Origin: a virus
Taxonomy: Duplodnaviria; Caudoviricetes
Direction: 5' to 3' (one strand)
Virus record (IMG/VR): IMGVR_UViG_3300014158_000352
Coordinates: 1-44,044 of that record
Length of the DNA stretch: 44,044 bases
Below are positions 1 through 44,044 of the stretch, piece after piece. The number at the start of each line of letters is the position of its first letter. The first letter of the stretch is position 1. The notes under the pieces are model-generated. The model was not told where the DNA came from. It saw nothing but the letters and a program-made list of their open reading frames with translations, and did no database searches. Position numbers and translations under genes: made by a program.

Positions 1-1119
1 TCAGGGCTTGGGTGTTTTCGGGGTCCGTGCGATCGTTGTGCGATTCCTGCCCAGTTTGGCGGCGAGTTGGCGGTCACGCTCGATCGCGGCGTGCTGGTAG
101 CGCAGGGCGGCGGCTGGGGTCGAGTGTCCCCCTCGGTACATGAGCTCGGCCAGCGTGGCGCCGGCCTGCCCGAACCAGGTGAGCCCGGAGTGACGTAGGT
201 CGTGGAGCCGGATCGACTCGCTGAGCCCGGTCTTTCGGACCGCCCGGCGCAGAGACGTGTGGAGCACCTGGGGGAGCAGCGCCCCTCCCTGAGCCCCGCG
301 GAACACCAGGTCACCGCCGGAAGCCCCTGAGCCCGCCGTTTTCCGCTGTTTCAGGGCTTCGAGGGCGATCTGGGGCATGGCTACCGTCCGACGCCCAGCG
401 GCGCTTTTTGGAGCCTTTTCCAGGACGTGGCCAGCCATGGTGGGCGTTCTGGTGTGCTGGATGGTGAGGGTCCCAGTCCGCAGGTTCACGTCCTGCCATT
501 GCAGACCCAGGAGCTCGGCCCGCCGGAGTTGGCACCAGGCGGCCAGGATCACCACGGCCCGGAGGTGAGCGGGCATCGCGTCGGCGATCTTTTGCGCCTC
601 GGCCTCGGTGACGATCACCCATTCCCGGGCTGGCTCGGTGCCTGCTCCCCGGATCGTGCAGGGAGAGCGGGTGAGCACCTCGTCTCCCACGGCCGTCTTG
701 AGGATCGAGGACAGTAGGCGGTACGCCTTGGCCGCCGTCGACGGATGTTTGCTGGCTAAATCCGAGTACCAAGCTCGCACCTGCGAGGGTTTGAGGTCCG
801 AAAGCCTGGTGTCCCCAAGAACATCGTCGACGTGGTGCTCGAGCAGATGCCCGTAGAGCTCCCGGGTGCGCGCCTCGAGGCCTGTTTTGGTGGCGAGCCA
901 CTGCCCGGCGTAGTCCTTGAGCGTGATCTGAGCCTGTCTCGGATCCACCCACTGGCCCCGGAGCAGGTCCGCCTCGATCCCGGTCAGCCAATCGCCGGCG
1001 GCGAGGCGCGTCGGGAAGGTGCGTTTGGCCAGGATGCGATCGTTCCCCTGGACGTAGGAAGCCTGGTATCGGCCGGACGGGAGCTTGCGGACGTGTCCGA
1101 AGCTGCGCCGGCGCTTCAC
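1..1119 (-). CDS. int: Tyrosine recombinase / phage integrase
   Basis: N-terminal RRSFGHVRKLPSGRYQASY arm; catalytic set LRRAEL, PKS, HDLRH, GGH, LRY; GTG at 1119 overlaps the upstream stop (GTGA). Confidence 0.95.
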   Translation of the reverse strand: MKRRRSFGHVRKLPSGRYQASYVQGNDRILAKRTFPTRLAAGDWLTGIEADLLRGQWVDPRQAQITLKDYAGQWLATKTGLEARTRELYGHLLEHHVDDVLGDTRLSDLKPSQVRAWYSDLASKHPSTAAKAYRLLSSILKTAVGDEVLTRSPCTIRGAGTEPAREWVIVTEAEAQKIADAMPAHLRAVVILAAWCQLRRAELLGLQWQDVNLRTGTLTIQHTRTPTMAGHVLEKAPKSAAGRRTVAMPQIALEALKQRKTAGSGASGGDLVFRGAQGGALLPQVLHTSLRRAVRKTGLSESIRLHDLRHSGLTWFGQAGATLAELMYRGGHSTPAAALRYQHAAIERDRQLAAKLGRNRTTIARTPKTPKP

Positions 1120-1361
1120 TGATGAATCGACTCTCCGGTGCGCCGGCGTTCTCGTTGCAGACTGCGGCGCAGGCGCCATTCGGCCTTGTCGACCCCGTGG
1201 ATCCTGAGATCGCCGTACTTCTTCGAGTATCGGAACGGCCGGGACCATCTCGAGTAGTAGAAGCGCCGGTCGACCAGTCTGGCCATCCGGTCGCCCGGTT
1301 GCACCAGCACACAGACCATCGCGAGGCCGACGATGGCGATGATCATTTCATTTTCAGACAT
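1116..1361 (-). CDS. Small membrane-anchored basic protein
   Basis: GGAGGAGG SD 5 nt before ATG 1361; N-terminal hydrophobic IIAIVGLAMVCVLV; stop coupled to integrase start. Confidence 0.7.
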   Translation of the reverse strand: MSENEMIIAIVGLAMVCVLVQPGDRMARLVDRRFYYSRWSRPFRYSKKYGDLRIHGVDKAEWRLRRSLQRERRRTGESIHQ

Positions 1362-1405
1362 GTTCACCTCCTCCCCTTGCGAGCGTCGGGATCACCTGCT
1401 AGACC

Positions 1406-1421
1406 ACGAACGTGTGTTCGT
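1406..1421. promoter_or_regulatory. LexA (SOS/Cheo) box
   Basis: ACGAAC-GTGT-GTTCGT, a perfect CGAAC-N4-GTTCG palindrome in an intergenic gap. Confidence 0.75.
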
Positions 1422-1436
1422 AAAGGAGAAAGGCAC

Positions 1437-1652
1437 GTGACCGATGGCACGGAGGTAAAGCAGGCGTTTGATCGGTGGTTCACCTTGGCTTCAGAGCTTC
1501 GTCGGTCCAACGGTCGATCGCCGTCTTCAGGTCTTCCGCCATCTTGCGAAGGTCCTTCTCTCGCTGCTCGAGCTCCTCTGGCACCGGAGGCAGCCCCTGG
1601 GCCATTCGGTCGAAAGCGTCGGGCGGCCACTGCAAGGAAAGGCCGTACTTAG
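1437..1652 (+). CDS. Candidate 71-aa ORF antisense to the repressor 3' end (possible SOS-induced antirepressor)
   Basis: AAAGGAGAAAGG directly after the LexA box, then GTG 1437; overlaps the repressor on the opposite strand from 1480. Confidence 0.3.
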   Translation: MTDGTEVKQAFDRWFTLASELRRSNGRSPSSGLPPSCEGPSLAARAPLAPEAAPGPFGRKRRAATARKGRT

Positions 1653-1854
1653 TCCGGGTCGTTCCCCGGGCTGGCCACCGGCCCTCGTTCTCGAACGCCG
1701 CGACCACGGTGCGCTCAGGTCCCCCGCGTTCTTTCAAGTTCTGAGCCGCTAGACCCAGCTCCTCTCGGCGACGACGGGCCCAGTTTTGAGCCTGGCGGGT
1801 GAACTCCTCGCTCGGCTCCTCGAACCGGGGCCGCTCGGGACACATGAGCAACAT
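1480..1854 (-). CDS. XRE-like HTH immunity repressor (no peptidase domain)
   Basis: GGAGG SD before ATG 1854; RRRREELGL..GGPERTVVAAFENEG..LQW pattern resembling actinophage repressors; divergent from the Xis-like gene. Confidence 0.7.
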   Translation of the reverse strand: MLLMCPERPRFEEPSEEFTRQAQNWARRRREELGLAAQNLKERGGPERTVVAAFENEGRWPARGTTRTKYGLSLQWPPDAFDRMAQGLPPVPEELEQREKDLRKMAEDLKTAIDRWTDEALKPR

Positions 1855-1952
1855 TGTGACCTCCGACACTTCTGGATCGCAACAGATGGTAAGGGATTGT
1901 TGCAGATAACCGCTGATAAATGCAAGTGGTAGCGGAAACAGCGGATTACACC

Positions 1953-1981
1953 TTGACTTTCGGTTTTCCACCGTTTACGTT
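1953..1981 (+). promoter_or_regulatory. Sigma-70-type rightward promoter producing a leaderless mRNA
   Basis: TTGACT (1953-1958), 17-nt spacer, TACGTT (1976-1981); ATG begins at 1988 with no SD. Confidence 0.7.
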
Positions 1982-1987
1982 GGGGAT

Positions 1988-2182
1988 ATGCACCAATCTC
2001 TCTCCCTCGGGACCGAAGAGGTGGCCGCTCAGCTGGGTGTCTCCACCGAGACCGTGTACGAGCTGGTCAGGAACGGGTCGATCCCGGCGTTTCGAGTCAG
2101 CAAGTTCTTCCGATTCCGCCAGTCGGACATCGATGAGTACCTGAGCAAGGTCCAAACACCTCAGAGCAGGTCATCGCTGTGA
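1988..2182 (+). CDS. Excisionase/Cro-like HTH_17 DNA-binding protein
   Basis: TEEVAAQLGVSTETVYELVRNGSIPAFRV..FRFRQSDIDEYL. Confidence 0.88.
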   Translation: MHQSLSLGTEEVAAQLGVSTETVYELVRNGSIPAFRVSKFFRFRQSDIDEYLSKVQTPQSRSSL

Positions 2183-3042
2183 ACTGGCAATACCCGGTCG
2201 CCGCGCCCATCTTCACGGGCCTGGTCGCCCAAATGGTGCGCGAGGACGCCGAGGCCGAGGGCGGTCGCCCCAAGGCGTTCGACACCTTGCTGCGGTTCTC
2301 CGACGCCGGTGCGTGCGCTCGCAAGATGGCCTTTAACGCGATGGGCATCGCCGAGTCCGATCCGATGGACGCCGGCGGTCACTGGGTGACCTTCCTGGGC
2401 AAGCTGGTCCACGAGCGCCTCCAGCAGGCGGTCGAGGTGCGGTTCCCCGGCGCCAACTTTGAGACCCCGGCATCGCTGGTCGGCTTCGGGCTCGATTCGT
2501 CGGGCCATTCCGACGTCGACGTCGATGGTGAGATCGTCGACGCGTACCTGAAAGCCACCGCGTTCGGTGAGTGGGACGGCGGCCGGGTGCTCTACGAGCT
2601 CAAGACCATCGGCGGCTACGGATTCAACAAGGCCATCGGGCTCGACAAGCGCAAGCGTCAACTCAACACGCCCGGGGGCCCCCGTCACACGGCCGTGCTC
2701 CAGGGTGGGCTCAACGCGCTGGCCAATGACTGCGAGACCGTGATCATCGGCTATCTGGCCATGGAATCGGTCAGCATCCAGCTCGCCCAGGACGCCGGCA
2801 TGCGGCCGATGGACCGTTTCTGCGTCGAGTGGCACATTCCCCGTGACGTTTGGGAGCCGATGGCCCGGGCCGAGATGGACCGGCAGAACGCGCTATTCGA
2901 GTACGTCACCGAGGGGCTGCTTCCCCCGGGCGAGGCGGTTGGGGATGACGGCGAACTGATCTCGCTCAACCCGCACGACAAGAAGATCCAGTGGCAATGC
3001 GTCTACTGTTCGCATCGGCACAACTGCGAGGGATCGTGGTAG
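2179..3042 (+). CDS. Cas4-like PD-(D/E)XK exonuclease
   Basis: FSDAGACARK, GKLVHERLQ, GHSD, YELKT and C-terminal CVYCSHRHNC (split four-Cys Fe-S arrangement). Confidence 0.8.
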   Translation: MNWQYPVAAPIFTGLVAQMVREDAEAEGGRPKAFDTLLRFSDAGACARKMAFNAMGIAESDPMDAGGHWVTFLGKLVHERLQQAVEVRFPGANFETPASLVGFGLDSSGHSDVDVDGEIVDAYLKATAFGEWDGGRVLYELKTIGGYGFNKAIGLDKRKRQLNTPGGPRHTAVLQGGLNALANDCETVIIGYLAMESVSIQLAQDAGMRPMDRFCVEWHIPRDVWEPMARAEMDRQNALFEYVTEGLLPPGEAVGDDGELISLNPHDKKIQWQCVYCSHRHNCEGSW

Positions 3043-3815
3043 CCGAACCAACGCTCGCCGCGGTCCCGGACGCTCTCGACTGGGACGTGCCGATCCACGT
3101 GGCCATGCAGCGGATCTTTGCTGACATCGAACCCATCGCTAAGACCGAGCAGAACGAGCAGCAGAAGTACAGCTTCCGCGGGGTCGACACCGTGATGAAC
3201 GCCCTGCACGAAATCTTCAATCGGCACCACGTGATCCCGCTGCCGCGCTACACGATGCTCGGATCCGAGCAACGGCCGACCAGGAGCGGTGGCGAGCTGC
3301 GCTTCGTGACCCTGCGTGTCCGCATCAAGTGTGTCGGGCCCCAGGGCGACTCGTTGACCCTCCAGACCATCGGCGAGGCGGCCGACACCTCGGACAAGGC
3401 GTGCAACCAGGCTATGCAGGCCGGGCTCAAGTACGCCCTGTTCCACACCTTCCTGATTCCGACCGGCGAAAAAGACGCCGATGCTACGACGCACGAGCTC
3501 GGGGGAGCGATCCAGCGCGAGAATCAGGGCCAGCCCGGTCGGTCGGCTCGCCCATCGGGTCGACCGACCGGGCCCTCTCCTGTCCAACCGGCACCCGGGG
3601 CCAAGAAGGGCGACCGGGGAATGATCACGGTCAAGCAGGGCAACGCCCTGTTCGCGATTAGCCGGCGCCTCGACTTCGAGCTTGCTGATTTCCTCCAGCT
3701 CATGTTCGAGCGCGACGAGGACCATCTGACCTTGGAAGAGGCCAAGCAGCTGATCGACGACCTCAACTCCCAAGCGATCGACCCCGTGCAGTTGCTTGAG
3801 GCGGCGGCTCAGTGA
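3036..3815 (+). CDS. ERF-family single-strand annealing protein
   Basis: IAKTEQNEQQKYSFRGVDTVMNAL..GEAADTSDKACNQAMQAGLKYALF..IPTGEKDAD; adjacent to the exonuclease. Confidence 0.88.
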   Translation: MVAEPTLAAVPDALDWDVPIHVAMQRIFADIEPIAKTEQNEQQKYSFRGVDTVMNALHEIFNRHHVIPLPRYTMLGSEQRPTRSGGELRFVTLRVRIKCVGPQGDSLTLQTIGEAADTSDKACNQAMQAGLKYALFHTFLIPTGEKDADATTHELGGAIQRENQGQPGRSARPSGRPTGPSPVQPAPGAKKGDRGMITVKQGNALFAISRRLDFELADFLQLMFERDEDHLTLEEAKQLIDDLNSQAIDPVQLLEAAAQ

Positions 3816-4195
3816 AGCGCACCGGGTTCAAGCCCAAGACCGAGCCGACCGAATACGACCTCGAGCTCGACCGGATCACGCCCTGGCTTGAGCAGCGATC
3901 GCACAACGAGTGCGAGATCGGCATCCCGGGGGTCTGCACGGGGTTCGCCGAGCACCGGCACCACCGCAAGCGCCGCGGCCAGGGTGGCTCGAACCGCCTC
4001 GTCAACCTTCTCCACTCATGTGGCGCGTGCCACAGGTTCGTCCACCGCAACCCGAAGTGGGCTCTCGAGCGCCGCTACCTGCTCAACAGCTGGGACGACG
4101 AGGCGCTGCCGGTCATGCACAACCCGCCGCCGCTCGAGTCTGCTGACGTGCTCGAGCACCAGGACACCCACGCGGAAGCGCACGGCGACCGATGA
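3812..4195 (+). CDS. HNH endonuclease
   Basis: CEI..C..HRHHRKRRGQGGSN..NLLHSCGACHRFVH. Confidence 0.88.
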   Translation: MKRTGFKPKTEPTEYDLELDRITPWLEQRSHNECEIGIPGVCTGFAEHRHHRKRRGQGGSNRLVNLLHSCGACHRFVHRNPKWALERRYLLNSWDDEALPVMHNPPPLESADVLEHQDTHAEAHGDR

Positions 4196-4578
4196 GTCTG
4201 CGCGTGGTGAGAGACCGCGACCTGGGATTCGAGCACGCGGCGGCCATCGTCCGGGAGGCCCAGCCGCCGACCCTGTTCGATCGAACATGGCTCAGCAGTC
4301 AACCCACTATCGCCGAGATGTTTGCCGAGTTCCACCGGATCAACCCCCACGTCTACGACGCGCTCGTGAAGTTGGCCCGGCAGTCGTTGGTCCGGGGCAA
4401 GCGCACGGGGATCGGCGCTCTGTTTGAGGTGCTTCGGTGGCAGTGGGTGATCGAGACGGGGAGCGTCGACGAGTTTCGGCTGAACAACAACATGCGCAGC
4501 CGGTACGCGCGCCTGATCATGGCGCAGGAACCGGACCTTGAGGGGTTCTTTGACATTCGGGAACTGAGGGCGCCGTGA
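4192..4578 (+). CDS. Conserved phage hypothetical protein
   Basis: FAEFHRINPHVY..LFEVLRW..FRLNNNMRSRYARLIM motif; ATGA coupling. Confidence 0.8.
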   Translation: MSLRVVRDRDLGFEHAAAIVREAQPPTLFDRTWLSSQPTIAEMFAEFHRINPHVYDALVKLARQSLVRGKRTGIGALFEVLRWQWVIETGSVDEFRLNNNMRSRYARLIMAQEPDLEGFFDIRELRAP

Positions 4579-4769
4579 GGGCCCTGGCGCTGCTCGCCAA
4601 GCCCCCGCGCTGGCGCCATTTCGTTCCCGCCGCGCCGAGCGGCCACATCTTCGGCTGGTGGACCTATGAGTGCGCGGTCCATGGGTCGATCCGTCATCGC
4701 TCGACCGAGGCATTGACCGTCGCGGCACAGCACCGCGCATGCAGCCCGGAGGCGGCCGTCACGAACTAA
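4575..4769 (+). CDS. Hypothetical protein
   Basis: GTGA coupling to the upstream gene; 64 aa. Confidence 0.55.
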   Translation: MRALALLAKPPRWRHFVPAAPSGHIFGWWTYECAVHGSIRHRSTEALTVAAQHRACSPEAAVTN

Positions 4770-4908
4770 TCCACGGGCCTACATATCACCGCGCGCAACC
4801 TGGATGCCACGAGCATCAACGCCCCGGCAGTTCACCGGGAGGCGAGCAGGCGAGCGCATCAGCGGCGAAGCCCCACCACCTACCGCATTTCTCGGAAAGG
4901 AGTGGCAA

Positions 4909-5514
4909 ATGCGCCGCTTATTAGATTTATCAAGGAGCGTTGCAGCATGGGTAGTCATGAGTTGGACACGAGCGGCCGGCACGGCGGTATGCGTGTTGTT
5001 GCTGGTGACGCTGGGGATACTGCCGGGTCCAAACTTGAGCCCTGCGCCCGTTGTCTTGCGATTGCCCAGAAGCGCATCAGTTCGGACATCTGGGTCTACC
5101 GCCATCGCCCTGGCGGCTGCCCCCTCAACGACGACGGTTCCTTACGCCCCACCGACGACGACCACAACCGCACCGGCCCCAGTCGCCACCCCGCCGGTCT
5201 CCGTGCCGACAACGATCCCGACGGAGGGATCTGTCAGTGGTGACCCTTACCCGGGGGCCTTCGCGGCGCTCTCGCCCTCCGACCAGGCTGCCTTTGCCTG
5301 CATCCGACAGGCCGAGTCCGGTGACACCTACACCGACGACACCGGCAACGGGTACTACGGCGCGTACCAGTTCATGGAGGGGACGTGGCTGGGCATCGGC
5401 GAGTCGGGCTATCCGAACGGCGCTGCGCCGGTGGTGCAAGACGACGGAGCCGCGGCACTCATGGAGCGGTCGGGATGGGGACAATGGTCGACGGCCACCG
5501 GGTGCGGCCGGTGA
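4909..5514 (+). CDS. Secreted/membrane-anchored Rpf-like lytic transglycosylase
   Basis: AAGGAG SD; hydrophobic N-terminus, T/P-rich linker, then CIRQAESGD..TGNGYYGAYQF..TW..GWGQW..C. Confidence 0.85.
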   Translation: MRRLLDLSRSVAAWVVMSWTRAAGTAVCVLLLVTLGILPGPNLSPAPVVLRLPRSASVRTSGSTAIALAAAPSTTTVPYAPPTTTTTAPAPVATPPVSVPTTIPTEGSVSGDPYPGAFAALSPSDQAAFACIRQAESGDTYTDDTGNGYYGAYQFMEGTWLGIGESGYPNGAAPVVQDDGAAALMERSGWGQWSTATGCGR

Positions 5515-5843
5515 CTCGTTCCCGAGGTGCCTTCCTTGAGCCCCACCTACGCGGGCTCGTGACGCGCGCCCTGCGACCCAGCGAAGTCATCGGTGCGTGC
5601 TGCTATCACGTCGGCTGCACCCGCGAGAGCTTCGGGGTCCCGGGCGGCGAAGGCGTGCGAGCCCGTCGCCTCGCCGTTCTGGTGCTCAGAGGCGAGGGGT
5701 TCAGCTTCCCCGAGGTCGGGCGGATGCTGGGCTACGCGGATCACACGGGGGCCAAGGCGATGGAGGACACCGCGACGGCCGTTGACTGGGGCGAGGCCCG
5801 ATCCATCGCATGGAAGCTCGTCGCGCGGTTGGTGGCGGCATGA
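5511..5843 (+). CDS. DnaA C-terminal (domain IV)-like HTH protein
   Basis: RARRLAVLVLR..GFSFPEVGRMLGYADHTG resembles the DnaA S.P.IG..FG.RDHTT signature; GTGA coupling. Confidence 0.6.
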   Translation: MTRSRGAFLEPHLRGLVTRALRPSEVIGACCYHVGCTRESFGVPGGEGVRARRLAVLVLRGEGFSFPEVGRMLGYADHTGAKAMEDTATAVDWGEARSIAWKLVARLVAA

Positions 5844-6436
5844 GCGAATCAAGTTCTCCTGTATTTCGCAACCTCTCGGGTCCTTACGGGACCATCGTCG
5901 CTGACCCGCCGTGGATGTATCAGAAGGACCCAGGAGGCAAGAGTCAGGCCAGTGGTCCTCGGAGGCAGGCCGAGGCGATCTATTCGACCCTGACTAACGA
6001 GGAGATCCTGGCGCTCCCCGTGCGGGACCTCGCGGGCGAGAGTGCCCACCTCTACCTGTGGTTCACCAACCCCGGCATGTTTGGCGGCCGGTTCTCGGAC
6101 GTGACCCCGAAAGCCATCGCAGAGGCGTGGGGGTTCGAGTTCAAGACCGTGCTGACTTGGGTGAAGCCTGGCGGCGGCGGGATGGGCTGGTTCTTTCGAG
6201 GCCAGACCGAGCACGTCCTGTTCGCCACCCGCGGCGGGAAGTACGCAGCGATCCCCGCTGAGAAGCGGGAGCCGAACGTCATCGACAGCCGCAAGACCGG
6301 ACACTCGCAGAAGCCCCCCGCGTTCTTCGATCTCGTGGAGCGAGTGTCGCCTGGGCCATACGTCGAACTGTTTGCCCGTCAACCCCGACTGGGGTGGGAT
6401 TCCTGGGGCTACGGCCACGAGGCGGTGGCCGTCTGA
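5840..6436 (+). CDS. MT-A70 family adenine methyltransferase
   Basis: TIVADPPW, HLYLW, AWGFEFKTVLTWVK, GMGWFFRGQTEHVLFA, HSQKP, ELFAR. Confidence 0.93.
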   Translation: MSESSSPVFRNLSGPYGTIVADPPWMYQKDPGGKSQASGPRRQAEAIYSTLTNEEILALPVRDLAGESAHLYLWFTNPGMFGGRFSDVTPKAIAEAWGFEFKTVLTWVKPGGGGMGWFFRGQTEHVLFATRGGKYAAIPAEKREPNVIDSRKTGHSQKPPAFFDLVERVSPGPYVELFARQPRLGWDSWGYGHEAVAV

Positions 6437-6672
6437 TGGTTTCTTTCACTACCCGCGATGTCCATGAGCCGCTCGGCTATTTCGTCGCGCTGCGCGAACA
6501 CGGAAGATGGACTGACTTCTGGGACGGTGAAGTCCACACAACCATCGATGCTGCAAAGGCATCGGCTGATGTCGCATCGGAGCGTGACGGAGAGTTGCAG
6601 GGCTGGGAGGTTGTCGTATGCCGCCTAGTGCCCGTTGAGGACATCCGTAACCCCGGAAACGGTGACCGGTGA
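6436..6672 (+). CDS. Hypothetical protein
   Basis: TGATG coupling. Confidence 0.6.
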   Translation: MVSFTTRDVHEPLGYFVALREHGRWTDFWDGEVHTTIDAAKASADVASERDGELQGWEVVVCRLVPVEDIRNPGNGDR

Positions 6673-6998
6673 GTGCAGGGAGGCGACACATGCCTCCTGA
6701 CCAGGTAGACTCTCCTGCGGGAGAGGCGTATGGGGCCTCTCCCGTTTCGCGTCTCTGGGAATACTTCATCCAGTACGAGGTCTTCGAGCGATCCGGCCTG
6801 GACGATGGCAGCGGATGGTTTGAGACGCTGACGGATTGGGTCACCGTAGAGGCGCCATCGTGGAGTGAAGCTCGGCGTCTCGGTCGTGCGAAGGTTGAGG
6901 TCGAGTTTCCCAAAGGCGGCGTCTACGAGAACCGCCGCGACGGTCTGCATCCCTACCACGGCGAGCACGTTCGCCGGCTGCTGGTGAGCGATGCCTGA
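6669..6998 (+). CDS. Hypothetical protein
   Basis: GTGA coupling (alternative ATG 6690 with GGAGG SD). Confidence 0.6.
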   Translation: MSAGRRHMPPDQVDSPAGEAYGASPVSRLWEYFIQYEVFERSGLDDGSGWFETLTDWVTVEAPSWSEARRLGRAKVEVEFPKGGVYENRRDGLHPYHGEHVRRLLVSDA

Positions 6999-7503
6999 CG
7001 AACGGTCTTCGTCCACTATTTCGCCACTCAGTGATGAGGATATTGAGGCGCTGCGGCAGGACCGAGGGACGGCCTACGCGATCCGCAATGACCGCCTGCT
7101 CGCCACCTTAGACGCCAAGGACCGGGAGTGGAACGCCCACGAGGCGAGCTGCATGAAGGCGGTCATGGACGAGTGCGACGAAGTGAAGAGGCAGCGCGAC
7201 GCCCTGGTGGCCTACGGGGAGGAAGGGTGGTCGTGGGTGGAGGACATCCTGAACGCGCTTCACCCTGACGCCACAGTGTTCGACTTCAAGGAACGCATCG
7301 ACGCCCTGGTGGCCGACCGGGACCGGCTGCTAGTAGCCGCTGGGATCGCCATAGAGGCGTTCACTCAGGTTGAGGATGATGTTCGCTACGACCCCGTGTT
7401 CTGGGCTGCGATGACACCCTTGCGAGAGGCCCGCGCCGACATCACGGCGAAATCCATTGCCCGGACCGCACTAAATCCACAGATGAAAACCGAGGAGCAG
7501 TGA
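6991..7503 (+). CDS. Hypothetical coiled-coil protein
   Basis: Overlapping start; helical, charged composition typical of phage early genes. Confidence 0.65.
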   Translation: MPDERSSSTISPLSDEDIEALRQDRGTAYAIRNDRLLATLDAKDREWNAHEASCMKAVMDECDEVKRQRDALVAYGEEGWSWVEDILNALHPDATVFDFKERIDALVADRDRLLVAAGIAIEAFTQVEDDVRYDPVFWAAMTPLREARADITAKSIARTALNPQMKTEEQ

Positions 7504-7628
7504 TGGCCGACACCTGGGACGACCTCATTGACGAATGGAACCAGAAGGAGTTCTTCGACTGGATCGAGGAGCAGTTCGACTGGATCGAGGAGCAGGTAGT
7601 TCCTCTCAATGAAACAGGGATGACGTGA
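7503..7628 (+). CDS. Small acidic Trp-rich peptide (41 aa)
   Basis: Read by hand: GAGGAG SD, TGATG start, MADTWDDLIDEWNQKEFFDWIEEQFDWIEEQVVPLNETGMT, GTGA coupling to the next gene. Confidence 0.6.
   Translation: MADTWDDLIDEWNQKEFFDWIEEQFDWIEEQVVPLNETGMT
7554..7595 (+). repeat. Perfect 21-bp tandem duplication
   Basis: TTCGACTGGATCGAGGAGCAG x2, encoding FDWIEEQ twice. Confidence 0.95.
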
Positions 7629-7825
7629 CCACCCGCGTCGTTCGCAAGGAAATCGTCTGTGACGGATGTCAAGCCCGCATCGAGTTTGAGAGGGCTTCGG
7701 AGGTCCAGGGGTGGCTCGTGTTGGCCATCGGTTACTTCGGAGATCAGATCAGCCCTAACCGACACTTCTGCCGAGTCATGTGCCTGACTCAGTACGTTTT
7801 GACGCAACTGAGGCAGGCGTCGTGA
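7625..7825 (+). CDS. Small Cys-containing hypothetical protein
   Basis: CDGC..HFCRVMC; GTGA coupling. Confidence 0.65.
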   Translation: MTTRVVRKEIVCDGCQARIEFERASEVQGWLVLAIGYFGDQISPNRHFCRVMCLTQYVLTQLRQAS

Positions 7826-7865
7826 AGCGAATTACAAACCAAATAACCAGCTAGGAGCATTGAAA

Positions 7866-8315
7866 ATGACAGATTTCCAGACCATCGAGGTCAATGGCAT
7901 CAAGCTCGAAGTCGATTTGCGGACAGCTCGCAGGATTGAGAGTTACCGCGTTGGCGACCGGGTGAAGATCCTTATCAAGGACTACTCGGGATACACGCCT
8001 CACCCTGGCGTCATCGTCGGGTTCGATGCGTTTGAGCACCTTCCCACGATCACCGTGGCCTACCTCGACGTGGGGTACTCCAAGGCCGAGATCAAGTTCG
8101 CCTACATCAACTCACAGACCGAGGAAACCGAGATCACCACCGACGCTGGCGACATCCTCGTCGACAAAACAGAGGTGACCTCTCTGATCGAAAAGGAGAT
8201 CGCTCGCAAGCGCGACGAGATCGAGGACCTTGAGCGCAAGAGGGCCTACTTCGAGTCGCACTTCGCCCGCTACTTCTCCGACGCCGAAGATCTTGCCGCT
8301 CGCGTGGACGGCTGA
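7866..8315 (+). CDS. Conserved phage hypothetical protein (SH3-like N-terminus, coiled-coil C-terminus)
   Basis: AGGAG SD; IEVNGIKLEVDLRTARRIESYRVGDRVKIL. Confidence 0.8.
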   Translation: MTDFQTIEVNGIKLEVDLRTARRIESYRVGDRVKILIKDYSGYTPHPGVIVGFDAFEHLPTITVAYLDVGYSKAEIKFAYINSQTEETEITTDAGDILVDKTEVTSLIEKEIARKRDEIEDLERKRAYFESHFARYFSDAEDLAARVDG

Positions 8316-8342
8316 CCGAGTTACTTGCGAAAGAAGATGCCG

Positions 8343-8594
8343 ATGCCTAGATACCGAAAGAAGCCTGTCGTCATCGAGGCTCGACAGCTCGACAAGACCA
8401 ACGGGGACGCCCTAGCTCGCTGGTGTGACGGTTCGACTCAGTTCGAGCACAGCGACGGGACCTGTTGCGTCGAGATACGGACGCTAGAGGGCACGATGTT
8501 GGCCGAAATAGGCGACTGGATCATCCGAGGGGTGAAGGGTGAGTTCTACCCGTGCAAGCCCGACATCTTTGAGGCAACCTATGAGCCTGCCTGA
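8343..8594 (+). CDS. Conserved phage protein (YRKKPVVIEA / GDWII-GEFYPCKPDIF family)
   Basis: Highly recognisable motif; start could be 8337. Confidence 0.88.
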   Translation: MPRYRKKPVVIEARQLDKTNGDALARWCDGSTQFEHSDGTCCVEIRTLEGTMLAEIGDWIIRGVKGEFYPCKPDIFEATYEPA

Positions 8595-8862
8595 TTGGGG
8601 TTGCGGTCAAGGGACCGGGTTTCCAGGAGTGCCGACTGAAGCACCCGTCGAGCAGCTAGAGCTAGAGGCCGTTGTCTTGTTGGCTCTCGCCCATTTCGTT
8701 CATATGGACAAAGCCAACGCCGCCATCCATTGCGGCGAAGTCCGGTTTAGTCCGATGACGTTCCGGTTAGCCGAGGCAGTCCCTCACCTAGCAGCCACGA
8801 ACGACGATGTGGCCGAAGTCTGGCAACACCGAGGAGCCTATGAAGAGGACAGGGGCCGTTGA
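8581..8862 (+). CDS. Hypothetical protein
   Basis: GAGG SD, overlapping start. Confidence 0.6.
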   Translation: MSLPDWGCGQGTGFPGVPTEAPVEQLELEAVVLLALAHFVHMDKANAAIHCGEVRFSPMTFRLAEAVPHLAATNDDVAEVWQHRGAYEEDRGR

Positions 8863-8901
8863 ACACGCGGAGTTTCCAGATGTTTGGCGAGAGGAGCGGT
8901 G

Positions 8902-9189
8902 ATGGTTGAACAGAGTCAAAGACCCACCGTGTCCCTGTCGCTGCACGGTCCCGGCGTGACCATTGGGGACGCTGCCCAGGTTGGGGTGGCTGGCAAGGAG
9001 TTGATGGACGCCATCGCCCAAGAGATGGGCGTGGACGCCCACTTCGAGATCACTGCGATCCAGTTCAGGTGTGACGGGTGCGGCCTGACACGACCTGACC
9101 GTCCCGGCCCGGATGAGGGTTGGTCATATGTCGATGGCGAGGATCATTGCCCGGTCTGCACCAGCGAAGTTGGGAGCAAAGAGACGTGA
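8902..9189 (+). CDS. Hypothetical protein with C-terminal Zn finger
   Basis: GAGGAG SD; CDGC..HCPVC. Confidence 0.65.
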   Translation: MVEQSQRPTVSLSLHGPGVTIGDAAQVGVAGKELMDAIAQEMGVDAHFEITAIQFRCDGCGLTRPDRPGPDEGWSYVDGEDHCPVCTSEVGSKET

Positions 9190-9392
9190 AGATGACCTCT
9201 GACACCCATGTGCAGTCGATGGCCTGTCTTTCGTGCGGGCTAGCTGGGCTCACCCCGGCAGACCATTTCCCGCAAGACGACGGATTGTGGGACCAACCCT
9301 GTCCTCGATGCGAGCAAATGATGGTCTGGGTTACTGAGCCCATCCCACGGGAGGAGTGGGAGGCAATGAAGAACGAGGACGGCGATGTCTAA
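9186..9392 (+). CDS. Small Zn-ribbon protein
   Basis: CLSC..CPRC; GTGA coupling. Confidence 0.6.
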   Translation: MKMTSDTHVQSMACLSCGLAGLTPADHFPQDDGLWDQPCPRCEQMMVWVTEPIPREEWEAMKNEDGDV

Positions 9393-10023
9393 TCCGAGTC
9401 CAGTAGACGACCGGGCCGCGGTGCCTGAGCCCCGGCTGCTTTGCGATCACATCTGTCTCCTCGATGATGGGCATGTCGCTCGCGGCGAAGGCCACCAGTA
9501 CGGCTACGAGAACCCGCCGCCACGGGTTCGACCTCGGCTCCAACCCGCCGAGAACATGGCCCTCACGGTTGCCCTGGCCCAAATCAGGCGCGGTGATGAG
9601 GTCCCACCGAACACGACGGCCGCGCTGGTGTTCGCCTTAGAGCGCATCTGCCGTGGCGAAAATGGCGACGAAGATGCCTGGCGTCATCGTCAGTTCGTCA
9701 CGCCTTTGCGCTTCCTCTGCGAGATCAGCATGGACGGCTGGGGCTACACCTACGAGGACGAGGTGCCCCCGGCCCAGCTTTACCGAGTCGTACGGTACGA
9801 GTCCTACGAGTGCGAATGCTGTACGGGTGGCGAGAACGTGGTGATTTCCGAGCACCCCACCCGACCGGCAGCGGATGTGGTGGCTTGCCAGCATCCGGGC
9901 GCCTGGGTTGAGGCGTGGGACACCTGCATTGACGGGCCGGAGTTGGAGAGCCACTGGCGTCGGTTGCCCACCCTCATGCGCCACGTAGGGCTGACTCCGC
10001 GCAAGTTGGAGGGGGATGTTTGA
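9385..10023 (+). CDS. Hypothetical protein
   Basis: GAGGA SD, 212-aa ORF in the operon. Confidence 0.6.
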   Translation: MSNPSPVDDRAAVPEPRLLCDHICLLDDGHVARGEGHQYGYENPPPRVRPRLQPAENMALTVALAQIRRGDEVPPNTTAALVFALERICRGENGDEDAWRHRQFVTPLRFLCEISMDGWGYTYEDEVPPAQLYRVVRYESYECECCTGGENVVISEHPTRPAADVVACQHPGAWVEAWDTCIDGPELESHWRRLPTLMRHVGLTPRKLEGDV

Positions 10024-10109
10024 TGGCCACTCTTGATCCTGCTGAGACGAAGGCTCTGATGGACGCACTCAGGTCCCTGAGCAGCGGAGTTGGCGACGAA
10101 GAACCATGA
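10023..10109 (+). CDS. Micro-ORF (28 aa)
   Basis: Read by hand: MATLDPAETKALMDALRSLSSGVGDEEP; coupled at both ends (TGATG, ATGA). Confidence 0.45.
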   Translation: MATLDPAETKALMDALRSLSSGVGDEEP

Positions 10110-10345
10110 TCCTCGCCGCAGCGATTACCCGAGAGACCGTGACCATCGAACTGGCCGAGTGGCATGACGGCTACGCCGACACCAGGCACCTGACCATCAG
10201 CCCTGGAACGCCCTACGAGGAGCCGATGCTGGTCCATGAGTGGATCTGGCCCTACACCGCCGGCCCGGCGGTTTGCCGTGTCATCAGAGGCGGCGAGGTC
10301 GAGACCTGGGCGCATCCGATGGGCGTCCTGGTGGAGGCGAAGTAG
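10106..10345 (+). CDS. Hypothetical protein
   Basis: 79-aa ORF filling the operon gap. Confidence 0.6.
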   Translation: MILAAAITRETVTIELAEWHDGYADTRHLTISPGTPYEEPMLVHEWIWPYTAGPAVCRVIRGGEVETWAHPMGVLVEAK

Positions 10346-10732
10346 ATGGCAAACATCAGCGTGACCACCGTGGGCTTGACGATTCCGGCCCCCGCCGAGC
10401 TCTGGACCGCCAATGCACAACGACGCATGCACTGGGGCCGACGAGCGATGCTCACTCAGCAATGGCGGTGGGCCACCAAGCTGCATGCCCTGGCCAACAA
10501 GGTCCCTTCGTTCGTCACGGTCGAGATCGACGCGCACGTGACCAAGACGGGCAAGCGCAAGACCGACGCCGACGCCTACGCGCCTGTGATCAAGGCGTGC
10601 ATCGACGGGCTGGTGGACGCCCGGGTGCTCGAGGACGACACGCCCGGGATCGTGAGGGCCATCCGTTACCACCCTGCCGTGGTCGACAAGACCGACACCG
10701 TGACCCTGCTACTGAGAGGACAATTGGCGTGA
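10346..10732 (+). CDS. RusA-like Holliday junction resolvase
   Basis: LWTANAQRRMHW..KTDADAYAPVIKACIDGLVDARVLEDD; GGAGG SD. Confidence 0.8.
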   Translation: MANISVTTVGLTIPAPAELWTANAQRRMHWGRRAMLTQQWRWATKLHALANKVPSFVTVEIDAHVTKTGKRKTDADAYAPVIKACIDGLVDARVLEDDTPGIVRAIRYHPAVVDKTDTVTLLLRGQLA

Positions 10733-11034
10733 GCGAAGTACCGAACGTGAGCGTGGCACTTCGGAGGGCCGGGCACCGAGTTAGTGGCGTCCCCACCTGG
10801 GATCGCGTCGCCGAAGCCATCGAAAAGGACGTGCCCCAGTTTCTGGACGATCTGGTCGACGCTGGCGTGCTGCTCAAGCACGACGGGCCCTTCCCCTGCT
10901 ACCAGCCCGCGCCCACCGAGCCTGAGCACGTCCACCATTTCCACGTGGTATGTCAGGAGTGCGGCGAAGAGCCATCCCGAGGGCCTTGGGACGGCGATCC
11001 CTGGATCCCTGTCTGGGGAGAGGGCACGACCTAG
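10729..11034 (+). CDS. Hypothetical protein
   Basis: GAGAGG SD, GTGA coupling; HVHHFHVVCQEC. Confidence 0.6.
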   Translation: MSEVPNVSVALRRAGHRVSGVPTWDRVAEAIEKDVPQFLDDLVDAGVLLKHDGPFPCYQPAPTEPEHVHHFHVVCQECGEEPSRGPWDGDPWIPVWGEGTT

Positions 11035-11043
11035 CCTTAGACC

Positions 11044-11220
11044 ATGACCCGGCGCTGCCGGCTGTGCGGAGAGCCCCTGGTGAACCTGGGCAACGGGTTC
11101 ATGGTATGTGGGCACTGTGACCAGCCGTGCTCGGTCGAGTCGGTCTGTCGGCATTGCCAACGTTGGGACGCCACCAGCTTCCCGGCCGGTCCACCCTCAG
11201 GCCGCGAGAACGCGGCCTGA
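11044..11220 (+). CDS. Small Cys-rich Zn-binding protein (58 aa)
   Basis: Read by hand: MTRRCRLCGEP..CGHCDQPC..CRHC. Confidence 0.55.
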   Translation: MTRRCRLCGEPLVNLGNGFMVCGHCDQPCSVESVCRHCQRWDATSFPAGPPSGRENAA

Positions 11221-11267
11221 TAAGCCACCGGCGCCGCTAGACCCGTACTTACGCTGAGACGCGCAAA

Positions 11268-11296
11268 CGGGCCGGCCCTCGGAAGAGCTCGGCCCG
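11268..11296. terminator. Hairpin between convergent operons (probable bidirectional terminator)
   Basis: CGGGCCG..CTC-GGAA-GAG..CGGCCCG; followed by TTT on the minus strand. Confidence 0.6.
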
Positions 11297-11383
11297 CTGC
11301 GTCACCTGGTGAGGCGTGATTACCGCGCTTACCCAGAAATCAACCTTGTGCAATGAGCATGTAACGAGCGTGACGGCCGATGG

Positions 11384-11527
11384 TCACCCTGCGAAGTCCT
11401 CTTTGCAAGCCATCTGACCGCAGTCCTGGCACTCGTAGAGGTCTTCGCCCGAACCGTCGTCCAGCCCGATGTGGCGGACGTTTCGACTCGAGCAGGCAGG
11501 GCACTTCGCTTGAATGGTGATCTTCAT
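11384..11527 (-). CDS. Small Zn-ribbon protein (47 aa)
   Basis: Read by hand: MKITIQAKCPACSSRNVRHIGLDDGSGEDLYECQDCG; ATGA coupling. Confidence 0.65.
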   Translation of the reverse strand: MKITIQAKCPACSSRNVRHIGLDDGSGEDLYECQDCGQMACKEDFAG

Positions 11528-11898
11528 GACTGAGGGACGTGCGTCGAACGATTACAGACGCGACAGACGATCCAGTATTCACCCCTGGGCCGATACTCGC
11601 CATCGACGATCCCATCCATCTCGAACGGGCCGACGACGTCGGTAGCGTCACAATGTGAACAAGCGTGACTGAATCGCTCAACAAACGTCACATCTCCCAG
11701 CACCTCGGGGGCGATGTCCTCGGGACGCTTGCCGATCATCTCAGCGAGCCGGTCGAGAATGTTCTCCAGAGCCGCCCCGGGCTCGGGCTCATCGCCGGCC
11801 TGGACCTCGTGCAGCTTGCGTAAGACGTAGGAAGCCAAGCCTTCGACCTCGTTGACCAGGTCGCTCAGTTCGTCGAGCACTGCGGAATCCGTGATCAT
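11524..11898 (-). CDS. Acidic hypothetical protein with C-terminal Zn ribbon
   Basis: D/E-rich helices then CSHC..CRVC; ATGA coupling. Confidence 0.7.
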   Translation of the reverse strand: MITDSAVLDELSDLVNEVEGLASYVLRKLHEVQAGDEPEPGAALENILDRLAEMIGKRPEDIAPEVLGDVTFVERFSHACSHCDATDVVGPFEMDGIVDGEYRPRGEYWIVCRVCNRSTHVPQS

Positions 11899-12071
11899 CG
11901 CTCAAACCCGCCGATCTCCTCATGACGATTGGCGATGGCCTGGGCGTCTCGCGGTTCGTCCTGGGCGATGCCCACGGGGCCGCACTGGTCGCACATGGCC
12001 AGGTAGCCCGGGTGGCCCGGGTAGAACGGATCGGCCACGGTGGTATCGATCCTGCATCGGTGTGTTGTCAT
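11895..12071 (-). CDS. Small hypothetical protein (58 aa)
   Basis: ATG 12071; HRC..CDQC..H; stop coupled to the next gene. Confidence 0.65.
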   Translation of the reverse strand: MTTHRCRIDTTVADPFYPGHPGYLAMCDQCGPVGIAQDEPRDAQAIANRHEEIGGFER

Positions 12072-12094
12072 GGTCCCTGCTCGCTTCCTGGACT

Positions 12095-12153
12095 GGCCCA
12101 TCCAGCCCGGCCGGCCACCTCGTGAGAAGTGACCGAGCCGCGCTATACGGACC
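12095..12153 (-). promoter_or_regulatory. Conserved intergenic hairpin, copy 2
   Basis: GGTCCGT-AT-AGC-G-CGGCTCGGTCACTTC-TCAC-GAGGTGGCCGGCCG-G-GCT-GG-ATGGGCC. Confidence 0.65.
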
Positions 12154-12548
12154 TGGTGGCGTCCTCGTCCTCCAAGGCGAGAAGCCCATCCATGACGGCC
12201 CGGGCGCACCTTTCGGCGATCATGTAGAGGCAGACACGGGCGCAATGGTCCATATCGGATGCATCGGCGCCCAATTCGGTCGGGTCCTCGTTGTAGGCGC
12301 ATAGGTCCACGAACTCGGACCACATCTGATGGGTGTAGATATCGGGCCCACCATCGGCCGCCTCGAGGACGAGGCCCAGGGCCTCGTCCTCGCCCACCTG
12401 CTTATCGTTGTACTCCCAGGCGTCCACCACGGCGTCCCGCACGCTCTCCAACATCTTGGCGCCGGCGGACGTGGGACTGTCAGGGCTCGCCGCATCCGGC
12501 TTCGCTGGCCAGCCTGTAGGCGGTCCATTCTCTCGGGTCCTCAAACAT
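12143..12548 (-). pseudogene. Ocr-like DNA-mimic antirestriction protein, split by a +1 frameshift near 12490
   Basis: Acidic helical protein with LEAADGGPDIYTHQMWSEFVDL, similar to T7 Ocr MAADNAVPHYY; GAGAGG SD and ATG 12548 are one base out of frame with the body (in-frame ATG at 12454). Confidence 0.7.
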
Positions 12549-12567
12549 GATTGTCCTCTCTCGGGAC

Positions 12568-12621
12568 GGCCCATCCATCCCAGGAAGAGCGCCGACACGC
12601 TCTCCCCGCGACCCACGGGCC
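12568..12621 (-). promoter_or_regulatory. Conserved intergenic hairpin, copy 1
   Basis: GGCCCGT-GG-GTC-G-CGGGGAGAGCG-TGTCGG-CGCTCTTCCTG-G-GAT-GG-ATGGGCC. Confidence 0.65.
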
Positions 12622-13493
12622 TACGCTGCTCGGCGTTTCCTGCTCGCCCGCCACGCTCGGATCGTCTCTGGCCACCAGAGATCAACCCCAGAGGCTTGAA
12701 AGTCGGCCGGCGGGAGCTGCCCACGCTGGCCCCAGGAGTAAACGGTGCGAGGCGAAACGCCCAGGAGGGTGGCGATTTCTTGAGCACCCATCGGGGCGAT
12801 ACGCTCGGCTTCGGCCCTGGTCTCGATCACTTCGGCGGCCCAGGTCTCGGCCGTCATGGTGAAGAGTGCGCCCTGGTCCTGGTCGGCCGCCAGGCGGGAG
12901 ACGAGGTCGACCAGCTCGCGCTCGATCATCCGCGGCGTTGCTTGCCAGAGTTTCAACGCTTGGCGCTGGTGGTCCCCGTCGAGACCGTGAAAGAGCGCGG
13001 CGGCCCACAGAGGCAAGAGACCGAGGCGAACACCCTCGCGGGTCTCATCGCAGCTGTTGAGCAGGCGCAAACGGCGCGAGATGGTGTCGGCGGACTTTCC
13101 AGAAGCTTTGGCGAGCTCGGCCACAGACCATCCGTCACCCAGGCGCTTGGCGTAGCCTTCGGCTTCGTCGAACGGATCCAGGTCGGCCCGGGCCGTGTTC
13201 TCGGCCAGCATGACGGCAGAGGCTTCGCGGTCGGAGTACTGGCGAACAATGGCTTCGATGACGTTCAAACCGAGGTGATCCCGGGTGGCCCGAAAACGAC
13301 GTTCGCCGGCCACGATCTGGAAGCGATTAGGACCGACGAGACGGACCGTGATCGGTTGGGCTAGTCCGTTGGTGCGGATCGATTCGGCCAGCTCGGCTAA
13401 TTCACGAGCGTCGAAGCGTTGCCGGTCGTTGTCGCCGGGGATGATGCAGGCAACTGGAAGAAGCTGAATCTCTGCGGCGGTTGCATCACTCAT
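12621..13493 (-). CDS. ParB/Spo0J-family protein with an extra C-terminal MerR/Xis-like HTH
   Basis: ELAESIRTNGLAQPITVR, IVAGERRFRA, ENTARADL, central HTH, then MGAQEIATLLGVSPRTVYSW. Confidence 0.9.
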   Translation of the reverse strand: MSDATAAEIQLLPVACIIPGDNDRQRFDARELAELAESIRTNGLAQPITVRLVGPNRFQIVAGERRFRATRDHLGLNVIEAIVRQYSDREASAVMLAENTARADLDPFDEAEGYAKRLGDGWSVAELAKASGKSADTISRRLRLLNSCDETREGVRLGLLPLWAAALFHGLDGDHQRQALKLWQATPRMIERELVDLVSRLAADQDQGALFTMTAETWAAEVIETRAEAERIAPMGAQEIATLLGVSPRTVYSWGQRGQLPPADFQASGVDLWWPETIRAWRASRKRRAA

Positions 13494-13504
13494 ATATGCA
13501 TGTA

Positions 13505-13555
13505 TACCACGGATTACCGCAGGATGCTAGAGGATACCGCAGGATTGTGGTGGAT
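13505..13555. repeat. Helically phased direct-repeat array upstream of parB
   Basis: TACCGCAGGAT at 13515 and 13535; GGAT at 13511, 13522, 13532, 13542 and 13552. Confidence 0.75.
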
Positions 13556-13953
13556 TGTTGGCCGGCGCCGTGACAGTAAGTACAGGCAGAGAGCGCAGCA
13601 CAGCACGAGGCGAAGCCACAGCGAGACCAGCCGCCGCCATCTACTTCACAGCGTTGGCAGTCGAGTGCATAACAAGGTGACGCAAGCAACCTGGGGTTGT
13701 GATTGTGGATGGGTGTGCTTCCATCCCGCATGGTGGGGTTCTTTCGTTTGGATGGCTGGCAATCCCCACACTCAATGTCACTCAAATGCTTGCATTTGCG
13801 CAGCTAGAAGCTGTTTAACCCGGTATGTGCCATCTCAGTTGTGGCATTGAAAGTGTTACCCCAAGAAGTTTTTTTCACCCCCCAAACTCGAACCCCAAAC
13901 GGCTGTGAGAGGGAAGAGGCGGGTGTGCTACACCCCTGGTAGTGTGGTACACC

Positions 13954-14178
13954 GTGAAGGGCTCCAAGATCATCCACGTCCGCTTCCCGCCCGACGACCT
14001 GGCCAGGCTCGAGACCCTCTGCCTGGCCACGGCCAAGACCCCCACCGAGGTCATCCGGGCCCTCGTGCGCAAGGAATCCTCGACAGAACCATCCCCGAGA
14101 CCGACCGTCCCGGCTCCCGAGGCCAAACCGAACCGGGGACACGCACCGACCTGCCCGTGCGCCCTCTGCCGCGTCTGA
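13954..14178 (+). CDS. Ribbon-helix-helix (CopG-like) DNA-binding protein
   Basis: KIIHVRFPPDDLARLETLCLATAKTPTEVIRALVR; C-terminal H..TCPCALC. Confidence 0.7.
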   Translation: MKGSKIIHVRFPPDDLARLETLCLATAKTPTEVIRALVRKESSTEPSPRPTVPAPEAKPNRGHAPTCPCALCRV

Positions 14179-14247
14179 CCGTTTCCAGAGGCGCCAACCC
14201 GAAGCGAAGCGAAGGGGCGGCAGGCTTGCCTCTGGTCGCTTAGTCCC

Positions 14248-14337
14248 AACCTCAGCGCAGACAGGCGCTTTGCTGGCGCAGCAGCGTGCCAAGAAACCCC
14301 TGTGGATCGCAAGGGGATTTCTTGGGGATCTGAGGTT
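14248..14337. other. Multi-branched inverted-repeat structure in the late leader
   Basis: AACCTCAG/CTGAGGTT enclosing TGCTG/CAGCA and CCAAGAAA-CCCCT/AGGGG-TTTCTTGG stems. Confidence 0.5.
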
Positions 14338-14448
14338 TCCCGCTGGGGGCACGAAAACCCACCGTCGTCCACAGGTCATCCCCTGATCGTGCGGCTTGAC
14401 GGGCTATTCTGACCCCCGTCCCACACCTTCTGCACACAGGAGAGACCC

Positions 14449-14892
14449 ATGGCGCTGACCGACCGCATCGTTGAGCTCATCCACGAGGTGCTCGGCACCC
14501 GCCCAGGGGCAATCGTGGGCGAGATCGAGCAATCCGGGTTCGAGAAGGTTCTCGCCCAAGTGGCCGCAGACGCCGCCGCCGAGTTCGTCAAGGTCATCCC
14601 CGACGCCGCAGCGACCGAAGAGGCCGTCAAGACCGTCATCGCGGCGATCGACGAGGTCGCCAAGGTGGTCCGTGGGTTGAAGGCCGCCGACGACGCCAAG
14701 AAGGCCGAGCCGACCACAACCCCCGCTCCGGTCCCTGGGCCCACCACGACCCCTGTGCCCTTCGCGTCGCCGACCACGACCCCTGTGCCCTTCGCGTCGC
14801 CTGCGCCCTTCACGGCGCCGACCACGACCCCTGCGCCCTTCACGGCGCCTGAGCCCACCACGACGGCCCCTCCGGCACCCAGCACCACCTAG
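14449..14892 (+). CDS. Hypothetical protein with Pro/Thr-rich repetitive tail
   Basis: AGGAG SD; helical N-terminus then PTTTP(A/V)PF repeats. Confidence 0.8.
   Translation: MALTDRIVELIHEVLGTRPGAIVGEIEQSGFEKVLAQVAADAAAEFVKVIPDAAATEEAVKTVIAAIDEVAKVVRGLKAADDAKKAEPTTTPAPVPGPTTTPVPFASPTTTPVPFASPAPFTAPTTTPAPFTAPEPTTTAPPAPSTT
14741..14849 (+). repeat. 30-bp-unit coding tandem repeats
   Basis: ACCACGACCCCTGTGCCCTTCGCGTCGC x2, then CCTGCGCCCTTCACGGCGCC variants. Confidence 0.85.
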
Positions 14893-14898
14893 CACCAG

Positions 14899-16620
14899 GT
14901 GGCGGGCAAGGGGGACGCCAACATTCCCCAGCCGGGGGTGTTGGTCCGCAAGAAACGCGAAGCCCAGGACCGGGTTCTGTCGCTTTTGTCGCAGGGGGTC
15001 ACGGTCTCCGACGCCATGGACGCCGTGGGGCGAGCCCGGCCGACCTTCTACCACTGGAGCGCCAATGAGCCGTGGTTCCGAGACCGCGCCGAGAGTGTCC
15101 GGGCCCGTGAGATGGGCGAAGAGGCGCCTCCGTTCACGGCGTTCCGCAAAGCCTTCTTCGGGTTCGAGACCTTCTGGCACCAGGAGAAGATCGTCACCGC
15201 GCTGGAGGCCGCCCCGGCTCGCAGTGTGACCATGGTCCTGCTTCCGCCCGGGGCCGGGAAGACCACCGTCCTCGAGGACTACGTCTGCTACCTCCTCGCA
15301 ACAGACCCCAACGAGCGGATCTGCGTCATCTCTGAGGCCCAGGCCCACGCCCGCAAGATCATCCGACGGGTGTCCAACCGGATGACCGACCGTTCGCTCT
15401 TCGGGGCGTTCATCGACAGATTCGGGCCGTTCAAGGCCGACGACAACGAGCAGAATCGCCCCTGGTCAGCCGATGTTTTGACCATGGTGCAAGCCTCGTC
15501 GGGAGAGCGGGACTACTCGCTCGAGTGCCGGGGAGCGGGGAGCTCGATCTACGGTGCCCGCTTCTCGCGCATCCTCTTGGACGACGTGCAATCGCTCAAG
15601 AACCTCGCCGCAACCCCGTCCCTGGTCGAGTACTTCCGCCAGGACGTCTACACCCGCCTTCCACCCGACATGACGACCGGGCGCGTCTACATCGTGGGAA
15701 CCCGGGTCGGCAACGATGACTTCTACGAGACCCTGTTGACCGAGGGGATCGTCGACGAGCTCATCAAGATCCCGGCCCTGATCGAGCACCCCGACGATCC
15801 CGACGTCAAGCACTCCTACTGGCCCAAGCGGACCATGGCCGACGGCACGACGGTCGGGTTCGACGTCGACGACCTGGCCCAGATCGAGGCCAAGGTGGGC
15901 GAGACCACCTGGTCACGGGTCTACATGCAAGAGCCGGTCTCCAAACGCGGCCAGACGTTCTCGGAGAAGGCGATCCGGGGGGCCCTGGACGAAGAGCGGT
16001 CGATTCTTGATACCACGAACCCGGGCATGCTCACCATCGCCGCCCTCGACCCAGCCCTGGCCGGGCACAGCGTGTTCCGGGTGGCTTCGCTTACCTACGA
16101 CAAGCTCTTCCTGCTCGACGGGCGCAACGAGGAGGGACTGGCCCGCTTCGAGGATATGTGGGAGATCATCAACGACCTCTCGGCCATGTGGCACCCCTCC
16201 CTCTGGATCATCGAGGGCAACGCGATCCAGGGCGGGATCGCCCGCTCGGACCGGATCGAAGAGGTGGCGCGCCAGCACGGGTTCCACATCGTCAGCCACC
16301 AGACCGGGCGCAACAAGTTCGACGACGTGATCGGGGTCACGTCGATGTCCCAGTCCTTCGCCACCAACTCGATCTCGATCCCGTGGAAGGACGACGTCTC
16401 GCAACGCGCCTTCGCCCTGCTCCCCGAAGAGCTCCGTCGCTGGCGACCTGATGTTCCGACGAAGCTCCTGCGCCAGGACGAGGTCATGTGCCTGTGGTTC
16501 CTGCACTTGCACTGGCAGCAGCTCCGTCACTCGCTCGCCACCCGGATCGACGGCCGCATCCTCACCCAGCGGCTCCCCTGGCGACCGATGGGCCTTCCCA
16601 CCATGGCGGCGGTGGGCTGA
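14899..16620 (+). CDS. terL: Terminase large subunit with N-terminal HTH extension
   Basis: Walker A PPGAGKTT, Walker B RILLDD, VGTR coupling motif, YMQEP, nuclease ALDPA..IEGNAIQ..QDEVMCLWF. Confidence 0.92.
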   Translation: MAGKGDANIPQPGVLVRKKREAQDRVLSLLSQGVTVSDAMDAVGRARPTFYHWSANEPWFRDRAESVRAREMGEEAPPFTAFRKAFFGFETFWHQEKIVTALEAAPARSVTMVLLPPGAGKTTVLEDYVCYLLATDPNERICVISEAQAHARKIIRRVSNRMTDRSLFGAFIDRFGPFKADDNEQNRPWSADVLTMVQASSGERDYSLECRGAGSSIYGARFSRILLDDVQSLKNLAATPSLVEYFRQDVYTRLPPDMTTGRVYIVGTRVGNDDFYETLLTEGIVDELIKIPALIEHPDDPDVKHSYWPKRTMADGTTVGFDVDDLAQIEAKVGETTWSRVYMQEPVSKRGQTFSEKAIRGALDEERSILDTTNPGMLTIAALDPALAGHSVFRVASLTYDKLFLLDGRNEEGLARFEDMWEIINDLSAMWHPSLWIIEGNAIQGGIARSDRIEEVARQHGFHIVSHQTGRNKFDDVIGVTSMSQSFATNSISIPWKDDVSQRAFALLPEELRRWRPDVPTKLLRQDEVMCLWFLHLHWQQLRHSLATRIDGRILTQRLPWRPMGLPTMAAVG

Positions 16621-16826
16621 TGGAACGTGATTCGGTGGGCAAGGTGCGCAACACCGGCGGACTCATGGAGATCGAGGCCATAGATCCCCATGGCACTCTC
16701 GCCTACCAGGAGTGGTGCGACGAAACAGGCTTCGACCCTCTGACTAGGGAATATAAGAACCCAGCCCCCGGCGTGCGTGTTCACTTCCATGATCCCACCA
16801 CACTGCGCGGAGGCAACTCGTGGTAG
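16620..16826 (+). CDS. Hypothetical protein
   Basis: TGATG coupling between terL and portal. Confidence 0.6.
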   Translation: MERDSVGKVRNTGGLMEIEAIDPHGTLAYQEWCDETGFDPLTREYKNPAPGVRVHFHDPTTLRGGNSW

Positions 16827-18730
16827 ACACCCTGGCCAAGGTCGGCGACGGGACCAACATTCGCGCCGGCATCCCGTTCGACCAGATCGTGTCGATCATG
16901 CGCCAACGGCGCAGCCAGCAGTCCGCTCTGATCACTCAGATGATCGACATTCGGGACCGTTACAACGGCGACGTGGTCCTCCCGGTCCCCGACGTCGACA
17001 AGTCCCCGACCATGGACCCCCCGGTGCCGCGTCTCATCGCTCAGGCCGTTGACGGGACGGCCTTGCGGGCGGCTTCGCCGGCGCCGACGATCGTCTGCCC
17101 GATCCTGGACCCGACCTCAGTGCGTTCGATCGAGCGCGCGTCGACCCGGCGCAAGATGCTCTACGCCCGCTGGCACACGAGCCAGGTCAAGATCAAGCTC
17201 TACCGTTCCTACCGGCACCTGGTGGGCTACGGCACCTGTGCGTGGCTGGTCATGCCCGACGACGAAGCGGGACATGCCCGGATCGAGCTGCGCGATCCGC
17301 TGACCTCGTATCCCGAGCTCCGTTCGCCCGACGACATTCGCGACCCGATCAACGTCGGGTTCATCTTCGGCCGCTCGATCGACTGGATCACCAAGAACTA
17401 CCCGGAGAGCGCGGGCTTCTTCTACAACGCCGCGGCCAAGAACTGGGACACCCTCTGGGACGTTGTCGAGTGGATCGACCGTGACGAGATCGTTGTTGGG
17501 ATCTTGGGACCCCGGATGCCCGCCTACCAGCCCAACGACGCCCAGCCCTACGGGTACAACGGTTTCGAGCTGCGCCGGTGGAAGAACAAGGCCGGCATGG
17601 TCCCGATGGTCATGCCCCAGCGCGTCACACTCGATCGGATCCAGGGCCAGATGTCGACGATGATCGACACGGTCGACCTGCACACTCGGATGACCGCGCT
17701 GGAGGTTCTGGCCGCCGAGCGCCATGTGTTCCCCGACCTGGTGATCATGGGTGAGGCCAACCAGCAACCTCAGCTCGTGAACGGCAACTGGCGCGACGGG
17801 CGGACGGGCGAGGCGAACCTGGTCTCAGGCGCGCGCTCGGTGCAGTACCTGTCCACCCAGATGCCCCCGGCCATCCCCGCCGTGGTTGAGCAGCTTGAGC
17901 AGGCCATCAGGGAGACCGGCGGGGCGTCGGGCATGTTCGGCGGTCAGAACCCCGGCGGGTTGCGGACCGGACGCGCGCTCGATTCCATGGGCAGCTTCTC
18001 GATCGACCCGAGGGTCGAAGAGGCGCAGCGGCTCCAGGAAAAGGCCCTCGGCGTGGTGAATTCCGCGGTCATCGCGGTCGAGAAGGGCTATTACCCGGGC
18101 CACAAGTTCTGGTCGTTCACCGGCCTCCAGGGCGACGAGGCGATGGTCGAGTACTGCCCCAGCAAGGATCTCGATTCAGGCGAGAACGCGGTGCAGTACC
18201 CAATCCCGGGTGCCGACATCTCCCAGCTCTCGGTCGCGGTGTCCCAGCTTGTCGGTTCCCAGCTCATGTCCAAGCGCACCGGCCGGGTCAAGCATCCGTT
18301 CATCGACGACGCCGAGCTCGAAGAAGAGCTGATCGACGAAGAGCAGATGCGCACCGCCCTCCTCCAAGGGCTGTCCCAGCAGCTTGTCCAAGGCGCGATG
18401 CCGCCGAGGGACGCGGCTCGTGTCATCCAACTGCTCCGGTCCAAGAAGACGCTCGAGGACGCGGTCATGCAGGCCCAGGAAGAGGCTCAGGCACGCCAGG
18501 CCACCCAAGCGCCGCCTCCGGGCCCCGGTCAGGCCGCGGCGCCTCAGACGATGCCCGGTCTCGGGCCGCCGGGCCAGGGCGCCGAGCAACCACCAGGTCC
18601 GGGAGGCCCCCCCGGTGGTGGACAGCCGCCGATCCCGATGCCGCCGGCCAGCCTCGCCAACTTCCACGCCCTGGTGCGAAACCTAAACTCGAACCCGGTC
18701 ACGCCATCGACCGGCGGCCCGCCCGTCTGA
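16820..18730 (+). CDS. Portal (head-tail connector) protein
   Basis: GGAGG SD; 636 aa directly after terL; HLVGYGTCAWLV..ELRDPL..YP; Pro/Gly/Gln-rich tail typical of podoviral portals. Confidence 0.82.
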   Translation: MVDTLAKVGDGTNIRAGIPFDQIVSIMRQRRSQQSALITQMIDIRDRYNGDVVLPVPDVDKSPTMDPPVPRLIAQAVDGTALRAASPAPTIVCPILDPTSVRSIERASTRRKMLYARWHTSQVKIKLYRSYRHLVGYGTCAWLVMPDDEAGHARIELRDPLTSYPELRSPDDIRDPINVGFIFGRSIDWITKNYPESAGFFYNAAAKNWDTLWDVVEWIDRDEIVVGILGPRMPAYQPNDAQPYGYNGFELRRWKNKAGMVPMVMPQRVTLDRIQGQMSTMIDTVDLHTRMTALEVLAAERHVFPDLVIMGEANQQPQLVNGNWRDGRTGEANLVSGARSVQYLSTQMPPAIPAVVEQLEQAIRETGGASGMFGGQNPGGLRTGRALDSMGSFSIDPRVEEAQRLQEKALGVVNSAVIAVEKGYYPGHKFWSFTGLQGDEAMVEYCPSKDLDSGENAVQYPIPGADISQLSVAVSQLVGSQLMSKRTGRVKHPFIDDAELEEELIDEEQMRTALLQGLSQQLVQGAMPPRDAARVIQLLRSKKTLEDAVMQAQEEAQARQATQAPPPGPGQAAAPQTMPGLGPPGQGAEQPPGPGGPPGGGQPPIPMPPASLANFHALVRNLNSNPVTPSTGGPPV

Positions 18731-18879
18731 TGCGGCTCAGCGAAACCCCACTGCGCACGGTCATCATCTGTCGGCACTGCTCGTGTGACCCCGAGATCGA
18801 GATCGTGGGCGAGGAGATTCACGTCACCCATGATCCCGGCTGCTACGCGCCGAAGATGCACGTGGCGAGGTTCAACTGA
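18730..18879 (+). CDS. Small Cys/His protein (49 aa)
   Basis: Read by hand: MRLSETPLRTVIICRHCSCDP..HDPGC; TGATG coupling at both ends. Confidence 0.55.
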   Translation: MRLSETPLRTVIICRHCSCDPEIEIVGEEIHVTHDPGCYAPKMHVARFN

Positions 18880-19373
18880 TGCCTCGCTCCGCGCCAGCGC
18901 CCCCGATGCCGGCTCCAGGTCCCCAGGCCAACCGGACGGACCTGCTTACGCCGGCCGTCCAGCCCCAGCCCCAGGGCCAGCCCAACGGCCAGCCGATCCA
19001 AGTGCCGACGGGACTTCCTTATGGGGAGAACCAGCAACTCCAGCAGGCGCAGTCGGCCGTCCCTCTGCCCGGGATGCCCCAGGCTCCAACTCCGCCCCCT
19101 GGGGCATCCGGGCAGCCTCCGGGTGGGATTGCGGCTGCTCTCGGTGCGGCTCGGCAGTTCCAGATGCCTGACATGGGCAACTTCCAGCGTGGGACCGAGC
19201 GGCCGGGCGAGGCGGTCACCGCCGGTCTGCCCGGCGGTCCAGCGCCGGCTCCCGGGGCTCAGCCGACGCAAAACACCGCGTCGATGGCCTCCATGCTCAC
19301 CCGAATGGCGGCTGCGACGGGTTCGGCTGCGCTCTCCCAGCTCGCCGGGCGCGCCGCGGCGGTGGGACAGTAG
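18879..19373 (+). CDS. Pro/Gln-rich virion-associated hypothetical protein
   Basis: GLPYGENQQLQQAQ and TERPGEAVTAG motifs; post-portal position. Confidence 0.75.
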   Translation: MPRSAPAPPMPAPGPQANRTDLLTPAVQPQPQGQPNGQPIQVPTGLPYGENQQLQQAQSAVPLPGMPQAPTPPPGASGQPPGGIAAALGAARQFQMPDMGNFQRGTERPGEAVTAGLPGGPAPAPGAQPTQNTASMASMLTRMAAATGSAALSQLAGRAAAVGQ

Positions 19374-22300
19374 ATGCCTGGCGGCTCGATCGAGGTGCAG
19401 GGTGCCTATGGGGCCGTGGGCAACGCCGTCGATCCGGGCACGGTCGCGGCGTCAGGGCTCTCGGCCGATTCGGTCCACGAGGCGGCAGGCCAGGCCATGG
19501 CTTCCGGTGCCTACGGTTCGGCCACCAAGACAGCCGATCAGCTCCATCAGCTCGACATCTCCCAGCAGCGTTCCTACTGGGGCGACCTCGCCCCAACCCA
19601 ACAAGGCATGCTCAAGGCGGTCGGCTATGACCTGCCCCCGGACCCCTCGGTGGCCGCGGATCACCCTTCGGGGCTCTGGGGCGATTTCATGGGCGTGGCC
19701 CACGACATCGGGCATGGGATAGCGACGGGTGCGCACGCGGTGGGCAACGTCGCGAGTGACCTGATGCGCACCGGCCCGGTCAAGGACGTGCTGCACGTGG
19801 CCAACGCGGGGCTCAGCTTCTCCGAGCACGTGGTCCGGGCCGGCGAGGTGCTATCGGAGAACGCCGATGTCGGGGACGCGACGCCGAGCCAGGCGGCCGG
19901 CGCCGGCGTCAACATGAAATCGCTGGTCGACCCGCGCGGCTACGAGGCGCTTTTCAGTCCCTCTGCATGGTCACGGGCCTGGAACGAGACCACCAACGGT
20001 GAGCAGACCTTCGATCCTCTCGTCGAGCGTCAGATCCAAAAGACCACCGACCCGACTGTGTTCAAGATGGCCAAGCAACTTGCTTCGGGCGTCCCTGAGC
20101 AAGAGATCGTTCAGGCGTTCCCCCAGGCACAACGCCAAGCGGCCGTGCAGATGCTCACGAGTGGCTCGGTGCGCACAGTCTCCCAGGAGCTCCAGAACGC
20201 CCACCTGTCGCTCGGTCAGATGGTGGTGGGAGAGAGCTACCTGACCTCCCACCCCGGGCTAGGACACGCGATGTCCGGTGCGATCGATGCCGCCTACGAC
20301 ATCGCCGGTGACCCGCTTATGCAATCGGGCAAACTCGTCGACGCGGTCAAGATCGCTCGTTGGGGGCTTGACGGTGCGCGAGCGGCCGCGTTTGCCGGGT
20401 CCGACACCTCGGCCTTCGAGCAGCTGCTCGCCAATCCGGCCACCCAGCGGTACATCAAGTACTACGGCGACATCATCGAGCACCGAGGACTCGGGGCGCT
20501 GACAGCGGTCGCCCCGAAGCTCGCCCGGGTTGCCAACGAGCTCGGCGCTTCGGGCGTCACCGATGCGGACTCGCTCGAGGAGTGGATGCGATCGGTCGCC
20601 GGCCAGCGGGCCATCCTCACTGGCCGCGCGGCGACGCTGGCCCACCACACGCCCCTCATGCCGCATCTCTCGCTCACTGGCTGGGCCCGGCTCAGCGCCA
20701 AGGACGCGCTCAGCAATTCGATTGACTGGCTGGCCGATCACCCCAAGGGGCTGCCCAGTGAGGCTCTCGCCCGGGATGACATGGTGCATGCCAGCCTCCC
20801 GGTCGAAACGGCGCTCGACTCGGCCAAGGCGATCCCGAAGACCCTCGACGAGCTCGCTCCGATGGGCGACACCCCCCTCCAGACCAAGCTGGGCGGGACG
20901 GTGTCACGCATGGTCATCGGTGGTCCCGGCGCAGCGGCACGGCTCTTCCGGCGCCTGACCACGATCACGGCCGATGCTCCGCGCCTCGGTCTCTTCGATC
21001 CCGAATCCGCGGTGCTCTTACGTCGTGAACTGGCTGGGTTCTTGTCGAAGCGACAGGTCGACCAGGCCGTGGATCTGTTCGTGAACACCACCGACCCAGG
21101 TCAGAAGTTCGCGGTGGTCAAGGGCGCGGTCGCCCAGATGCTCCACGCGGCCGGCGTGTACTCGGGGCCCCGAGGGGCCGAGCTCGGCGATCAGATGCTC
21201 GATGCCCTGGAGAACACGTTTCACGGCGAGGCGTACTCGCCGCTCGGCATCGACAAGATGGCCGACTACAACCGTGCCCGCAGCGGCCTGAGCGCAGCGA
21301 CCCCGTTCTCTGGGCCCGAACGCTCGGCGGTGCTCGAGACCCAACTGTCCGATGGCGTCTACATGCCCAGCTTCAAGGAAGTCCGCGCCGCGGCTCGGCG
21401 CGACAAGGCCTACTACGGGCTCGGGATCATCAACCCGGACACGCTCGACAAGGTCATGGGAGCGTGGAAGGCCGGCGTGCTGATGCGCGTCGGTTTCGCG
21501 GCTCGTGTCTCGACCGACGAGTGGCTCTCCAACGCGCTCCGCAATGGAGGATTCCAGGCGATCGAGGCTCGGGCTCGTCTCATGCTGGCCAAAGGCGACG
21601 CTCGGCGGGAAGCAGAGGCGGCGGCCGATGAGGGGGCCGCACTCGACGGCATGTCGATCGAAGAGCAACGTACAGTGTACGCGGCCCAGTCCGTTGCCGC
21701 TCGGGTCCCGCACGCGATCCTCGCCAATGTGCGCAGCGCCAAGGAGCTCAGCGCAGCGGTGTTGGCCGAAGGTGCGCATGGTGCGTATCGGCTCTTCGGC
21801 GGGGACATGACCCGGCAGGAGATGTACGACGCGGCCCGGGTGTACGTCGACCACGTCTGGGACGATCTCTCACCTCGGATCTCGTCGGTCGCTCACGCCG
21901 GCGGTGGTTACGACATGAATGACGACCTGCGCATGGCCCTGAACGACAACGACAAACCCGTCGCGTGGCGCCTGAAACGTGAGGGTCACTCCGAATCGAC
22001 GTCCGTCGATCCCCTGATGCGGACCAAGTGGCACTTCTCTCTCGGACATCTTGGGCGTTCGAGGCTCGGGCGAGCGGTGCTTGAGACGATCCACGACCCA
22101 CATGAGGACCAGATCGACGCGGTCGAGGGTGTGCTGCGGGACCCCGATTTCCAGTCCATCCGGGCACAGTTCGCTCGCGCTCGGCAGTTGCCCGATGGGC
22201 GCCTGGTCGGGCGCGATGCCACCGAGGACGAGGCGATCCGATCACATGCACAAAAAGTGGTCGCACACACAAACGCCCTGGTGAGAGCCTCGAACGCCCA

Positions 22301-24191
22301 GAACGGCGACATCCTCGACGATGTAGTCGACGCGACGCTCAAGGCAAAGGGCAGCCCAGCGATGTCAGTGCTCGACGGGGTCGAAAACCATGACCTCCCC
22401 GAAGGCGTCTACGGACCCGACCTGGTCCGGTTGCCGCCATTCGAGCGCATCGTGCAGACCGGGTTCCGTGGGCTCTCCAAGATCATCGACAACCTCTCCC
22501 GAGAGCCGATCACGATGCAGGCGTACGCGGCGAGCCTCAAAGACGTCATGCCCTACGCCGAGCGGCTGATGGGCGAAGGCGAGCACGCCGAGGAACTGGC
22601 ATCGGATCTGGCCAAAGAACGGGCCTACAACATGATCAAGCCCTATATCCACAATCCCGAGGTGCGCAGCCAGTTCGAGGTTATGCACCGCACGGCGATG
22701 CCGTTCCTGTTCGCCCAGGACCAGTTCATCAAACGGTGGATCCGCACGTTCGCCGACTCGCCCGAGGCGATCCGCAAGGCGCAATTGATGATGAACGGGC
22801 TCAACGTGTCGGGCTTCACGCGACCGGACCCGACGACAGGCCAACCGTTCTTCTACTACCCGGCTACCCAAACCGTGGCCAACATCTTGGCGAATGTGCT
22901 CACCAAGATCGGCATCCCCGCCTCGATGCCCATCTCGGTCCCGTTCACCGGCGAAGTGGTGAACCTCATGCCGGGCTTGTCGAACCCCCTCACCCCCTCA
23001 GTGGGTCCGATCGTCGCGGTGGCACTCAAGGGTCTCGCCAGCCGGTTCCCCGAGATGGAGCCGGTGAACCAGGCGGTGCTTCAGGAAGGCGCGTCGGAGT
23101 CGATCTGGGAACAGTTCCTGCCGACCACGCTCAACCGCCTCATCATCGCGGCGACTGCCAGCCCGTACACCAACGCTCAGTTTGCAAGCTCGATGATGAA
23201 AGCGATCCAGATGGCCGAGGCGACCGGCCATGGGCTACCGGCGAACGCGACGACCCAGCAGCAGCAGGCGTATCTCGACCGGGTCACCAACTGGACCCGG
23301 ATCTTGTACTTCACTCAGGCCGCACTCGGCTTCTTCACGCCGGCGACGCCCGAGGCCGACTTCGATCCCAAGAACTTCAACGCCCGACTGACCCAGCTCT
23401 TTACCGAGTTGCCCTACAACGAGGCCATCGCCGAGTTCCTGCGGGAGAACCCGACTGCTACGCCGTACACCGTGTTCGCATCCCAGGAAACGGGCGATGT
23501 CCCGGACCTCCCAGCCACGCAGGCCGCCGGGGCGTTCATGCAGGCCAACCGGGGCTTCATCGACCAGTTCCCAGCCGCAGCCGGGTGGTTCTTTCCGCGC
23601 ACCACGGGGACTGGGACCTTCGACCCGGCGATCTACCGCGAGCAGATCACCCAGGACATGCGCACCGACAAGTACCCGTCCCAGTTCCTCCAGGACGTGC
23701 TCATGGCGCCATCGGCCAGCACCTACTATGAGGCGCTCGACAACGAGCAGACCGCGCTCAACAGCGCCGCGTCGACGTCGGCCAAGGACACGATCGAGGC
23801 CAACTTCGATCAGTGGAAGGCTCAGTTCCTTTCGACCAACCCATCCTTCGCCGATTACCTCACGAGTGGCGGAAAGGCGGTCGTCCGCGCTGACACCATC
23901 CGGGAGATGCGCCAGGCCTTGGCATCGCCCGATGCACCGCAGAGCGCGCAGGCCGATCACTTGAACACCCTGCTCCAGGGGTATTTCAACTACGAGCAGG
24001 GGTACGCATCAGTCGACGGTAACTACAGCTCGACGGCGACCGCGTATCGCAAGTCCCTCGAGACCAACTTCACCGCGTGGGCCAACAGCTACGCCGCGAC
24101 CTACCCTGATGCAGCCGATTTCTGGACCGTCGTGCTCCAGCCCGAAATGGGCGCGAGCGGAGTAGAGGCGGGGCTGGCCAATGGCGGCTAA
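19374..24191 (+). CDS. Large internal virion / DNA ejection protein (1605 aa)
   Basis: Very long Ala-rich helical ORF without tape-measure periodicity, in a podoviral context. Confidence 0.72.
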   Translation: MPGGSIEVQGAYGAVGNAVDPGTVAASGLSADSVHEAAGQAMASGAYGSATKTADQLHQLDISQQRSYWGDLAPTQQGMLKAVGYDLPPDPSVAADHPSGLWGDFMGVAHDIGHGIATGAHAVGNVASDLMRTGPVKDVLHVANAGLSFSEHVVRAGEVLSENADVGDATPSQAAGAGVNMKSLVDPRGYEALFSPSAWSRAWNETTNGEQTFDPLVERQIQKTTDPTVFKMAKQLASGVPEQEIVQAFPQAQRQAAVQMLTSGSVRTVSQELQNAHLSLGQMVVGESYLTSHPGLGHAMSGAIDAAYDIAGDPLMQSGKLVDAVKIARWGLDGARAAAFAGSDTSAFEQLLANPATQRYIKYYGDIIEHRGLGALTAVAPKLARVANELGASGVTDADSLEEWMRSVAGQRAILTGRAATLAHHTPLMPHLSLTGWARLSAKDALSNSIDWLADHPKGLPSEALARDDMVHASLPVETALDSAKAIPKTLDELAPMGDTPLQTKLGGTVSRMVIGGPGAAARLFRRLTTITADAPRLGLFDPESAVLLRRELAGFLSKRQVDQAVDLFVNTTDPGQKFAVVKGAVAQMLHAAGVYSGPRGAELGDQMLDALENTFHGEAYSPLGIDKMADYNRARSGLSAATPFSGPERSAVLETQLSDGVYMPSFKEVRAAARRDKAYYGLGIINPDTLDKVMGAWKAGVLMRVGFAARVSTDEWLSNALRNGGFQAIEARARLMLAKGDARREAEAAADEGAALDGMSIEEQRTVYAAQSVAARVPHAILANVRSAKELSAAVLAEGAHGAYRLFGGDMTRQEMYDAARVYVDHVWDDLSPRISSVAHAGGGYDMNDDLRMALNDNDKPVAWRLKREGHSESTSVDPLMRTKWHFSLGHLGRSRLGRAVLETIHDPHEDQIDAVEGVLRDPDFQSIRAQFARARQLPDGRLVGRDATEDEAIRSHAQKVVAHTNALVRASNAQNGDILDDVVDATLKAKGSPAMSVLDGVENHDLPEGVYGPDLVRLPPFERIVQTGFRGLSKIIDNLSREPITMQAYAASLKDVMPYAERLMGEGEHAEELASDLAKERAYNMIKPYIHNPEVRSQFEVMHRTAMPFLFAQDQFIKRWIRTFADSPEAIRKAQLMMNGLNVSGFTRPDPTTGQPFFYYPATQTVANILANVLTKIGIPASMPISVPFTGEVVNLMPGLSNPLTPSVGPIVAVALKGLASRFPEMEPVNQAVLQEGASESIWEQFLPTTLNRLIIAATASPYTNAQFASSMMKAIQMAEATGHGLPANATTQQQQAYLDRVTNWTRILYFTQAALGFFTPATPEADFDPKNFNARLTQLFTELPYNEAIAEFLRENPTATPYTVFASQETGDVPDLPATQAAGAFMQANRGFIDQFPAAAGWFFPRTTGTGTFDPAIYREQITQDMRTDKYPSQFLQDVLMAPSASTYYEALDNEQTALNSAASTSAKDTIEANFDQWKAQFLSTNPSFADYLTSGGKAVVRADTIREMRQALASPDAPQSAQADHLNTLLQGYFNYEQGYASVDGNYSSTATAYRKSLETNFTAWANSYAATYPDAADFWTVVLQPEMGASGVEAGLANGG

Positions 24192-25443
24192 GGCGGCGGC
24201 CAAGCGAGCCACGGCGCTGCCGCCGGTTCCGGTCAAGGCCAAGCGATCGGTTGCCTCCAGCGCGCCGAGCGCATCTGAGCTTGCTAGTGGAGTTGCCGGC
24301 GCGACAGGCGCTTCCGTTCCTGGTGGCGCGATCAATCCCTCCAGCGCGTATGAGAACTACCCGGCCAACGACCTCACGCCATCTCAGCAGCCGGCTGCAT
24401 GGGGGATCACCAACCCAAGCCTCCAGATGTACGTGGGATCGAAAAGCCAGGAACTCCCCACTTCGTCGCCACTCCGGCAGAACCGTTTGATGGGGGACAT
24501 CGCCGACCGGATCGGGGTCAAGGCCGAACCCGTTGACCAGATGCCAGCACAATATCTACCGACCAGCCTGGCGCTGTATTTCGGTGTCCCGGTCGGCAAA
24601 GATGAGAAGAGCGACGTAGTGCTCCGAGCAGTGGCTGACAAGCTCGGTGTGCCGAAGACCGTCAAGGGCAACACGCTCTGGACCTCGGTGGCCGACAAGC
24701 TCGGTATAGATGTCACGGGATCCTCGAAGATCGTGCAGAACCCTCAGACGATGTCGATCGTGAATGTTGCCGCGTCGATCTACAACATGAGTGGCTCTCA
24801 GCTTGAGGCCCTTCAGACCCAGCTTTACGACGCCGGCTATTACGACCAGAACGTCTACACCACTGGGACAGTTGCGAGCAAGGTCACCCCTGGCAACCTC
24901 GATCCGTACACGATGAAAGCATGGGGAACCTTCTTGCAATCGGTCGCGAGCTCGGGCAAGAACACGACGTGGAGCGACGTGCTCAACACAGAGGCGACCA
25001 CGGCGGCCAAGCAGCAGGGCACGACGGGCCAAGGCATCGCCACGCTGCTCGCGGGATCCACCCCGGTCACCTCGTCCACCCCATCGGTTCAGCAGGCCAC
25101 CGCCGGTCAGCTGCTTGATCCGCTGCGTTCGATGTTCGAGCAGATGCTGGGGCGTCTCCCGACCGACGCGGAACTTCAGCAGTTCGTGACCCAGTACGAC
25201 GCGGCGCAGCAAGCCAACTCGAAATACATCGACCCGAACACGATCGTCTTCCCGGACTCCGACACCGGCATCGCCGAGGTCCCGGGCGTGCCACGTGCCA
25301 CCTACGCGGCCGAAGCAATGGCTCAGTCCGACAACACCGAATATCAGGCCCACCAGATCACCAACGCTGGCGCTCTCATGCTGAACGCGATGCGTGGTGG
25401 GTCCGGGCTCGGGACCGAACCGAATGTGACGAACGCCGGATGA
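24181..25443 (+). CDS. Probable internal virion protein
   Basis: T/S/Q-rich; LQTQLYDAGYY and FEQMLGRLPTDAELQQF motifs. Confidence 0.65.
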   Translation: MAAKAAAKRATALPPVPVKAKRSVASSAPSASELASGVAGATGASVPGGAINPSSAYENYPANDLTPSQQPAAWGITNPSLQMYVGSKSQELPTSSPLRQNRLMGDIADRIGVKAEPVDQMPAQYLPTSLALYFGVPVGKDEKSDVVLRAVADKLGVPKTVKGNTLWTSVADKLGIDVTGSSKIVQNPQTMSIVNVAASIYNMSGSQLEALQTQLYDAGYYDQNVYTTGTVASKVTPGNLDPYTMKAWGTFLQSVASSGKNTTWSDVLNTEATTAAKQQGTTGQGIATLLAGSTPVTSSTPSVQQATAGQLLDPLRSMFEQMLGRLPTDAELQQFVTQYDAAQQANSKYIDPNTIVFPDSDTGIAEVPGVPRATYAAEAMAQSDNTEYQAHQITNAGALMLNAMRGGSGLGTEPNVTNAG

Positions 25444-26693
25444 CGATGACCGGAGCACAGGCGGTGGCGCCTCCTGCGAGCGAGGTCGCGCCTCAAGCGA
25501 TCGACACGGTCGACGCCAATCTCATGCCGTTGGCCCAGAAGATCGCGCAAGGGATCGCGTCGGGCGTGGTCGCGCAGCCCGACGACCCATCAGGTTGGCA
25601 GAGTCTGGTCAACCAGTTTCAGACTGGTGGTCCAATCCCCGGCACCGAGCCGGTCACGCCGGCGGCGAACACGGTGAACCTCGAGGCCACAACACAGCCC
25701 GACTCAGTCCCTGGGGCCGTGACGGGGACGCTGGCGTCGTTCCTGTCGGCGATTCGTGAGCACGAGTCCGGTGGCGACTACACAGCCGCGAACGCGGGAG
25801 GCGGGGCGTCAGGGGCCTACCAGTTCATCCAATCGACCTGGGACAACGAGGCCGCGGCAGCCGGCTACGGCCAGTACGTCGGGCGCCCGGCCGCCGACGC
25901 TCCACCGTCGGTGCAAGACGCCGTGGCGGCGCACATGGCCACCTCCTACTACAACCAGTTCGGCGGCAACTGGGCCGACGTTGCTGAGGCGTGGTACATG
26001 CCCGCCTACGCGGGCAACCCAGCCGATCAGAACACCGTGCCCGATCCCCAGGCTGGCAACACTCAGACCGTGGCTCAGTACGCGCAAGCGATCACCTCGG
26101 CCATGGGCGCGAGCAGTGCGCCGTCGAGCTCGACGGTGGCTAACAGCGGCGGGGCGATCGGATCCCAGGCGGCGGTGTCGTTCGCCCAGTCCCAACTCGG
26201 CGTCCCCTACCAGTGGGGCGGCGAGACAACGGGCAAGGACTTCGACTGCTCGGGGCTCGTGCAAGCGGCCTACGCGGCGGCGGGCGTCTCGCTTCCCCGC
26301 ACGGCCCAAGCGCAATACGACGCCACTCAGAAGCTCGGCTCAAGCGCCCAGCTCCAGCCCGGCGACCTGGTCTTTTTCGGCACCAGCACCAAGGACATCA
26401 CTCACGTGGGGATTTATGTCGGTGGGAACCAGATGATCGACGCACCCCAAACCGGCGAGAACGTCCGAACCGAGAGTTACCAGTGGGCCGACTTCGTGGG
26501 GGCGACCCGGCCCAGCGACCCGACGGGCCTTTCGGTGGCTCAGGACGCTGCCGCCACACCGAGCACCACGCCAGCGGCCACCCCCAGCACGGCGCCTGCC
26601 ATGTCTCTCGGTGCCTACTACACGGCCCTGGACCAGGTGGTCTCCGCTCTCGCTCAGAACGGGGCTCAGATCGTGGGGGGTGGACGGCCGTGA
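25440..26693 (+). CDS. Virion peptidoglycan hydrolase: lysozyme-like transglycosylase plus NlpC/P60 peptidase
   Basis: IREHESGGDY..ASGAYQFIQSTW; QLGVPYQWGG..FDCSGLV..PGDLVFF..HVGIY. Confidence 0.92.
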   Translation: MTMTGAQAVAPPASEVAPQAIDTVDANLMPLAQKIAQGIASGVVAQPDDPSGWQSLVNQFQTGGPIPGTEPVTPAANTVNLEATTQPDSVPGAVTGTLASFLSAIREHESGGDYTAANAGGGASGAYQFIQSTWDNEAAAAGYGQYVGRPAADAPPSVQDAVAAHMATSYYNQFGGNWADVAEAWYMPAYAGNPADQNTVPDPQAGNTQTVAQYAQAITSAMGASSAPSSSTVANSGGAIGSQAAVSFAQSQLGVPYQWGGETTGKDFDCSGLVQAAYAAAGVSLPRTAQAQYDATQKLGSSAQLQPGDLVFFGTSTKDITHVGIYVGGNQMIDAPQTGENVRTESYQWADFVGATRPSDPTGLSVAQDAAATPSTTPAATPSTAPAMSLGAYYTALDQVVSALAQNGAQIVGGGRP

Positions 26694-27703
26694 GCGGCAC
26701 CATGTCATCGACGGGCGACCCGATTGTCGCTACCGGGACCGGCTTCACCGACAACGCCAGTTCGGCCCCCCCGACCGATGCTTCGGCCATCGCGACGGCG
26801 ATGCAGGTATGGGACTCGAACCCAGCCCTTCAGCAATACGTGGCTCAGAACTACGGCTACGACGCATGGATGCTCGCCAATCCCGAGCTGGCCCCGATCC
26901 TCATCGCCACCGCCTACTGGGGCTGGGATCAGGCGCACGTCGACGGAGCTCTCTCGACGACGACCTGGTGGGCCCAGAACGGCCAAGCAGCGCGGTCATG
27001 GCAGGAGCTCACGCAAACGGACCCGGCCACGGCCCAGCAGCAGGTCTCCCAGATGTCGAACACGATCCTGGCCGAGGCCAACTCGCTCGGAGTCCAGCTC
27101 AGCAATCCGGCGATCACCAACCTGGCCACGTTGGCGTCGGAATTCAACTGGGATTCCGACACAATTCATCAGATGGTGGCGCAGCAGTACGCGAGCACGG
27201 CTCCCGGACAGGGGCAAGGTACGGCCACCGGAGGTACGGCCGCCCAGTTTGGTGATCAAGCGCAGCAGCTCATCCAGCAGTACATGGTCCCGGTCTCTCA
27301 GGGCACGCTTGCGACTTGGACCAACAACGCCGTGCTCGGGACGGCGGACATCTCGGGCTTCGAGGACTATCTGCGCAACGCCGCGACGGCGATGTACCCG
27401 TGGATGAAAACGGCCCTGGCCCAAGGCATGACGCCTCAATCGTGGTTCTCGCCGTACACGAGCCAGGCCGAGTCGATTTTGGGGATCTCGAGCGATCAGG
27501 TCAACTGGACCGACCCGAAGTGGCTCAACGCGCTCACGGCGTCTCAGCCCGACGGCACGACGGCGCCGGTCAACCTGACCCAGTTCGCCAACACGCTGCG
27601 CTCCGACCCGACGTTCGGTTACCAGTACACGGCCGATGCCAAGCAGCAGGCGTACACCATGGCCCAAACGATCACTGACGCCTTCGGAAAGACGGCCCAA
27701 TGA
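26690..27703 (+). CDS. Probable internal virion protein
   Basis: GTGA coupling; Q/T/A/W-rich 337-aa ORF. Confidence 0.7.
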   Translation: MSGTMSSTGDPIVATGTGFTDNASSAPPTDASAIATAMQVWDSNPALQQYVAQNYGYDAWMLANPELAPILIATAYWGWDQAHVDGALSTTTWWAQNGQAARSWQELTQTDPATAQQQVSQMSNTILAEANSLGVQLSNPAITNLATLASEFNWDSDTIHQMVAQQYASTAPGQGQGTATGGTAAQFGDQAQQLIQQYMVPVSQGTLATWTNNAVLGTADISGFEDYLRNAATAMYPWMKTALAQGMTPQSWFSPYTSQAESILGISSDQVNWTDPKWLNALTASQPDGTTAPVNLTQFANTLRSDPTFGYQYTADAKQQAYTMAQTITDAFGKTAQ

Positions 27704-28569
27704 CCAGCACACTCGCAACCGGAGACAGCTCGGGCGGCGCGGCCTCGGCGATGGCCATCGTCAACCAGGTGCTCACGCAGTACGGGCTCCAGTCGCTCAC
27801 GACCTGGGCGTGGAACGAGATCACCCAAGGTGCCTCGAGCGACCAGGTGACGATGGACATGTACCAGACGCCCCAGTTCCAGGACCGTTTCCCTGGAATC
27901 GCGGCACGCCAGGCCGCGGGGCTGCCGGCGATCAGCCCGGCCAGCTACGTGAGCTACGAGGATTCGCTGGCCCAGATGGAGAACCAGTACGGGCTCCCCC
28001 AGGGAATGCTCACTAACCCCGCCACGGTGTCGGCTTTCATCGGCCAGGACGTCTCGACCGCCGAAGTGCAGCAGCGCGTCGAGAACGGCTACCAGGCGGT
28101 GGCCTATTCACCGCCGGAGGTGCGTCAAGCGTTCACGCAGTACTTCGGGCCCAGCGGCGATGGGGCCCTGGCCGCTTACTTCCTGGATCCGAAGGCCGCG
28201 CTCCCCCTGCTCACCCAGCAGGCCACGGCCGCCCAGATGGGAGGCACCGCAGCGATCGGCGGCGTCCAGATGACCGAGCAGGACGCCATGGAGCTCGCCG
28301 GCCTCGGTCAGACCGAAAGCTCGATCGGCTCTGGGATCGCCAATCTCGAGCAGCACGCCCCCCTGTACGAGGCATCCGTGACCGAGCAGCCCGGGAGCCT
28401 CGAAGAGGGCACCCAGGGCGTCGAGAGCCAGTTCGGGCTTTCCCAGCAGGCCACCCAGCAGGTCATCCAGCGCCAGGAGCAACGAGAAGCCGCCTTTGCC
28501 GGGCCCACCCAGCCGGCCGAGATCACCTCCACCGGCGCCGGTGGCGTTGGCGCTGCGAAGCCGATCTAA
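27700..28569 (+). CDS. Probable internal virion protein
   Basis: ATGA coupling; FQDRFPG..ISPASYVSYE..VSTAEVQQRV..LAAYFLDP. Confidence 0.7.
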   Translation: MTSTLATGDSSGGAASAMAIVNQVLTQYGLQSLTTWAWNEITQGASSDQVTMDMYQTPQFQDRFPGIAARQAAGLPAISPASYVSYEDSLAQMENQYGLPQGMLTNPATVSAFIGQDVSTAEVQQRVENGYQAVAYSPPEVRQAFTQYFGPSGDGALAAYFLDPKAALPLLTQQATAAQMGGTAAIGGVQMTEQDAMELAGLGQTESSIGSGIANLEQHAPLYEASVTEQPGSLEEGTQGVESQFGLSQQATQQVIQRQEQREAAFAGPTQPAEITSTGAGGVGAAKPI

Positions 28570-28591
28570 ACACAACTGAAAGGATCGTCAC

Positions 28592-28828
28592 ATGGCTGAA
28601 ATCATCTTGGGGTCGAATGTCCGAGCTGCCCAGAGCGACCCGAGTGGGCCTCCTGGGCGCACCCGTGGTGGGGTGCCGGGCGACCAGGCCCGGGAGGGCC
28701 GGGCGGCCGCCGACAAGACCGCCGGGAACATGACCGCGCTGCCGCCGTACCTCCAGAACCCGACCGCCGATCCGCTCCAGGACGCGTTCGGCGAGGGCAA
28801 CTTCGGCGATGTTGGGCCTTCCACCTGA
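28592..28828 (+). CDS. Hypothetical protein
   Basis: GAAAGGA SD, 78 aa. Confidence 0.65.
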   Translation: MAEIILGSNVRAAQSDPSGPPGRTRGGVPGDQAREGRAAADKTAGNMTALPPYLQNPTADPLQDAFGEGNFGDVGPST

Positions 28829-28873
28829 GCGAAATGCTTGACAGAGGTCCGAGACTCTGTTTCGGTCCTCAAT

Positions 28874-28947
28874 AGCGCAGTGGAGCAGTCCAGTAGCTCG
28901 CCGGGCTCATAACCCGGAGGTCGCCGGAGCAAAGCCGGCCTGCGCCA
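28874..28947 (+). tRNA. tRNA-Met(CAT), initiator-like, with non-canonical D and T loops
   Basis: Acceptor AGCGCAG/CTGCGCC+A; D stem GAGC/GCTC; anticodon arm CCGGG-CTCATAA-CCCGG; T stem GCCGG/CCGGC with loop AGCAAAG; no encoded CCA. Confidence 0.8.
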
Positions 28948-29127
28948 CGAGCACCGCGTAATGCGGTCCGGGGTGAGCTGGATCACCGGCCCCCGGCCTC
29001 CGATCGGGGCGCGACCGATCGAGTTGGGCAGCGCAGAGCCCCTCGCTGGGGAGCGCGCGGGCTTTCCTTTCCATTCCCCCCTCCGTACATGTCCTCCGCA
29101 TGTGCGCGTTTGGCAAGGAGAGATCAG

Positions 29128-29655
29128 ATGGCAGAGATCGAGGACACCCAGGGAACTGGCGAAGAGGGCGGCGGCGACGCCAATCTCAAGCAGCTCCGGG
29201 CGAAGGCGAAGGTGGCGGACGAGGCAACGGCGGCGCTGGCAGCACTACAGCGAGAGAACGCCATCCTCAAGTCCGGGATCGACGTCGACTCCCCGATGGG
29301 CAAGTACTTCACCGAGACCTACCAAGGCGAACCCGGCGACGTGGACGCGATGGTGGCCAAGGCGAAGGAGTTGGGCATCCCGCTGAAAGGCGAGACCCCC
29401 GCACCGCCCGTTGCACCCGTGACCCCGCCCGAGGCCCCTGAGCCCACCGGAACCGAGGAACGCCAAGCTCTTGCGAGCGGCGCACCCGCGGACACCGGCG
29501 AGAACGCCGACCCTCGCAAAGAGGGCAAAGACCGCTTCGACGAGGCGATGTCAAAGGGAGCGACCTGGGAAGAGGCAGCCGGCCAGATGGTGAACCACCT
29601 GGCCAATGCCGCCGAACGGGGCGATCCGAGGGTTCTGGCCAACGTCCAGAGATGA
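29128..29655 (+). CDS. Capsid scaffolding protein
   Basis: AAGGAG SD; acidic N-terminus, NLKQLRAKAK coiled coil; lies upstream of the capsid gene. Confidence 0.72.
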   Translation: MAEIEDTQGTGEEGGGDANLKQLRAKAKVADEATAALAALQRENAILKSGIDVDSPMGKYFTETYQGEPGDVDAMVAKAKELGIPLKGETPAPPVAPVTPPEAPEPTGTEERQALASGAPADTGENADPRKEGKDRFDEAMSKGATWEEAAGQMVNHLANAAERGDPRVLANVQR

Positions 29656-29942
29656 TCCGCACGCATGACGGCTCGCACGGGCCCGACTGTTTCGGCTGCA
29701 AGGTGCAGTCGATCAGTTTTGATCCCTATGCGATGCCTTCACGGCTGAACAAGAAGATCCCACCTCGGACGCCGAACCCAGCCTGGGAACGGGGTATCCC
29801 GACCGACAGTCGGGGCATGCCTTTCCTGCGCAAGGACGGCACGCCAATGGGCGTCAAGGAGTACTCGGAAAACCGCCATCAGATCGAGCAACACCGCAGG
29901 GCGCTGCATAACTCGACCGATTCGCTGACACCGAGGAGCTGA
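29652..29942 (+). CDS. Conserved phage hypothetical protein (H..H..CFGCK motif)
   Basis: ATGA coupling; THDGSHGPDCFGCKVQSI. Confidence 0.7.
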   Translation: MIRTHDGSHGPDCFGCKVQSISFDPYAMPSRLNKKIPPRTPNPAWERGIPTDSRGMPFLRKDGTPMGVKEYSENRHQIEQHRRALHNSTDSLTPRS

Positions 29943-29947
29943 ACGAA

Positions 29948-31075
29948 ATGGCCACCGGCACAATCACCACCTACGGCCTCACCACTGGGGTCAAGCTCGA
30001 CGTCGAAGACATGATCTGGACGATCACGCCGTTCGACGTGCCGCTGCTTGGCACCCAGGGATCAGACGGCCGTACCGCCATCTCCCAGACCACCGTTTTC
30101 GAGAAGAAGATCGAGTGGCTGGACGAGGTGTTGCTGATCCCGAACTCGACCCTGGGTGCGACCGTGGCCACCACGGACACGTACATCACGGTCGCCTCGG
30201 GGACCCAGCTCAACTTCCAAACCGGCGACGTGCTCCGCGTGGGCACGGGAGCCGCAGCGGAGGGCATGCTGGTCACCGGGTACGGGACCACGGCGAACAC
30301 GCTGACCGTCACGAGGCAGTACAACTTCGGGACCGAGGCGCAGTTCCTGGCAGGGACCTCGGTGCTCGGGACCGGCCAGGCGAACGCCGAAGGTGCCGAC
30401 GCCGGCACGGCGCGGGCAGTCGATCGTGTCGACAGGTATAACCTGACCCAGATCTTCGGGCCGGTGCCTGTGCAGGTGTCCGGGACCGAGAACGCGGTCC
30501 AGAAGTACGGGCTGACCGGGACCGAGTTCGACCACCAGGTGGCGAACCGGATCAAGGAGACCTTCGTCTCCCTCGAGCAGGCCCTACTCTACGGGATGCT
30601 GTACGACGACGGTGCCGCGAAGCGGACCATGGGTGGGTTCGTGAACTACATCACGACCAACGTCGACAGCACGTCGACCACCCTGACCGACACCACGTTG
30701 CTCGGCAACCTGCGCAACACCTTCAACGCCGGTGGGACGCCTGACCGCATCCTGCTCGGTGCCAAGCAGAAGCAGAACGTGTCGGGGATCAACAACTCGA
30801 ACATCCGCTACGCCCAGGACACGAACACCCGTGGCCAGGTCGTGGACTACTACGACGACGACTTCGGTCGCCAGCTCGTGGTCCTCGACCGTTGGGCGCA
30901 GAACAGCGACGCGTTCATCTTCTCCCGGGATCAGGCGACCGTGGCCACGCTGCGGCCTCTGACCTTCGAGATGCTGGCCAAGACGGGCGACTCGGCCAAG
31001 GGCCAGGTCGTTGGCGAGAAGTCGCTGTACTTCCGCCGGCAAGCCTGGGCCAGCTGGATGCAGGCCCTGGTCTAA
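29948..31075 (+). CDS. Major capsid protein (SU10/DUF5309-like)
   Basis: GAGGAG SD; DVEDMIWTITPFDVPLL, KIEWLDEVL, RYNLTQIF..VQVSGT, LEQALLYG, RTMGG, LAKTGDSAKGQVVGE. Confidence 0.88.
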   Translation: MATGTITTYGLTTGVKLDVEDMIWTITPFDVPLLGTQGSDGRTAISQTTVFEKKIEWLDEVLLIPNSTLGATVATTDTYITVASGTQLNFQTGDVLRVGTGAAAEGMLVTGYGTTANTLTVTRQYNFGTEAQFLAGTSVLGTGQANAEGADAGTARAVDRVDRYNLTQIFGPVPVQVSGTENAVQKYGLTGTEFDHQVANRIKETFVSLEQALLYGMLYDDGAAKRTMGGFVNYITTNVDSTSTTLTDTTLLGNLRNTFNAGGTPDRILLGAKQKQNVSGINNSNIRYAQDTNTRGQVVDYYDDDFGRQLVVLDRWAQNSDAFIFSRDQATVATLRPLTFEMLAKTGDSAKGQVVGEKSLYFRRQAWASWMQALV

Positions 31076-31090
31076 GCCGACCAGACACAA

Positions 31091-31140
31091 GCTGGGGACC
31101 GGGCCCGTCGCTGGGGGTTGCCCGGGCCCGGTCCGCCAGC
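31091..31140 (+). terminator. Strong GC hairpin after the capsid gene
   Basis: GCTGG-GGACCGGGCCCG...CGGGCCCGGTCC-G-CCAGC; no U tract. Confidence 0.65.
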
Positions 31141-31168
31141 ACGATCCCACTAATGGATGGAGGTGGCT

Positions 31169-31471
31169 GTGGGACACGGAGGGACGAGGGCAATCCCGAT
31201 CCCGACCAGCTCGGGCATCGTTGGGCCCGGCGCGGTGGGCGATTACTCCCACCTGCTCGGTTACGCCGGCGAAGAGAGCGGCGGGTCGAGCTCGGTCAAG
31301 GTGGTGCTCCGCGAAGGAAGCTCTACCGGCAACGTCATCGGAGTTCTCAGCTTGGCCGCTGGGGCTGCGGACGCCAAGTGGTACGGGCCTCAAGGGGTCC
31401 GTGCCATCGGCGAGATCTACGCGGTGGTGAGCGGGTCGGGCACGATCGCCGGAAGCATCTTTCTCGGATGA
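31169..31471 (+). CDS. Small beta-rich virion protein (possible capsid decoration)
   Basis: GGAGG SD before GTG 31169; Gly/Ser/Val-rich. Confidence 0.65.
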   Translation: MGHGGTRAIPIPTSSGIVGPGAVGDYSHLLGYAGEESGGSSSVKVVLREGSSTGNVIGVLSLAAGAADAKWYGPQGVRAIGEIYAVVSGSGTIAGSIFLG

Positions 31472-32235
31472 CCGAGTCGCTCGTCATCGGCTACGTCCAT
31501 CCGGCCGAGGTCTCTGCGCTGTTCTGCGAGAGCCTGACCGGGACCCTGCTTGAGGACGCGCTGCGCCACGAGGGCAGTCGGATCATCGAGCGCGGGGCGG
31601 TGTGCTCGGTGGCTTCGGGGCCTCGGATCGCCAGCGCCCGCAACGACGTGGTGCGAGCCTTCTTGAAGACCCGGGCCGAGTGGTTGCTGATGGTCGACGC
31701 CGACATGGTGTTCACGCTCGCTCAGATCGACGGGCTGTTCGAGGTGGCGCACCCGAGTAGGGCCCCCGTCGTCGGTGGCCTCTGCTTCGGCGGCGGACGG
31801 TCAGGGCTGGTCTACCCGACCCTCTATCGGCTGGTGAAGGGCGACGACCCGGTCCAGATCATCGAGGACTACCCCGAGGGCTTGTGCGAGGTCGATGCCA
31901 CTGGGGCCGCGTTCTTACTCATGCACCGCACGGTGTTGAAGAACATGGGCGAGAAGTACGGCGAGCCCGCACCCTGGTTCGTCGAAGGTTCGGTCTACAA
32001 GGGATTTTCCTTCGGTGAGGACTGGGCTTTCTGCATGCGCTTGAAGGACATGGGCGTCCCGCTCTACGTGCGCACCGATACCAAGATCGGCCACGTCAAG
32101 CCCCAGGTGCTCAACGAGGACGCCTACGCGCTCTACCGAGCCAAGCGGGAACTCGTGGGTGACGAGGGGATCGTCGCCGAGTTCACCGAACAGTTCCACG
32201 CACCGACAACCCGACGTCTGGAGGTGGTCCGGTAA
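31468..32235 (+). CDS. GT2/GT-A-like glycosyltransferase
   Basis: IASARNDVVRAFL..WLLMVDADM (DxD)..VDATGAAFLLMHR..GEDWAFC..IGHVK. Confidence 0.85.
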   Translation: MTESLVIGYVHPAEVSALFCESLTGTLLEDALRHEGSRIIERGAVCSVASGPRIASARNDVVRAFLKTRAEWLLMVDADMVFTLAQIDGLFEVAHPSRAPVVGGLCFGGGRSGLVYPTLYRLVKGDDPVQIIEDYPEGLCEVDATGAAFLLMHRTVLKNMGEKYGEPAPWFVEGSVYKGFSFGEDWAFCMRLKDMGVPLYVRTDTKIGHVKPQVLNEDAYALYRAKRELVGDEGIVAEFTEQFHAPTTRRLEVVR

Positions 32236-32438
32236 TGGCAACGAAGAAGAGCGGGATCAAGATCAAGCCGTCCCACGAGGGCCTGTTCACCGCCAAGGCC
32301 AAAGCTGCGGGGATGAGCGTGCAGGCATACGCGAGCAAGGTGCTGGCGCCCGGATCCCACGCATCGGCGGCGACCAAGAAACAAGCGAATTTCGCGAAAA
32401 ATGCCAAGGGCTGGTCCCACAGCCCCAAGAAGAAGTAG
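32235..32438 (+). CDS. Small Lys-rich protein
   Basis: GGAGG SD, TAATG coupling; IKIKPSHEGLFTAKAK..SVQAYASKVL..KKQANFAKNAKGW. Confidence 0.85.
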   Translation: MATKKSGIKIKPSHEGLFTAKAKAAGMSVQAYASKVLAPGSHASAATKKQANFAKNAKGWSHSPKKK

Positions 32439-32441
32439 CCC

Positions 32442-34544
32442 GTGACGCAGTTCCTGTACGCCGGCTGCTACGGGCCCGAGCAGGTCATCGACTTGACCGG
32501 GGCGCCGATCGTCAACACCGAGGTCATCGTCTACGCCCACGGCACTACCACGCCGGCCTCGCTGTACAGCGACCGCACCATGGACGCCACCGTGGTCAAC
32601 CCGACCTCGACGGATGGCGATGGCAACCTGACCTTCTTCACAGCGCCGGGCCAGTACGACATCGTGTGCAACGGGGCGACGGTCACGGTCAACGTGATTC
32701 CCGATCCGCTCGACCTGCCCAATACCCATGCCTCGACCCACGCGGCCGGTGGCACGGATCCGCTCAGCACCCAGTTCGAGCCCATCTCGGCCGTCCGGGC
32801 GATCACCGGGGCGACGGTCACCGCGAACCCCTACGACGTGCTCGAGTGCAACGCCACGGCACAGGCGATCACTGTCACCCTTCCCACCAACGCCGCTGGC
32901 GTCCGGGTCACGGTCAAGAAAACCGACTCGAGTTCCAACGCGGTGACGATCACCGGGACGATCGACGGCGTCACCAACCCGGCACTCACCCACCAGTACT
33001 CCACCTATGAGCTCGTGGCTGACGGGACCAACTGGTTCCGCATCAGCCGGGTTGGAGCAGGCAGCCTGGTCGACCTCTCCGTCGCCTCAAACGCCCTCGT
33101 GTTCCCGAGTGGGACCTTCTCGGCCGGGATCACGGCCCAGCGGCTCACCGCCCAGACGCTCACCGCCTCGGGGTTTCTCGGCCGGCACGACAGCGGACAC
33201 CCGCCGAACGGGACCTACCAGGCCTACGACTGGTCACTCGACGTGGCCACGCCGGGCATCTGGGTCACTCCGGGTGGTGGCACGAACCCGACCGACTGGG
33301 TGAACCTGGTCGCGGCGGCAGTCGCCGGCGTGAGCACGTTCAACACGCGCAGCGGCTCGGTGGTTTTGCTTCTTGCTGACCTCGAGGGCCTGTTCACCGC
33401 AGCAAATCAGCTCCCGGTCGGGACCGGAAGTGGCACCGGCGAGCTCCTCACGGGGCCGGCCTCCGACGGTCTCTATCTCGGTCGCTCAAGCGGGGTGCTG
33501 GCGTGGCTCACGCCGCCGTACCGGACCCTCTTCAACCCGACCGCCAAGACGACCACTTACACCGCCGCGGCATGGGACTGCATCGAGGCGACGGGCACGT
33601 TTACTGTCACGCTCCCGGCATCGCCTTCGGCCGGCCAAGAAGTGGCCATCGAGAACCGGGGCAGCGGCCCGATCACCATCGCCTACAACAGCGGCCAATC
33701 CATCAACGGGGTGGCAGCGAACCTGACCCTCCCGGCGGCTCTAGCTGGCTACACCGCGGTGGTGCTCCGGGCGGATTCGTCGACTGCCTGGGTGGTCTCG
33801 GATGCCTATGGGACCGACCTCGGCCAGGGGTTCCAAGTGGCCGGAACGCTGGACATTGTCGGCACATTGCTCATGACGGTCTCGGCGAAGACCACCACCT
33901 ACACGGTGCTCGGCACCGACTCGGTGCTGACCGTCGCGGCGGGGACATACAACGTCACCTTCGGCACGGCATTGAAGGTGGGGCAAATCGTCGAGATTGT
34001 GAACGTCGGCGCGTCGGGGACGGTGACCCTCCTGGCCGCCGGCTCCGGGACGATCGACGGCGCCGCGTCGTTTGTTTTGGTGTCTGGCGCGGCGGTGCGG
34101 TGCGTGGTCACTACGGCCGGAGCGAACCCGGTCATCATCGTGGTGGCGCAGTACAACCCTCCAGCGGGCGGACAGGGGATCGCTGCGTCGGGATCCCCGG
34201 GATCGCCGACCATCGGGCTGAACGGCACCGAATCGGTCAACGTCGTATCGACGGGCGGATCTGCTCAGACCTTGGCTGCGGTGGCCACCGACATCGGCAA
34301 CGACATAACGCTGTCGGCGAACCTCACCGTGACGATGCCCACGCCTGCCCGAGGTGCGTTCTGCTACGCCATCGTGCGCCAGGCGGCATCGGGCGGCCCG
34401 TACACGATCACGTTCTCCGGGGTGAAATGGCCCGGGGGGACTGCCCCCACCATGTCAACCAGCGCCTCCGCGTTCGACCGTTACGACTTCGTTTCTGATG
34501 GCACTTACTGGTACGGGATCATCACCGGGCAGGCCTTCCACTAG
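32442..34544 (+). CDS. Tail fibre / receptor-binding protein
   Basis: T/G/A/S-rich; HASTHAAGGTDP; repeated (AKTTTYT)..TVTLP modules; C-terminal VKWPGGTAPTMST..SDGTYWYG. Confidence 0.8.
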   Translation: MTQFLYAGCYGPEQVIDLTGAPIVNTEVIVYAHGTTTPASLYSDRTMDATVVNPTSTDGDGNLTFFTAPGQYDIVCNGATVTVNVIPDPLDLPNTHASTHAAGGTDPLSTQFEPISAVRAITGATVTANPYDVLECNATAQAITVTLPTNAAGVRVTVKKTDSSSNAVTITGTIDGVTNPALTHQYSTYELVADGTNWFRISRVGAGSLVDLSVASNALVFPSGTFSAGITAQRLTAQTLTASGFLGRHDSGHPPNGTYQAYDWSLDVATPGIWVTPGGGTNPTDWVNLVAAAVAGVSTFNTRSGSVVLLLADLEGLFTAANQLPVGTGSGTGELLTGPASDGLYLGRSSGVLAWLTPPYRTLFNPTAKTTTYTAAAWDCIEATGTFTVTLPASPSAGQEVAIENRGSGPITIAYNSGQSINGVAANLTLPAALAGYTAVVLRADSSTAWVVSDAYGTDLGQGFQVAGTLDIVGTLLMTVSAKTTTYTVLGTDSVLTVAAGTYNVTFGTALKVGQIVEIVNVGASGTVTLLAAGSGTIDGAASFVLVSGAAVRCVVTTAGANPVIIVVAQYNPPAGGQGIAASGSPGSPTIGLNGTESVNVVSTGGSAQTLAAVATDIGNDITLSANLTVTMPTPARGAFCYAIVRQAASGGPYTITFSGVKWPGGTAPTMSTSASAFDRYDFVSDGTYWYGIITGQAFH

Positions 34545-35278
34545 TGGACGCCCTCGTCCTTCCCCGGTTGTGGTTGCCGCCCAAGGAGAAAGGGCTGTCG
34601 TTCCATCTGCCCAAATGGCGGGACATCGTCGCCATGTCGCCACTTGGCCAGATGGGTCCGAACCACGCAGGATCCACAGCTCCTCTTATCACCATCGTGC
34701 AGGCCACCGGGCTGACGTATGGCTTCAGCACCACCGACGTGACTTTCGGAGCGCAGCCAGCGGCAGGACACACGTTGGTGTTCGCGGCAGTCACTCCGGG
34801 CGGAAGCGTGGTGCCTACGTCGGGGACCGACACCTGGGTCACCGAGGCGAGCTACTCGGGGGCCCTCACGCAATCCCAGATCTCCATCTGCCTCTCCTCC
34901 GAAGGCGGGTCGGCCGACCAGACGATCGTCGGCACGATCAGCGGCGAGGACTGGATCGGATGGGCATGGGAGCTCGCTGGCGTCGCCTCGTTCGACAAAG
35001 CCTCAGGGAGCACCAGTGGGCTGACTCCGGGCAGTCTCACCCCGGCCATGTCAGGAGAGATCTTCTTCGCCGTGGGTGCCTGTTACGGATCGAGCCCCAT
35101 GTCGGCTCCGAGTGGATGGACCGATGCGGGCCATGGCGAGTTCCCGGCCAGTGGTGGCGGCGGATACCGGCCGAGCATCGCGGCTTACTTGAACCCTGGG
35201 GTCGGAGCGCAGAATCCGACCTTCGGTGCCGGCGGTAGCAATCCAGACTCGTCCGCCATGATCTGCCTCAAGCCATGA
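34544..35278 (+). CDS. Probable fibre-associated virion protein
   Basis: TAGTG coupling; beta-rich G/S/T composition. Confidence 0.6.
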   Translation: MDALVLPRLWLPPKEKGLSFHLPKWRDIVAMSPLGQMGPNHAGSTAPLITIVQATGLTYGFSTTDVTFGAQPAAGHTLVFAAVTPGGSVVPTSGTDTWVTEASYSGALTQSQISICLSSEGGSADQTIVGTISGEDWIGWAWELAGVASFDKASGSTSGLTPGSLTPAMSGEIFFAVGACYGSSPMSAPSGWTDAGHGEFPASGGGGYRPSIAAYLNPGVGAQNPTFGAGGSNPDSSAMICLKP

Positions 35279-36234
35279 GCCCGGTTCTCTCCCCTCCGTC
35301 AGCCGACATCGACTCAACGTTCACTGTCGGTTACCTGATTGACCGGACGTTCGACTTCTTGCTCGGCGGGGGACGCGAAGAGTTGAACCAACTCACCAGC
35401 ACGATCGACGACGAGACGACTTCGATCGACCTCAACTACACGCCGGCTGGCCTCGCCCAAGGGACCTACCTGGCTGTCGATGACGAGATCATGTTCGTCT
35501 GGGCGGTGTCGTCCGCGTCCGGGACGGCATCGGTGGTGACAGTGCAGCGAGGCATGAAAGGCACCCAACCCGCTGGGCACCTCGCAGGCGCGATTGTCCA
35601 GGTCAACCCGTATTTCCCGAAGTACCAGGTGCGCAAGACGCTCCAGGATGAGATCCGCAGTTGGGGACCCCAGGTCTTCGCGGTCAAGACCATCGACATC
35701 GCCGGTGTTGACTTCGTGCGCGGCTATGACCTAACCGGCATCGGGGCCTTCTTCTTTGGTCTCGACCTCACGGTCTCGCCGGATCCGTACACGGGCGTGG
35801 TGAGTTCGCAGAACTGGCGCCGCATCGACTACCGGATTGACTCAAGCGCCGACGTCTCGGTGTTTCCGTCGGGCGCCGCCCTGTTTGTCACCGACCCGGT
35901 CGGCATGTTCGACACACCGCGCACGCTGCATCTCACCTACGCGGCCCCGCTGGACGTCGACTCGTCGTTTCTCGACAACGACTCGCTAATCGAGATGGGC
36001 ATGGACGCGAGCGACGCGGACATTGCCCCCTACGGCGCGGCGTATCGGCTGGCCTCTGGACGTGAGATGCGCCGGATGCTGATCGAGGGTCAGGGTCAGA
36101 TCAGCGATCTCCAGAACTTCCCGCCCGGCTACCAGTTGAAAGCGGCCGAGGAGTTCAAGTCACTGCGTGATTCGCGGCTCCAGGACGCGATCCAGCGGCT
36201 ACGGACGAAGTACCCGATCAGGCGGATCTCGTGA
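35275..36234 (+). CDS. Probable tail adaptor (tubular protein A-like)
   Basis: 319 aa ahead of the nozzle-sized gene; VDDEIMFV..VQRG insertion; helical C-terminus. Confidence 0.55.
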   Translation: MSPVLSPPSADIDSTFTVGYLIDRTFDFLLGGGREELNQLTSTIDDETTSIDLNYTPAGLAQGTYLAVDDEIMFVWAVSSASGTASVVTVQRGMKGTQPAGHLAGAIVQVNPYFPKYQVRKTLQDEIRSWGPQVFAVKTIDIAGVDFVRGYDLTGIGAFFFGLDLTVSPDPYTGVVSSQNWRRIDYRIDSSADVSVFPSGAALFVTDPVGMFDTPRTLHLTYAAPLDVDSSFLDNDSLIEMGMDASDADIAPYGAAYRLASGREMRRMLIEGQGQISDLQNFPPGYQLKAAEEFKSLRDSRLQDAIQRLRTKYPIRRIS

Positions 36235-38486
36235 CGATCATCGACCGGCCCAGCCAGAACATCGACGAACTCTTCGACAGTCCATGGTTCTCCGGTGTCG
36301 GGTTGCCCAGAAACGAGACCGTCCCGGGCGTCTACCAGGTGGCCATCGGCGGCCACGGCTACATCATCGAGCCGAGCAAGTACCAGCGGGTTACGGTCCC
36401 TCTGCGACGCGAGTCGACTGACGAATCGGTCGAACCGGGCGAGCAAACATTGAACACCGCCGGGGCGTGGCGCAGATCCCAAGACAACTGGTTCCTTGGC
36501 GCCGGCCAGCAATACCTCGACAACAGGTTTGCCTTCGTGTCGGTCTACACGCACTCGGGCGAGGACCCCTCCGTGCGCACTCGGTTTTGGAGGTCCAAAG
36601 GAGTCAATCCCTGGGTCGAGGGGGCGTTGAGTCTTCTCCCTGAGTACGGACAGATCCTCACCATCGGATCGGGTTCGATCTGCATCGCCGTCGGCCCGTA
36701 TCTCTACATTTGGGACGGCACCACGCTCAAGTTCACCGAGAGCCCGACCTACCCAAGCCCAACGTGGACGACGGTCAGCACGCCGACGGGGGGCTCGTGG
36801 CCGACGGTGTTCTCCATGACGACGGACGGTTCGAGTCTCTTCCTCGCGCTGGGCAACTACGGCATCGCCGTCACTGTCGGCGGAGCGACTACCTCGTCTC
36901 TGCTGCGACCGACGGGTCCGACCCCATCGGTCGCGGCGCACGGGACGACCGGATCGACAAGCTGGGAATACTTCGTGGTCGCCACCGACGCCAACGGCTT
37001 CAAGTCGCTGGTCTCGACCGGGACCACAATCACCAACGGGAATGCCACGCTGTCGAGCGGCAACTACAACCTCGTCACCTGGGCGGCCGTCGAGGGCGCG
37101 GTCAGCTACGACGTGCTCCGGGGCGGGACATCGACGGCGATTGCGGTGGGTTTGACCGGGCTCAGCTACACGGACAACGGATCTGCTTCGACCCAGGCGT
37201 ACACGCCTCCGACGACCAGCACCGAGAACCTCCAGGCCAACTTTGTGACATATGGCAACAGCTTCCTGCTCGGGGGCGCCGGTCCGCTGCTGGCCCAGGT
37301 TGACGCCAATGGGATGACCACCCTGGTCATGCAGCACTTCAATCCAGCCTTTGTGTGGAACGCCGGCTGCGGGTCGCCGGTGGCCATCTACGTGTCGGGC
37401 TACGCGGGCAACATCTCGGAGCTCTACGGCGTCCAACTCTCGACAACCACCTTCGGGCTCGCGCCGCCCTACATCGCCGGCCAGGTCTCAGACGGGGAGA
37501 TCATCAACGATCTGGCCTACTACCAGGGGCTGGTGATCATGGCGACGTCGCTGGGTGTGCGCACTGCCCAGGATGCCGACCAGAACGGCCACCTCGAGAA
37601 CGGCCCGGTGATCGAGCAGCTCGGCGCGTCACTGTGCTGCGTACCGTGGGGTGCCTACGTCTGGTTCGGCGTGACGGACTTCGCCGAGGCCGACGGGATC
37701 TGGCCAGGCACCAACATCTCAAGCGGCACGGGGCGGCTCTTCTTGTCCGAGTTTTCTGACGCGTTGATCCCGGCTTACGCGAGCGATGTGTTGGCACCGA
37801 ACGGGGTCACTGGCAACGCCACCAGCGTGGCGATCCTGGGAGGGACGCCTTACTTCACCATCGACGGTGTCGGTCTCTTCGGCCCCACTGGCAACGTTGT
37901 CGCTGAGGGCTACCTGGAGGCCGGCTACGTGCGCTACGGGACGATCGAGGACAAGATCCTCATCTCAGCCGACGTGCGTCACGATCCATTGCCGGCCGAG
38001 TCTCAGGTCCAGATCATGGTTGTGCCCTTCGGCGGGGCGTCGTTCCTTTGCACCCCCTCCAATGAGGTGGGCTCGATCGGCCCCACTGCCGTGGCGTCAA
38101 CCGGCGACTACGTGGGGGAGGCGTTCCAGATCATCCCTGTTCTCACGCGCTCGGCATCCAACCCCGCAGTCGGCCCAGTACTACGCCGATGGACGGTGCG
38201 TGCCCTGATCATCGCCATTCGCCAGGACCAGATCATCGTGCCGGTCATCTGGCGCGACGAGGTGATCAGCCCGGTCGGTGACGGGACCGCGCTCGGCCAA
38301 GACCTCGTCGAGGAATGGAAGTACTTGAAGGCGCTCGAGACGTCTGGGGAGACCTTCATCTACCAGGAAGGTTCGCAGGCATATCCCTGCATCATCGACC
38401 AGGTCGAACTCGAGGCAGAGAAGTGGAACGACCAAAAGACGATGCTCGAAGGCATCCTCTCCCTCAAGCTGCTTACGGTCAACTAG
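36231..38486 (+). CDS. Probable tail nozzle (tubular protein B-like)
   Basis: 751 aa beta-rich; WRRSQDNWFLGAGQ..RFWRSKGVNPW; GYLEAGYVRYGTIEDK. Confidence 0.6.
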   Translation: MTIIDRPSQNIDELFDSPWFSGVGLPRNETVPGVYQVAIGGHGYIIEPSKYQRVTVPLRRESTDESVEPGEQTLNTAGAWRRSQDNWFLGAGQQYLDNRFAFVSVYTHSGEDPSVRTRFWRSKGVNPWVEGALSLLPEYGQILTIGSGSICIAVGPYLYIWDGTTLKFTESPTYPSPTWTTVSTPTGGSWPTVFSMTTDGSSLFLALGNYGIAVTVGGATTSSLLRPTGPTPSVAAHGTTGSTSWEYFVVATDANGFKSLVSTGTTITNGNATLSSGNYNLVTWAAVEGAVSYDVLRGGTSTAIAVGLTGLSYTDNGSASTQAYTPPTTSTENLQANFVTYGNSFLLGGAGPLLAQVDANGMTTLVMQHFNPAFVWNAGCGSPVAIYVSGYAGNISELYGVQLSTTTFGLAPPYIAGQVSDGEIINDLAYYQGLVIMATSLGVRTAQDADQNGHLENGPVIEQLGASLCCVPWGAYVWFGVTDFAEADGIWPGTNISSGTGRLFLSEFSDALIPAYASDVLAPNGVTGNATSVAILGGTPYFTIDGVGLFGPTGNVVAEGYLEAGYVRYGTIEDKILISADVRHDPLPAESQVQIMVVPFGGASFLCTPSNEVGSIGPTAVASTGDYVGEAFQIIPVLTRSASNPAVGPVLRRWTVRALIIAIRQDQIIVPVIWRDEVISPVGDGTALGQDLVEEWKYLKALETSGETFIYQEGSQAYPCIIDQVELEAEKWNDQKTMLEGILSLKLLTVN

Positions 38487-38495
38487 GAGCCCGAC

Positions 38496-39650
38496 ATGGT
38501 CATGCCGAAGAGCTACTCAGGAAACGCACAGGCGACGACCTTGTCCTCGAGCATCATCAACTCGAGCACCAGCTTGCCGGTCTTGGCCACGACTGGGTTT
38601 CCCAATACCGCCGACGGGCCCTTCGTGGTCTGCATCGACCGGGGGACGCCCCTTGAGGAGAAGGTCCTGATCGCCTCGTACACCACGACGGCGCTCACGG
38701 TGGCTGACAACGGACGCGGGTACGACGGCACCACGGCGGTCTCGCACACTGCGGGCGCCTCGGTGGTCTGCACGCTCGACGCGGTCACGGTCACACAGCT
38801 AGTTGACTTCGCCACCTCGATCGGGACGGTGCTGCCGACCACGTCTGCGATCGGCGATGCCGCCGCGCTCGGGACGTCCCCCGTGCCGGCGGCGGCGGAC
38901 CATAAGCATGGGCGCGAATCATTCTCCTCCGGGACCACCACCAGCTCAGCTCTCGGCGACTCGGTGCTTGATGGGTCCTCGATCCACCCGGCGCACGCCG
39001 ACCACAAGCATGGGCGCGAGAGCTTCGCGGTCGACGAGACCACGAACTCGGCACCTGGGGACTCGGCCAACGACGGGACCTCGACGAGCCCATCGCGCGC
39101 TGACCACAAGCACGGCCGGGAATCAGCCGCAGGCGTCCCCTACGGGTCCGGGCTGACCACCACCTCGGCCTTCGGCGACTCGGTTTACGATGGTGTCTCA
39201 GCCGACGTCGCCCGGGCTGACCACCGGCATGGCCGGGAGAGCCTGTATGCCTCTGCGCCGAAGGCCGACGTGTCGGGTGGCGCGGTGGGCACTGCGATCA
39301 CCCCGGCGCCGGGAGACCACCAGCATCCCCTCGGGCCCTACCTCGCCGGCCCGCTTGTTGTCGCGGGATCCGCTGTCGGCGCCACGCCGAACAACGACAC
39401 ATTCCAGTTTGGCTTTGTCAATCAGATCCCGGTGTCGGGGGGAATCACCAATATCATCAGCTTCGCCTCGGCATTCCCCAATGCGTGCGACGGAGTCATC
39501 GTGTGCGGCATCGCGGCACCAGGGAACGACCAGACGACCAACGTCGACCCGAGCACCATCACGCCGTCGGGGTTCAGGGCGTCAGTCAACGTGGCAGGGA
39601 CCGCCTTCTCTGGCCTCTCGTCGTTGTGTTACATCGCGTGGGGACACTGA
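38496..39650 (+). CDS. Fibre protein with His-x-His repeats
   Basis: AGGAG SD; RGYDGT N-domain; five DH(K/R/Q)H repeats; C-terminal SFASAFPNAC..YIAWGH. Confidence 0.78.
   Translation: MVMPKSYSGNAQATTLSSSIINSSTSLPVLATTGFPNTADGPFVVCIDRGTPLEEKVLIASYTTTALTVADNGRGYDGTTAVSHTAGASVVCTLDAVTVTQLVDFATSIGTVLPTTSAIGDAAALGTSPVPAAADHKHGRESFSSGTTTSSALGDSVLDGSSIHPAHADHKHGRESFAVDETTNSAPGDSANDGTSTSPSRADHKHGRESAAGVPYGSGLTTTSAFGDSVYDGVSADVARADHRHGRESLYASAPKADVSGGAVGTAITPAPGDHQHPLGPYLAGPLVVAGSAVGATPNNDTFQFGFVNQIPVSGGITNIISFASAFPNACDGVIVCGIAAPGNDQTTNVDPSTITPSGFRASVNVAGTAFSGLSSLCYIAWGH
38898..39326 (+). repeat. Five degenerate coding repeats (ADHKHGRES)
   Basis: DHxH codons at 38898, 39000, 39102, 39219 and 39315 (spacing 102, 102, 117, 96 bp). 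Confidence 0.85.
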
Positions 39651-40588
39651 TGGCTGAGCAACTGGTGATCGACTATGCGTGGCAGCATCCGAATCCAGCG
39701 GCGATCGCAGCCGCAGGGTACAAGGGCGTGCTCCGGTATCTTTCGGGCGACTCGACCAAGAACCTGAGCACAGCGGAAGCGGCATCGCTGCTGGCGGTGT
39801 TTCTCTGGATCCTGCTCGTGTGGGAAACCACAGCAACCCGGGCGACGGGTGGATCCGCCGCGGGCGTTGCCGATGCCCTCCAGGCCAACGACATGGCCGA
39901 CGCGCTGGGCTATCCGGCCAACTGCTCGCTGTTCTTCGCGGTCGACGAGCAAGTCGCGTGGTCGGCGGTCGAGCCGTACTTCGGGGGCGCGGTGTCCGTC
40001 AGCCGCCGAGCCGTGCTGCCCTACGGGAGCAACGAGATCATCGACGGCTTCTTCGCCACCTTCGGCGGAAAGGGCTGGCAGACGGCTGCCTGGAGCTCGG
40101 GCGAGGTCTCATCCAACGCGGCCCTGTACCAGCGGGTCACGCCGACGCTCCCGCCGATCGCCGGTGCCGCCGGTGAGTACGACGAGAACGTCATCTTGAG
40201 TCCCCTCACCTGGTGGGGCGGCTCGATCAGTCCACAACCACAGGAGGAAGACGTGGCAATCCTGACCCTTGCACCCAACCCCGTCGGGCAGCCGCTCGAC
40301 ATTCCTTCGACCCCGGGCGTCGCCGAGGCGATCGTGGTGAGCTTCGACGCGATCTCCAATGGGTTGTCGACCTGTGCCCTTCGCGTCGCCGCCCACAAGG
40401 ACGACGGGTCGGATGGCTGGATCCAGCCGCCGGTGACACAGGGCACTGAACCCCAGCCGCTCGGGTTCCTTGCCGATGGCACCGTGACGGTCACCAAGGG
40501 CTGGCCGATCACGATCACGATCCCGGTCGGTTGCGACAGCGTGAGCTTGCGCAATCAAGGAGCCGTCGATCTGACGGTGCGCGTCTGA
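39650..40588 (+). CDS. Endolysin, DUF1906/Rv2525c-like glycoside hydrolase
   Basis: IDYAW..AAGYKGVLRYLS..KNLS..LVWE..FFAVD..YFGG..YG..WQTAAWS..LYQR..DEN. Confidence 0.85.
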   Translation: MAEQLVIDYAWQHPNPAAIAAAGYKGVLRYLSGDSTKNLSTAEAASLLAVFLWILLVWETTATRATGGSAAGVADALQANDMADALGYPANCSLFFAVDEQVAWSAVEPYFGGAVSVSRRAVLPYGSNEIIDGFFATFGGKGWQTAAWSSGEVSSNAALYQRVTPTLPPIAGAAGEYDENVILSPLTWWGGSISPQPQEEDVAILTLAPNPVGQPLDIPSTPGVAEAIVVSFDAISNGLSTCALRVAAHKDDGSDGWIQPPVTQGTEPQPLGFLADGTVTVTKGWPITITIPVGCDSVSLRNQGAVDLTVRV

Positions 40589-40592
40589 TCCG

Positions 40593-41012
40593 GTGCTCGC
40601 CGTTTCCCAGGGAGTGAACGGGCTCTACATCTTCGCCAGCATCGCGGGAGGCTTCGCGACCGCGTTGATTGTCGCCGGTGGCATCGCTCGGTTCTTTTGG
40701 AAACGGTTTGAGAAGGCAGTCGATGAGAAGGGAAACGCACTGGCCCAGGAGCTCGTAGGTTCGTTCGCTTCGGACATCTCAGACATCAAGAACCAGGTGA
40801 TCGGCAACGGAGGGCATACATTGACTCTTGCTGACACGGTGCAACGTATCGAAGACAAGAGCGATGAAGCGGCCCGGCTGGCGTCATCGGCTGCAAAGTC
40901 GGCCTCAACGGCAGCGGACCAACTCGTGCAGGTGGCCCAGCGCCTCGAAGACCATGTCCTCGTCGACGAGACGCTGCACGCGACGTTTATGCGATTCATG
41001 GATGGCCAATGA
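40593..41012 (+). CDS. Single-TM lysis-cassette membrane protein
   Basis: N-terminal hydrophobic helix then coiled coil (NGGHTLTLAD). Confidence 0.72.
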   Translation: MLAVSQGVNGLYIFASIAGGFATALIVAGGIARFFWKRFEKAVDEKGNALAQELVGSFASDISDIKNQVIGNGGHTLTLADTVQRIEDKSDEAARLASSAAKSASTAADQLVQVAQRLEDHVLVDETLHATFMRFMDGQ

Positions 41013-41458
41013 ACGAATCGCCCCACGATCGAGTCTGGGGCTCGCACCCGGCGGTGACGACGGGCTCGGATTGTCCACTGGGGCAGCGGGCGGCCGACCG
41101 GATGAAAGCCACGTTGGCGACGTGGACCGCCCTTGCCTGTATGGGCTTGTTCATCGGTGTGTGGATGATCGTGAACAGCCATATCGGGGGGAAGCATTTT
41201 GACCCGTATCCGTGGATCCTGCTCAACCTCATGCTCTCGACACTGGCAGGCTTGCAGTGTTTCGTGCTGCTCATCGCCAACAAACGGGGCGAGCAGATCG
41301 CAGCCGAGATCGCGGTCCACACGGTGGACAACACCGAGGACATCAAGACCCTGGTCGCGGCCAACACGGAGCTGACTGAGGCGGTCAAGAAGGACACCAC
41401 CCTCTTGGAGGAGATCCACGCGCACGTGTCAGGCCAGCCGGGGAGGATCGATCCGTGA
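41009..41458 (+). CDS. DUF1003-like two-TM membrane protein
   Basis: LGQRAADRM..W..FDPYPWILLNLMLSTLAGLQ. Confidence 0.85.
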   Translation: MNESPHDRVWGSHPAVTTGSDCPLGQRAADRMKATLATWTALACMGLFIGVWMIVNSHIGGKHFDPYPWILLNLMLSTLAGLQCFVLLIANKRGEQIAAEIAVHTVDNTEDIKTLVAANTELTEAVKKDTTLLEEIHAHVSGQPGRIDP

Positions 41459-41757
41459 CCCTCTTCCTCCACATCGCCTTCTATTCCCTGCTTGGCTGCG
41501 TGGCCATGGCCGCCCAGGACGCCACCGGGACGGCGCTGGTGGCGGCCATCGGAAGGGGCCAAAGCAAGCTGGCCGGGCGCCTCGATGCGGCGGGAGACGC
41601 GGCCAAGTTCGTCATGTTCTCCTACAGCGGCGGCCTGTTGCTCACCAAGTACGCCCCCTGGGGGATCCTCGGCCTGGTCCCGATCATGCTCACGAGCCGG
41701 TACACCACGAGCAGCGTGACCGAGCTGGCCAATCGCACGATCAAAGAAAAGACCTGA
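41455..41757 (+). CDS. Small multi-TM membrane protein (holin candidate)
   Basis: Hydrophobic segments, basic C-terminus; GGGAGG SD, GTGA coupling. Confidence 0.6.
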   Translation: MTLFLHIAFYSLLGCVAMAAQDATGTALVAAIGRGQSKLAGRLDAAGDAAKFVMFSYSGGLLLTKYAPWGILGLVPIMLTSRYTTSSVTELANRTIKEKT

Positions 41758-41805
41758 TGCGCCCCGGGCTGTGTGCTTCGGTGGCGATGAGACAAGGAGC
41801 CTGAC

Positions 41806-42156
41806 ATGGCCGTCCCTACGAACGTAACTGTGATCGCCTACCCGGGCCCTCCCACGACACATCAGTCATATCAGGCGTGGGCGGTCAATGACATCGTGAT
41901 CGACTCCAACGCGGTGATCTGGCGATGCACTCACGATGGGACGGCCGACGCTGGCGGCGCTGCCACCTTCGTCGAGGACCCGGGGGGACTAGCACTCGGT
42001 TTGGCCGGTGGCCATATGACCGGGGTGTTCTTCCCGATGCAGGCCCCAACCGCGTCCGCCCCGGCCTACGTGCTGGGCGGTATGTACTTCGACACCACGC
42101 TCAAGAAGCTCCGCATCGGCGGGGCGTCGGCGTGGGAGACCGTCAGCTCATCGTGA
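41806..42156 (+). CDS. Probable virion/fibre-related protein
   Basis: AAGGAG SD; WAVNDIV..WRCT and GGMYFDTTLKKLRIG..WETV motifs. Confidence 0.65.
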   Translation: MAVPTNVTVIAYPGPPTTHQSYQAWAVNDIVIDSNAVIWRCTHDGTADAGGAATFVEDPGGLALGLAGGHMTGVFFPMQAPTASAPAYVLGGMYFDTTLKKLRIGGASAWETVSSS

Positions 42157-42181
42157 ACTTTCAGAACAAGGAGCAGGACAT

Positions 42182-42745
42182 ATGACCGCATTGATGGAGC
42201 GCCAGGGGTTTCTCACCCGGGGCAAGGTGGTGCGCTTCCGGGCGTCCCACATCGCCGAGGCGCGGCGATCGGGCTTGGCCATCGCCACGATGGATGAGCT
42301 GCTTCGCTTCGGCGTCGACCCGTACTCGGTGACCGAGTTCGAGGGCAATCTTGAGGTCAACGGCGGCTTGAACGCCATGCTGACCCTGCTCATCGGCGGC
42401 GGTGGCACCACGTATGCCCACGCCAACGCCCGGCTGTGCGTGGGCGACGGCAACGGAACCGTCCCGACGGCGGCCGCCACGGACACCACGCTGGCCGCCA
42501 CGACCAACAGGTACAACCAGGCGTGTGACACCTCGTATCCCTCCGTGGCAGCGGCAGTGCTGACCGCCCAGTCAACCTTCCCGACCGGCCAGGGCAACTA
42601 CGTCTGGAATGAGTGGGGGATGGACAACGGTGGTTCCTCGGGCTCTGGCGCCGCGTCGGGCCTCTTCAACCACCGGGGTGTGAACCTCGGGACCAAGACC
42701 TCGGCGAGCGCCTGGGCGCTCCAGATCACGATCACGCAATCCTGA
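42182..42745 (+). CDS. Probable virion structural protein
   Basis: AAGGAG SD; VGDG..AAATDTTL..GNYVWNEWG..LFNH..LGTK. Confidence 0.7.
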   Translation: MTALMERQGFLTRGKVVRFRASHIAEARRSGLAIATMDELLRFGVDPYSVTEFEGNLEVNGGLNAMLTLLIGGGGTTYAHANARLCVGDGNGTVPTAAATDTTLAATTNRYNQACDTSYPSVAAAVLTAQSTFPTGQGNYVWNEWGMDNGGSSGSGAASGLFNHRGVNLGTKTSASAWALQITITQS

Positions 42746-42996
42746 TGGCGACGATCCCTGTTGTCTGCCCCCAGTGCAACGTTGCCACCACGGTCACGTA
42801 CCCGGACGACTTCGCCGGCATCTTGCGCTGGGAGCACGGCTGCCCGCCGGCCGACGAACACGGCAACCTCATCCCTCCCTACCAGGGGACCGAACTGATC
42901 GGTGAGCCAGCGGCGACAGAGTTCCCGCCGGTGCCCGAGGGCGTCGTCGCGATCCGAGACGACGAGGTAGGGACCGGGACCTCCGGGGAGGGCTGA
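42745..42996 (+). CDS. Hypothetical protein
   Basis: TGATG coupling; CPQC..HGC. Confidence 0.55.
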   Translation: MATIPVVCPQCNVATTVTYPDDFAGILRWEHGCPPADEHGNLIPPYQGTELIGEPAATEFPPVPEGVVAIRDDEVGTGTSGEG

Positions 42997-42997
42997 C

Positions 42998-43522
42998 ATG
43001 GCCAAGCGTTACCTAGTGATGAACCAGGCGGCCGGCGCCGCCACTGCCCCTTTTCAAGGTGTCGTCACCTCGGCGACCCTCTTCACCCTGCTCCAAATTG
43101 TCCCCGCCACCAACAGCCCGCTCGAGATCGTGGAGTGGAACATCTCGTTCAACGGCTCGGCCCTCGCCACCCCGTTCGCCTGTGACCTCGTGGAGACGGG
43201 CACCGTCGCTGCCACCGTGACCGCCTCGGTGGTGGGCGACATCATGCCCTACGACGATCCGAACGCCCCGGCCAACACGTCAGGGAGCTCGGGCGTCCCG
43301 CTCAACCTCGGCACGGCTCTCACGGGGTACACGTCCTCGGCCGAAGGCTCGATCACTGCACAACGCGTGTTCGATTCCCAGAATGTCGAACCCATCGGGG
43401 GCTACTTCAAGCAGTTCCCGCTCGGGGAGCGCCCGGCCATCTTGCCTGGACACATCTTGCGGGTGCGTTGCCACGGCGATGGCGCGACCAAGGCCGTAGC
43501 GACCGTCGTCATCCAGGTCTAA
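42998..43522 (+). CDS. Probable beta-sandwich virion protein
   Basis: GGAGGG SD; TLLQIV..IVEWNISFNG..QFPLGERP..LRVR. Confidence 0.7.
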   Translation: MAKRYLVMNQAAGAATAPFQGVVTSATLFTLLQIVPATNSPLEIVEWNISFNGSALATPFACDLVETGTVAATVTASVVGDIMPYDDPNAPANTSGSSGVPLNLGTALTGYTSSAEGSITAQRVFDSQNVEPIGGYFKQFPLGERPAILPGHILRVRCHGDGATKAVATVVIQV

Positions 43523-43528
43523 GGCCCC

Positions 43529-44044
43529 ATGACCGTCGTCTGCCGCCCGGGCGGCGACCCGACAGCGCACTCTCCGACCACCTGGAAACAGATCGACCAG
43601 GAGCTCGTCACCCATTCAGTCGCGGTGATCGCTGGCGCTCTCCACCCGCTGCACCTGGTCAATGGTGAGCCGCACGTCGGTTCGTTGGCGGACTACGCCG
43701 AGCAGGCGGTCCTCCGCGGTTGGATCCACGGCTACCACCACCTGCGTCTGTTCGTTGAGCAGATCGAGGCTGGGACCGCTGAGCCGGTTCTGATCCTCGA
43801 CTCGCGCACGGCGCGGGCGGTCGGGATGAATGACGACGGGTCGGTCCGCTGGGAGGGCAAGTACATCGAATGGCCTGCCGCCGCCGAGTTCGCTTACATC
43901 GCTGCGCACGGGTTCATCCCGCTCTACCGACGCGTCTGCAAGAACACGGTAAAGGGTCGGTGCTCAATCGAGAGCGGTTGGGAGCAGCAGTGCTCGTTCC
44001 TCGACCCGAGCGACCCGAGTCACCCTAGATTCCACGAGTTCTAA
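43529..44044 (+). CDS. Hypothetical protein
   Basis: 171-aa ORF, co-oriented, GC3-rich codons; no motif recognised. Confidence 0.55.
   Translation: MTVVCRPGGDPTAHSPTTWKQIDQELVTHSVAVIAGALHPLHLVNGEPHVGSLADYAEQAVLRGWIHGYHHLRLFVEQIEAGTAEPVLILDSRTARAVGMNDDGSVRWEGKYIEWPAAAEFAYIAAHGFIPLYRRVCKNTVKGRCSIESGWEQQCSFLDPSDPSHPRFHEF

Follow-up and report, generated by a model that had tools for sequence, protein, structure and literature searches.

Bacterial initiator tRNAs (tRNA-fMet) of the E. coli metZWV/metY type have a standard cloverleaf with a CAU anticodon, a 1:72 mismatch, G2-C71, C3-G70, A11-U24, an anticodon stem with three G-C pairs, A73, and G19, C56 and A58. The formylation determinants among these are the unpaired 1:72 position, G2-C71, C3-G70, A73 and a purine 11-pyrimidine 24 pair, and the initiator enters the P site directly, without EF-Tu. 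Eukaryotic initiator tRNAs have an A1-U72 pair and A60. G18, ribothymidine 54 and pseudouridine 55 are taught as near-universal in tRNAs.

At the level of the unmodified bases, G18, U54, U55 and a pyrimidine at position 60 are near-universal among tRNAs (PMC10424219), and G19-C56 is described as an exposed pair that is read by RNase P and other partners (PMC5485724). Several departures from this plan have been described. Eukaryotic initiator and alanine tRNAs use A54-A58, the alanine one with a purine at 60, and those tRNA-Ala pairs were reported as unseen in bacteria or archaea (PMC7566577). The YGNRA T-loops of the FMN and cobalamin riboswitches have G at position 2 and an intercalated A (bioRxiv 10.1101/2022.12.26.521914). 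The tRNA-Pyl of Desulfitobacterium hafniense functions while lacking both G18 and the T-psi-C motif (PMC1851642, PMC7609411), and its G55 is named in the first of these papers. Phage tRNAs that differ from the host copy at a possible anticodon nuclease site have been discussed as evaders of such nucleases (PMC10264068); the terms "T-loop" and "D-loop" occur nowhere in the main text of that report, and neither "initiator" nor "phage" occurs in the accessible text of a review of non-canonical tRNAs (PMC7609411). Our literature search, whose coverage mostly excluded subscription journals, turned up no publication that describes natural tRNAs with an A18/G55 elbow.

Nucleases that attack the T loop are also known. 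Cash is a Schlafen effector of type III CRISPR whose main cleavage site in tRNA is the UUC motif of the T loop; it cut 28 E. coli tRNAs, and a single mutation at U54 or U55 abolished cleavage, although the supplement text does not give the substituted letters (PMC13462974). In vitro, a UC motif within the tRNA-Ile(CAU) anticodon loop is a secondary site for it, and the same report states as open whether Cash targets phage tRNAs (PMC13462974). A CDI toxin is reported to cut the T loop between T and pseudouridine (PMC9086364).

The sole tRNA gene of the window (the whole 44,044-nucleotide stretch of DNA analyzed here, a provirus record) is 74 bases long and lies on the + strand at 28874-28947, from base 1 to discriminator A73; the next bases are CGA, so CCA is not encoded. 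The sequence-only reading of this DNA had suggested a run of ARAGORN and had warned that standard scanners may score the gene as pseudo. ARAGORN calls tRNA-Met(CAT) at just these positions, and the Rfam RF00005 match (51.3 bits, E 3.1e-08; gathering score 29) passes the family cut-off, so the warning did not hold for these two scanners. The acceptor stem has six base pairs beneath an A1/C72 mismatch. The D stem is GAGC/GCTC and the D loop AGTCCAGTA, with A18 and G19 at 28892-28893. The anticodon arm (28901-28917) has the stem CCGGG/CCCGG, whose G29-C41, G30-C40 and G31-C39 are the three G-C pairs of bacterial initiators, and the loop CTCATAA with CAT at 28908-28910. The T stem, GCCGG/CCGGC, is fully paired and closes a T loop (28928-28934) of A54 G55 C56 A57 A58 A59 G60 (AGCAAAG). 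The energy of this cloverleaf equals that of the minimum-energy fold, -31.8 kcal/mol. Unpaired A1/C72, G2-C71, C3-G70, A11-U24 and A73 are all present, as formylation requires. The earlier observation of an initiator-tRNA-like RNA with intact stems is upheld, with every tested initiator hallmark kept; so are its T loop AGCAAAG, its D-loop AG, the retained G19-C56 and the missing CCA.

Compared with bacterial tRNA-fMet, with which it shares every feature listed above for that type, the window tRNA has A18, A54, G55 and G60 in place of G18, U54, U55 and a pyrimidine at 60, and it cannot carry ribothymidine 54 or pseudouridine 55. It is a double variant, in which G18/U55 has become A18/G55 and U54/U60 has become A54/G60; because the four near-universal bases are replaced in matched pairs, the elbow is counted as a tRNA variant. 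The sequence-only reading had held that the tertiary partners change together. This is right for A18/G55; it had overlooked G60, the base that co-varies with A54, and A58, the partner of base 54, is unchanged. The window tRNA shares A54 opposite A58 and a purine at 60 with eukaryotic initiator tRNA-Met and tRNA-Ala(AGC), but has a bacterial-type D arm, a 1:72 mismatch, G60 and A18/G55 (PMC7566577); it has the A54-A58 of eukaryotic initiators without their A1-U72 and A60 (A1/C72 and G60 here). With the YGNRA riboswitch T-loops it shares a G at T-loop position 2 and, presumably, an intercalating adenosine, but position 1 is A rather than a pyrimidine and the setting is a tRNA elbow (bioRxiv 10.1101/2022.12.26.521914). 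It resembles tRNA-Pyl in doing without G18 and T-psi-C, but tRNA-Pyl also lacks G19 and has another architecture, whereas the window tRNA keeps G19-C56 and a standard cloverleaf (PMC1851642, PMC7609411).

The 18/55 swap is tightly coupled in viral sequences. A scan that fixed A18 only (52 of 64 parts) gave 97 distinct CAU tRNAs, 94 with G55 and three with U55; U54 is present in 91 of the 94 and A54 in three. The reverse mismatch, G18 with G55, was found in one stretch across all viral contigs, against an estimated ~3200 canonical ones. Among 78 well-paired distinct A18 tRNAs with elongator-type D arms, 67 have G55. The 54/60 swap is coupled as well. A scan that left position 60 free, in which the commonest T loop was ATCGAAA, found six bacterial-type A54-U55 initiators, all with G60 and with GG kept, and a seventh (L122) with the aberrant loop ATCGTAA. 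A dedicated scan for A54/G60 with G18/U55 found seven viral stretches. In a pooled set of 280 sequences, which is a biased sample since it mixes searches fixing one or both sides, G60 accompanies A54 in 24 of 24 cases and occurs in 0 of the 256 others; the D loop is nine bases long in all 24 A54 sequences of this set and seven bases long in 138 of 151 single A18/G55 forms. One initiator pattern misses long D loops, and its 10 of 77 is no frequency. The variant bases are concentrated in viruses, with ~150 A18 against ~3200 canonical viral stretches, while the species genomes gave ~200 G55 stretches among 185,579. The seven A54/G60 stretches (L518-L524) are viral initiators of bacterial type in which an intact GG goes with ATCGAAG, a eukaryote-like T loop; three of them lie in tRNA arrays.

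The same double-swap elbow recurs in unrelated phage-like contigs. With nothing but the anticodon arm and AGCRAA specified, a pattern search yielded seven viral stretches (four distinct tRNAs), all with A18 and G60. A metagenome scan gave 27 loci, of which 19 are intact tRNAs with A18 and G60 throughout (one, L375, is the window's own sequence), two have GG and a broken T stem, and six are chance matches. There are 17 distinct double-swap sequences, with T loop AGCRAAG; 95.8% of their stem cells are paired, 12 of 21 pairs have changes on both sides, and 0 of 500 shuffles scored as high. Position 1:72 is unpaired in 14 of the 17 and G19-C56 is invariant. Their source contigs range from 34 to 69% G+C and carry differing capsid and portal families, and the double-swap tRNA is the initiator of six tRNA arrays of 4-32 tRNAs each. 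It is thus a real, conserved new variant of initiator tRNA. The search of relatives for the same loop substitutions, which the sequence-only reading had called for, bears out its opinion that this is not random decay, since 17 distinct sequences, whose stems are compensated, have this elbow and the covariation of 18 with 55 is nearly perfect. That the gene is a decaying tRNA or an integration-site remnant is accordingly very improbable: such an origin might account for the missing CCA, the lack of a -10 and the absence of the gene from five related phages, but the stems are perfect, the loop letters recur and the covariation largely refutes it. Of 97 canonical viral initiators, 56 likewise lack CCA and 41 encode it, as do nine of the 17 family members. 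An integration-site remnant in particular was rejected, as the tRNA lies 27 kb from the integrase and none of its 12-mers is repeated at the provirus ends.

The elbow is not confined to initiators. A18/A54/G55/G60 is also present on viral tRNAs with anticodons GTC, TTT, TGC, TAT, GTT, TGG and TAC (L422, L428, L433, L437, L461, L490 and L505). Near one double-swap initiator lies a CTA-anticodon tRNA with a canonical T loop (L377, 5586-5659), a possible amber suppressor. Among cultured phages, six INPHARED regions were examined; five gave parsable initiators, all canonical, and L651 gave no parse. In Sinorhizobium phage phiLM21 (L652, 1499-1575), the annotated tRNA-Met lies opposite to the strand that reads as an initiator.

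The provirus host likely belongs to the Acidimicrobiia, probably the Acidimicrobiales, because among the 120 integrase relatives listed, six of the seven that carry a taxon name are Acidimicrobiales. In 151 Acidimicrobiia genomes, 130 have an initiator match (127 have one match each), and 133 of 133 matches are canonical GG/TTCAA. A G55 scan of species genomes (39 of 64 parts) gave 120 stretches, 81 of them Patescibacteria by title, nearly all with A18; three have G18. None is a clean double swap, so that in the parts scanned this form was not seen as a chromosomal initiator. In 13 of 13 checked Patescibacteria assemblies, which are incomplete, no initiator-type match other than the A18/G55 form was seen, and because it is the only initiator found there the single-swap initiator likely works. 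In three proteobacterial genomes an A18/G55 initiator is an extra copy beside the canonical one, and of eight non-Patescibacteria loci scanned, three have terminase or integrase neighbours and two are Bacteroidales with housekeeping neighbours. The Bacteroidales genomes with such an initiator are L131, L139 and L220, the first two being those with the housekeeping neighbours. Loss of TruB as the driver of the swaps was considered and rejected, since PF01509 is present in 11 of 13 Patescibacteria genomes with the variant and in 10 of 14 with the canonical form.

Within phage tRNA arrays, G55 is found in 0 of 172 neighbours in 13 arrays with a canonical initiator and in 10 of 211 neighbours in 18 arrays with a G55 initiator (p 0.003; one of the ten has a degenerate loop, and the arrays are not independent). 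Counted by array, G55 neighbours occur in 0 of 13 and seven of 18, respectively (p 0.025, again with arrays that are not independent), and 201 of 211 neighbours (~95%) in the G55-initiator arrays keep U55.

The reading that we favor, with a probability of about 0.45, is that of a phage initiator with two coupled elbow swaps which would supplement translation initiation in late infection and, by prediction, withstand host nucleases reading U54-U55-C56. That the window tRNA is a working initiator is quite probable. It should fold as described, would likely be charged and formylated by host enzymes, and would receive its CCA from the host; its transcription may accompany that of the late head genes or occur beside them. 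In its elbow, G55 would hold an intercalated A18 as in riboswitch YGNRA T-loops, A54 would form the pair with A58 known from eukaryotic initiators, position 60 being a purine, and G19-C56 would preserve the outer platform that RNase P and the ribosome recognise. Of all tRNAs, the initiator probably tolerates such a change best, since its entry into the P site is direct and does not involve EF-Tu. Reported in vivo selections of D- and T-loop variants by the Steinberg laboratory may include combinations of this kind that function in E. coli.

T-loop cleavage is the best lead for why the swaps arose. U54 and U55 are both absent from the window tRNA, as proposed for resistance to Cash, and nucleases reading U54-U55-C56 would be expected to fail on it. 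The viral bias and the within-genome clustering of G55 fit selection. The sequence-only reading had offered a nuclease- or toxin-resistant fMet-tRNA, for which it named VapC: this is plausible for T-loop nucleases, but not for anticodon nucleases of the VapC type, as the anticodon loop CTCATAA is that of 133 of 133 Acidimicrobiia matches (the search pattern fixed that loop, and the host class is itself deduced from the integrase relatives). Like the phage tRNAs proposed to evade anticodon nucleases, this tRNA departs from its host counterpart where a nuclease might act, but its changes lie in the D and T loops and its anticodon loop is host-like, so the anticodon-escape model does not apply (PMC10264068). 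Against escape from Cash, one resistant tRNA could not rescue translation from so broad a nuclease, and ~95% of array neighbours keep U55; U33-C34, the UC motif of the secondary Cash site in the anticodon loop, is also kept. The broader proposition, that phages evolved a distinct, mostly initiator class of tRNAs that escapes T-loop-cutting immunity (Cash Schlafen and similar) by an elbow that lacks both conserved uridines, is tentative and on present evidence rather doubtful.

A close rival of nuclease escape is that the tRNA is a working initiator that tops up initiation, with an elbow that is a neutral, compensated design and has no defence role, and this is quite possible, if short of probable. 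Each single swap exists alone (A18/G55 with U54, and A54/G60 with G18/U55 in the seven viral stretches), A18/G55 serves as the only initiator found in the Patescibacteria assemblies, most array neighbours are canonical, and the gene context is like that of canonical viral initiators (10 of 34 against 13 of 53 beside head genes; see below). Housekeeping use in Patescibacteria and the two Bacteroidales chromosomal loci fit a neutral variant just as well, and the Patescibacteria argument for function covers the single A18/G55 swap only. But unmatched intermediates are rare (A18/U55 in three of 97, G18/G55 once), so the path is not free; there is a strong viral bias outside Patescibacteria; and G55 neighbours cluster with G55 initiators. 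The suggestion that the RNA is a non-translating decoy that binds tRNA-targeting defence proteins is much less credible. The single copy, the late-gene position and the confinement of its differences from the host initiator to elbow and stems would suit a decoy, but all charging and formylation hallmarks are kept, the single-swap relative does housekeeping duty as an initiator, large tRNA arrays have the double swap as theirs, and a decoy for a T-loop reader should retain the recognised motif, not lose it.

To what is described this locus adds the double swap with its 54/60 coupling and a concrete, testable link to defence. A natural family that drops G18, T54 and pseudouridine 55 in matched pairs represents a second way to build the tRNA corner, and its single and double swaps are ready-made sequences for testing an alternative corner. 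If the broader proposition of a T-loop-escaping class is true, rebuilding the elbow would be a second route of tRNA counter-defence beside anticodon-loop changes, and this would be the first bacterial-type tRNA design from nature in which a riboswitch-like A18/G55 contact and a eukaryote-like A54/A58 pair occur together. Variant tRNAs of this kind might also be useful as scaffolds independent of TrmA and TruB. The double-swap sequences make targeting of phage tRNAs by Cash (PMC13462974) directly testable.

The tRNA gene sits between a 78-aa ORF (28592-28828, +) without a family match and the structured non-coding leader (28948-29127, +) of a 175-aa ORF (29128-29655, +). The latter has no family match either and is a likely scaffold gene by its position only, with homologues in the same place in three related phages (L646, L647 and L648). 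It is followed by a 96-aa protein (29652-29942, +), conserved before the capsid gene with tblastn matches in five of five related loci, and by an SU10-type major capsid protein (29948-31075, +; phrog_1328 E 1.8e-53, PF17236 E 3.7e-59). Profile searches of the window placed the integrase at 1-1248 and the terminase at 14899-16620. Five related phages, with capsids 44-58% identical to that of the window, keep the gene order, and none of the five has a tRNA within 4 kb of its capsid gene, so the tRNA is a lineage-specific gain or loss.

This arrangement had suggested that the tRNA might mainly be a signal for cutting by RNase P / RNase Z, which would define where the scaffold-capsid mRNA begins at its 5' end. 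It does directly precede the leader of the scaffold-like gene, and five or six of 11 lone double-swap tRNAs adjoin head or packaging genes. Lone canonical viral initiators, however, also do so in 13 of 53 cases (54 loci minus one without an ORF), as do 10 of 34 lone A18/G55 viral initiators (38 loci minus L293, which has U55, and L294, L306 and L325, which are double swaps; p 0.63); the double swaps do not exceed the canonical initiators significantly (p 0.27 or 0.07, with ORFs chosen differently), and a special link of the variant tRNA to head genes was accordingly rejected. The same elbow is found in tRNA arrays, the five syntenic phages share this gene order but lack the tRNA, and a cutting signal would need neither an anticodon nor initiator hallmarks. 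We consider this explanation improbable; if the tRNA is co-transcribed with these genes, its cutting would still follow as a side effect.

Upstream of the tRNA, a perfect -35-like TTGACA (28838-28843, +), whose function as a promoter element is presumptive, ends 30 bases 5' of tRNA base 1; the promoter scan agrees with the sequence-only reading that it has no clear -10. TTGACA occurs six times in the window, counting both strands. The space between it and the tRNA is filled by an inverted repeat (28844-28870, +; -16.7 kcal/mol) that may be terminator-like, operator-like or a 5' leader hairpin. Leaderless transcription from tRNA base 1 was tried as an explanation and dropped: a -35 at that distance is found in four of 17 family members and four of 93 canonical initiators, which is suggestive only, and a -10 in four of 17 and 16 of 93, the window being without one. 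TTGACA is also present at the syntenic intergenic site of the tRNA-less phage L648 (about 2950-2970; window counterpart 28838-28856), and a -10-like hexamer follows it after only seven bases (GAGACT in the window, CATACT in L648), possibly a late promoter of unusual build.

The leader of the scaffold-like gene ends in a hairpin (29085-29105, loop CCUCC) followed by a Shine-Dalgarno-like AAGGAG (29115-29120). Aligned leaders matched poorly (44% identity), and a hairpin with an anti-Shine-Dalgarno-like loop (CUCC/CCUC) 10-15 bases 5' of the ribosome site is present in the window (29085-29120) and in L646, L647, L649 and L650; L648 differs from these in its scaffold-leader hairpin. It is a candidate for a pseudoknot that could control scaffold translation. 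Elsewhere in the window, a long G+C-rich hairpin lies within the ERF gene (3520-3585), with a chance-level Rfam match (E 0.69). PF06737 transglycosylase-like proteins, typical of Actinomycetota phages, are encoded at 4804-5514 and 25440-26693, the second fused to NlpC/P60. From the terminase region to the tRNA, 19374-28569 encodes large, mostly unassigned proteins (1605, 420, 417, about 330-496 and 289 aa), which, located before the capsid gene, are perhaps ejection proteins.
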